A stretch of DNA of 64,000 bases from Isurus oxyrinchus (GCA_026770705.1 JANJGN010000010.1:40052001-40116000), one strand, 5' to 3'; counted from the stretch's first letter, positions 1-64,000 are shown. Notes: a model not told the origin generated them from the letters alone. Program-made: numbers and translations.

Positions 1-10500: not shown

Positions 10501-12560
10501 TTTTTTTTATTCAATCACGGGATGTGGGCTTCACTGGCTGGGCCAGCATTTATTGCCCATCCCGAGTTGCTCTTGAGAAGGTGGTGGTGAGCTGCTTTCT
10601 TGAACCGCTGCAGTCGATGTGGTGCAGGTACTGTTAGGAAAGGAGTTCCAGGATTTTGACCCAACCACAGTGAAGGAACAGCAATATGTTTCCAAGTCAG
10701 GATGGTGAGTGACTTGGAGGGGAACCCCCAGGTGGTAGTGTTCCCGTGTATCTGCTGCCCGTGTCCTTCTAGGTAGTAGCAGTTGTTGGTTTAGAAGGTG
10801 CTGTCAAAGGAGCCTTGATGAATCCCTGCAGTGCATCTTGTAGATGGTACACACTGCTACTACTGTGCGTCGCTGGTGGAAGGAGTAAATGTTTGTGGAT
10901 GTGGTGTCAATCAAGTGGGTTACTTTGTCCTGGATGGTGTCAAGCTTCTTGAGTGTTTTTGGAGCTGCACTCATTCAGACAAGTGGGGAGTATTCCATCA
11001 CATTCCTGACTTGTGCCTTGTAGATGGTGAACAGGTATTGGGGAGGTAGTAGGTGAGATCCTTGTCGCACGATTCCTAGCCTCTGACCTGCTCTTGTAGT
11101 CACAATATTTATACGGCTTGTCCAGCTCAGTTGGTCAATGGTAACCCCCAGGATGAATGTAGTGGGGGACTCAGTGATGGTAATGCCATTAAACATCAAA
11201 AGGTGATGGATTGCCCAGGTCTTCCTGCAGTTGGACATGAACTGCTTCAGTATCTGAGGACTCGTGAATGGTGCTGAACATTGTGCAATCATCAGTGAAC
11301 ATCCCCACTTCTGACCTTATGATGGAAGGGAGGTCATTGATGAAGCAGCTGAAGATGATTGGGCCAAGAGCACTGCCCTGAGGAACTCCTGCAGTGATGT
11401 CCTGGAGCTGAGATGACTGACCTCCAACAACCACAACCATCTTCCTTTGTGCTAGATATGACTCCAACCAGCGGAATATTTTCCCCCTGATTCCAGTTTT
11501 GCTAGGGCTCTTTGCTGCCACACTCAGTCAAATGCTGCCTTGATGTCAAGGGCAGTTACTCTAACCTCACTTGAACCAAGGCTGCAATGATGTCAGGAGC
11601 TGAGTGGCCCTGGCAGAACAGTGAGCAAGTTATTGCTAAGCAAATGCCACATGATAGCACTGTGGATGACCTTTCCATTACTCTCCTGATAATCAAGGGT
11701 ATACTGATGGGGCGGTAATTGGCTGGGTTGGATTTGTCCTGCTTTTTGTGTACAGGGCATACCTGGGCAATTTTCTACATAGCCAGGTAGGTGCCAGTGT
11801 TGTGGCTGTGCTGGGATAGCTTGGTTAATGGGGGGCAGGTTCTGTACAATTGCCGCAATATCGTCAGGGCCCGTAGCCTTTGCAGTATTCAGTGTCTTCA
11901 ACTAGTTCTTGATATCACATGGAGTGAATCGAATTGGTTGAAGACTAGCATTTGTGATGCTGGGGACCTCCTGGTGGAGTCCGAGATGGATTATCCACTC
12001 GGTACTTCCAGCTGAAGTTTGTAGCAAATGCTTCAGCCTTATTTTTTGCACTGATGTGCTGAGCTCCTCCATCATTGAGGATGGGGACATTTGTGGAGCC
12101 TCCTCCTCCAGTGAGTTGTTTAATTGTCCACCACCATTCACAACTGGATGTGGTAGGACTGCAGAGCTTAGATCTGATCCGTTGGTTGTGGGATTGCTTA
12201 GCCCTGTCTAACGCTGTGCTGCTTGGCACTAAAGTAGTCCAGTGTTATAGCATCCAACACATTGACACCTCATTTTCTGGTATGCCTGGTGCTGCTGCTG
12301 GCATGCCCTCCTGCACTCCTCATTGAACGGGGGTTGATCCCCTGGCTTGAAGGTAATGGTACAGTGGGGGTATATGCTGGACGATGACGTTACAGATTGT
12401 GTTCGAGTACAATTCTGCTGCTGCCCGTCAGTACCTCATGGATGCCCATTTTTGAGTTGTTAGATCTGTTCCAGATCTATCCCATTTAGCACAGTGGTCG
12501 TGCCACACAGCACGATGGAGGGTATCCTCCATGTGATGGCAGGGCATTATCTCCACAATG
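10501..12560 (-). mobile_element. CR1-group (Zenon-like) single-ORF LINE, 5'-truncated and decayed
   Basis: AGVPQGSALGPIIFSCFINDLPSIIRSEVGMFTDDCTMF, IYKAQVRNVMEYSPL; same family as 38953-42105 and 53860-57005. Confidence 0.9.
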
Positions 12561-13066
12561 ACTTTGGTGGTTACAAATTGCATTCCCTACACCTGATTAA
12601 CAGCTCAGATGAATTTGTAGCTCAAGGCATTTTATTGAATTTATTATCTTCACTATCCTTTGCCTTCTCGCTACTGAGAGGATCAGGGTTTTTTTTTTTT
12701 GCGCTGCTTCATCGTTATCATCTGTTCTTCTTATAGCCTCAACTATCAACATTGGACTTAAATGAAACAGCTTCTTCTTTAATGTTGCTGAGGTTGAGGC
12801 TTTCTGAAATAAAAAACCTCTGCCCATTCAAGCAATCTGAATTTTTGCTTCTGAAATCTTGCACTGCTGCTGCACCAGAAACAAAACACAAGAGCAACTC
12901 AGAATCCCAAACAGGCAGGTTAGATCCTGTACAAATGCCAGGGATGTGCTACCTGCAATAATGGCACAGGTTTCCAGAAGTCGCAAGGATATATGTGAGA
13001 GACCCTCCCTGGCATAGGACCTGAACATTTGATTGGCACCAAGTCACATAGAGGATGGTACCTTAC

Positions 13067-13108
13067 TTTCTTTTCTCATTAGTAACTTTCGTCTTTTATA
13101 GAGGGTGC
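13067..13108 (-). CDS. Candidate 42-nt cytoplasmic exon of the B7-H6-like gene
   Basis: ttacag| ... A|GTAAGG; open as phase 1-1 (TLYKRRKLLMRKE) or APSIKDESY* in phase 0. Weak polypyrimidine tract. Confidence 0.35.
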
Positions 13109-15121
13109 CTGTAATCCTTCATTAACGCAAAAAATCCCTATGAAGGATGTAAAGGCCATTGTGTAGAAGTGCAGAAACAGCAATGATAATGCTATTGGCC
13201 AATATTAAACGATGACACAACTCTGTCAAAGGAGAGGTCTCTTTATTTCTCAGACTGATGCTGCATTAAATACTTTCAGATAAATACTGAATTGTTTCTC
13301 ATTCTTATTGATTTCTCTTTTTGCTCTGATTTTATTCCAGTCAAGTAGACTCGAACAGCACAGAAGAAAATTCCACAACTTGGTTATAAAATTAAATAAT
13401 TATATAAAATACAGAAATGTGAAATTTGTGAAACTCCAATACAGGGCCATTACTCTTTCCTTAAGCCCTTTGCGTTGCTCTTGCATTGTTGCCAGGATCT
13501 TCCAGTTCCGTCAAAAGCCAGTGGAGCTTTGGCTGTCCCATCGCCTCCCCTGCAGTGGGTACCGCCACGGAGGGGCTGGAAAATCCCGGCCAATGTTTCT
13601 CTGAGAAACATTGAGGCCATTGTGTCACAGACAGATGGAAAACAGCATGCATGCTGACTCTCCACATTCTGCGCACAAAGCGTTTTGGAGTCAGGCCCCG
13701 TTTGGAAAGCAGTTTGGGTCTGGGCTCAGTACCTCACATTTCCCACTTGACACGGCTGCTGTACAAGGGGATGGGACATACTGCCTGCTGAGAGTATGAA
13801 TTCTCCTTGTTTTCATTAACATTTTCTTTCTTTCGTTAACATCATGCAGCAGAATTACATTACCCAGAGCGGCAGCAGCTTCAGGTAAGAGGAAGGAGTC
13901 AAGTAAAGAAGAAACATAAACTGAACTAGGTTGAAGAAAGAGGACAGTTTGAGGTTGAGGGGAGTACTGATATGAACTGAGTGAGGAAAAGAGAAAAAAA
14001 AGTAGATCGAAGGTGCTAACATGAATTGGTGTAGGCAATGACAGCATGAACTTGGGTAGACTGCTGAGCATGAGTCCTGGGATCCTGGGTAGGCAATGCT
14101 AGCATGAGAGGGGGTAGATAGTGGAGGGTTGGGCAGAGGAACTGGGAGGAGATGAATTATAGGGCAAACCAAGGAAAAGGGGAATCGGTGCCTCTGGCCT
14201 GGGAATGATGCAAAAACATTAAGGTGGCCTCCCAGCAGTTTCCTGTGGGTTGGGGGGCGTGGGGCCTTTGTGTCTGGCCACTCCATGGCCCACAGAGTAG
14301 ACCACCAGTGCCAATGGCAACCCTGCCAATCTGAAACTGCCACTGGGGATGTTATCCCCGTCAAACCACCGGGGGGGCTTGCCCACCTGGCCATGATATT
14401 GAAATAAAAGTGGCTACTTAACTGTGAGGGCAGTTCAACATGGAGTCACCCTTCCTTTCCTCTTGCAGCCTTAGCAGTGGCTACCTCTAATGGTGATTGT
14501 GATTGAGGCAGCAACTCTGGGGCTGTAAAATAGCCTCTGCTGTCCTGCTATCCATCAACATGGGCTCAGGACACACATTTTGTGCTGATGTTGAGACCCA
14601 CAGCATGCCGTTAAAATCCTGGCATTGTGTTACACCTTAACAGGAATATAAACACTTTAATAATCAAATGTAACAAGAGGCTGTACCACAACCGTCTGTG
14701 ATTTTTAAACAAGAAATGTCTGCCATGATCTTCTTCCATTTTTTAAAGTTGTTCATCAGGATTTTGTAGGTTTGTCGATTGTTGTGCATGGAACAGATAC
14801 ATAAGATTTGGTCCAAATCAGGGATTGATAAAATCCTGTTATTACTATAAGAACTGAAGTCAAAATTAAAATTCACACCCATATAATGTATCAGAAGGCA
14901 CAAAATAAGAGCCATCTGTTGCATTCTTAGAACAGTCAGTGGTAAGATTCCAATTCAGTGAGGTGGGAATTTCACTTTGCTCTTTTTCTCAAATATAACA
15001 CTGACATTAAATATGTTTGGCAGCATGAAAAATTGGATAACTTGAGTCTGTGCTAAATTTGGTTGCGCTTATGTCGTTGAACTTGGAGAATGGAAACTTC
15101 AAATCTAAAGCCTACTTTTAC

Positions 15122-15144
15122 CTGAATGATATGCAGCTTGGGAT
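15122..15144 (-). CDS. Candidate 23-nt cytoplasmic micro-exon (xPKLHIIQ), phase 1 in / phase 0 out
   Basis: Strong acceptor ttttttttcatttttctatctag|AT, donor CAG|GTAAAA. Confidence 0.5.
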
Positions 15145-15248
15145 CTAGATAGAAAAATGAAAAAAAAAGTGTCTGGTACAAATGGCTAATAGCTTACTTG
15201 TTCCAGTTTCTGGTAGGTGTGGCACAGGTTTAGGGTCAGGTGACTTAC

Positions 15249-15290
15249 TGTTCAGAAATGATAGCTTTTCTTCATCATCTTGATTATGAT
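15249..15290 (-). CDS. 42-nt phase 1-1 cytoplasmic exon (DHNQDDEEKLSFLN)
   Basis: ttccatctag| acceptor, A|GTAAGT donor, open and in phase with the TM exon. Confidence 0.6.
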
Positions 15291-17449
15291 CTAGATGGAA
15301 TGTAAATGTCAGGAGCATGAGAAATTAACATTTCATTATAGTATGCAATGTTTAAATGTTGAACCTAATAACTTTGTTGCAAATACCCAGTTCATAATTT
15401 ATATGTTTTAGAGTATAACTTCTAGTTTTTCAATTAAATTTTTAATTGTAGAAATTGAGAGCATCTGAGTTTTAGCAGTTAAATTTTTAACTGTAGAAAT
15501 TGGGGCATCTGATTGAAAAACTGCTAAGCAATCCTGAGGAAAATGCAATTCATACAAGCTTGGCTTTAATTATAGTTAAAAGCTAACATATGTGTCTTTT
15601 GTCAGAGTTGATATTGGAAAACATCTTAAATAATGTGTGGTTATCATTATCGCAATAAAAGAAGCTAAACACTAGCACTTCTGAGAAAGAGAGTCATAAT
15701 CTCGTCAGCAATATCAACTACCTTATGGGTTGCAGAATCAAAAATTATATTTTTGAACGTATAATAATTTGATTGCACTTCTGGTTGAATCATCCCAAAG
15801 CCTGCCATGTTGCCTTGGAGATAGTGATTCATAGTGAATCCCTGGCCAGAAGGTTCTTCTGTTAATTTTTCTGTGTGTGGTTGCTGACTGAAGCAGTTCA
15901 GTTTAAGAACAGACAGAGGAAATGCAGTTTGGATTTCATGAGGATAAGACAGCTGGAAGATTTATTCTAGCTTGCAGCTAGTGGGAGAAACCTACAGTGG
16001 TCCTCTCAGAGCCTTGTGGCAGAAAGCAGTCAGCAGAGTTAGCATGGAAAGCTGTGGGAACGCAGTTGAATCTGCTGGCAACCTAAACAAGGAGCTGATG
16101 CATCCACAGTCATGAGGCCAGGAAAGGAAAAAGTGGAGCCAAAAAGCTAATGGAAGGAGCCCCATAGAATCTTACCTCAGAGGAATAGCTGGAATACAAA
16201 GGAGAATTAAAGTAAATTCTGGAAGACTACTGTGTATGAATGATGGAATGGCATGGGATGGGGGTCTAAGGAAGGAGTGGGAGGAACGGGAGAGCATCAC
16301 AGGGCTGATATGGGGAGGATGAAATAGCATTGTATGGGAATGCTATGCAAGGAGTCGGAGGGAAGGGATGGCATGGGAGTGGTGGCATGGGAAGGATGGA
16401 TTTATGTGGGATGGGTTTGGCTTGGGGCATGGCATGAGATAGATGGACTGACATGGGATCAGGATGGCATGGGAGGGGCAAGGGGGAGGGATGGCATTGG
16501 AGGTGTGACCTGCTATTTCCCACTAGCAAGCAGCCTGCCGCCATTGTCGCACAAGCGGCAGATAGTCAGTTAGGCCAATCAAGGGGCAGGCCATTCTGCT
16601 GACACCAACTGAAATTTTCCAATTGGTATACAGGCGCACCCTGCTGAGGAATGCCAGTGATCACCCAAACTCTATCCAGCTAGGAAATCACCATGCCTTG
16701 TACCTGCCATATCCATTGGGATCCACAAACAAAAGTCCAAATCTGTAATTGCAAGCTGAACTGGTAATTTTAAATGGAATACTTTGCATATGGACTTTGA
16801 GAGTGTTTTTTATATAGGATTTATCTCTTCTATATTAATCTAAGTTAGTTACTTTTCATACAAAATTCAATAATTCTAAAAACTTATCAAAAGCATTTTC
16901 TCATTATCTGTTCTACTTTAACTCTTCTTCCCCAGTTCCTGATTTTTCCTTATCTTTCTCTCCTCTTTCCCTTCCTCCACTATTCCTTCATACTCTCCTT
17001 GTCCTGTTCTAAGTCTGTTTCTGCTGAATTCTGCGGTTGTGTTACATTTCCGTGTGCAATGCCAGTGACATTTCCATTATTCCAACATTCTTCTGTTTTA
17101 GTTTGTATTGGAGGATGACAGTGCACCATGAATCAATTGGATACACCATGTCTTCCACAATATTGAAACAATTTTTTTAATATATTAAACACTTCTTTTG
17201 TCTAACTATACAGTTTGGGTTTTAATTTTATTTAATTGCTCAGTGATAATTATGATCTCTTCAAAAGTATGAAATGTGCTACTTTTGGTGCACTTATACT
17301 GCAAAACTGATTGACATTTTTCACTATATTGTTGGACCAACTCAAAAATATACTGAGTTTTGCTGGAATTGTTTTACCTCTGAATTGTACTTCTTTATTA
17401 ATTATTTATTTTTGGTACTATTAGAAAGGAAGTCTTTCAATTATATGAC

Positions 17450-17725
17450 ATTTTTTTATGACCTCAGTATGTCCAAAGGTGCTTTACAGTAAATGAAGTA
17501 TTTTCAAATTCTAGTCTCTGTTGACGTGTTTGAAATACAACATCTAATTTATTCACAGCAAGTTTCCGCAAACAGCAAATGTAATAACGATCACAAAATT
17601 TATGTTTTTTTTAAGTAATGGTGGTTGAGGAATAAACATTGGCCACAACATCAAGTCTCTGGAGTACTACTTGAAACCTCGGCCTCTGCCGTGGAGGTAG
17701 GAATGCTACCATTGAGCCACAACTC
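17450..17725 (-). mobile_element. DeuSINE (SacSINE1-like) remnant with internal deletion
   Basis: tRNA-like head at the right end and Deu-domain-like 'cacagcaagtttccgcaaacagcaa...ggttgaggaataaacattggcca'; family recognised from memory. Confidence 0.55.
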
Positions 17726-18339
17726 TCTTATATGCATTTCGTTCAAATAATGTTGAAGAATTTAAAACCACATTGTTGAAACAAAGCAGGCTGTGATGAA
17801 AAGAAAAATAGGCTCAAATGCCAAATGTATGGCTCCTTCAAATATAACTGGAGGATTGAGCTTTTGAAAGAATTAATATAACAGCAGAGACTGTCCCTGA
17901 ATCATTGTGGCTATGCCAATGGTTAAAGATTCACTCACTCCACCAGCAGTACACAGTGACCGCATTCTTTGCTATCTATAGGTTGAACCGCAGTAACTCG
18001 CAAAGATTTCTTCGACAGTACTGTCCAAACCCACAAATTTGCACCTCCATGTTCCGCTCTCAAATCACAAATCATTATAATTTAATTGGATATTATTCTG
18101 TTGCTTCATCATCATCAGCCAAAAAGTCTAGAGCAGCCTAACTAAGAGCATAGTGGAAGTACCATCATCAGACAGACTTCAGGGGTTGAAGATGAAGGTT
18201 CATCAGCATCTTTACAGGGTATCGAGGGATGGGCAATAAATGATGGACTTGATAGCAGCTCCCACTGCCTAAGAATGAACTAAAGAAAAAACTACTAACA
18301 GATTATTTCATTTATTTATAAGATTAAAAAGTGTCTTAC

Positions 18340-18444
18340 CTTTTGACTGCCTTCTCCAAATGAAAATTCCATAGCCAAGTGTTATACATAATAATACTGT
18401 AACACAGATTATAGCTGAAATTACAAGTGAATGATTCCCAGGTT
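18340..18444 (-). CDS. NCR3LG1: Transmembrane exon of B7-H6-like gene (EPGNHSLVISAIICVTVLLCITLGYGIFIWRRQSK)
   Basis: ttacag| acceptor, G|GTAAGA donor, 105 nt phase 1-1; ~24 hydrophobic residues followed by a basic stop-transfer RRQSK. Confidence 0.85.
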
Positions 18445-18599
18445 CTGTAAAGTTTAAGAATATAAAAACAAATAGGTATTTAAATTATTCAAAGCATAAG
18501 GAGAACTGATAATGATCCATGATGTTTAACGGAGCATTCATGCAGATTTGGTGTTAACACTTAGTTCCTCAGAACGATAGCGAGAGCTTAGAAAATGAT

Positions 18600-19300
18600 T
18601 AGAATAAAGACTAAAAATAAAATGTGAATACTGCAAATGATTACTTCCTTCAAGTATTCACAAAGGAAAACATGAGCAATGATACTCCAAATAAAATCAG
18701 TTACTTAGGCATAAGTGAGATGAAAGTCTTAGAAATGTTAAAAGTGCTTAAAGCAAATAAGTCAAAAGGAATAGATGATGTTTAGCTCAGCAGATTTGTG
18801 AGACAATAATAAATATCATGAAACAGTCCATGAAATTACAGAAGCTGCCAGAAGATTGAAACAGAATAATATGGCACCACTAACCAAAAAGAGTGATAAA
18901 ACAATAACAGGTAACTGCAGGCCCATCAATCTCACTTTAATTGTGTGTAAAATGATAGAATTGACTATTAGGAGCAAACCTGAGGATTCTCTATACCATA
19001 TTAATCTGGTAATCAGTTAACGTGCTATGTATATGAAGAGAGAAAAAACATAGATGTTCTAATTGAATAATGTTGAAATAGTTAAGGATGAAGCTGAAAG
19101 AGAGCAAAGAGTCTGAGAGGATTCAATACTGAACAAGTCCAGCAAACGCAGATCAGAAATCAACAAAGGCCAAATGTGTTGAATTACACAGCCAAAACAA
19201 CAGAACACAGATCCAAGCAAGTAATCATGAAACTTTATAGTGCCACGAATAGATCACACTATCACCATCCTGGAGCTATAGGGTGATCCCTTCGTGCCAG
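18600..19300 (+). mobile_element. Old, heavily decayed CR1 ORF2 fragments
   Basis: Traces of N.YF.SVFTKE, KLPEDW..NMAPL.KK.DK...GNCRPINLTLIVCKMIE. Confidence 0.55.
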
Positions 19301-19944
19301 AAATCAGAATTATCTGGGGAAAAAAATTGTGCTTTTTAAGCTACAAAGGATGTGTTTAAATAGCCCCCTTACAGAAGTAGATAACCTTGAAAAGGAGATC
19401 ATACAAGAAATCATGGGATCTACTGTGAATTGCAGTGGGATCTCATTAGCTTGATAAATTAAAATAATGGAATGACCTGCCCGTTGGTATCTGAAAATTT
19501 CATTGGGGTCTTACAATTACCCTAGTTCAAATATTCACATAAGCTCCCTCTGGTTTTGCTCATTTCAAGGCCCACCTAAAATTGCATTGGGTTGGCATCT
19601 AGTGGTCAATTTTCCATCATAACCAGGAGTGATGGCAGTGGACAATTAACCCCACTGCTTTTAAGATTATGTGCAGTCTTTTTGTAATGTCTTGCATTTG
19701 GTAAGGCTAATAAAACAATCATCAATGTAATCTGCAGGAACAGGAAGGCTAAATGTTAAATTGTGTAGTGACCTTTGACCTGGAAGCAGTAACAGGAAGG
19801 AAAATTTCTAATCACTTTAAAATGTCTGGAGAGTCTGTAATTGTTTTAAAAATGTTCGAAATTGTTTAGGGGAAAATTTATAATTACTTTAAAATTTCTG
19901 AGGAATCAGCAATTGCTTTAAAAATATTTCAAAATGTTCAGAGA

Positions 19945-20290
19945 AGACACTGGAACAGTAGTCCTTCTGGTGATATGGGCTCAAGTTCCACCCTGGCAGA
20001 TCGTGGAAATTTACTTAATAAAATCTGGAATTGAAACCTAGTCTCAGTAATGGTAAGCATGAAATCCTCATTGGCTGTTATAAAAACCCATCTGGTTCAT
20101 TAGAGTCCTTTAGGGAAGGAGATCTGCTGTCCTTGTCTGGCCCACATGTGGCTCTAGATCCACAGCAATGTGGTTGACTCTTAGCTGCTTTCTGAAGTGA
20201 CCTAGCAAGGTAGTCGGTTCAAGGACAATTCAGAATGAGCAACAAATGTAGGCCTTGCCAGTGATGCCCGCATCCCATGAAAGACTGAGT
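19945..20290 (+). mobile_element. SINE composed of the tRNA-like head/5' UTR and the 3' tail of the single-ORF LINE family
   Basis: 19975-20220 matches the LINE 5' region (38970-39195; 56730-56930 reverse); 20220-20285 matches the LINE 3' end (42040-42100). Confidence 0.75.
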
Positions 20291-20597
20291 TTTTAAAAAT
20301 GGACTTTTAAGAGTTTGTTTTCATTCTAAAGGGATGAATTATAATTTTCTTGGATGATAAGGAATACAGATCCTCTCCTGGCCTGGAAAGAGTACCAACA
20401 GGAAGGAAGTTAATATACAGAAACCATGTGGCCAGACACAAAGAAGGGCTGCAAGATAGGGGTTCTGGAGGCAGGAGGTGATCAGCACATAGTTGCAGAC
20501 AGAAAGAGAAGGAGAAGAGCTGGAGAGGAGTTGAGAAGATTCGGGAGGGTAGTGTATCATATAGGGAAGAATACCGGGTGGAACTTTGTTTACCCAA

Positions 20598-22830
20598 AGG
20601 ACAGAATTTTCCATGCCCGCTATGTTTGATGGCATGAGTGGACAATATGATGAAAAAGCCAAGTATCAGTTACACAACGTCGTGAAACCAGTTTGCAACC
20701 ATTGTTGGCGGGCCACGTTCCTCACCATTGGACATTGGAAACTTTATTGTAATGCACCAACATATCACTATAAGGCCAGCCAACCAAAATCACCCCCCAC
20801 ATTGGATTATCCACCCACATCGGCAGGAAAGCATGCTGGTGCAGAACACGTCTTGACAAATGTGACACGCAGAAGTTGGGACTTACCGCCAGGGCCTTGC
20901 TCACATTGCGGACATTCAAGGAGCAGAAGATGCTGGAGCCCGACAGCAATGGCACACTGGAGGAACGTCCATGGCATAAGGGGTGGATTCTCATGGACAT
21001 GACTCAGCTGCGAAGCGGCTCACGGAAGTTGGAAAGTTATTGTTGACACTCACAGGGTCGACTGGGGGAAGACGAGGCATCAGGGGGATGAGGTTGGGAG
21101 GGGAGGCTGAAGGTGACATGGGAGGTTGCAGGGATGGAATACGGGGGGATGAGGGGGTAACGGGAGAAGATGGCAACTAGAGAGATAGGTGTAAGGAAGG
21201 TGGAAGGTGTAAGCGAAGGAGTTCAGAGAGGAGAAAGAGTGTGGAGAGGGCAGAGAGTCCAAGGGGAGGAAGGAGTGTGGAGAGAGAAGGGAGTCCGGGA
21301 GGAGGAAGGGGTACAGAGAGAGAAGGGAGCCTGGGGGGAAGAAGGAGTGCCAAGGAGGGAAGGAGTAAGGATGGAGGGTGGTATCAGAAACGGTGAAGGA
21401 ATAAAGGTGGATGAAGAAGTAAGGATGTCTGAGGGAGTCAGGAAGGGGGAAGGCTTAAGGTTGGTGGAACAAGGGAGGTTGGAGGAACAGGTAAGGCTGG
21501 AGGGAATGGTTGGGAGAGGAGGACTAAGGGTGGCAGAAGAAGTCAGAAAGAAGGATGGGGGACAGCGGGGGGAAGTCCAGTGGGGTGGGAGGATTAAGTG
21601 AAGGGGAAGAGGTTCCAGGGATAAGGGGTCTGGAAGGGGGGAGGGTTCAACGGTGGCAGTAGAAGAGATGGCGAGGGAGCTTGTTGCGGACTCGGAGGGT
21701 GACACGGACTCTGGGGGTAGTGAGGAGGCTGGGAAGTTAATGTGGATGGGGGTAGGTCTTTCTGGAAGGAAGGGAATGCGCACCTTCACCAGGACATCCC
21801 CGAAAGAAAAGGGTTATAGCTGGTAGTTCACGGAAGGGAGGTGGAAGATGATACCAGAGGGATCAACTGTGATGGAGGAAAGGGAATGGGTGACTGGGGG
21901 AGGGGTAAAGGATGGGGGGGTGAAAGTAAAACTGAAAGTGAAACAAGAGTCGTGGTGGGCAAGATCAGGTGCTGCTTGGGAGAGTGATCAGTGGTTTGGC
22001 GGAAATGCAGGTCAGCTCAGATGGACAACTGGAAGCGAATCCCAGCAGGCAGCACTGAAAATGCTCAGGACGTAAAGGTGAGTGTGATATGGGAAGGATC
22101 TGCATGCATGGGACAGTGCTTGCATGAGGCTCTGAAAGGCCCTTGCCACACACACACTTCTCCCCCAAGAATCTTTCGTGGGCCGGCTGCTCCCTCTGCA
22201 GTGACAGAGGATAAGGCCAAGGGGGTCACAGGCAAAGGGGATTCAGAGGGAGTGGACAGCCTCTGAAATTCCTGAGTGGATGACCCAGGGGTGTCCAGCT
22301 GCTGCTCCTTCTCCCTCCAGGTACCTGAGGGCGCTGGCCTAACTCCTTGAGGGGAAGGAGCACCTGGAGGGATGTCGAGGTACCCCATTTCCCTCTCGCA
22401 TTGTCGCTGCAGGAATTCACCCATGGCTGCAGCGATGGAGTGCAGGTCTGGTGAGCGGAGCAATGGACAGCATGACAATGCGAGCTCAAGAAGGTATGAG
22501 CCTGATCGAGATATGAGGGTGTGTGTGAGATTTAGTGGTGTTGTCCCTTGAAGTGTGAGATTTCTGTGGAGGTGTGATGGGTTTGTGAGTGTGTGAGTTG
22601 AGAGTGATGAGAAGAGTGAGTTACCCTGACAGAATGGATGAGACAATTCATCCTGTCGCGGCACTGGTTGGCTGTTCTCTTTTGCCGGGCACTGGCGCTG
22701 ACCACTGCTGCTGCTTCAACCCATGTTGGACTGGTGATGCTGCTGCCCCTCCTGTGGCCAGAGCATGCATAGAGGACATCACGGCGGGCCATTCTGTGCC
22801 AGGTAATTCACCTCCTGACGTCCCAAACCC
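20598..22830 (-). mobile_element. Non-autonomous Harbinger-derived element (Myb/SANT exon + S/T/P-rich periodic segment), inverted relative of 3429-6200
   Basis: Myb exon ARRDVLY..WVEAAAVVSASARQKRTANQCRDRMNCLIHSVR|gtaac (22624-22792); terminus GGACAGAATTTT near 20598; 18-bp periodic tract ~21200-21510. Confidence 0.7.
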
Positions 22831-23310
22831 TGTCCATCTTGTAAAAGGCACAAGTCAGGAGTGTGATGAAATACTCCCCACTTTCCTGGATGAGTGCAGC
22901 TCCAACAACATTCAAAAAGCTTGACCCCATCCAGGACAAAACAGCCCGCTTGATTAGCACCCCACCCATCACCTGAAACGTTCACTCTCTCCACCACCAA
23001 TGTACAATGGCAGCAGTGTGTGCCATCCAGAAGATGCACTGCAGCATTCGCCAATGCTTCTTCAGCAACACCTTCCAAACTGTGACCTCAACCATTAGAA
23101 CAGAGACAACAGACACATGGAAACATTACCACCTGCAAGCTCCTCTCCAAGTCACACACCATCCTGACTTGGAAATATATCATTATTCTTTCACTGTCAC
23201 AATGTCTTAGAGCTCCCCATCTAAGAGCACTGTGAGTGCAGCTGCACCGGATGGACTACAGCAGTTCAAGAAGGTGCCCTTCTCAAGGGCAATTCAGGAT
23301 GGACAATAAA
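22830..23310 (+). mobile_element. 3' end of single-ORF CR1-group LINE
   Basis: KAQVRSVMKYSPLSWMSAAPTTFKKLDPIQDK followed by the family 3' UTR. Confidence 0.85.
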
Positions 23311-23647
23311 CAACACCTACAGGCCATAAATAAAAAAATTTCCACAAGCATGCTCCTGAGCTTCCACTCACCTATCATTTTGATTTACTACCACACTTCC
23401 ACTATGCCTTCCTTGTTGGTTGATATACATATTACTGTCTAGCATTTTGAATTGATTATTAAAATATTAAGGGATTGATGCAATACCAACCACTTTCTCT
23501 TCCCTATTCCCTTAGCTCCCTTTCCACGTCATGCATCCAGCACTCCAAGTGGCATTCTCCTCCCCTTGCCTTCTCTTACTCATACCTACTCCTCTCCTTC
23601 CTTCCACCCTCCTCTCACACTCACATTTCTTTCATGGTAGAACTCAC

Positions 23648-23967
23648 CTGTTACAGTCAGTACAGATTCTATTGTGAAACCATCAGGAAATGTTGAATGT
23701 TTCACTACACATCCGTACTTGTCACCATCATCTTTCACTGTTGGTCGAATTGTCAGTTGACTGGAAACATTAAATGTTTTGTCACTATTGCTGGCAAAAT
23801 GTTTTGTATAGCTTTCTAATGAAACATTTTCTGTTCTTGACTTTGATATCTTGATCCAGCTGATGTCCAACTGCCAAGGATAAAATCCAGCAATGTCACA
23901 TCTCACAGAACCCTCTGAACCACTCAGAATCGTAATGGATTGTGTAGACAAGCTAACTGTTGTCGAG
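23648..23967 (-). CDS. NCR3LG1: Ig C1-set exon of B7-H6-like gene; 320 nt from the main acceptor (frameshift), 309 nt and in frame from a second AG at 23958-23957
   Basis: VRCDIAGFYPWQLDISW...NSDKTFNVSSQL...DGDKYGCVVKH (C1 hallmarks GFYP, TFNVSS, YxCxVxH); donor G|GTGAGT at 23647. Confidence 0.85.
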
Positions 23968-24604
23968 CTGTGCAGAAAGCAAATGTAAATTTAGGTATAG
24001 GTTGAGTAGGTTAATAACATAACAGCAGCATGTTGGCAAAATCATACAAATAAGTTAATACAAAACCAGGAAATATAAATCTTAAGCATTTCACCAAAAT
24101 ATCTTCCTTTCCCTGTTTATATTCTCACAAGATGTCTTTCAAGTCTGAATACAAGTGGTTTTGTGGTGCCACCAAGTCATATAAATTTCCAACAAACAAA
24201 AATACTTTGCTTTGAAATTGAACTTCATGAATTGAAATCCTAAATAGTTGTCTTAGTCTGTTCTTAGGGATGTGTTTTGAAATCAGACCAGAACAAAGAT
24301 GCACAGGATCATAACTTCATCTGGGAGCCCCGAACTTTAATCATTTCTGCTTCCTTTCCCCAATAGCAGCAAGTCAGGGCACATTCAACAACCAGTGCAC
24401 ACATTGATAGGAGGGAAACCAATATGCTGAATGCTCTTTGTGGGTCCTATATTTGTGTTATTTTGGAGGGTGTTTGTTACAGTTCAGTAGGCCTGAAGAA
24501 GTCTCTGTAGTCATACATAGGTTAACTGCAAGTCTTTATTGACTCTTAGCACTATTTACAAATATATAGTAAAAGGTACACACGCTGGGAGCTGTCTCCA
24601 TGCT

Positions 24605-25701
24605 CTTATGGAAGATTGGCTAGCTAACGGGAAGCAGAGTTGGCATAAATGGGTCTTTTTCTGGTTGACAGGATGTGACAAGTGGTGTGCCACAGGGATC
24701 AATGCTGGGGCCTCAGCTTTTTACAATTATATAAATGACTTGGATAAAGGGACCGAAGGAATGGTTGTGAAATTTGCTGACGTCACAAAGATAGGGAAGA
24801 AAGTAAATTGTGAAGAGGACGTAAGGAGGCTTCAAAGTGACATAGATAGGTTAAGTGAATGGTCAAATGTCTGCCAAATAGAGTATAATGTGGGCAAATG
24901 TGAAATCGTTCATTTTGACAGGAAGAATAAAAGAGAAGTTTATTGCTTAAATGGTGAGAAATTGCAGAGCTCTAAGATTCAAGAGGGTTGACAGTAATGC
25001 ATGATTCACAAAAGGTTAGTATGCAGGTACAGCAAGTAATTAGGAAAGCTAATAGAATGTTATCATTTATTGTGAGGGGAATTGATTACAAAAGTAGGGA
25101 TGTTATGTTTCAGTTGTACAGGGCATTGGTGAGACCACATCTAGAGTATTGTGTACAGTACTGATCTCCTTATTTAAAGAAAGATGTAAATGCGTTATAA
25201 GCAGTATAGAGAATGCTTACTGGACCAATACCAGGAATGAGGGGTTGTCTTACGAGGAAAGGCTGGACAGGCTAAGCTTGTATCTACTGGAATTTAGAAG
25301 AGTAAGAGGCGACTTAATTGAAACTTTTAAGATCCTGAGGGGTCTTGCCAGGGTGGATGTGGAGAGGATGTTTCATCTTGTGGGAGAATATAGAACTAGG
25401 GGTCACTGTTTAAAAATAAGGGGTCACTCATCTAAGACAGAGATGAGGAGAATTTTTTCTCTCAGAGAGTTGTGAGTCTTTGGAACTCTCTTCCTCAAAA
25501 GGCACTGGAAGCAGGGTCTTTGAATATTTTTAAAGCAGAGCTAGATAGATTCTTCATTAACAAAGGGGTGAAAGGTTATTGGGGGTAGGCAGAAATGTGG
25601 CGTTGAGATTGCATTCAGATCAGCCATGTTCTTATTGAATGGTGAAGCAGCTCGAGGGGCTGAGTGGCCTACTCATGCTCCTAATTCGTATGTCCGTATG
25701 T
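24605..25701 (+). mobile_element. CR1 LINE, 5'-truncated
   Basis: YINDLDKGTEGMVVKFADVTKIG, RVRGDLIETFKILRGL; 3' tail ending tcgtatgtccgtatg. Confidence 0.9.
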
Positions 25702-26324
25702 CAGTGCACATGGCTCTATCCAACACCATACTGACCCTGCATGAGAATCATGTCCACTTCTACATCACTGTGTGGGCAGTATTGTACACATTAAACTCAT
25801 TGAACTCATTAACCTATATTTGTCAGGCCCTTTTCCTACAAGTTGAGCCTCAACAAACCCACAAAAATATTGCTGATTCATTTTTAAATCACTCTTTGTT
25901 AAAGGAAGCTGATAGGATAATTTATTCTTCTTTCTGGGGAGCAGAAGCAGCAAAATCCTGAACATCAAACTATCTGACTTTGTGTCAGTATAGAACCTTA
26001 GGGTGAATGTGGACACCCAAGTTATATCCAGAGTGTTGTAGAACATGCCAGGCATTTTTAAATTAAATTAAGTGACCCTCTTACTACTCCACACACTCAA
26101 CAAGGGGCAGCAGCAAAGGACTCTGACTGACATAACTTTGGAATGCCATGTGGAGTAATGCCAGGGAGTGCAGTAGAAATACTGTTTATGTGTATGAACA
26201 GGGTTTTTGCCATGCTTTGGGTCAAGTTAAGAGACACTGAAGAGATAATCATTATTTCTAGACTTACATGTTTTCTGATATAATTTAACACAAAGGTACA
26301 GCATATGGCTTTTGTAATCCTTAC

Positions 26325-26663
26325 CTGACACCTGCAATGCTGAAGTCTGTTTTACTTTTTCAGGAGTTATGAACACAATGCAAGTGTATCTTCCTTCATC
26401 AGCTAACTGTACTTTTGGAAGATAAAGTGAAGCATCTCCTATTAGTAAATCCTTCTGAGAAATGTATCCTCCAGGTCGCTTTGGCGTATGTTCTCCTCCA
26501 TTAAACAAATACACTTCTGTTTGTTCTTCAAAAAGCCATTGGACTCCTACCTTTTTTAGGTCAATGGTGTCACCAACATAGCCAGTTACCTTGCACTTCA
26601 GGAGAACATCTTCATTTAATAATACTTTCAGTGGGCTTTGAAATATTTCCAGATTTATTGTGT
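26325..26663 (-). CDS. NCR3LG1: Ig V-set exon of B7-H6 (NCR3LG1)-like gene
   Basis: 339 nt phase 1-1, tttaaag| and G|GTAAGG. DVLLKC..VGVQW..VYLFNGGEHTPKRPGGYIS..GDASLYLPKVQLADEGRYTCIVFITPEK matches the B7-H6/tapasin-type V pattern RPG..GDASLxLP..YxCxV..TP. Orthology versus paralogy not established. Confidence 0.85.
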
Positions 26664-27639
26664 CTTTAAAAAAAAGGCAAAAATTATGGAAACATCTAAC
26701 AACATACACTATCATAATAATACTGTATGGCTTTGCCACCCAACTAATGCAGGCCAGAGTTGATTTTCATCTGTGGCATACATCTGGTGGGTGAGGCAAC
26801 CACTACACCTGCCCAATAATGCCTGTGTTAGGCCCAATCTATTTAGTAATGAGGTCTGATTCAAACTTGCACAAATCCTGCTGCTTGTTGGCTGCTCTGT
26901 CTTTGAGAAGGAAGGATATCTGGCAGGGAAGCTGCTTCTCAAAGCCAACCTGCGTCCTTTAAAAGGAAGGTTGAATTTTTATTGGTGGTACGAGTGAAGC
27001 AAATATTTGTAGCAGGTGACAGAATTTCAACAGCCAAGCCACCCCTATTTTCAGGTATTGCTGTGGAGATACTTATTGAATATCCCAGAACTAGAAAATA
27101 GGTACTCTTCCTTCAAATGACTGATGGTTGCCATGCCAAATAAGCCAGCCACTGTGGAGAGACTTGACTGAGCAAGTCAATATCAGCAACATCATTCCCA
27201 GAGCCAACCTGTAGAACAGGAGTAGATTTAATGACCTTACAAGCACTGCAGGGGTAAAACTCCTCTTTACTTCTCACTTACTCTGAATTAAACCCTGGAA
27301 TATCACATTTCTTCCTTCACTGCTATTTCTTCTCTCTCCTAGAACACAAGCCTCTCATCCAATCACAATGGGCCACTTCATTACTTCCTTCTTTGTACAC
27401 CCAGGCTAAACATCTGCAAACTCTCACTCCAATAGAAGATGTTGCCATTGATTTTATTGGCGGAGGGGGTACACTCTGAATTAGAGATGGTGAGGCCAGA
27501 GGCGATGCAGAGTACGGCATCAGAAGTTTCCATTTCTAAACTCTTAATATTTAACTCTCTCACCCACATACATATCCAGGCACCCTGTATCTGAATTGCA
27601 CCCACCAATGCTTATCCTTTTGCTGTTAGGTTATCATGG

Positions 27640-28092
27640 TCAGAGTCAGGGGAATGGACAGTTTTTTTAGGGGTTGCAAAGTTTCAGTTAGGAGAAAGAT
27701 TGTTCTTTTCTGAGGAACAGAGGGGATTGAGGAAAGGTTTAATTGAGGTGCATAAAATTATTAGGTGCCTAGATAAAATAGATGGAGGACCTATGTCCCT
27801 TAACAAAGAAGCCAATGAACAGGGAGTATAGATTTAAAATAAAAGACAGAAGGAGTAGAAGAGAGAAATCATTTTTCTCAGTTGGTAGTGGTGGTCTGGA
27901 ACTTACAGCCTGAAAGGGTGGTAGAGGCAGAAAGCCATGTCACAATTCAAAAAGACTTGGATATACACTTGAAGTGCACCTACAAAGCTTTGGACCAAGA
28001 TCTAGAAAGTGGGATAAGGCTGAATCTCTTTTTTGGCTGATCACGAGGGCTGAATGACCTCCTTCTGTGTGGTAAATTTTTATGAATCTATG
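27640..28092 (+). mobile_element. CR1 3' end, decayed
   Basis: LFFSEEQRGLRKGLIEVHKIIR-like reading, VVWNLQPERVVEA, tail ttttatgaatctatg. Confidence 0.7.
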
Positions 28093-28129
28093 CCCTAAGC
28101 ACTTGATAGAAGTGTAATGAGACAAAAAA

Positions 28130-28740
28130 AATGATGCTGAGCTAAGGAGGAAGGTAGTACCAAATCTTGGTCAAAAAATTGGGATATAATGTCTTAAATG
28201 GGGTAGGAAGGTGGAGAGGTTTAGTAAGGAATTCAATAACACAGGGTCTAGTCAACTGAAGGCACAGTGGTCAACGGTGGGGCAAGAGGAGTGGGATGCA
28301 CAAAAGACTCAAGTTGATGGTTTGTAAGGCTGGAGCAGGTTACAAAAGTATAGACTGATAATGTCATGAGGGATTTAAACAAAAAGATAACAGTTTTAAA
28401 TTTGTGGTATTGGCTGACCACGGACTAATGTAGGTCACCAAGGACAGAGTTGCTAGATAAAAAGGATTTGGTGTGAGTTAAGGGAAGGACAGCAACGTTT
28501 CAAATGAGATGAAACTTAGATATGGTGGATGATGGGGTTTGGCCCCCAGATCATTAGTTGAATCTAGAGGTGACAAGCATGAAGATATGGGTTCCAGTGG
28601 TTGACTGGTTGAGTTTTAAGTAAAGGTAGGTCATGTTACGGAGGTAGAAGTAGGTGGTATATCATGTGAAGAGGATGTGAGGGCAGTAGTTTATTTTGGG
28701 GACAATTAGGACAATAAGGTTGCAAACAATTTACTTGGCA
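28130..28740 (-). mobile_element. Old L2-type LINE 3' fragment
   Basis: Similarity, recognised from memory, to L2 ORF2 C-terminal sequence (LHWL..FKI region); no open frame. Confidence 0.45.
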
Positions 28741-30570
28741 TGAGACATTACATCTGTTACTGGGTTAAGTTCACTTTACATACACACTAATTTCTGAAGC
28801 TAGTTATCTCCAGTCTTAGGAATAGAAAATTCTCCTTCTGATGTTCTACTCCAAATTTCTGCAGACTGTCTATGATCCAGCTATTTGGGCAGCCTAAAAA
28901 CCTAACCACTGACCTTCTCTATATCAAGGATTAGGCAGTTGTGCTGCTAATTGAACCTGCTACTGTCCTCTTAAGTGTCAGCTCTGCTTGGAACTAATCT
29001 CTTTCCACCCTGCTGGGGTTACTATTCCAGTAGATTGGTGAGTGTGAATGATCACTGGAACATATTAACAAACCACATTGTCTCAATGTTGTGGTAAGCA
29101 CAAAAATACCATTCTGAACAGATATTCTGTCTTAATTAAAACCACACTCCTGTTAGTTTGAATTCCATGAATCCCTCATGCACCGAATTTAACATGGTAA
29201 TATGTAAATGTAATCCAAAACTGCATAATATCCTAGGTCAAATAATCAATATTCTTGAAACGTGACAGTGCTCCTGCTGCAAAAAAAACTCATAGTACTG
29301 TCTAAATATTTTCATTGACCCACCAGCTGATTCTAACAGTTGGAGAAATCAAATATTCAACATCAATGGGCATCAGACCATAAGTTGGATTTGGCTTGCA
29401 AGCCACAGGCTTGGGACATAGCCAAATTAGAGCATTGTGCTGAATTAGCAATGCAATGCACATTTAGAGCAATAATAAGAGAGTTCAGGTAAGGTATGGT
29501 AAGCAGTGCAGCCCAAATGTTCCTCATTAATTTGATTATCTTGAAACACAGTCCACTGTAACTCAATAAAAAGTAGACAATTTCAAATGAAACAAAGGGC
29601 TGTAACAATATCAAATTGCTCTCTCATATAAATTCACTGTTAATGCTTCCATTTCATGTTCACACAGGTTTCAAAATCCAAGAGTTATTTCAGTAATGTT
29701 TTGCGTAATTGAACAGAGAAGCAATAAAGATCTTTGATTTTATCTTACATAGAAAATGTAATTTGACACACTTTTATTACCTGGCCATAATTTTAGTAAG
29801 ATGCTTAGCATTTGCTTTTCGATTATTCCTTATGTAATTGTAATCAAATAATTTGCTTGGCAAAATGAACAGAGCTTCCTTGCAGTTTCCAAGAATTTGG
29901 ACAAATATAAAATGAAATTCACATTTTATTGACATCTTGTGTCTGTAATACTTTTATTCATCCATGGTGAATCATTCACTCTCCAGGTGACTCAAGGGAG
30001 TGTTTCTAGCTACCTTCTTCCTGATTGCTCTTTTATTGCAAGTGTTAATCTATAATCTGCCTCCAACCATGCTTGTGCTTAAAATTCTCTCTCCTCCACT
30101 TTCCCCAACCTCCTTTTGCCTCTCCTGCTGAATTCTAAAAACCTTGTCGTCCTAATTGTCCCCAAAATAAACTAAAGCATTCCTTTTTGATAAAACCTCC
30201 ATTATTGCTTAATTACACCCTGCTGAACATTCTTTGCTAGCACCTTAAACCAAAACAACCTGGAGGCATTTAAACAATGTCATAATCACACTGCAGTAAC
30301 AAACCTGGACTGGATCGATAGAGAGTTATTTCAAGGCAAATTTTTATTGCTATCTGCTTACTGCAAACTAAAGCTGTAAGGGATTGCTGATTTGGACTGC
30401 ACTTATCATACCTTACCTGAACTTTTTTACTATTACTCTAAATTTGTATTGCATGGAACAAAAAAAAAATCAAAAACTGAGTTTATTTGTAACAACTACG
30501 TTGGTGTGTAAATGCAGCTTCAAACTCAAAGTGGTTGTTCGAGCTCATCAGCCAGCTTTGCATAGCTTAC

Positions 30571-30638
30571 CCTGGCAAAGGGCAGTAGCTGAGACGCCAG
30601 TCAAAGCCGACCACACACATACAGTTTTATTTAATCAT
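30571..30638 (-). CDS. Candidate leader (signal peptide) exon with apparent +1 frameshift after the ATG
   Basis: LNKTVCVWSALTGVSATALCQ G|GTAAGC is signal-peptide-like and phase 1, but the nearest ATG (30638) is 1 nt out of frame. Confidence 0.45.
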
Positions 30639-31140
30639 TTCCCATCAACTTGGAGATTTTATTTTTTTTTAAATAAGATAAAATAATCCTGCCCCATTAC
30701 TTTGCTTTTCTCTCCACAGATGCTGCCTGCTTAGCATTTCCAGCAATTTCTGTTTTTACTTGAAGGTGTTAACTGCAACGGAAGCAAAAACTCTCCAAAC
30801 ACTTTTATTATCCACCGACATTTTGTCATTTTCAAATACTAAAAGAGAACTTAGATCAGTAATACTTTAGCTGATGTTGAAATCAATGATACAACACAGC
30901 AAAATGTCAAAATTTTCATCTTTCTGTGAGAACTTCAAGCTTCTAAAGCATTTTCTGAGAACTATATCCATGCGTAGCTGTACATTTGCAGCAGAACCAA
31001 GTCAGTCTTTCACTTTCACTATTAAATAACCTTTGTATGGTTGATTATCAAACAATACATTTTTTTCTTAGCCAGGACAGAGGTCAAGCACAACAAGTTA
31101 ACTCCTCACGAATACTTAAAATGGTAGCATTTTATATTAT

Positions 31141-32010
31141 TGTGATGTTGGCTGGAGTAGTTCAATATATTCTTAAGTCTGCTGGCTGCTAGACACTAAT
31201 TTTATTGTAATATATTTACAGTTATGAGAACATCCTACACTAGCTTCTGACCATGCTAGAGTCTCAGATCACATGAGCATATGTCACTACCTTCAATTAC
31301 TTCAAAGACTGTTAATCCTTGATAGGACTTAGTCTAACATACTCCATTATACTACATCTCCCACCAGGTCTCAGTTCGGACTTCAACATTCTCTGACATT
31401 CTTGGAAATCTTATGTTTCAGTCTCCCAGTCATTCTGAACATTTCAGTGTTTTGTAGTCCGATGAGAAATGTAGCCTCCTTTTGCTCTCTTAGGTAAATG
31501 TTTTTCTTTCTCTCTCCATGTTCTCTTACATCAATAATATTGTGGTACCTTCATGAGTCTACTGTACCTAGTTCTCCATCCGTTTGAAGGGAATAAAGCA
31601 TTCTCTTTCTGATGTCGGTCATCCAGATGCTGTTGAACAGAATTCAAAGTAGTAGATGATTCAGGATCACCAGCTTTGGTGTCTTCTTTCATTTGTGATG
31701 ATTGTGGCCTTTCTGGTACTTGTTTATCACTCAGCTGCTCAATTGCAATTAAAGCTCTTCTGTGTCTTCTTATTGATCCTTTAGGAAAAGAAGGTGACAT
31801 TAGTAGTTCTTTCAACAAGAATCTTTTGATCCCTGTTTGAATTGAACATGTGATACATCTGAATATCATTTCTTCCAATGACTTGGAGAGATCCAGCCAC
31901 CAAACTGAACACCATGCCCTGGTTTTGTACTTGGCCTAAATGACCTTGATGTAAACGTTGTAAGATTTTAAGTCTCAATGCTCTTGGGATAACTATTCCA
32001 TCATCTGTTA
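31141..32010 (-). mobile_element. Gypsy LTR retrotransposon 3' remnant: integrase fragments, PPT and 216-bp LTR (31141-31356)
   Basis: IVIPRALRLKILQRLHQGHLG...VWW....EEMIFRCITC (integrase H2C2 zinc finger); purine tract GGTGGGAGA then TGTAGT...CACA with AATAAA inside. Confidence 0.8.
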
Positions 32011-33314
32011 AGAAAGCCTGACTTATCTTGGAGTTGAGAAGCGAGTTCAGGAACTCCAAGTCCCGACAGACCTTGGGGTTTCGATGCATGAGCAGACCGG
32101 GAGTGGGCTGCACATGTGTAGTTCAATATTTTGAGTTCTTTGGGTCGAGGGTGGGCCTAACCCACCTGTGCAGAAAGGGGAAACGATGCAAAAATCTGAA
32201 TCATGTGACCAGGAGAGGCAATTGAAGACAAGTGCCCCAGGCTGCGCTTCCTGCCATTAGACGTCGGGAAACTCATTGCAATACATCAGCATATCATTAT
32301 TAGGCAAGCCCTTTGGAATTGTTCCCATCCCCCGCCCCCACTGGATCGTCCATTCCCGCCGACGTGTTTCACAACTGCACATTAAAGGAATGCATTTGGC
32401 AACCTACACTTTGATGGGAACTCGGAGGTGAGTACACAGTAACATTGTAAGGCACTCGCCAGGGTCGCCTGTTGGGCTTCAAGCTTGAGAGACGTTGAGG
32501 GGTTGGGGGTAAGGGTAGCCCAGCCTTCGAGATGACTGGAGTGGGTGGGGCAGCCCAGCCATTGAATATAGCACACAAGCATTCAGTGTGGGGGATAGGG
32601 TAGGCGAGGGAAGTGGCTACACAATCGGAAAACCTATATAAAGTGACCATTCCTCTGCAACTGAGACAGTTCAGGCACAGCCACATTGATATGATTAGAG
32701 TCTAGCTTATCTGCCCACTCAAGCAATGCAGAGTTTTCAAAGTGTCACCATGTGCTCCAAAACATTTTCATCCACCTTCCCCCATGCACCCCCCCCGCCC
32801 CCCCCTCCCCACCCCTCCACCCCACCACCACCCCCCACCACCACCACAACCACCACCGGCACAGACTGTAGAGTCATGACCATTTTAATGGATTGCAGAA
32901 CAACTGCGTACGTTGTACAATCTCCTCATTAAAGCTGGCCATGGAACAGTCACTGCTGGAAGTGCTTACAGCCCCTTGCAATGTCAGCATCTGATTTGGA
33001 CCGGGTCCTCCCCATGTTTCAAGCTAACAGTGCAGCCTTGCAGCGCAGGTTAGGAGAATGCCTGCGTCTGAGCTGGGAGCACAGTATGCAGTCCAATGGG
33101 CAAAGCTGCCGCCAATTGGTTGGGTGGAGTGGCCTGGAGGTGGGTGGGGTTTCGGGCAGCCATGCAATGCATCACACAGCACCATCCAAGTGGTGGCCAG
33201 CACTCTCCACAATGCATTAAGAGAACTTCATACTTAACCAGGACAGGTTCTTAGTACACCCGTGCTGACCATGTGTCTCTCTCTTTCATCCTGCAGGAGG
33301 AGTACATCAGGATC

Positions 33315-34353
33315 ATGGAGCCTGGTAAACTAACTTTATGCCTGCTGGCCTACAGAGAGTGAAGACGATGGACGAGAGGGAGACTGAGGCTCCTGGCTGC
33401 ACAGAGGCAGGAACAGCAACCTCAGGAAGAAGAGACGGCTGGGGCTCCCGTTCATGCTGCCAAGGAGCCACAGTGAGTCGTCACTGGTCAGTGCCTAGCG
33501 ACACCCAGGGTTTATAGGTCATTCCTGCAGATGACTGAGAATCAGTGCAGCCGTCAACTGCGCATCTCTCGGGAACTGGACAGTCCCATCTGCCACTTGT
33601 TGCAGGATTTGTCGCCACAGGGCCTGGATGCAACCAGTGGCTGTGAAAGTGATCGCTGCACTCAATTTCTATGCCAATGGCTCCTTCCAGGGCTCCACAT
33701 GTGACCTCTGTGGGATGTCACAAGCCTCCACCCACAAATGCTCCCATGAGGTCACGGATGCCATCTTCACGAGGACATAAAACTTTGTGCATTTCGCTCA
33801 GGTGTGCACACGGTTTCCAGGGCATGTGCCCGACTCTTACATTCTCAATTGGTCATAGATCCCTGAAGTCTTCCAGGGTCCACAGAAGCTGCAGGGTTGG
33901 CTCCTCAGGAACAAGGGCTACCTGCAGAGGCCATGGCTAATGACACCCGTCCGGTGGCTTCAGATAGCAGCAGAGCGATGCTATAATGAGGCTCATGCTG
34001 CAGTTCACAACTTGGTGGAGCAGACCATCAGGATGCTGAAGATGTGGTTCCGGTGCCTGGACTGGTCTGGTGGAGCCCTGCAATACAGTCCACAGAGAGT
34101 GTCATACATCTTCATCATTTGCTGTGCCCTTTACAACCCGGCACTGCAATGGGGAGACAAGCTGGCGGAGGAGGAGCTCGAGGAGCCGGAGGTCTCCGCC
34201 GATGAGGAGGATGCCGACTGGGATGAGGATGAGGAGGCCCTTGGAGGCGACGATGATGGGGATGAGGACCTCACACTGGCTAGAGGAGGCAGGCATGCTC
34301 GGGAGGCCCTCATAGCTGCTAGATTTGTGGAGGATGGTGATGACATGCAGTGA
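33315..34353 (+). pseudogene. Harbinger DDE transposase (HARBI1-like), disrupted
   Basis: PVAVKVIAALNFYANGSFQ, GWLLRNKGY..WLMTPV, YNEAHAAVHNLVEQTIRMLKMWFRCLD..GALQYSP..IICCALYN, acidic tail. Confidence 0.85.
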
Positions 34354-35070
34354 GGAGACCCCATAGATCCTCACATTGCATCTGTGAACGTTTGACTCCA
34401 GTCTGGCTTATGGCAGCGCTAATACCCTCTGTGAGAATGCTCCTGTCATGGAGACACAATGGAGGCCCTAATAGTAGGCTGATTGCAGGAGGATGATGAC
34501 AACATGTAGTAAGGACACTCCATGGGTCTTCACATAGCCTCTGAGAATGTCTGACTCCTGTCTGGCCGAGGGCAGCTCACTTGCGCTCCGTGATCAGGGT
34601 CATATCATAGAGACACAGCCATAAAACTTTAGAAGCATCTGATCCTTTGTCTGCCTTCAGCACCTGGGTTCTTCAGGAGCACAGCATCAGTGGTCACAGA
34701 TGCTGAAGAGATGGGTCCAGCTCCACCTTAAAGGTACTGAGAGCACATAGGGAGAATGAGAGAACTCTGTGGAGACTGCCCACTATATTCTGACAGCCAT
34801 GACCAGCACCGCTGAGGTGCAGGCATCATAAATGTTTCCAGGGAGTGTGAGGCCAGACCATCGCTTTGGTCTGAAGGCTGCACAGAGCACAGGGAAGATG
34901 CCCTGGACTGAGATACCTGCCTTTTTCTTGTGCAGAAGGGTTTCATATTTGAGTGACAAGAACACTGCTCATCAAGACAAGGAGTCATAGGTAGGGAGGC
35001 ATTCTTGGAAGTTTATTGACAATAGTGAACATTATGTACAAGTGATTAACACCTGTGCCCACACTGTGCG

Positions 35071-36297
35071 TGAAGGGTTCTCAAAATTCCCACATTTTTC
35101 ATATCATCAACAAGGATATGAATTTTGGACTTTTATGGCAGAGGACCCAACTGCTGAATTAAGTGTAGAACCCTGCAGACAGGAGGCTAGGCCCATGAAG
35201 GCCTGGGACTGGACATGCCCGGGCTTTTTGAGTGCAGTGTGGATAGGTGCCTGAAACCAGACAACGAGAGGAGACAGAATACGCATTCTTCCCTTTAAAA
35301 CAATCAATCCAGAGAAAGACTTCATCATACACAGAACTAAAGCCCATCAAAATCTTTCATAAATAATCGTTACTAACTACTAAGGCAGGAAGGCAGCAAT
35401 CAATGTAATTATGTGAACCTATCAATACTCCACATATACAAGGGCTTTCAGTTCAAGACTAGTTACGGGGACAGGAAGACAATGATGAACATCATGTGAG
35501 CCCATTAAAAACAACGAGACAACAATCACCTGAAGAAGCCCACCAAAATCAGACAAAGAACTAACATTGATTTGGAATTCAGATTAGAAATTCGAAAAAA
35601 AACAGTATAACTGGGCCATCAGTTATGAAGGAGGGTGAGCAGGTTTTGGAGTGGTTGAAGCAGAGTTTAAGCAGGGAGAGGTAGTTGAGCCAAGCAGAGG
35701 AAGGAGATCTGGAAGTTTGCAGGCCCACAGGCAAGGGGCACAGGGTGGCAGGCTCAACCGAAGACAACAAGGTCGCAATTGCAGCCCTCCACGAAGATCG
35801 ACCACCCACAACCGCGCCCTCCACCCAATGGAAGAATCTTCACAGATTTCACAGACCAGGACCATGTGGGGATGGCAGGCCCCAGAGGACACAAAAAGCG
35901 TACCCCAAAACTGCAACCAGCTTACCTTGCTGAATTTCGAACCGTCAGGGAACTCTGGTTAGTGAGCATGATCCCTGACCTCTCCTACTTCAATCTAGTT
36001 AGGTTTTGGGGGTGGGACAAGATTGAGGAGATTAGTAGCGTGATTTTCCCTCGTTATGCCATGTGTTCCCCACTCTTAACTAAGTGTACTTTGTAAGCCT
36101 GTATAATCTCAGTGTAATCCTAATGTTATAAATTCATTTGTGATTTCAATAAACCCAGTTTTTTTCTTGCACCAAAACCAGTTGTCTGCTGCTCTTTGTC
36201 ACAACCCCCAAATAAGTCCAAGGTCTGGAACCCAGGGAGTGGGAGCGATTCGGACCACTCAGAAGTCAGAGGTGAAGCTCAACCACCACCCCTTACA
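35071..36297 (+). mobile_element. Solo LTR, 1227 bp, 4-bp TSD
   Basis: TGAAGGG...CCCTTACA inverted termini, flanked by TGCG on both sides (35067-35070, 36298-36301); AATAAA near 36148. Confidence 0.85.
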
Positions 36298-36301
36298 TGC
36301 G

Positions 36302-37890
36302 ACTAATCCTTCTTAACCTTCCTAACCCTGCTGCTACATCTTGGTGCTCCCTGGTCATCCACAGCGGAGGTGGAGGCAGCCTGCTGACTGCTATGCCCTG
36401 TCTGTGTTGACCTTGGCAGGCGTCCTCTGGAGGGCCGTGAGTTGGATCTGTGGAGGTCACAGGAAGAGGGGAGTCAGATGGGCCAGTCAGTCCCAGAGCC
36501 ACCTGAGTGGATGGCCCCAGAGTGTGCACCTGCTGACCTTCCTCCCTATGTGTGCCTGAGGGTCCCAGGCTGACTCCTTGAGGAGAAGGGGTAGCTGGAG
36601 TAATATTGAGTTAACCTGCACCCCTCTTGCATACACACTGTTGGAGGCTATCTATGGCGTCAGCGATGGAGTTAAGCCTGCGTGGCAGTGCAGGAGCGAT
36701 GTCCTGGACCCAGGCCTCTATGGCAGCTGCCATCCTCCAAGTGGTGACCTCAGTGCATTGGCATGCTGACCCTATCATCTCAGCCTGAAGGTAGAGGGAC
36801 TCCTCCATCAGCCTTACAATCTGAGGAGTGCAATGACCTTCACTTCCTCAGTTCCCGAGCTTGCCTTTGCAACTCCAGCGACTGTGACATGACATGACCG
36901 AGTCCAGAGGCTCATCATCTGGCTGGTGCTCAGGAAACTTCTGGCCTCCACCAGCCCTCCGAGTGCCAGACACCAGGGAAGTCCTGCCTCCACCTGTTGT
37001 GGATCAGAGAGTGTGATGTGCTCACCGGATTGTGATCCTGAGGCTATCCTAAAGCTAAGTCCCACTGAGGTGTGTGTCTCTGCACTGGTGGAGGGTGTGG
37101 GTGAGCGCTGCGATGGGACTTCAAGGACAATGCCTCCAGATTCCCCTTCAGAGATTTCTTCGGGGCTTGATTTTAGGCTCTGGGTCATGGACTCCATTGG
37201 CTGTTTCCCAGATGTGCCTGTGGGGGCAAGGAGTGATAATTAGTGTATGGCAGTGGCCTGTGAAACAGGACACATCACTCAGAGAATGGTTGTCTGCTGG
37301 ATGTTGCACTGCTGGACCCCCACTTAGTTGAGCACCAGTGACCTCACCGTCAGCACAAGACCAGCCCCGATCCTCACCAGCCAGCTGGATGGCTCTGTTT
37401 TCAAAGTCCGTGTGGACGTTGATTTCAGGCATTCCTCCACCGGTCTGTGACCTCTCCCTCTTGTTGTGTGCCAGCTTGTCCTGCATGAATAGAGATGGGG
37501 AAAGTGTAAGCAGGACATCTACCAGGCCAGATGATAAGTGTGCCTGGCATGTGTGGGTGGTGAGTGGTCCCATGGATGTGATGAGGACAATGACGGTGAG
37601 TGTGAGAGATTGAATGGTGATGTCCCTTGACCCGGCAGTGAATGAGGGCCCTGTGGATGTGTGATGGGTTTGTGAGTGTGTGAATAGTGAATTACCCTGG
37701 TGGGTTGGAGGAGATCATTCTGACCACCATTGCCACTGCTTCCCAAGCCGGATTAGTGAGGTTGCTGCCTATCCTGCAGCTAGAGTGGAGGTAAAGGATA
37801 TCCTGGCAGGACTCCATGGCATCCAAAAGGCAGTGCAGTGATGCGTTACTGAACCAGGGGCTGCAGTCTTTTTGCCTTTCAGGGCCATGT
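36302..37890 (-). pseudogene. Harbinger Myb/SANT-like accessory gene, multi-exon, disrupted
   Basis: MALKGKKTAAP.FSNASLHCLLDAME..W EAVA; cag|DKLAHNKRERSQTGGGMPEI; SQRSPTPSTSAETHTSVG. Confidence 0.75.
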
Positions 37891-38952
37891 TTTCTGTGCA
37901 ACAGTTGTGGTCTGGAAGCACTGAGATGTGTGCATGTAGCTGGACTTTAAATATGGCACCCAGGGTGATGGAGCAGTGAGGTGATGGCAGGCGAGTGAAT
38001 GAGACCCTGCATGCCATGGAAAGGGCGTGTTTCCCAGGTATGCATAAATAATGTGGTGTGTTTGGGGTGATACACGTGAAAACCCACCATTGCAGCTGGT
38101 GGGTAAAACACTTTACCCACCCACTACCACACTTAGTGCAAATCTGGGATGATTCCACCCAATGATTCTACATGTTGGACGCACTGCAGGATCCCTGCAG
38201 TACTCATCAGAGTAGTATCAAGATTCATGGTGTTCCCTTGTATGCTGCATAACGTTGCCATCATTAGGGCAGCAGCTATAAGCAAGCTGGGAGAAGGAGG
38301 GAGGAGAGGAGCAAGAGAAAGAAAGGAGGAGGCAGCTTAGACAGACCCTTTCTAACTGGACTGTCCATAAATAACTCATCTGACTGTGGGACCAGTAAAG
38401 GCAACCTCAATTCCCCATTCACCAAATATCCCACACCTTACCTTCTCTGCTGCTACCCATCACGGTATCTACTTCACCACAATGTAAAAATAAAGGTCAA
38501 CATAAAATAAACATTCCAAACCAAATTTAAAAATCAAAGTATGCTTTATTACATTAAAACATAAGTTAATCATTCTCGTGCATTCTCTTGGTGCCTGCCT
38601 TTCGTGTGACTTTTCCTGTCCTAGTGCTCCTGTGCAGTGCTACTCCAGTGGCTGCAGCATGTTTGATGGAAGGTTTGCTGGTAACCTTAGGGGATGACCT
38701 CAAGCAGCCCAGGGTGTGGAAGACCCACCTTTAACTGTACCATCGCAACATGTGCAGCAGCAGTCCAGGATGGCTGGCTAATGGGCAACAGTGAGGATGG
38801 AGTGGCATTGGTGGGAGCACAAATGCTGTCATCCTGAGAGAGAATAGTAGGTTTCTGCTCATCGGGGGTACTCCCATTCCCCAAGGGCAGTGCCTCTGCA
38901 TTTCTATAGTAAAATCTGTTGGAGGTCAGATTGATGAACAGCTGTGATACTG

Positions 38953-41900
38953 GGGGGAGGCGTTGGAATTCCAGATGGTGGAATTTGAATTCGATAAAAA
39001 CCTGGAAATAAAAAAGTCCAATGATGATCATGAAAGCCTTGTCAATTGTCGTAAAAATCCATCTGGTTCACTAATGTCCTTTAGGGAAGCAAATTTCCCA
39101 TCCTCACCTGGTCTGGCCTATATGTGACTCCAGATCCGTAGGAATGTGGTTGACTCTTAAATGCCCTGTGAAATAGCCTCGCAAGCCTCTCAGAACCACT
39201 ATCGAACACTAAAAAGCCAATAAAAAGGGATGAAACTGGAGGGACCACATGGTATTAACCTAGGTGCCAGAAACGAAAGTGGCAGCCTGTCAACCCATCA
39301 AGGTCCTCCTTACTAATATCTGGGGCATGTGCCAAAATTGGGAGAGCTATCTCAGACTAGTCAAACAACAGCCTGACATAATCACACTCACGGAATCATA
39401 CCTTACAGATAATGTCCCAGACACCAACACCACCTGTCCCATCGGCAGGATAGTCCCAGCAGAGGTGGCGGCACAGTGATATACAGCCAGGAGGGAGATG
39501 CCCAGGGAGTCCTCAACATCAACTCCAGCCCCCATGAAGTCTCATGGCATCAGGTCAAACATGGGCCAGGAAACATCCCGCTGATTACCACGTACCGCAC
39601 CTCCGCCTCCCCCCATAATCCACCTCAGCCGATCAATCAGTCGTCCTCCATGTTGAACACCACTTGGGTGGCAAGGACGCAGAATGTACTCTGGGTAGGG
39701 GATTTCAATGTCCATCACATGTGTGGCTCAGAAGCACCATCACAGACCGAGCTGGCCGAGTCCTTAAGGGCATAGCCATTAGACTGTGTCTATGACAGGT
39801 GGTGAGGGAACCAACAAGGGGGAGAAAGATACTTGGCCTCACCCTCACTAATCTGCCTGCTGCAGATGCATCTGTCCATGACAGTATCGGTATGAGTGAC
39901 CACTACACAGTCCCTGTGGAGACGAAGTCCCATCTTCATGTGTGTGGCACTATCACCCAGCTAAATGGGATAGATTTTGGACAGATCTAACAATTGAAGA
40001 CTGGGCATCCATGAGGCACTGTGGACCATCAGCAGCAGCAGAACTGTACTCAACCACAGAGTGTAACCTCATGGCTTGGCATATCCTCCACTCAACCATT
40101 GCCACCATGCCCAGGGGATCAACTCTGGTTTAATGAAGAGTGCAGGAGGGCATGCCAGGAGCAGCATCAGGCATACCTAAAAGTGAGGTGTCAACCTGGT
40201 GAACCCATAACACAGGACTACTTGAGTGCCAAACAATATAAGCAGCAAGTGATAGACAGAGCTAAGCCACCCCACAACCAACGGATCAGATCAAAGCTCA
40301 GCAGCAGAGCTACATCCAGCTGTGAATGATGGTGGACAATTAAACAACTCACTGGAGGAGGAGGCTACACAAAAATCCCCATCCTCAACGATGGAGGAGA
40401 CCAGCACTTCAGTGCAAAAGAAAAGGCTGAAGCATTTGTAACAACTTTCAGCCAGAAGAGCCGAGTGGATGATCCAACTCGGCCTCCCCCGGAGGTTCCC
40501 AGCATCACAGATGCCAGTCTAAAGCCAATTCGATTCACTCCACGTGATATCAAGAAACGGTTGAAGGCACTGGATACTGCATAAGCCATGGGCCCTGACA
40601 ATATTTCGGCAATAGTGCTAAAGACCTGTGCTCCTGAAATTGCCACGCCCCCAACCAAGCTGTTCCTGTACAGCTACAACACTGGCATCCACCTGGCTAT
40701 GTGAAAAATTGCCCAGGCATGTTCTGTGCACAAAAAGCAGGACAAATCCAACCCAGCCAATTAATGCTCCATCAGTCTACTCTCGATCATCCGTAAAGTA
40801 ATAGAAGGGGTCACCAACAGTGCTGTCAAGCGGCACTTGCTTAGCAATAACCTGCTCACTGATACCCAGTTTGGGTTCTGCCAGGGCCACTCAGCTCCTG
40901 ACCTCATTACAGCCTTGGTTCAAACATGGACGAAAAGAGTTGAATTCCAGAGGTGAGGTGAGAGCGACTGCCCTTAACATCAAGGCAGCAATTTACTAAG
41001 TGTGGCATCATGGAGTCCTAGCAAAACTGGAGTCAATGAGAATCAGGGGATAGCTCTCGGTTGGAGTCAGATCTATCACAAAGGAAGATGGTTGTAGTTG
41101 TTGAAGGTCAATCTTCTCAGCTCCAGGACATCATCGCAGGAGTTCCTCAGGGTAGTGTCCTAGGCTCAACCATCTTCAGCTGCTTCATCAATGACCTTCC
41201 TTCCATCATAAAGTCAAAAGTGGGGATTTTTGTTGATGATTGCACAATGTTCAGCCGTATTAGCAACTCCTGAGAAAGTGAAGCAGTCCGTGTCCAAATG
41301 CAGCAAGAGCTGGACAATATCCAGGCTTGGGCTGACAAGTGGCAAGTAACATTCGCACAATGCAAGTGCCAGACAATGACCATCTCCAACAAGAGAAAAT
41401 CTCAACATCACCCCTCGACATTCAATGGCATTACAATTGCTGAATCCCTCATAATCAATATCCTTGGGGTTACCATTGATGAGAAACTGAAGCAGTATAG
41501 CCGTATAAATACTGTGGCTACAAGAGCAGGTCAGAGGCTAGGAATCCTGCGGCGAGTAACTTATCTCCTCACTCCCCAATACCTGTCCACCATCTACAAG
41601 GCACAAGTCAGGATTGTGATGGAATACTCCCCACTTGTGTGGACAAGTGCAGCTCCAACAACACTCAAGAAGCTTGACACCATCCAGGAAAAAGCAGCCC
41701 ACTTGATTGGCCCCCCCTTCCTCAAACATTCACTCCCTCCACCACCGACAAACAGTGGCAGTGTGTACCATCTACAACGTATACTGTAGAAACTCACCAA
41801 GGCTCCTTAGATAGCTTCTACCAAACCAACGACCGCTACCATGTAGAATGACAGGCACAGCAGATACATAGGAACACCACCACCTGGAGATTCCCCTCCA

Positions 41901-42105
41901 AGCCATTCACCATGCTGACTTGGAAATATATCCCCATTCATTCACTGGCGTTAGATCAAAATCCTGGAACTCCCTCCCTAACAGCACCTACACCACATGG
42001 ACTGCAGTGGTTCAAGAAGAAAACTCACCATCACCGCCTCAAGGGCAATTGGGATGGGCAATGAATGCTGGCCTAGCCAGCAATGCCCACATCCCATAAA
42101 TGAAT
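38953..42105 (+). mobile_element. Near full-length single-ORF (EN+RT) CR1-group LINE, disrupted
   Basis: EN motifs QPDIITLTESYL, WVGDFNVHH, VREPTRG..SDH; RT motifs GPDNI, QFGF, GVPQGSVLG, FVDDC; only ~300 bp upstream of EN, so no ORF1. Confidence 0.92.
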
Positions 42106-42727
42106 ACCTTGCAAACCTTTATAAACACTGGTATCTACAATCATGATGGTCCCAGTTGAGCTTTCATGGTAGCAAGCTGACCTCGCAGTGCAGAAGTTTG
42201 AGTTTCTATTGTAGCACCCAGACAGTGGGTGAGTTCTGCATTTGCTGCAATGGAAGTTGAGTCATCGGTCCTCAGATGCTGCATTATGGTGGGTGTCAAT
42301 GGAGGTGCTCCCACTTCCACTCTGGAAAGGATGGGCTCCATTCTCTACACAGTGCCCTGTAAAGTTGATGCTGAACTCCTCCATGCTCCATCGCATTGTT
42401 AATAGGCCTACCAATATACCAATTATTTCATTGTGCGTACCCATCTTCTTTTGTAGCTTGTCCCAGTACTTGTCTGAGTCCTCTGCTGCAGCATTCATGT
42501 ACATCCTCCAGGGAGCTAGCAGCTGTGTTACCCATGGTCCCTGACCTGCTGCAGGCCATTCATGCCCAGTGTCTCACCACGTGCATGTCTCTAAGCTACC
42601 ATCTAAAGTACACAGTGTCAGTATCTGAGCTGCTGTGAGAGTGACAGTGTTCATTTTCATTGTCTTCTTGTTGCTTCACCAGGTTGCAGTTCTTAGACAT
42701 CTGAAAGGACAAATGCACAAGGATAGG

Positions 42728-42862
42728 CATCTGATGGAAAGTTATTGATATGAAATGTTAGCTCTGTTTCTCTCTCCATTGGTGCTTCCTGACCTGCTGA
42801 GTATTTCAGACATCTATTGTTTTTATTTCAGATTTCGAACATCTGTCGCATTTTTGCTTTTT
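42728..42862 (+). mobile_element. ~135-bp Penelope-derived short retroelement with degenerate hammerhead motif and 12-bp TSD
   Basis: CACAAGGATAGG at 42716-42727 and 42863-42874; starts CTGATG..AAAG...GAAATGTTA; body similar to 52335-52430. Confidence 0.75.
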
Positions 42863-44216
42863 CACAAGGATAGGATTGTGGTGAGGGGCTGTGGGGATCG
42901 GGGAGCAAGAGGTGTGTGCTTCTACAGCTTCTAAATCAGAAAAAAGGATGTAGAAAGACACAGAAGCAGGGTGTGAGTAGAAGGATTAGGGACTGTGTTC
43001 TAACATCTATTATTTCAGCCCTGCTGCTGCCTACAGTCTCAGCAAGGGACATTCGAATAATGGCCAGCACCATCTCCTCCATGGGGCTGAGTACATTTCA
43101 GCATGCCTGCCATCCATGAGTTGCCTCTGCTGTCTCTGATTTGTATCACTTCTACTGCAAGAGAGGGGAATGTGTGTAAGTGAGTATGGTGTAATCTGTT
43201 TGGGTCACCTGGCACTCATGTTTGAATAACTGGGAGTGTGTATAAGCTAATGAGATGTGGTTGTGCAGTTTGCAGTAATGCTAAGCCTGTGAGGGTGAGG
43301 TGAATTTATTAATGTTAAATATCTGTCCCGATTGACAGAGATTGTCAGAAAGTGATGATGTGAATGTGGTGAATTGAGCAGGGTCAGAGATTAGGATTAC
43401 AGTGGTAGGGTATGGCATTTGAAGATACACTCAACTGACATTGACCATTTGTTTGAGGTCATTGAACTTTTTGTGACACTTTGTGGCTTGACTGCCATGA
43501 ATATCTGGTCCCCCTGCCTTCTGATAGTTAACCTGAAGCATTTCCTGATCACTTATGGATACAGCACATCTCTCCTCCTCTGCACTTCCTCCAACAAGGC
43601 TGCCAAAGCAGCATCTGAAAATCTTGGAGCCCACTCTCTCCTATGTTGTGCCATTCTTGTATCTTTCCCAGGTCAGAATTGCAGAATGGCTTTCAGCACC
43701 TACTCCAGCCACATTGCGCTGCCCCTCTAAGAGGTGCAAACTGGCTTTAAGTGGTGCAACTAGTTCTAACTGGTGCTAGCCTCTCATGATCTTGGGCCCC
43801 TTGCTGATCTTGCTGAGGCATGCAGCCAGTCAACAGTGTGGAAATTTTCCATTCAGAAATTATTCAAGATGACTCGTCAAATTGTCCCTTCCCTCCCCCC
43901 ACTTATTCTGCCATCCTCGCTCGCTTCCTGTGCATCTGTGTATCTGCTATATATATTCTGCATCTTTTTCTTTTATTTTGAAGGTTATGTTCCTAAAGGT
44001 GAAAAAAATTAATACTGGAGCATTTCTGTGTGGAAATTTTGTAGTGAAGTTCTCAATATGCCAGAAATCAAACTCAAAACAGCACCAATGTGATTCACCA
44101 ATGTGATAGTTATCCATTTCCACAATGCCCTTCTCCCCCCCATCCCCACCAGTTATCCTGTGGCCTTTCTGATTGGCAACCTAGCACCAGTGAAGACTTA
44201 TGAAAACTTCCCATAC

Positions 44217-45330
44217 TGTGGACATGGCCACTAGGAAGTGAGTTTGGACTATAACTTATTTCACATAGAGATAGTTTATGTAAGTAATATTTGTATTTGT
44301 GGGTGTTAAGAATGAGTTTTAGCTTTAGGTTTAAGTTTGATTTGTGTTTTTGTATTTGTGTGTTAAGAAAGGGGGGATCTTGAGTCTTAGGTTTTACTTT
44401 AAAAGATGCCTGCATTATAATGAGGTTTTATGACTCTTGAAGGGGAGTTAAAACAAACACAAGGTAGAAAAGGCTGCGCTGTTGCCTAGCAACAGGAGGC
44501 CCACACAGAGACAAGGAGAAACCAAAAGCTGTTTGAGTTCAGTTAGTGATTATGCTTTAAGGTGGTGGAAGCAGTTTAAGTATCTCTCTAGCTGATGTAC
44601 TAGCAGCTTGATGTGGAAAATTAGTCTATGAATTTTGGGTGAGTTCTTCTAAAGTGACAGCAACAGTGAATGTCAAGTGAGACCTGGATCTCAAGAGAGA
44701 TACCAGGTTGTCAGCAGTCTACTGAGAGAGGGAACTGCAGGGAGCAGGTCCTAAGGGAAAAAGAGAAAGGCGCCAAGAAGCCCTTTAAGTTAAGTCAAAA
44801 GACAAGGACAGAAATTTGGAACAAGATTCTGTTCAGTGGAAGTTAAAGTAAGGAGCAGCAGGGAAGGGTCCAAACTTGAAGGGAGAAAGCTGTGGGTTGC
44901 AGACTTAAAGCAAAATAGGCTTTTGAGAAGTTAGAAGATCCAAGGAGACAGCCGAAGGTCTGTAACTCTTTACTATGGGAATGTGATGCAGTGGTGTTCT
45001 GTTGGCATGGCTGAATCTAAGAGACAGTGTGTGGAAGGAAGCTTGAATGCACATAGCGATCCAGGGAGAGAACATCGGAGGGAGAGTTCGAAACCCCGAA
45101 GCTGGACCCTTGTGGAACATATCCAAGAGAAAGTGTCCTTTGGGAGAACAGCCCAAAGCAGGATCTTCAACAGTGAGATTGGAAACCTTTGTGTGAAAGA
45201 CAGAATTCACTGAGGCCAGTTGGCTCACAGTGTGACAAGCGTTTGGGAGGAATTGATGGGAGATCCATAGCATCTAACTATACTAAATTCACATGTAACT
45301 GTGGTCAGAGAGAATGTGTCAGCCTACTAT
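44217..45330 (+). mobile_element. LTR-like remnant, 3'-truncated
   Basis: Starts TGTGG, purine-rich U3-like sequence; no matching CA end or TSD found. Confidence 0.35.
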
Positions 45331-45926
45331 TTCCTTCTATGACAGGCATGAGGTACCCAGGCACATAGGCACCCAAAAAAACTGATGATGAGATTGCAAT
45401 GAAAACCTCCTCAGCTCAGAAAGCCAAAATTGGATCCAGTAGCAGGCCACAGGATTCCTTATGATAAGAGGCCTACTTGTGACCTGCTGGATCGTCAGGC
45501 CTTGGAGTCTTCCAGCTGCTGTTTCCAACAAACAGCTAAAGGTCGGAATGTTGCTGACCAGCCCTGCAGTTAACCATACCACCTCCCCCCCCCCACCCCC
45601 CACCCCCTCCCATCCCCGCCTTTATACCACTTCAAGCCCTTCCCAGGAGTGAGTCCCTCCCAAAGGTGCAACTGGGCCACTTAATAGCTCCAGAACACCA
45701 AATCATCTGTAGCTCAGGCAACAGACAAAGCACAATGCAGGCATGATATCTTGATCCAACACTGGAGCAGTGTGGGCTAATAAAATTGACCCTGTCATCT
45801 CTTCCAACCGAACAGCATGCTGCAATTACACATAGTCTGATTGCATAATCAAGACCAATGATTATTCTCAGTAGCTTCAACTGTACCTCTGATATCTAGG
45901 TAAAGCTAACAACTGAAAATCACCCC

Positions 45927-46247
45927 CTACATTTTTAGATCAAGTAGAACATTTCACTCAGTGGGCATTATGATTTTCTTTGGATAATCAACATTCATTC
46001 TGGATAAGATTAGATCATCATCAGGGATTAGAGACAAAGTTAGCTTTGCTGTTCTGAACAGTCCTTATTCAATGGCAAATTCCCCCATGCTTATTGTATA
46101 TTTCTCACTTTTGATTCTTTTCTCCCCTCTGAACCATTGTAATTCCATCTCTTTTGGAAAGAGCATGCTTATGGTATGATACAAATCTGCTATCTGTTTC
46201 GGTTGAGGGTTAGAGGTGAAAGCAATTTCTAATACAAAAGGCTGGAG
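45927..46247 (-). pseudogene. Decayed C1-like Ig exon (third of a tandem set); acceptor displaced by CR1
   Basis: QPFVLEI..NPQPKQIADLYHTISMLFPKEMELQWFRG...*GLFRTAKLTLSLIPDDD; internal stops; aligns with the 48.3 and 49.2 kb exons. Confidence 0.65.
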
Positions 46248-47795
46248 CATATGAACTTACATATAAACATACAACGAGGAGCAGGAGTTGGCCATTCGGC
46301 CCCTTGAGCCTGCTCCATCATTCAATAAGATCATGGCTGATCTGATATCCTGAAATCTGCATCCCACCTACCCCTGATAACCTATCGCCCCCTTACTCAC
46401 CAAGAATCTATTCACTTCTGCCTTAAAAATATTTAAGGACTCTGCTTCCACCACCTTTTCAGGAAGAGAGTTCCAAAGACTCAAGACCCTCTGAGAGAAA
46501 GCCTTTCCTACTTCCCTAATTATGAGGCTTGCAAGAGCATGGTCCATGTGTGGACCAACCCAACTGTACAGATCCCACTCTCTCCAGTACTGGTGCCAGT
46601 GCCCCACGAACCAGAACTCTCTTCTCCCACACCAGTCTTTGAGCCATGTATTCATCTCCCTAATCTGATCTCTCTATGCCAATTTGCATGTAGCTCAGGT
46701 AATAATTATTATCGTTGAGGTTCTGCTTCTTAATTTAGTAACAGGTTCCTCATATTGACTATGCAGAACCTCCTTCTTTGTCCTGCATTTGTCGTTGGTA
46801 CCAACATGGGCCACAATGACTGGGTCATTTCCCGTCCCACTGCAAGTTCCTCTCCAGTCCCCGAGCAGATGTCCTGGACCCTAATACCATGCAGGCAACA
46901 CAGCCGTCTGGACTCTTGCTCATTGCTGCAGAGAATGGTGTCAATCCCTCTGACAATACTGTCCCCTACTGCCATTACATTCCTTGTAACTCTCCTCACT
47001 TGAATGGCTTCCTGTACCACAGTGCCTTGGCCAGTTAGCTCATCCACCCTGCAGCCCCCACAAGCAACAAGCAAACAAGCTGAAGAAACCTCAAACCTGC
47101 TAGACAATTGCAAGGCCGAGGCTGCTACACTCCCGCCCTCTGGGTCCCCTTACCTTGTGTCATTTGCAGTCACACACTCCTGTGCCTGACCAAATCAGAA
47201 GAATCTACCCTGAGGGTTGTGACCACCTCCTCGAATAAAGTTTCCAGGTAACTTTCCCCCTCCCTGATATGCCACAGTGTATGCAGCGCGGCCTCCAGCT
47301 CAATAAGCTTGCAACTGAAGTTCCTGCAGCAGCAAACACTTACAGCAGATGCATTCACCCTGGATCACACCAGTATCCAGAATCACCCACATGCCTCAAC
47401 TGCAGCACATCACCTGCCCTGCCATCTTCAATATGTGTTAATTAATTAATAATTGCTAATTAAGAAAGCCTACACCTCCCAATAGGTTTTGGCACTGCCA
47501 GTAAACTTTACAATACTGATAAACCTAATGATATCAGTTACTGGTTTTCCTGATCCTTCTGCTGCACCAAAGTGGGAATCAAAAACTGGAGGCTGAAAAA
47601 GAGAAGATAAAAAACACCTCCTCCCCTCCCTTCACCAAACTCCCCACTCAGAACACTTTACTTCTTGCAGTAACCCTTACCTAAAGCACATCTTCCCCCC
47701 ATGCACCAAATTCCCACTTTGAACCGAACTCCCAAATATATTCGCCTGGTCTGTCTCATTCAGGCCAAAGTCTCTCCTCACTGACCGTGCGCCTC
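46248..47795 (-). mobile_element. CR1 with 5' UTR, ORF1 (Zn/leucine zipper + SGNH esterase) and 3' end, but ORF2 internally deleted
   Basis: CCCRN..LIELEAALHTLWHIREGESYL; VGDSIVRG; NTWLKDWC..FVGHW; joins directly at ~46500 to FSQRVLSLWNSLP and the 3' tail. Confidence 0.85.
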
Positions 47796-47941
47796 TTATG
47801 GAAATAAAACAACAAAAAACAGTGATGGAGTGAGAAAGTACAGGAGAATATTGAAAACACTAATTCTTCCAAGGGTGAAATTTTACAGCCCCATCATAGT
47901 GGAGGCAGGCCTGTAAAATGCGGCAAGCCATTCAAAAGCCC

Positions 47942-48075
47942 GAAGTTGAAAACAAAGAAAACTGCGGATGCTGGAAATCTAAAACAAAAACAGAATTACC
48001 TGGAAAAACTCAGTAGGTCTGGCAGCATCGGCGGAGAAGAAAAGAGTTGACGTTTCGAGTCCTCATGACCCTTCG
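47942..48075 (-). mobile_element. Solo terminal-repeat fragment of the Penelope-like element, inserted in a small MITE (47872-48115)
   Basis: 47975-48075 is almost the exact reverse complement of 52339-52430; 'gccc' on both flanks. Confidence 0.8.
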
Positions 48076-48279
48076 CCCATTGACTTTGGCAGGACCATAA
48101 AATCTCACATCCCCCTTTAAACCATCAATATAGCTAAAATAGAGGATTTATTATGTTCACTGTCATGAATGTTTCAAATATCTCTCAATATCCAAGAAAT
48201 TAACTAAAGAAATTCACTGTTAGTGGTTTATAGCTTTACAATTCTCTCAATCCCAGCAAAATTAATTATTTGTGAAGAT

Positions 48280-48600
48280 GTAACTGTTATACTGGAAGCT
48301 TTCTTTTGCCAATGGGTGTTGAGAATAGTCTTCTATGAATAACTTGTATTCTGTATTCACTTTGATCACCATCAGTAACTGAAGTGAATGTCAATTTTGC
48401 TGTCATGTTTAGGTCATCATCAGAAATGGGCTCTTCCATAATGATTCCATCTGCTTTCATCTACTCTGTTGTTTCCTTACCTCTACACCACTCAACCTCA
48501 ATCTCTTTTAGCAAGTATATACATACAAAACAGGGCAGAGTTACTCTGTTTCCTGGTTCAGGCTGAGGAGTGCAGGTGTTATCTGATACAGTAGGTGGTG
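48280..48600 (-). pseudogene. Decayed C1-like Ig exon
   Basis: tgcag|APPTVSDNTCTPQPEPGNRVTLPC..LLKEIEVEWCRG..*..NMTAKLTFT..DQSEYRIQVIH; in-frame stop, no clear donor. Confidence 0.75.
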
Positions 48601-49223
48601 CTGCAGAACACAAATAAACCATCAAGTTATCAAAGTGATACATCACTTATTCAGAGGTTTTCTCACTAAGATTTTGAAATAAATATACACCTCATCTACT
48701 TTTTTTCAAGATGTTAAATTAAAACCACTACATGGGAGGAAAACAATGCAAATGGTAGCAACACAAGGAAAATCTTGAAGCACAATTTTATGGATAATTA
48801 AAACATTTTGCTTTCAAAAGCATAGGTCAACATCATTTTCTATTTAAGTAATATAACTCACAATAAATATTTTTGCTTCAATCTTTACTTTCTGCCTGAT
48901 GTGTGAAAATTGGAATATTTCAAATATTGCTGTTATCAATTTTAAAAAAGCACAAATACTAGCTGGACTTGCAGCCAGTTCTGATATTATTCTGACATTG
49001 AATATAGCTTGTTGTCAATGTGATCACAGTTCAATGTGATCACAATGTAAGTTGATCACATACTACCAAAGACAGTTTATAAAAATCTCCACTACTAAAT
49101 GCTTGTCACAATTTTCCCTAAACCAAATTTTATTAGCCACAAGAACCCCTCATGACTCATATTATGACTTCAGAAGTCTAAATACTACACTATAATGAAA
49201 CCAAATGAAAATGTCAAACTTAC

Positions 49224-49545
49224 CCTGCAGAATTAGCTTCAAACTGCTTTCAACAGGTATTGCTGATACCTGTGAATGAGTAACTTCAGTGCTACATTCC
49301 ACCTGCTGTCTCCAAGATGGGAATGAAAGTTGCTTTGGCAGTTACACTGGAAAACCCACCTTCAGGAGATTCGTCTTCCATCACCATTCTGAAGTTAGTT
49401 CCATTTATGATTTTCAATTTGCCCCTGTATAATGGAGCCTCAACATCTTTTGGAAGCAACGTACTTATGGTACAGAGCAATGTCACTTATTTCCCTCATT
49501 CAGCATCAGGGATACAGGTGAGTTTGGATACATTGAGGGGTAGCA
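49224..49545 (-). pseudogene. Decayed C1-like Ig exon
   Basis: ccag| and G|GTAAGT intact; VLPLNVSKLTCIPDAE*GK*VTLLCTISTLLPKDVE..GGFSSVTAKATFIP..VTH; several stops, 322 nt (frameshift). Confidence 0.75.
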
Positions 49546-50205
49546 CTGGACCAAAGAAAATAATGCAGTAAAAGCATAAATGGAAACAGACATTCATGAT
49601 GAAACAAGAATACCACAAGAATATTCATTTTGGAAATAAGGATATCATTTCCATTTCAGGAAATGGTAGCTCTCTGTAAAAACTCACTGAGGCTGAGAGC
49701 ATGTTTCCAAGTTGTAAAATGCTGAGGTTGCTAGATTGGCATATTCTAAACTTTACTACAGCCTTGGAAAAATACCTAAGAACTCAACATCTTGTGTGAA
49801 AGATCTCACATCTTGAACTGCAGCGGCAATTTTCTTTTATGTTATAAAATGTCACTCTTACAGCAATCACCTTTTCACAAGGGGATCAACATCAAGTTAT
49901 GGGAAGAAGCAATATCTTTCAAGATTGAAACACCAGGTCAAGGTTATAACAAGTTTAAATTATCCCCAATATTAGTGAACAATTAAAGTTTTATTGGTGT
50001 CACACAACTGTGGTGACAATATGGAAACTATACAAATGCATCTGTTTCAAAGATATTTGTCTAGAAGCCATTGCGTAATTGTATTTTTTGTACCCACAGG
50101 TGTTAAAGTATATAAATAACTTAACATGCAAAATTTATGTATGATCATTGTAACATTTTTTTTGTCTGAGTTAGAAGGCTGTAGGTTCAAGCCCCACTCC
50201 AGACA

Positions 50206-51939
50206 CAACTCGCAGACACTTCCTCCTACCTCTCCCTGGACCATGACCCCACCACTGAACCTCAAGCCATTGTTTCCAGGACTGTCACTGACCTCATCTC
50301 CTCTGGGGATCTCCCTCCCACAGCTTCCAACCTGATAGTCGCCCAACCTCGGACGGCCCGCTTCTATCTCCTACCCAAAATCCACAAACAGAACTGCCCC
50401 GGTAGACCGATCGTCTCAGCTTGCTCCTGCCCCACAGAACTCATTTCTCGTTATCTTGACTCCCTTCTCTCTCCCCTTGTCCAGTCCCTTCCCACCTACA
50501 TCCGTGATTCCTCTGACACCTTACGTCACATCAACAATTTCCAGTTCCCTGGCTCCAACCGCTTCCTCTTCACCATGGACGTCCAATCCCTCTACACCTC
50601 CATCCCCCACCAGGATGGTCTGAGGGCCCTTAGCTTCTTCCTCGAACAGAGGCCCGAACAATCCCCATCCACCACTACTCTCCTCCGTCTGGCTGAACTT
50701 GTTCTCACATTGAACAATTTCTCCTTCAACTCCTCTCACTTTCTCCAAATAAAAGGTGTGGCTATGGGTACCCGCCTGGGCCCCAGCTATGCCTGTCTCT
50801 TTATGGGGTATGTGGAACATTCCTTGTTGCAGTCCTACCCCGGCCCCCTTCCACAACTTTTTCTCCGGTACATCGATGATTACTTCGGTGCCGCTTCATG
50901 CTCTCGTCGGGACTTGGAAAAATTTATTAATTTTGCTTCCAATCTCCACCCCTCCATCATTTTCACGTGGTCCATCTCTGACACTTCCCTTCCCTTCCTT
51001 GACCTCTCTGTCTCAATCTCTGGTGATAGACTGTCCACCAATATCCATTACAAACCCACCGACTCCCACAGCTACCTCGACTACAGCTCCTCACACCCCG
51101 CTTCCTGTAAGGACTCCATCCCATTCTCCCAGTTCCTTTGCCTTCGTCGCATCTGTTCCGATGATGCTACCTTCAAAAACGGTTCCTCTGACATGTCCTC
51201 CTTCTTCCTTAACCGAGGTTTTCCACCGACGGTCGTTGACAGGGCCCTCAACAGTGTCCGGCCCATCTCCCGCGCATCCACCCTCACGCCTTCTCCTCCC
51301 TCCCAGAAACATGATAGGGTCCCCCTTGTCCTCACTTATCACCCCACCAGCCTCCGCATTCAAAGGATCATCCTCCGCCATTTCCGTCAACTCCAGCATG
51401 ATGCCACCATCAAACACATCTTTCCTTCACCCCCCTTATCGGCATTCCGTAGGGATCGCTCCCTCCGGGACACCCTGGTCCACTCCTCCATCACCCCCTA
51501 CTCCTCAACCCCCTCCTATGGCACCTCCCCATGCCCACGCAAAAGATGTAACACCTGCCCCTTCACTTCCTCTCTCCTCACCGTCCAAGGGCCCAAACAC
51601 TCCTTTCAAGTGAAGCAGCATTTCACTTGCATTTCTCCCAACTTAGTCTACTGCATTCGTTGCTCCCAATGTGGTCTCCTCTACATTGGAGAGACCAAAC
51701 GTAAACTGGGCGACCGCTTTGCAGAACACCTGCGGTCTGTCCGCAAGAATGACCCAAACCTCCCTGTCACTTGCCATTTTAACACTCCACCCTGCTCTCT
51801 TGCCCACATGTCTGTCCTTGGCTTACTGCATTGTTCCAGTGAAGCCCAACGCAAACTGGAGGAACAACACCTCATCTTCCGACTAGGCACCTTACAGCCT
51901 TCCGTTCTGAATATTGAATTCAATAACTTTAGGTCGTGA
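50206..51939 (+). CDS. Penelope-type reverse transcriptase + GIY-YIG endonuclease (N-terminally truncated; frame open upstream of the ATG at 50575)
   Basis: FYLLPKIHK..GRPIVS, MDVQSLYTSI, QIKGVAMG, LRYIDD, LPFLD, YKPT, CPRKRCNTC, LVYCIRC..LYIGET..RFAEH. Confidence 0.92.
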   Translation, partial: QLADTSSYLSLDHDPTTEPQAIVSRTVTDLISSGDLPPTASNLIVAQPRTARFYLLPKIHKQNCPGRPIVSACSCPTELISRYLDSLLSPLVQSLPTYIRDSSDTLRHINNFQFPGSNRFLFTMDVQSLYTSIPHQDGLRALSFFLEQRPEQSPSTTTLLRLAELVLTLNNFSFNSSHFLQIKGVAMGTRLGPSYACLFMGYVEHSLLQSYPGPLPQLFLRYIDDYFGAASCSRRDLEKFINFASNLHPSIIFTWSISDTSLPFLDLSVSISGDRLSTNIHYKPTDSHSYLDYSSSHPASCKDSIPFSQFLCLRRICSDDATFKNGSSDMSSFFLNRGFPPTVVDRALNSVRPISRASTLTPSPPSQKHDRVPLVLTYHPTSLRIQRIILRHFRQLQHDATIKHIFPSPPLSAFRRDRSLRDTLVHSSITPYSSTPSYGTSPCPRKRCNTCPFTSSLLTVQGPKHSFQVKQHFTCISPNLVYCIRCSQCGLLYIGETKRKLGDRFAEHLRSVRKNDPNLPVTCHFNTPPCSLAHMSVLGLLHCSSEAQRKLEEQHLIFRLGTLQPSVLNIEFNNFRS

Positions 51940-52330
51940 GCTCCCTCCCCCATCCCCACCCACTTTCTGTTTCCCCCTTTTTTCCCCTTTTTTTTCCCTA
52001 TAAATTTTATAGATTTTTCTTTTCCCACCTATTTCCATTATTTTTAAATATTTTAAAATCTTTTATGCTCCCCCCACCCCCACTAGAGCTGTACCTTGAG
52101 TGCCCTACCATCCATTCTTAATTAGCACATTCGTTTAGATAATATCACCAACTTTAACTTTAACACCTATGTGTTCTTTTGTACCATTGTCACTGACATC
52201 TTTTGATGATCTGCTTCTATCACTGCTTGTTTGTCTACACAAGCACCTCTGTCTCTCTCTCTCTCTCCGCCCCCCCACACACACACCTTAAACCAGCTTA
52301 TATTTCAACTCTTTCTTGGACTCGAAATCA

Positions 52331-52369
52331 AGTTCTGTCGAAGGGTCATGAGGACTCGAAACGTCAACT
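52331..52369 (+). ncRNA. Minimal type I hammerhead ribozyme motif (Penelope-type), core variant CUGUCGA
   Basis: AGTT-CTGTCGA-A-GGGTC atgag GACTC-GAAA-CG-TC-AACT: stem I AGTT/AACT, stem II GGGTC/GACTC, palindromic mini stem III. Confidence 0.7.
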
Positions 52370-53859
52370 CTTTTCTTCTCCGCCGATGCTGCCAGACCTG
52401 CTGAGTTTTTCTAGGTAATTCTGTTTTTGTACAGGAGTACATTATGTAGCGCTGGCATTTCTGTGTGGTACCGAAGGAGTGCTGCAGCACTGTCAAAAGC
52501 GTTGTCTTTCAGACGTTAAGCTGAGGCATTGACTGCTCACTCAGCCGGTTTAAAAGATCCTACAGCACTACTGAAGGTGGACAGTTCCCCTGGCCAACAT
52601 TTTTACCTCAACTTTCATTTATACCTTTTCAAGAAAACAAGAAATTGTAATATTTTTCTTCTTGCAATAACCCTGATATATTTTGTTATGTACTGGAAGT
52701 TAGGCTGTAATTGGATTAAGGGCTAGAGTGACAGCAAGGGTCTAAAGCCAACAGTGGCTTTGATATGTTAACGAACCAAGAAGAACTTCAATCAGAGTTT
52801 TACATAAAGTAATAACAGGAATGTTTTTGAATTGAGTTGTTGTAGTTCAAAGCGGGGTAGATACATGCAGGTTGTAAAAAGGTGTAAGGAAATAAGGTAA
52901 AGATAGGGTAAGTTCGTTTTTACAAGTCTAAGAGCTAAAGTAAAGAACAATTGAATCAATTCTGGGAAGAAAGCATTTCTAAAGAGACTGGTTGAGATAA
53001 TAGAGAGATCAAAGGAAAGGAGCGCATTTAAAGAAATACTGAAGCCTATGTGAAAGGGTAGCTTCTCAGATCTTCCAGAAGACAGCAACATGGCTGGTCA
53101 GAACTCTCAGAAGACTGTGAACAATGCCAGACTGAAAAAAGCAATTGCTGTCAGCCTCATAGGACACCCCAAGGTAAAAACACTGTGTAGGAAAAATTAC
53201 GGGAATTCCAAAGATTCTAAAATCTATAAGGATAGTTGCTGACTGAAAAGGGGAAGGTTAGCTCTGAGGATAGTTAAGTTAAGATTTGTGGAACTGTTTT
53301 AAAGTACTCTTTACTATGTGAAATCATTCATGTATTTAAATGTAAGTGTGTTTTATTTGTTTTTCTTTATTATTTTAATAAACGTTTACTATAAAATCAT
53401 CACAAGTAACTGGGGACATCATTTGCTGATTTCAAAACCACTCCTCATACAATACAAATTGCAAAAAACTGTTGTGGGGTGGCCAAGGGCTGCACTGTAG
53501 TTGATGGTAATGCACAAACACGTGTGGGGTGTGGAGTGAGAGAAATGGCCACACATTAGGGAAACCTTATATAAAGTGACCATTCCTCTGCAACTGAGTC
53601 AGTTCAGGCCCAGCCACACTGACATGCTTGGGGTCAGGCATCTTGCTTATTTGCCCAGTCAAGCAACACAGGGACATGAAAGTGCCATCAAATGCCCCTG
53701 AACTTTTCACCCCTCAGGCACAGGCTGCAAACTAATGATAATTTTAGGGGGCTGCAGAATAGTTGGACAACTGGGTATGTTATGCAATCTCCTTGTTAAA
53801 GCTGTCCATGGAGCAGTCACTGGTGAAGGCGCTCACAGTACCTCGCAAACTCATAATTC

Positions 53860-56800
53860 AGGTTTTTATTTATTCATTCACAGAATTTGGGCTTCGCTGG
53901 CTGGGCCAGCGTTGACTGCCCATCCCTGGCTGCCCTTGAGTGGTCAGCTGCCTTATTGAACCACTGCAGTCCATGTGGTGTAGGTACACCCACGGTGATG
54001 TTAGGATGGGAGTTTCAGGATTTTGACCCAGCAACAGTGACGGGAAGGTGATAAATCTCCACGTCAGGATGGTGAGTGGCTTGAAGGGGTGTCCCCATCT
54101 ACCTGCTGCCCTTATCCTTCTAGGTGGTATTGGTCATGGGTTTGGGAGGTGCTTTGGAAGGACCCTTGCTGAATTCCTGCAGTGCATCTTGTAAATGGCA
54201 CCCACTGCTGCTACTGTGCATCAGTGGTGGAGGGAGTGAATGTTTGTGGATGTGGTGACACAATCAAGTGGCCTGCTTTGTCCTGGATGGTGTCAAGCTT
54301 CTTGAGTGTTGTGGGAGCTGCGCTCATCCAGGCAAGTAGGGAGTATTCCATCACACTCCTGACTTGTGCCTTGTGGACAGGCTTTGGAGAATCAGGCGGT
54401 GAGTTACTCATTGCACAATTCCCAGCCTCTGACCTGCTCTTGTGGTCACAGTATTTATACGACTAGTCCAGTTCTGTTTCTGATCAATGGTAACCCCCAG
54501 GATGTTGATATTGGAGGATTCAGTGATGGTAATGCCATTGAACATAAAGGGGCAATGGTTGGATTCTGGAGATGGTCATTGCCTGACACTTGTATGGCGC
54601 TAATGTTACTTGCCACTTGTCAGCCCAAGCCTGGCTATTGTCCAGGTCTTGCTGCATTTGGACATGGACTGCTTCAGTATCTGAGGAGGCGCAAATGGTG
54701 CTCAACATTGTGCGATGATCAGCAAATATCCCCACTTCTGACCTTATGATGGAAGGAAAATCATTGATGAAGCAGCTGAAGATGGTTGGATCGAGGACAC
54801 TACCCTGAGGAACTCCTACAGTGATGTCCTGGAACTGAGATGACTGATTTCCAACAACCACAATCATCTTCCATTGTGCTAGGTATGACTCCAACCAGCA
54901 AAAAGTTTTCCCCGATTCTCATTGGCTCCTTGATGCCACATTCGGTCAAATACTACCTTGATGCCCAGGGCAGTCACTCTCACCTCACCTTGGGAGATCA
55001 TCTGTTTTGTTATGATAGAACCAAGGCTGTAATGAGGTCAGGAGTGAGAGGCGCTGGCAGAACCCAAACTGGGCGTCGATGAGCAGGCTATTGCTAAGCA
55101 AGTGCTGCTTGATAACACTGTTGATGACCCCTTCCATCTCTTTACTGATTATGGAGAATAGACTGATGGGGCGGTAATTGGCCAAGTTGGATTTGTCCTG
55201 CTTTTTGTGGGCAATTTTCCACATAGTTGGGTAGATGCCAGCATTGTAACTGTGCTGGAACAGCTTGGCTAGGGGTCCGGCAAGTTGTGGAGCACAAGTC
55301 TTCAGTACTATTGCCAGAATATTGTCAGGGCCCTCAACCTTTGCAGTACCCAGTGCCTTCAACTATTTCTTGATATCATGTGGAGTGAATCAAATTGGCT
55401 GAAGACTGGCATCTGAGATGCTGGAGACCTCCTGAGGAGGCCAAGGTGGATCATCCACTCAGCACTTCTGGTTGAAGATTGTAGCAAATGCTTCAGCCTT
55501 ATTTTTTGCACAGAGGTTCTGAGCTGCTCCATCATGGAGGATGGGAATATTTGTGGAGCCTCTTCTTCCAGTGAGCTGTTTAATTGTCCACCATCATTCA
55601 CGGGTGGATGTGGCAGGGCTGCAGAGCTTAGATCTGATCCATTGGCTATGGGTTTGGCTAGCCCTGTCAATCACTTGCTGCTTATGCTGTTTGGCATGCA
55701 AGTAGTCCTGTGTTATAGCTTCACCAGGCTGACACTTCATTTTTAGGTATGCCTGGTGTTACTCCTGGCATGCCCTCCTGCACTCTTCTTTGAACCAGGG
55801 TTGATCCTCTGTCTTGATGGTAATGATAGATTGGGGGATATGCCGGGCCATCAGGCTACAGATTGTGTTCAAGTATAATTCTGCTGCTGCTGATGGCCCA
55901 CAATGCCTCATGGATGCACAGTCTTGAGTTGCTAGATTTGTTCGAAACCTACCTCATTTAGCGCAGTGGGAGTGCCACACAACACGATGGAGAGTATCCT
56001 CAATGTGAAGGCAGCACTTCATCTCTACAATGACTGTGCAGTGGTCACTCCCACTGATACTGTCACGGACAGGTGAATCTGCAGCTGGTAGGTTGGTGAG
56101 CATGAGGTCAAATATGTTTTTCCCTCTTGTTGCTTCCCTCACCACCTGCTAAAGATCCAGTCTGGCAGCCATGTCAATTAGGACTCAGCCAGCTCAGTCA
56201 GTAATGGTGCTACCAATCCACTGTTGGTGATGGACATTCAAGCCCCACACCCAGGGTACAACCTGCACCCTTGCACTCCCAGTGCTCCTTCCATGTGGTG
56301 TTCAACAAAGAGGAGCAATGATTCACCAGCTGAGGTACATGGTAATCAGCAGGAGGTTTCCTTGCCATGAGGCTTCATGAGGTCCTGAGTCAATGTTGAG
56401 GACTCCCAGGGCAACTCCCTCCAGATTGGATACTACTATGTCACCACCTCTACTGGACCTGTCCTGCCGGTGGGGCAGGACATACCGAGGGATGGTGATG
56501 GTGGTGTCTGGGACATTATCTGTAAGGTATGGTTCTGTGAGGATGACTATGTCAGGCTGTTGCTTAACCAGTCTGTGAGACAGCTCTCCCAACTTTGGCA
56601 CACACACCCAGATGTTAGTAAAGAGGACTTTGCAGCATCGACAGGGCTGAGATTGCCATTTCTGGTACCTAGGCCGATGCCGGGTAGTCCGTCTGGTTTC
56701 ATTCCTTTTTTGTGACGTAGCAGTTTGTTACAACTGAGTGGCTTGCTAGGCCATTTCAGAGGACATTTAAGAGTCAACCACTTTACTGTGGGTCTGGAGT

Positions 56801-57005
56801 CATGTGTAGGCCAGGCCAGGTAAGGATGGCAGATTTCCTTCCCTAAAGGGCAAAAATCAACAATTGACTTTTAATTCCAGAATTTTTCACTAAATTCAAA
56901 TTCCACCATCTGCCATGGAAAGATTTGAACCTGAGTCGCAATGGGATTATTTTGGGTCCCTAGGTTACTAGTCCAGCAATAATGCCACTATTCCATTGCC
57001 ACCCC
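53860..57005 (-). mobile_element. Near full-length single-ORF CR1-group LINE with tRNA-like 5' head
   Basis: KLGELSHRLVKQQPDIVILTE, VREATRGKNIFDL..SDH, NYRPISL, GVPQGSVL..FADH; A-box/B-box-like motifs at the 5' end. Confidence 0.92.
56921..56995 (-). promoter_or_regulatory. Pol III type-2 internal promoter-like A and B boxes at LINE 5' end
   Basis: TGGAATAGTGG (56995-56985) and GGTTCAAATCT (56931-56921). Confidence 0.55.
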
Positions 57006-58414
57006 TGTAGGCTATTGCACCCCACAGCTCAAGCTAACAGTGCAGATTTGCAGTGCGTGTTAGGAGAATGCCTGTGCCTGAGCTGAGAGCACAGCATGCA
57101 GTCCAGTGGGCAAAGCTGCTGCCAATCGGTCAAGTGGAGTGGCGCTGAGGTGGATGGGGTTTTGGGCAGCCATGCAGCACACTAAACTCTGGCCATCCAA
57201 GTGGTGGCCAGCCCTCTCTGAGTTGCATTATTGGGACTTCAGACTTAACCAAGAGAGCTTCTTAGTACACGCAAGCTAACTCATGCTTTTCTCTCTTTCA
57301 TCCTACAGGAGGAGTACCTCAGGAGCCTGGTGACTTAGCTGTATGCTTCCTGGCTTAGGACAGCGGAGACAAAGGAGAAGAGAGTGACAGTGGTGCCTGG
57401 CTGGGCAAAGAGAGGAACAGCACCCTTAGGAAGAAGGGGTGGCTGGGGCTCCCACAGATGCCACTGAAGAGCATTAGCAAGCCTAGCTAGACCCAGGGTC
57501 TATAGGTGCCACATTTCATTCCTGCAGATGACCAAGAACCAGTATTGCTGAAGACTGCACATGACTAGGGAGCTGGCTGGTCAAATCTGCCAGCTACTGC
57601 AGGACTTGACGCCATGGGGACATGGAGGCCCTCCACTGCCAGTGGCTGTGAAAGTGACCGCGGTGCTTAATTTCTATGCCAGTGGCTCCTTTCAGGACTC
57701 CACAGGTGACCTCTGTGGGATATTTCAAGCCTTCACCTACAAATGCAACCATGAGATCACGGATGCTATCTTTGCGAAGGCACACAGCTGTGTTCAATTC
57801 ACCTGGGATTAGGAAAGCCAGGATGCAAGAGCGCTGGGATTTGCCCAGATCTCAGGTTTCCCACAGGTGCCATTGACAGCACAAACGTGGCGTTCAGACG
57901 TGTGTGGCAACAAGCGCTCAGCTACGCCAACTGCAAGAGCTTCCATTTGCTGAATGTGCAACTGGTGTATGACCACCACAAATGCATTCTGCAGGTGTGT
58001 GCACGGTTCACAGGGTGTGTCCTCAACTCCTACATTCTTAGCAGGTCTCAAATCCCTGACATTTTCCAGGGGCCACAGAGAATGCAGGGATGGCTCCTCG
58101 GGGACAGGGGCTATCTGCAGAGGATGTGGCCGATGACACCTGTGCAGCGGCCTCAGGCTGCAGCCGAGCGAAGGTATAATGAGACTCATGCTGCAACTCG
58201 TACCTGGTGGAGCAAACCATTGGGATGCTGACAATGTGGTTCTGGTGCCTGGACCAGTTTGGTGGAGCCCTGCAATATAATCCATAGAAGGTGGCACGCA
58301 TCATTGTCACCTGCTGCACACTTTACAACCTGGCGCTCCAACGGGCAGAGGAGCTGGTTGAGGAGGAGATGGAAGAGCCGCATGTCTCCTCCGATGAGGA
58401 AGAGGTCAATAAGG

Positions 58415-59110
58415 TGTTATGATGTGGCAGATAATGTGTGCCAGGTAGATAAAATCCACAAGGGAAACTTGTTTGCGCTATCTCAACAGTTTTGCAATTT
58501 GTATTTATTATGAGAAGATGTGTGCACAGAATTCTGAAGTAATCAGTCCACCAGGATCTTCAAAGATTTAAAAAATTAAATTAGAATATTTATTAACAAA
58601 ATAAAAGGTTTCAAACATATATAATACTCCAATTAATTACTACTATAACAAATCCTAAAATTCCTAATTTTCCTGACTCCGTTACACACCCCCTTTAAGG
58701 CAACAGTCCAAAAATAGATTTTAGATTTAAAGCAAAACCAGCAAGTTAACTCAGTACCCACCTAACTGTGGAATTCCAAATGGCTTCCCCAACTTCAGTT
58801 ACTTTACATAGCAGACTAATGCACAAATGGCTGGAGGCTTCTTGAAGGCTTTTTCACAAATTTCCTGTTAGACCTTACGCCCCCTCCTCACATAGCCCTT
58901 CATTCTCCTTCATATATGTTTCTCTCTCTTTAATATGTAAATGCTATTGTGCCATTTGTCTTTGAAACTGTATCTTCCTAATAATATAAAAACTTTCATG
59001 TTGCCAATATTGTCAGTAAACTTTGGGAAAAATAAACACACTCCTTAGCCTTGCTCATCTGGCTAGTTGTAAACAGACAATTATTCCTTTGAAATCCAAA
59101 CAATCGCTTC
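58415..59110 (-). mobile_element. LTR-like insert (partial)
   Basis: Abrupt AT-rich block ending ...ATAACA on the - strand, with AATAAA; replaces the middle of the Harbinger. Confidence 0.45.
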
Positions 59111-59980
59111 ATTTATCTGGCTGATTCTGTGAGGAGAGGGGAAAGCTGTAGTGAGATAAAGCTGCCCTGCACCCCTCTTGCATACACACTATTGGAGGCC
59201 AACTATGGGTGGAGATCAGCTCGTGCAGCAGTGCAGGACTGATGTCCTGGACAAAGGTCTCCATGGCAGCTGCCATCCTACCAGTGTTGACCGCAATGTG
59301 TTGGCATGCTGGTACTATCACCTCAGCCTGAAGGTGGGTGGACTCCTCCATTGTGCCTTGCAATCTGAGGAGCGCAGCGGACATCCCTTCCTGATGTTCC
59401 TAGGCTTGCCTTTGCAGCTGCAGCAACTGAGACATGATCGGGTCCAGAGACTCATCATCTGACTCGGAGTCAGCAGATTTCTGGCCTCCAGCAGTCCTCT
59501 GAGTGCCAGAGACTTGGGAAGTGTCTGCCGCTGCCTGCTGTGGATCAGACAGTGCAATGTGTTCACCAGATTGTGATCCCGAGGCTATTCTAAAGCTAGG
59601 TCCCACCAAGGTGTGTGTCTCTGCACTGGTGGAGGGTGTGGGTGAACGCTGTGACCATTCTTCAATGAAGGTGCCTCCAGATTCCTCTTCAGACATTTCT
59701 CCAGACTTTGATTGGAGGCCCTGGGTTGTGGACTCCGTCAGCCATCTCCCAGATGTGCCTGTGAAAGCAAGGAGAGATAATTACTGTATGGCAGAGGACT
59801 GTGGAATATGGGAAGTGACTCAGAATGATTGTCTGATGGACATTGCACTGCTGGAACATCACTTGGTAGAACGAATGGGTTTGGAACGATACGGAGTGAA
59901 AACCCACCATCATGGCCGGCAGGTAAAACATTGTTTTACCCATTCACTACCGTACTTAGCACAAATCTGAAACGATTCTG

Positions 59981-61235
59981 TCCAGAGATTCTTGTACATA
60001 GATGTTTGAAGGTGACAGGACATATTGAGAAAGCAGTCAGCGAAGCATATGGGATCACAGGCATTATAAGGGGATGTATTGAGTACAAGAGCAAGGAAGT
60101 TATGCTGAACCTTTATAAAACTCTGGTTAGGCACAATTAGGGGGGTTTGCGAGTGGTTATGACAAATCTAGTTAAGGTAGAGAAAACAAAGCTGGGCCAA
60201 GGACTAGATGACACAGATTTAAGGTTTTGAGCAAGAGATGCAGGGAGGATGTGAGGAAGAACTTTTTTATACACAGTGAGTGATGATGACCTGGAACTCC
60301 CTGCCTTGCATGGTGGCTCAGAATCGTTTCAGATTTGCGCTAACTGCGGTAGTGGGTGGGTAAAACCATGTTTTACCTGCTCGCTGTGATGGTGGGTTTT
60401 CACTCCATATCATTCCAAACCCGCTGCATTACTTAAACATTCCCAGGACTCATGCCGTTTCCATGGTTGGCAGGCTCTCATTTGTCCACCGCGCTACCAC
60501 CTCACCGCTTCAGTCCAGCCACGCACACACATTTATTGCTTCCAACCCATGATTGGTGCAGGGAAGATGTCCACAAAAGACAGAAGGACTGCAGCCTCCA
60601 GGTTCAGCGACGTGTCACCGTGCCTTTTGGATGCCGTGAAGGCCTACCATGATGTCTTCTACCCCTGCTCGGGCCAGAAGGTGAGCAGCGGAGTGAACAA
60701 CCAGGCTTGGGATGCAGTGGTCAGTGCCAATGACTTTCAAAAGAGGACAGCTATCCCGTGCCGCCACACAGTGAATGATCTCCTCTGTTCTGCCTTGATG
60801 GAGTCAATCTTCTCATCACTCTCAACTCACACACTCACAAACCCATCACGCATTCATTCCACTCACTCACTGCCGGTTCAAGGGATATCACCATTCACTC
60901 TCTCAAACACATCATCATTGTCCTCATCCTGTCCATGGGACCACTCATCACGGACTTTGAAAACAGAGCCATCCAGCTGGCTGGCGGCAATCTGGACCAG
61001 TCCTGTGCTGACGGTAAGGCCAACACTGCTTGACCAAGTGAGGGTCCAGCAGTGCAATATCCACCAGACAACCACTCAGGGAGTGGAAGTAATCAATGAT
61101 TTCAAAAGCAAAATTGGATAGGAACAAGGGATACAGCAGATGAGTAAGACTGACTGGATTACTCCACAAACAGCCAGCATGGACTCGATAGGCTGAATTG
61201 CATCCCTCTGTGCCACAATGACTCTATGACTTGTA
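59981..61235 (+). mobile_element. CR1 3' fragments (59981-60318, 61091-61235) split by a Harbinger fragment
   Basis: VHRCLKV..IEYKSKEVMLNLYKTLVR; WNSLP; tail gactctatgac. Confidence 0.75.
60319..61090 (+). mobile_element. Harbinger end with Myb/SANT exon
   Basis: MSTKDRRTAASRFSDVS..LLDAVKAYHDVFYP..QKRTAIPCRHTVNDLL; terminus is the inverse of 59880-59980. Confidence 0.75.
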
Positions 61236-61589
61236 ATGTATGGATTACCAATTCCTACAGTGAAACTAATTATCATAATGAGGCCAGTCAATGTTAGTCA
61301 AAACCAATGTTAGAGAAACAAAGCAAATCCACAAATTGTGATTACTTGCCAAGAAATCCTTTCTATAGTTCAATACATTAATAAATATTCCATATCTTCA
61401 AATAAATTATCATACAAAAATCCAATAATCACTTTAACAGTGATTCCTTATGAAAATGAAAATGACCTTACTTTTATGCTATTTTGTTCCAGAAATAAAG
61501 TCCCAAACATACTGTACAAAGCACAACAAAGCCACTGGTGCCTCCAATAATTGGTCCTATTGGCATTTGTTCTGTTAAAGTAGAAAACA

Positions 61590-63008
61590 TACACAACTGC
61601 TATTTAAGAAGGGTTATAGAGATAAGCCAGGGAACTACAGGCCAGTGAGTCTCACGTCAGTGGTAGGGAGGCTATTGGAGAAAATTCTGAAGGAGAGAAT
61701 CTATCTCCACTTGGAGAGGCAAGATTTGATCAGGGATAGTCAGCATGGCTTTGTCAGAGGCAGATCACTCCTAACAAATTTGATTGAATTTTTTGAGGAG
61801 GTGAGCAGATCTGAAGATGAGGGCAGTGCAGTTGATGTAGTTTATATGGATTTCAGCAAAGCCTTTGACAAGGTCGCACATGGGAGACTTATAAAGAAGG
61901 CAAATGCACATGGGATACAGGGTAATTTGATAAGGTGGATTCAAAATTGGCTTAGTTGTAGGAGACAGAGGGTGATGACAGAAAGATACTTTAGTGACTG
62001 GAAGCCAGTGTCGTACCACAGGGATCTGTGCTGGGTCCCCTATTATTTGTCATTTACATAAACGACATAGATGACGAAGTCGGGAGTAGGATTAGTAAGT
62101 TTGCGGATGTCACAAAGATTGGCCGGGTGGTTAACAGTGAGGTTGAGTGTCTTGAGATACAGGAAGATATAGACGGGATGGTCAAATGGGCAGATAAGTG
62201 GCAGATAGAACTTAACCCTGAAAAGTGTGAGGTGATACACTTTGGAAGGAGTAATTTGACAAAGAAGCATTCAATGAATGGCATGACACCAGGAAGTTCT
62301 GAGGAACAAAGGGACCTTGGCATGTGTGTCCATAGATCTCTGAAGGCAGAGGGGCATGTTAGTGGAGTGGTGAAAAAGACATTTGTGACACTTGCCTTTA
62401 TCAATCGAGGCATAGATTACAAAAGTAATGTTGGAATTGGATAGAACCTTGCTGGGGCCACAGCTGGAGTACTGTGTGCAGTTCTGGTCGCCACATTATA
62501 GGAAGGATGTGAATGCACTGGAGGGGGTGTAGAGGAGATTCACCAGGACGTTGCCTGGGATGAAACATTTAAGTTATGAAGAGAGGTTGGATAGACTTGG
62601 GGTGTTTTAATTGGAGCAGAGAAGACTAAGGGGTGACCTGATCGAGGTGTACAAGATTTTGAGGGGCATGGACAGGGTGGATAGGGAGCAACTGTTCCCC
62701 TTAGTTGAATGGGTCAGTCATGAGGGGACATAAGTTCCAGGTGAGTGGCAGGAGATTTGGGGGGGATGTGAGAAAAACTTTTTTACCCAGAGGCTGGTGA
62801 CAGTCTGGAATCCGCCGCCTGAGAGAGTGGTGGAGGCATCCTTTGAAAAGTACCTGGATGAGTACTTGGCACGTTATAATATTCAAGGCTATGGGCCAAG
62901 TGCTGGAAAATGGGATTAGGTAGGTAGTTCAGGTGTTTCTCACATGTCAGTGCAGACTCGATGGGCTGAAGGGCCTCGTCTGCACAGTGTGATCCTGTGA
63001 TTCTGTGA
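61590..63008 (+). mobile_element. CR1 LINE, 5'-truncated
   Basis: NYRPVSLTSVVG, SQHGF, DVVYMDFSKAFDKV, YINDID..SKFADVTKIG; tail gatcctgtgattctgtga. Confidence 0.93.
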
Positions 63009-63343
63009 ACCGTTGAAAATTTGACAATAAATAAATTATATCTTTTTCATATATATTCATTAGAAGCCATATCTGTCCAGTTCTGTTAATTATGTCTGTT
63101 TATTTTCTGGAAAATGTGGTAGAAATGGGTACATATCCATGTGAAATGGGCGCAATCTTGAAAAAATTTAGCAATGGCTGCTTGAAGCAAATCTCGTGTG
63201 CATTTAGTTTTATGCTAAATTAATCAACTCACTTTTTAGTCATCCCAGGAGGTTGCCTCAAACAGGCATCAGGGCCTTTGGATACGTTTCTTGGGGGGTC
63301 TAACCTCTTTTGAAGGGCCCACTCTGGAAAATGTCTTTACAAT

Positions 63344-64000
63344 GGGCAGAATTTTCTGTTTTTCAGACGAAGGGCGGTGGCAGGTGGGGCGGGTTCTCAC
63401 ACCCGATCTTCTGCTTGAAAGCTCATTAGTTATGCATCAGAGAGCTACTCACCGAATCACTTGGTGGGGTGGGCAGTAATTCGCCCGTCTGCCATTACCT
63501 CATGAGGTACCTCTGGCGCCATATTTAACCAGGAGTCCAAACACACATTCACTCACTGTATGCTGTCACCAAACATAATGTCCACTGGGAGAAGAAAGCC
63601 CCATGTGCTATTATTCAGCCATGACTCCCTGGTGACTGTCATCTAGGCCGTGTGCAAACGCCATGATGTCCTCTTCCCGAGGGGTGGCACCCGGAGGGCA
63701 ACCATCCTGATCTTGCCGGCCAGGGAGGAGGTGCCCATGGCCCACAGAAAAGAAATGAGCTGCAGTGCAGGAAGAGGATGAATGATCTCATTCGCTCCAC
63801 CAGGGTAAGTCTGCCTTCCATTCACTCTAGATTCAAACTCTCATAAGGGCATCGGGCACTCTAAGGGTTACAGTCCACAGGGATTCAAACACTATTAGCA
63901 TAAGAGTCATCTTGATTGAATGTCTCACACACACTTTAACAACACCACCATCTCATGTATCATCTTGCACACTTAACATTTTCTACCCTTACTGGGGAGG
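63344..64000 (+). mobile_element. Harbinger end with Myb/SANT exon, runs off the window
   Basis: GGGCAGAATTTT terminus; ..RNELQCRKRMNDLIRSTR|gtaagt near 63804. Confidence 0.7.

Follow-up and report, generated by a model that had tools for sequence, protein, structure and literature searches.

The question raised by this locus is whether a LINE that encodes its own endonuclease and reverse transcriptase (EN-RT) can also be headed, and transcribed, by a tRNA-type RNA polymerase III (Pol III) promoter. The window is the whole 64,000-nucleotide stretch of Isurus oxyrinchus DNA that was analysed, and it contains several copies of one retrotransposon family (Table 1). The first-pass annotation reported two full-length copies sharing a G-run start, which was found to be the case, copy A beginning with GGGGTGG and copy B with GGGGAGGCGTTGG. 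Copy A is a decayed full-length insertion of 3134 nt, a head followed by an EN-RT ORF, belonging to the Zenon LINEs. It does retain A-box- and B-box-like motifs as reported, with one mismatch each, and copy B does have the internal deletion attributed to it, which takes out the A box and, in all, ∼67 nt of the head. The two boxes of copy A are separated by 53 nt and form the only A/B box pair within the window. As 0.47 such pairs are expected per Markov shuffle, a single pair in 64 kb lies within chance expectation and the case for a promoter has to rest on the family.

Table 1. Positions of the features discussed in the text, counted from the first nucleotide of the window.
Feature	Position	Strand	Remarks
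Copy A: tRNA-like head, Deu-type body, single EN-RT ORF, A tail	53863..57005	-	BLAST, 86% identity to family consensus
Putative Pol III A box	56985..56995	-	1 mismatch to TRGCNNARYGG; starts 10 nt past the 5' end; intact in consensus
Putative Pol III B box	56921..56931	-	1 mismatch
Anticodon-arm-like hairpin in head	56960..56976	-	Fold of consensus; loop anticodon AGT (Thr-like, by eye); extra hairpin after it
SINE-body (Deu-type) segment common to local SINEs	56732..56860	-	25 nt deleted in copy A; SINE junction at 56732
Small hairpin closing the Deu segment	56739..56753	-	7-nt loop; one compensatory pair change in a sub-lineage
Conserved ATG in a frame other than that of the EN-RT ORF	56700..56702	-	35-codon overlapping uORF; same phase in 54/71 copies
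Single APE endonuclease + RT ORF, broken in copy A	53926..56727	-	RVT_1 E 4.5e-10; consensus 968-969 codons; endonuclease motif I codon at 56616, ORF end at 53926
3' end and A tail, common to SINEs	53863..53945	-	
Harbinger-type DNA transposon hosting copy A	53700..58400	.	DDE_Tnp_4; paralogue at ∼32.8-34.4 kb is an empty site
Copy B, full-length minus ∼67 nt of head including A box	38954..42114	+	
Copy C, 5'-truncated	10500..12574	-	Consensus nt 1031-3279
3' fragment of Zenon family	22803..23310	+	
Older-form tRNA/Deu SINE	19950..20290	+	LINE 5' end + LINE 3' tail; decayed boxes
Exon-like open frame	26227..26766	-	Immunoglobulin V-set domain (Pfam E 3.5e-9)
Penelope-like retroelement	50185..51939	+	584-codon frame with RT and GIY-YIG domains

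The main consensus was the majority sequence of 27 copies, its head being completed with 25 further copies, and is 3284 nt long. The proposal made for copy A depended on conservation of the boxes in the family, and both are perfect in the majority sequence. The head, nt 1–95, also contains an anticodon-arm-like hairpin (AGT) and an extra hairpin; the head is thus tRNA-like as the annotation had it, as far as boxes and hairpin are concerned, but neither ARAGORN nor Rfam called a tRNA in it. A body in common with SINEs occupies nt ∼170–316 and is followed by a stop-free frame, the 3' end and the A tail. The frame is the only one in the element, 968–969 codons with an APE endonuclease and an RT, so that the description of a LINE without ORF1 was correct, and it opens ∼320 nt from the 5' end, close to the ∼300 nt originally estimated. 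Copies are 85–96% identical to the consensus and no intact copy was found, the longest open frame being 446 aa among loci L031–L060. At the ORF sites diagnostic of subfamilies, 15 of 20 changes were synonymous where 27% would be expected (p 1e-5). This excess suggests that the master copies made protein, and the substitution pattern indicates that the ORF evolved under purifying selection. Its identity is 26–27% to shark CR1s and 33–43% to single-ORF relatives. Tandem arrays of 56–61-nt pieces of the element were seen beside the copies at L039 (3' region) and L047 (EN start). The least diverged copies (L348–L377), including a sub-lineage with an altered hairpin, cluster near contig ends.

Sequence comparison identifies the family as one already published, the elasmobranch Zenon of the CR1 group, CarCar_Zenon-1 and relatives (Stuart et al. 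2026, PMC13343379). In the available parts of that paper and its supplement, the consensus has 3288 characters compared with 3284 nt here, its first 400 nt match by eye with the head included, and Zenon is characterised by the lack of ORF1 and by a poly-A tail, both of which apply to the family described here. The head opens seven consensuses in the supplement, from five elasmobranch species comprising sharks and a ray, and the first 400 nt of the hagfish and coelacanth Zenons given there are without it. The SINE-LINE chimera of the first-pass annotation is thus no isolated case, a published family being normally built in this way, while the annotation's contention that head and ORF form one unit held up, as the empty sites described below show. 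Within the available text, 'tRNA' and 'polymerase III' are absent from the main paper and 'tRNA' from the supplement; the preprint of Stuart et al. contains none of 'tRNA', 'polymerase' and 'promoter'. As far as these parts of PMC13343379 go, the head, the avoidance of T-runs, the absent ATG and the link with SINEs are undescribed and are added here. A search of the open literature turned up no account of an autonomous LINE with a Pol III head.

Depletion of runs of four or more T on the sense strand had been predicted for this element and was observed. The sense strand of the main consensus has no T≥4 run and six T3 runs, compared with 14 T≥4 and 47 T≥3 runs on the opposite strand. On the sense strand, three independently built majority sequences have 6–7 runs of T≥3 each, and their T≥4 counts are 0, 1 and 0; the two additional consensuses used other copy sets and cover ∼2.5 kb, and the T3 sites are otherwise the same. 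With protein and codon usage held, the ORF contains 4 T≥3 runs against 12.4 expected (P<0.001), and runs of A, C and G are as expected under this null. For T≥4 runs, the figures are 0 against 2.2 (P=0.07) with the strictest null and 0 against 5.1 (P=0.002) with four-fold-site frequencies. Where C and T are synonymous, T occupies 153 of 329 isolated sites, 45 of 145 sites where it gives TT and 4 of 40 where it gives TTT or longer. Synonymous T is hence avoided where TTT would form (OR 0.13, p 5e-6). For comparison, ORs of 0.73 and 0.49, the latter a mild avoidance (p 0.03), were obtained for two shark CR1 consensuses constructed in the same way, which had 9 and 5–6 T≥4 runs. The non-canonical motifs T3VT2/T2VT3 are absent from Zenon and occur 11 and 6 times in these CR1 controls. 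A wider comparison drew on 80 metagenome loci; 22 were dropped as shorter than 400 codons or unmatched, and in the 58 other LINE ORFs that remained the OR ranged from 0.33 to 2.33. Only one of these ORFs, the unrelated L250, was free of T≥4 runs; the closest relative of Zenon in this set (37% identity) has 20. The T-run signature, as would be left by Pol III read-through, is statistically supported by these sequences and was previously unreported. The depletion extends to TT and TTT, beyond what a TTTT terminator needs, so that some other avoidance of U could explain it.

Several minor points concern the same material. No tRNA gene was found in the 42 of the 80 metagenome loci that were scanned and similarity to the head was found in none of the 80; A/B-like pairs in 2 of the 80 were taken as chance. 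Two T-poor LINE fragments in one metagenome assembly (L250, 137–1626, and L190, 629–2108) have 0 and 1 T≥4 runs in ∼1.5 kb; their 5' ends lie outside the contigs and they may represent a second T-avoiding lineage. In L323, L329, L046, L058, L332 and L308, 4–7 consecutive Ts separate the 3' end from the A tail; they may mark a Pol III terminator, with polyadenylation after it, or result from ordinary A-tail decay. RNA contigs are strand-blind and 3'-biased like the genomic copies, with the head covered least, and were not used as support.

The combination of a tRNA-type promoter with T-run avoidance in an element coding for its own enzymes suggests that the RNA is likely to be made by Pol III. 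On balance we favour, with moderate confidence, an autonomous Zenon LINE transcribed by Pol III from end to end from its A and B boxes and translated without an AUG. Pol III would start at G1, read through 3.3 kb free of TTTT and stop in a downstream T-run. Pol III RNAs are uncapped, and this RNA would have to recruit ribosomes internally or by reinitiation around consensus nt ∼320–440. The EN-RT protein would then copy its own RNA by target-primed reverse transcription, and internal deletion of the element RNA or cDNA would yield ready-made SINEs. There is perhaps an even chance that the fuller history is also correct, namely that Zenon has been a Pol III-transcribed coding LINE since before the shark-ray split, makes a 110-kDa EN-RT by AUG-free initiation on uncapped RNA, possibly on ribosomes recruited by the Deu segment, and is the direct parent of the shark Deu-SINEs.

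The strongest competing explanation, in our judgement unlikely although it deserves serious consideration, is that Pol II makes the coding RNA, by virtue of activity in the head or body or by read-through from the flank, the SINE head being merely kept and the U-poorness reflecting avoidance of splice or polyadenylation signals or of RNA decay. Characterised LINEs all use Pol II according to the part of Kojima 2018 (PMC5786205) that deals with them, and the depletion of TT and TTT as well as TTTT, the presence of an A tail and the easier translation of a capped RNA would all suit Pol II. However, T≥4 runs are kept in both of the genome's CR1 families examined, which are of Pol II type, and in 57 of the 58 other LINE ORFs, the boxes are kept across sharks and a ray, and the 5' ends of the copies pile up just ahead of the A box. 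Furthermore, with at least eight upstream ATGs and no in-frame ATG, scanning from a cap would be no easier than the alternatives.

Neither a start codon nor an established initiation element was identified for the ORF. The first in-frame Met is codon 284, past the endonuclease, whereas most relatives that cover the endonuclease start have an N-terminal Met; the N-terminal stretch of the EN frame is basic, as in the relatives. The consensus has eight or more upstream ATGs and a conserved ATG out of frame at nt ∼348, and the upstream ATGs together with the lack of an in-frame one argue against ordinary scanning. About half of the copies have an in-frame TAA directly ahead of the open frame (37 versus 32), and this TAA, together with comparison of the frames of the published heads, places the start at or beyond nt 321. 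A GCT lies in the EN frame at nt 327 in 44 of 65 copies and, by eye, has the same register in four of the seven published consensuses and four of the five species. Two candidate starts were set aside: a TTG just upstream is blocked by the TAA in 37 of 70 copies, and a −1 frameshift from the out-of-frame ATG is not favoured, there being no canonical slippery heptamer and only a near-match that is lost in the published Squalus consensus (by eye).

AUG-independent initiation is known for the ORF2 of L1 and of zebrafish L2, and the arrangement of the leader makes initiation of this sort likely as the general route in Zenon. A more specific candidate is an IRES mimicking a tRNA. The loop of the hairpin upstream presents a triplet, AGC, able to pair with the in-frame GCT, and the stem pair in 56 copies is G-C in 32, G-A in 11 and U-A in 5, with one compensatory change. 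In one sub-lineage, 6 of 17 loops have changed to AAC with the GCT unchanged, and the positions resembling U33 and A37 are variable, which weakens the case. Rfam IRES models gave no match in eight loci at E≤1, and folding z-scores were not significant, the leader folding no better than shuffles. We therefore regard a tRNA-mimic IRES as doubtful. The nearest comparison is the type 6 (IGR) IRES of dicistroviruses, which in the part of PMC12221177 that describes it starts at a non-AUG codon beside a small stem-loop, as proposed for Zenon, and commonly uses GCU and ACA as first codons, the Zenon frame opening with GCT ACA. Unlike the type 6 IRES of that account, the Zenon leader has no Rfam match and its loop varies without compensation in one sub-lineage.

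The absence of an in-frame ATG ahead of codon 284 and the TAA that about half of the copies have close to where the ORF begins might instead mean that the head-bearing form is wholly or partly non-autonomous, a long Pol III-transcribed, SINE-like passenger of a headless or ATG-bearing master. We consider this improbable. With queries containing the head, 50 of 85 copies begin no more than 12 nt from one common first G, while the sequences flanking them upstream are unrelated; the pile-up lies 10 nt ahead of the A box. The bias of such queries was removed by using only the endonuclease (consensus nt 580–1060). Of the 30 copies selected in this way, 17 extend to no more than 20 nt short of the 5' end, 8 stop inside the head or body and 5 after it; none of the 30 shows an alternative 5' end, and upstream sequence is shared only by one duplicated pair. 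In 600 kb of arbitrarily placed sequence, of which the family and its SINEs make up 33.5 kb (5.6%), all three copies covering the ORF start run into the SINE body. Neither these 30 copies nor the 600-kb sample contained an ORF1-bearing or headless master. The purifying selection over the ORF also speaks against a passenger, as does a modest linkage of head and ORF: the leader variant at nt 320 tracks the ORF subfamily (rho 0.47, p 9e-4) while the head sites at nt 141 and 198 do not, in an alignment that is noisy because the flanks of truncated copies were forced into its columns.

Head and ORF move as one unit. At copy A, the spacing of the flanking anchors is the same as at 12 of 12 empty Harbinger sites, among them the paralogue at ∼33 kb in the window, so that head and ORF must have been inserted jointly and without target duplication. 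This Harbinger-type transposon is abundant, with 4652 candidate matches and two copies in the window (32.8–34.4 kb and 53.7–58.4 kb). Target site duplications (TSDs) enclosing head and ORF, which had been put forward as a test of the chimera, are mostly absent from the group and could not serve as one: a repeat of at least 6 nt flanks 6 of 34 full-length copies compared with 3.1 in shuffled pairings, and the empty sites were used in their place and show a single event. In two copies the TSDs look genuine; they measure 8–10 nt and overlap the first Gs. Full-length copies, complete from head to tail, make up 34 of the 52 loci that were inspected over their whole extent. The junction of head, body and ORF is the same in all copies and was found to be identical in five species, with no internal A tail or TSD. 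Separate insertion of the head and of the ORF, or repeated template switching between SINE and LINE RNA, is scarcely credible given this fixed junction and the one-event empty site, even though SINEs outnumber 5'-complete LINEs.

The main local SINE consensus (30 copies and the SINE of the window) consists of LINE nt 1–316 (∼98%) and, directly after them, the final 71 nt; TT stands on both sides of the join. There are at least three classes of join, at nt 316, nt 292–293 and nt 332. The nt-332 class contains sequence found only in the LINE, and those SINEs at least must be LINE deletions; from their structure the local SINEs in general look like internal deletions of the Zenon LINE. The alleles of the SINE tail correspond to minor alleles of the LINE. 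In unselected sequence (909 kb, with some duplicates), body-bearing matches comprised 17 of SINE type, 5 LINEs and 5 unresolved, and the ratio of SINEs to 5'-complete LINEs is ∼3–4 to 1. The first annotation paired copy A with the SINE at 19.9 kb. This pairing did not survive: outside CpG sites, that SINE is 78% identical to the ends of the LINE, whereas the 31 aligned SINEs, of which it is one, average 89%, and the head segment of the 19.9-kb element is of an older kind, like the published Squalus consensus (by eye). The comparison identifies it as an older variant rather than the direct partner of copy A.

The name Deu for the body segment is presumptive, being assigned by description from what the available part of PMC5499810 says of SacSINE1. 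The parts of PMC5499810 and PMC4824008 that were available describe SacSINE1 and LmeSINE1 as having a tRNA head, a conserved body and a LINE-derived tail, and the local SINEs fit this description. Those elements are non-coding, whereas Zenon here is 3.28 kb with a 968-codon ORF, and the link of SacSINE1 to the LINE L2-2_CM concerns only the tail (PMC5499810), whereas here the LINE also possesses the whole 5' part of the SINE. According to the same parts of these papers, Deu-type SINEs also exist in the coelacanth and beyond. Given that the coelacanth and hagfish Zenons lack the head in their first 400 nt, the most economical history is one in which the LINE took up the 5' part of a SINE and later gave rise to SINEs again by deletion, and the distribution of the head suggests that Zenon probably captured the Deu-type 5' part once, before the shark-ray split.

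Other LINEs are known to give rise to short derivatives. In the portion of PMC6740152 on lepidopteran Zenon, the Persaeus SIDEs are repeated internal-deletion derivatives of 5' and 3' ends, like the local SINEs, but are without tRNA homology or a Pol III promoter; the parent LINE here already has the head, so that deletion leaves a complete SINE. Bov-A/Bov-tA and Vingi, in the part of Kojima 2018 (PMC5786205) devoted to them, also illustrate a SINE made from LINE 5' and 3' parts, but in the model given there the tRNA head is added later to a non-coding Pol II derivative whereas here the coding parent already has it. The closest non-shark relative, L186, differs in having a ∼60-nt tandem repeat upstream of the ORF (380–500) and no tRNA head, the repeat being like the arrays described for ORF1-less CR1-group elements.

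If the favoured reading of a Pol III-transcribed autonomous Zenon is true, the textbook division, which has LINEs coding and made by Pol II and SINEs non-coding and made by Pol III, is broken by a natural family. Zenon RNA would then be a messenger made naturally by Pol III, the precedents so far being engineered constructs, reportedly those of Gunnery and Mathews in 1995. It would also offer a one-step route to the birth of a SINE, and what the Deu domain and other conserved SINE bodies do would become testable, as one of them sits where the translation of a selected ORF must begin.

A Penelope-like retroelement lies on the opposite strand to copy A, and the V-set frame (Table 1), which we take to resemble B7/NCR3LG1-type genes, may place the repeats studied here within or close to a gene.
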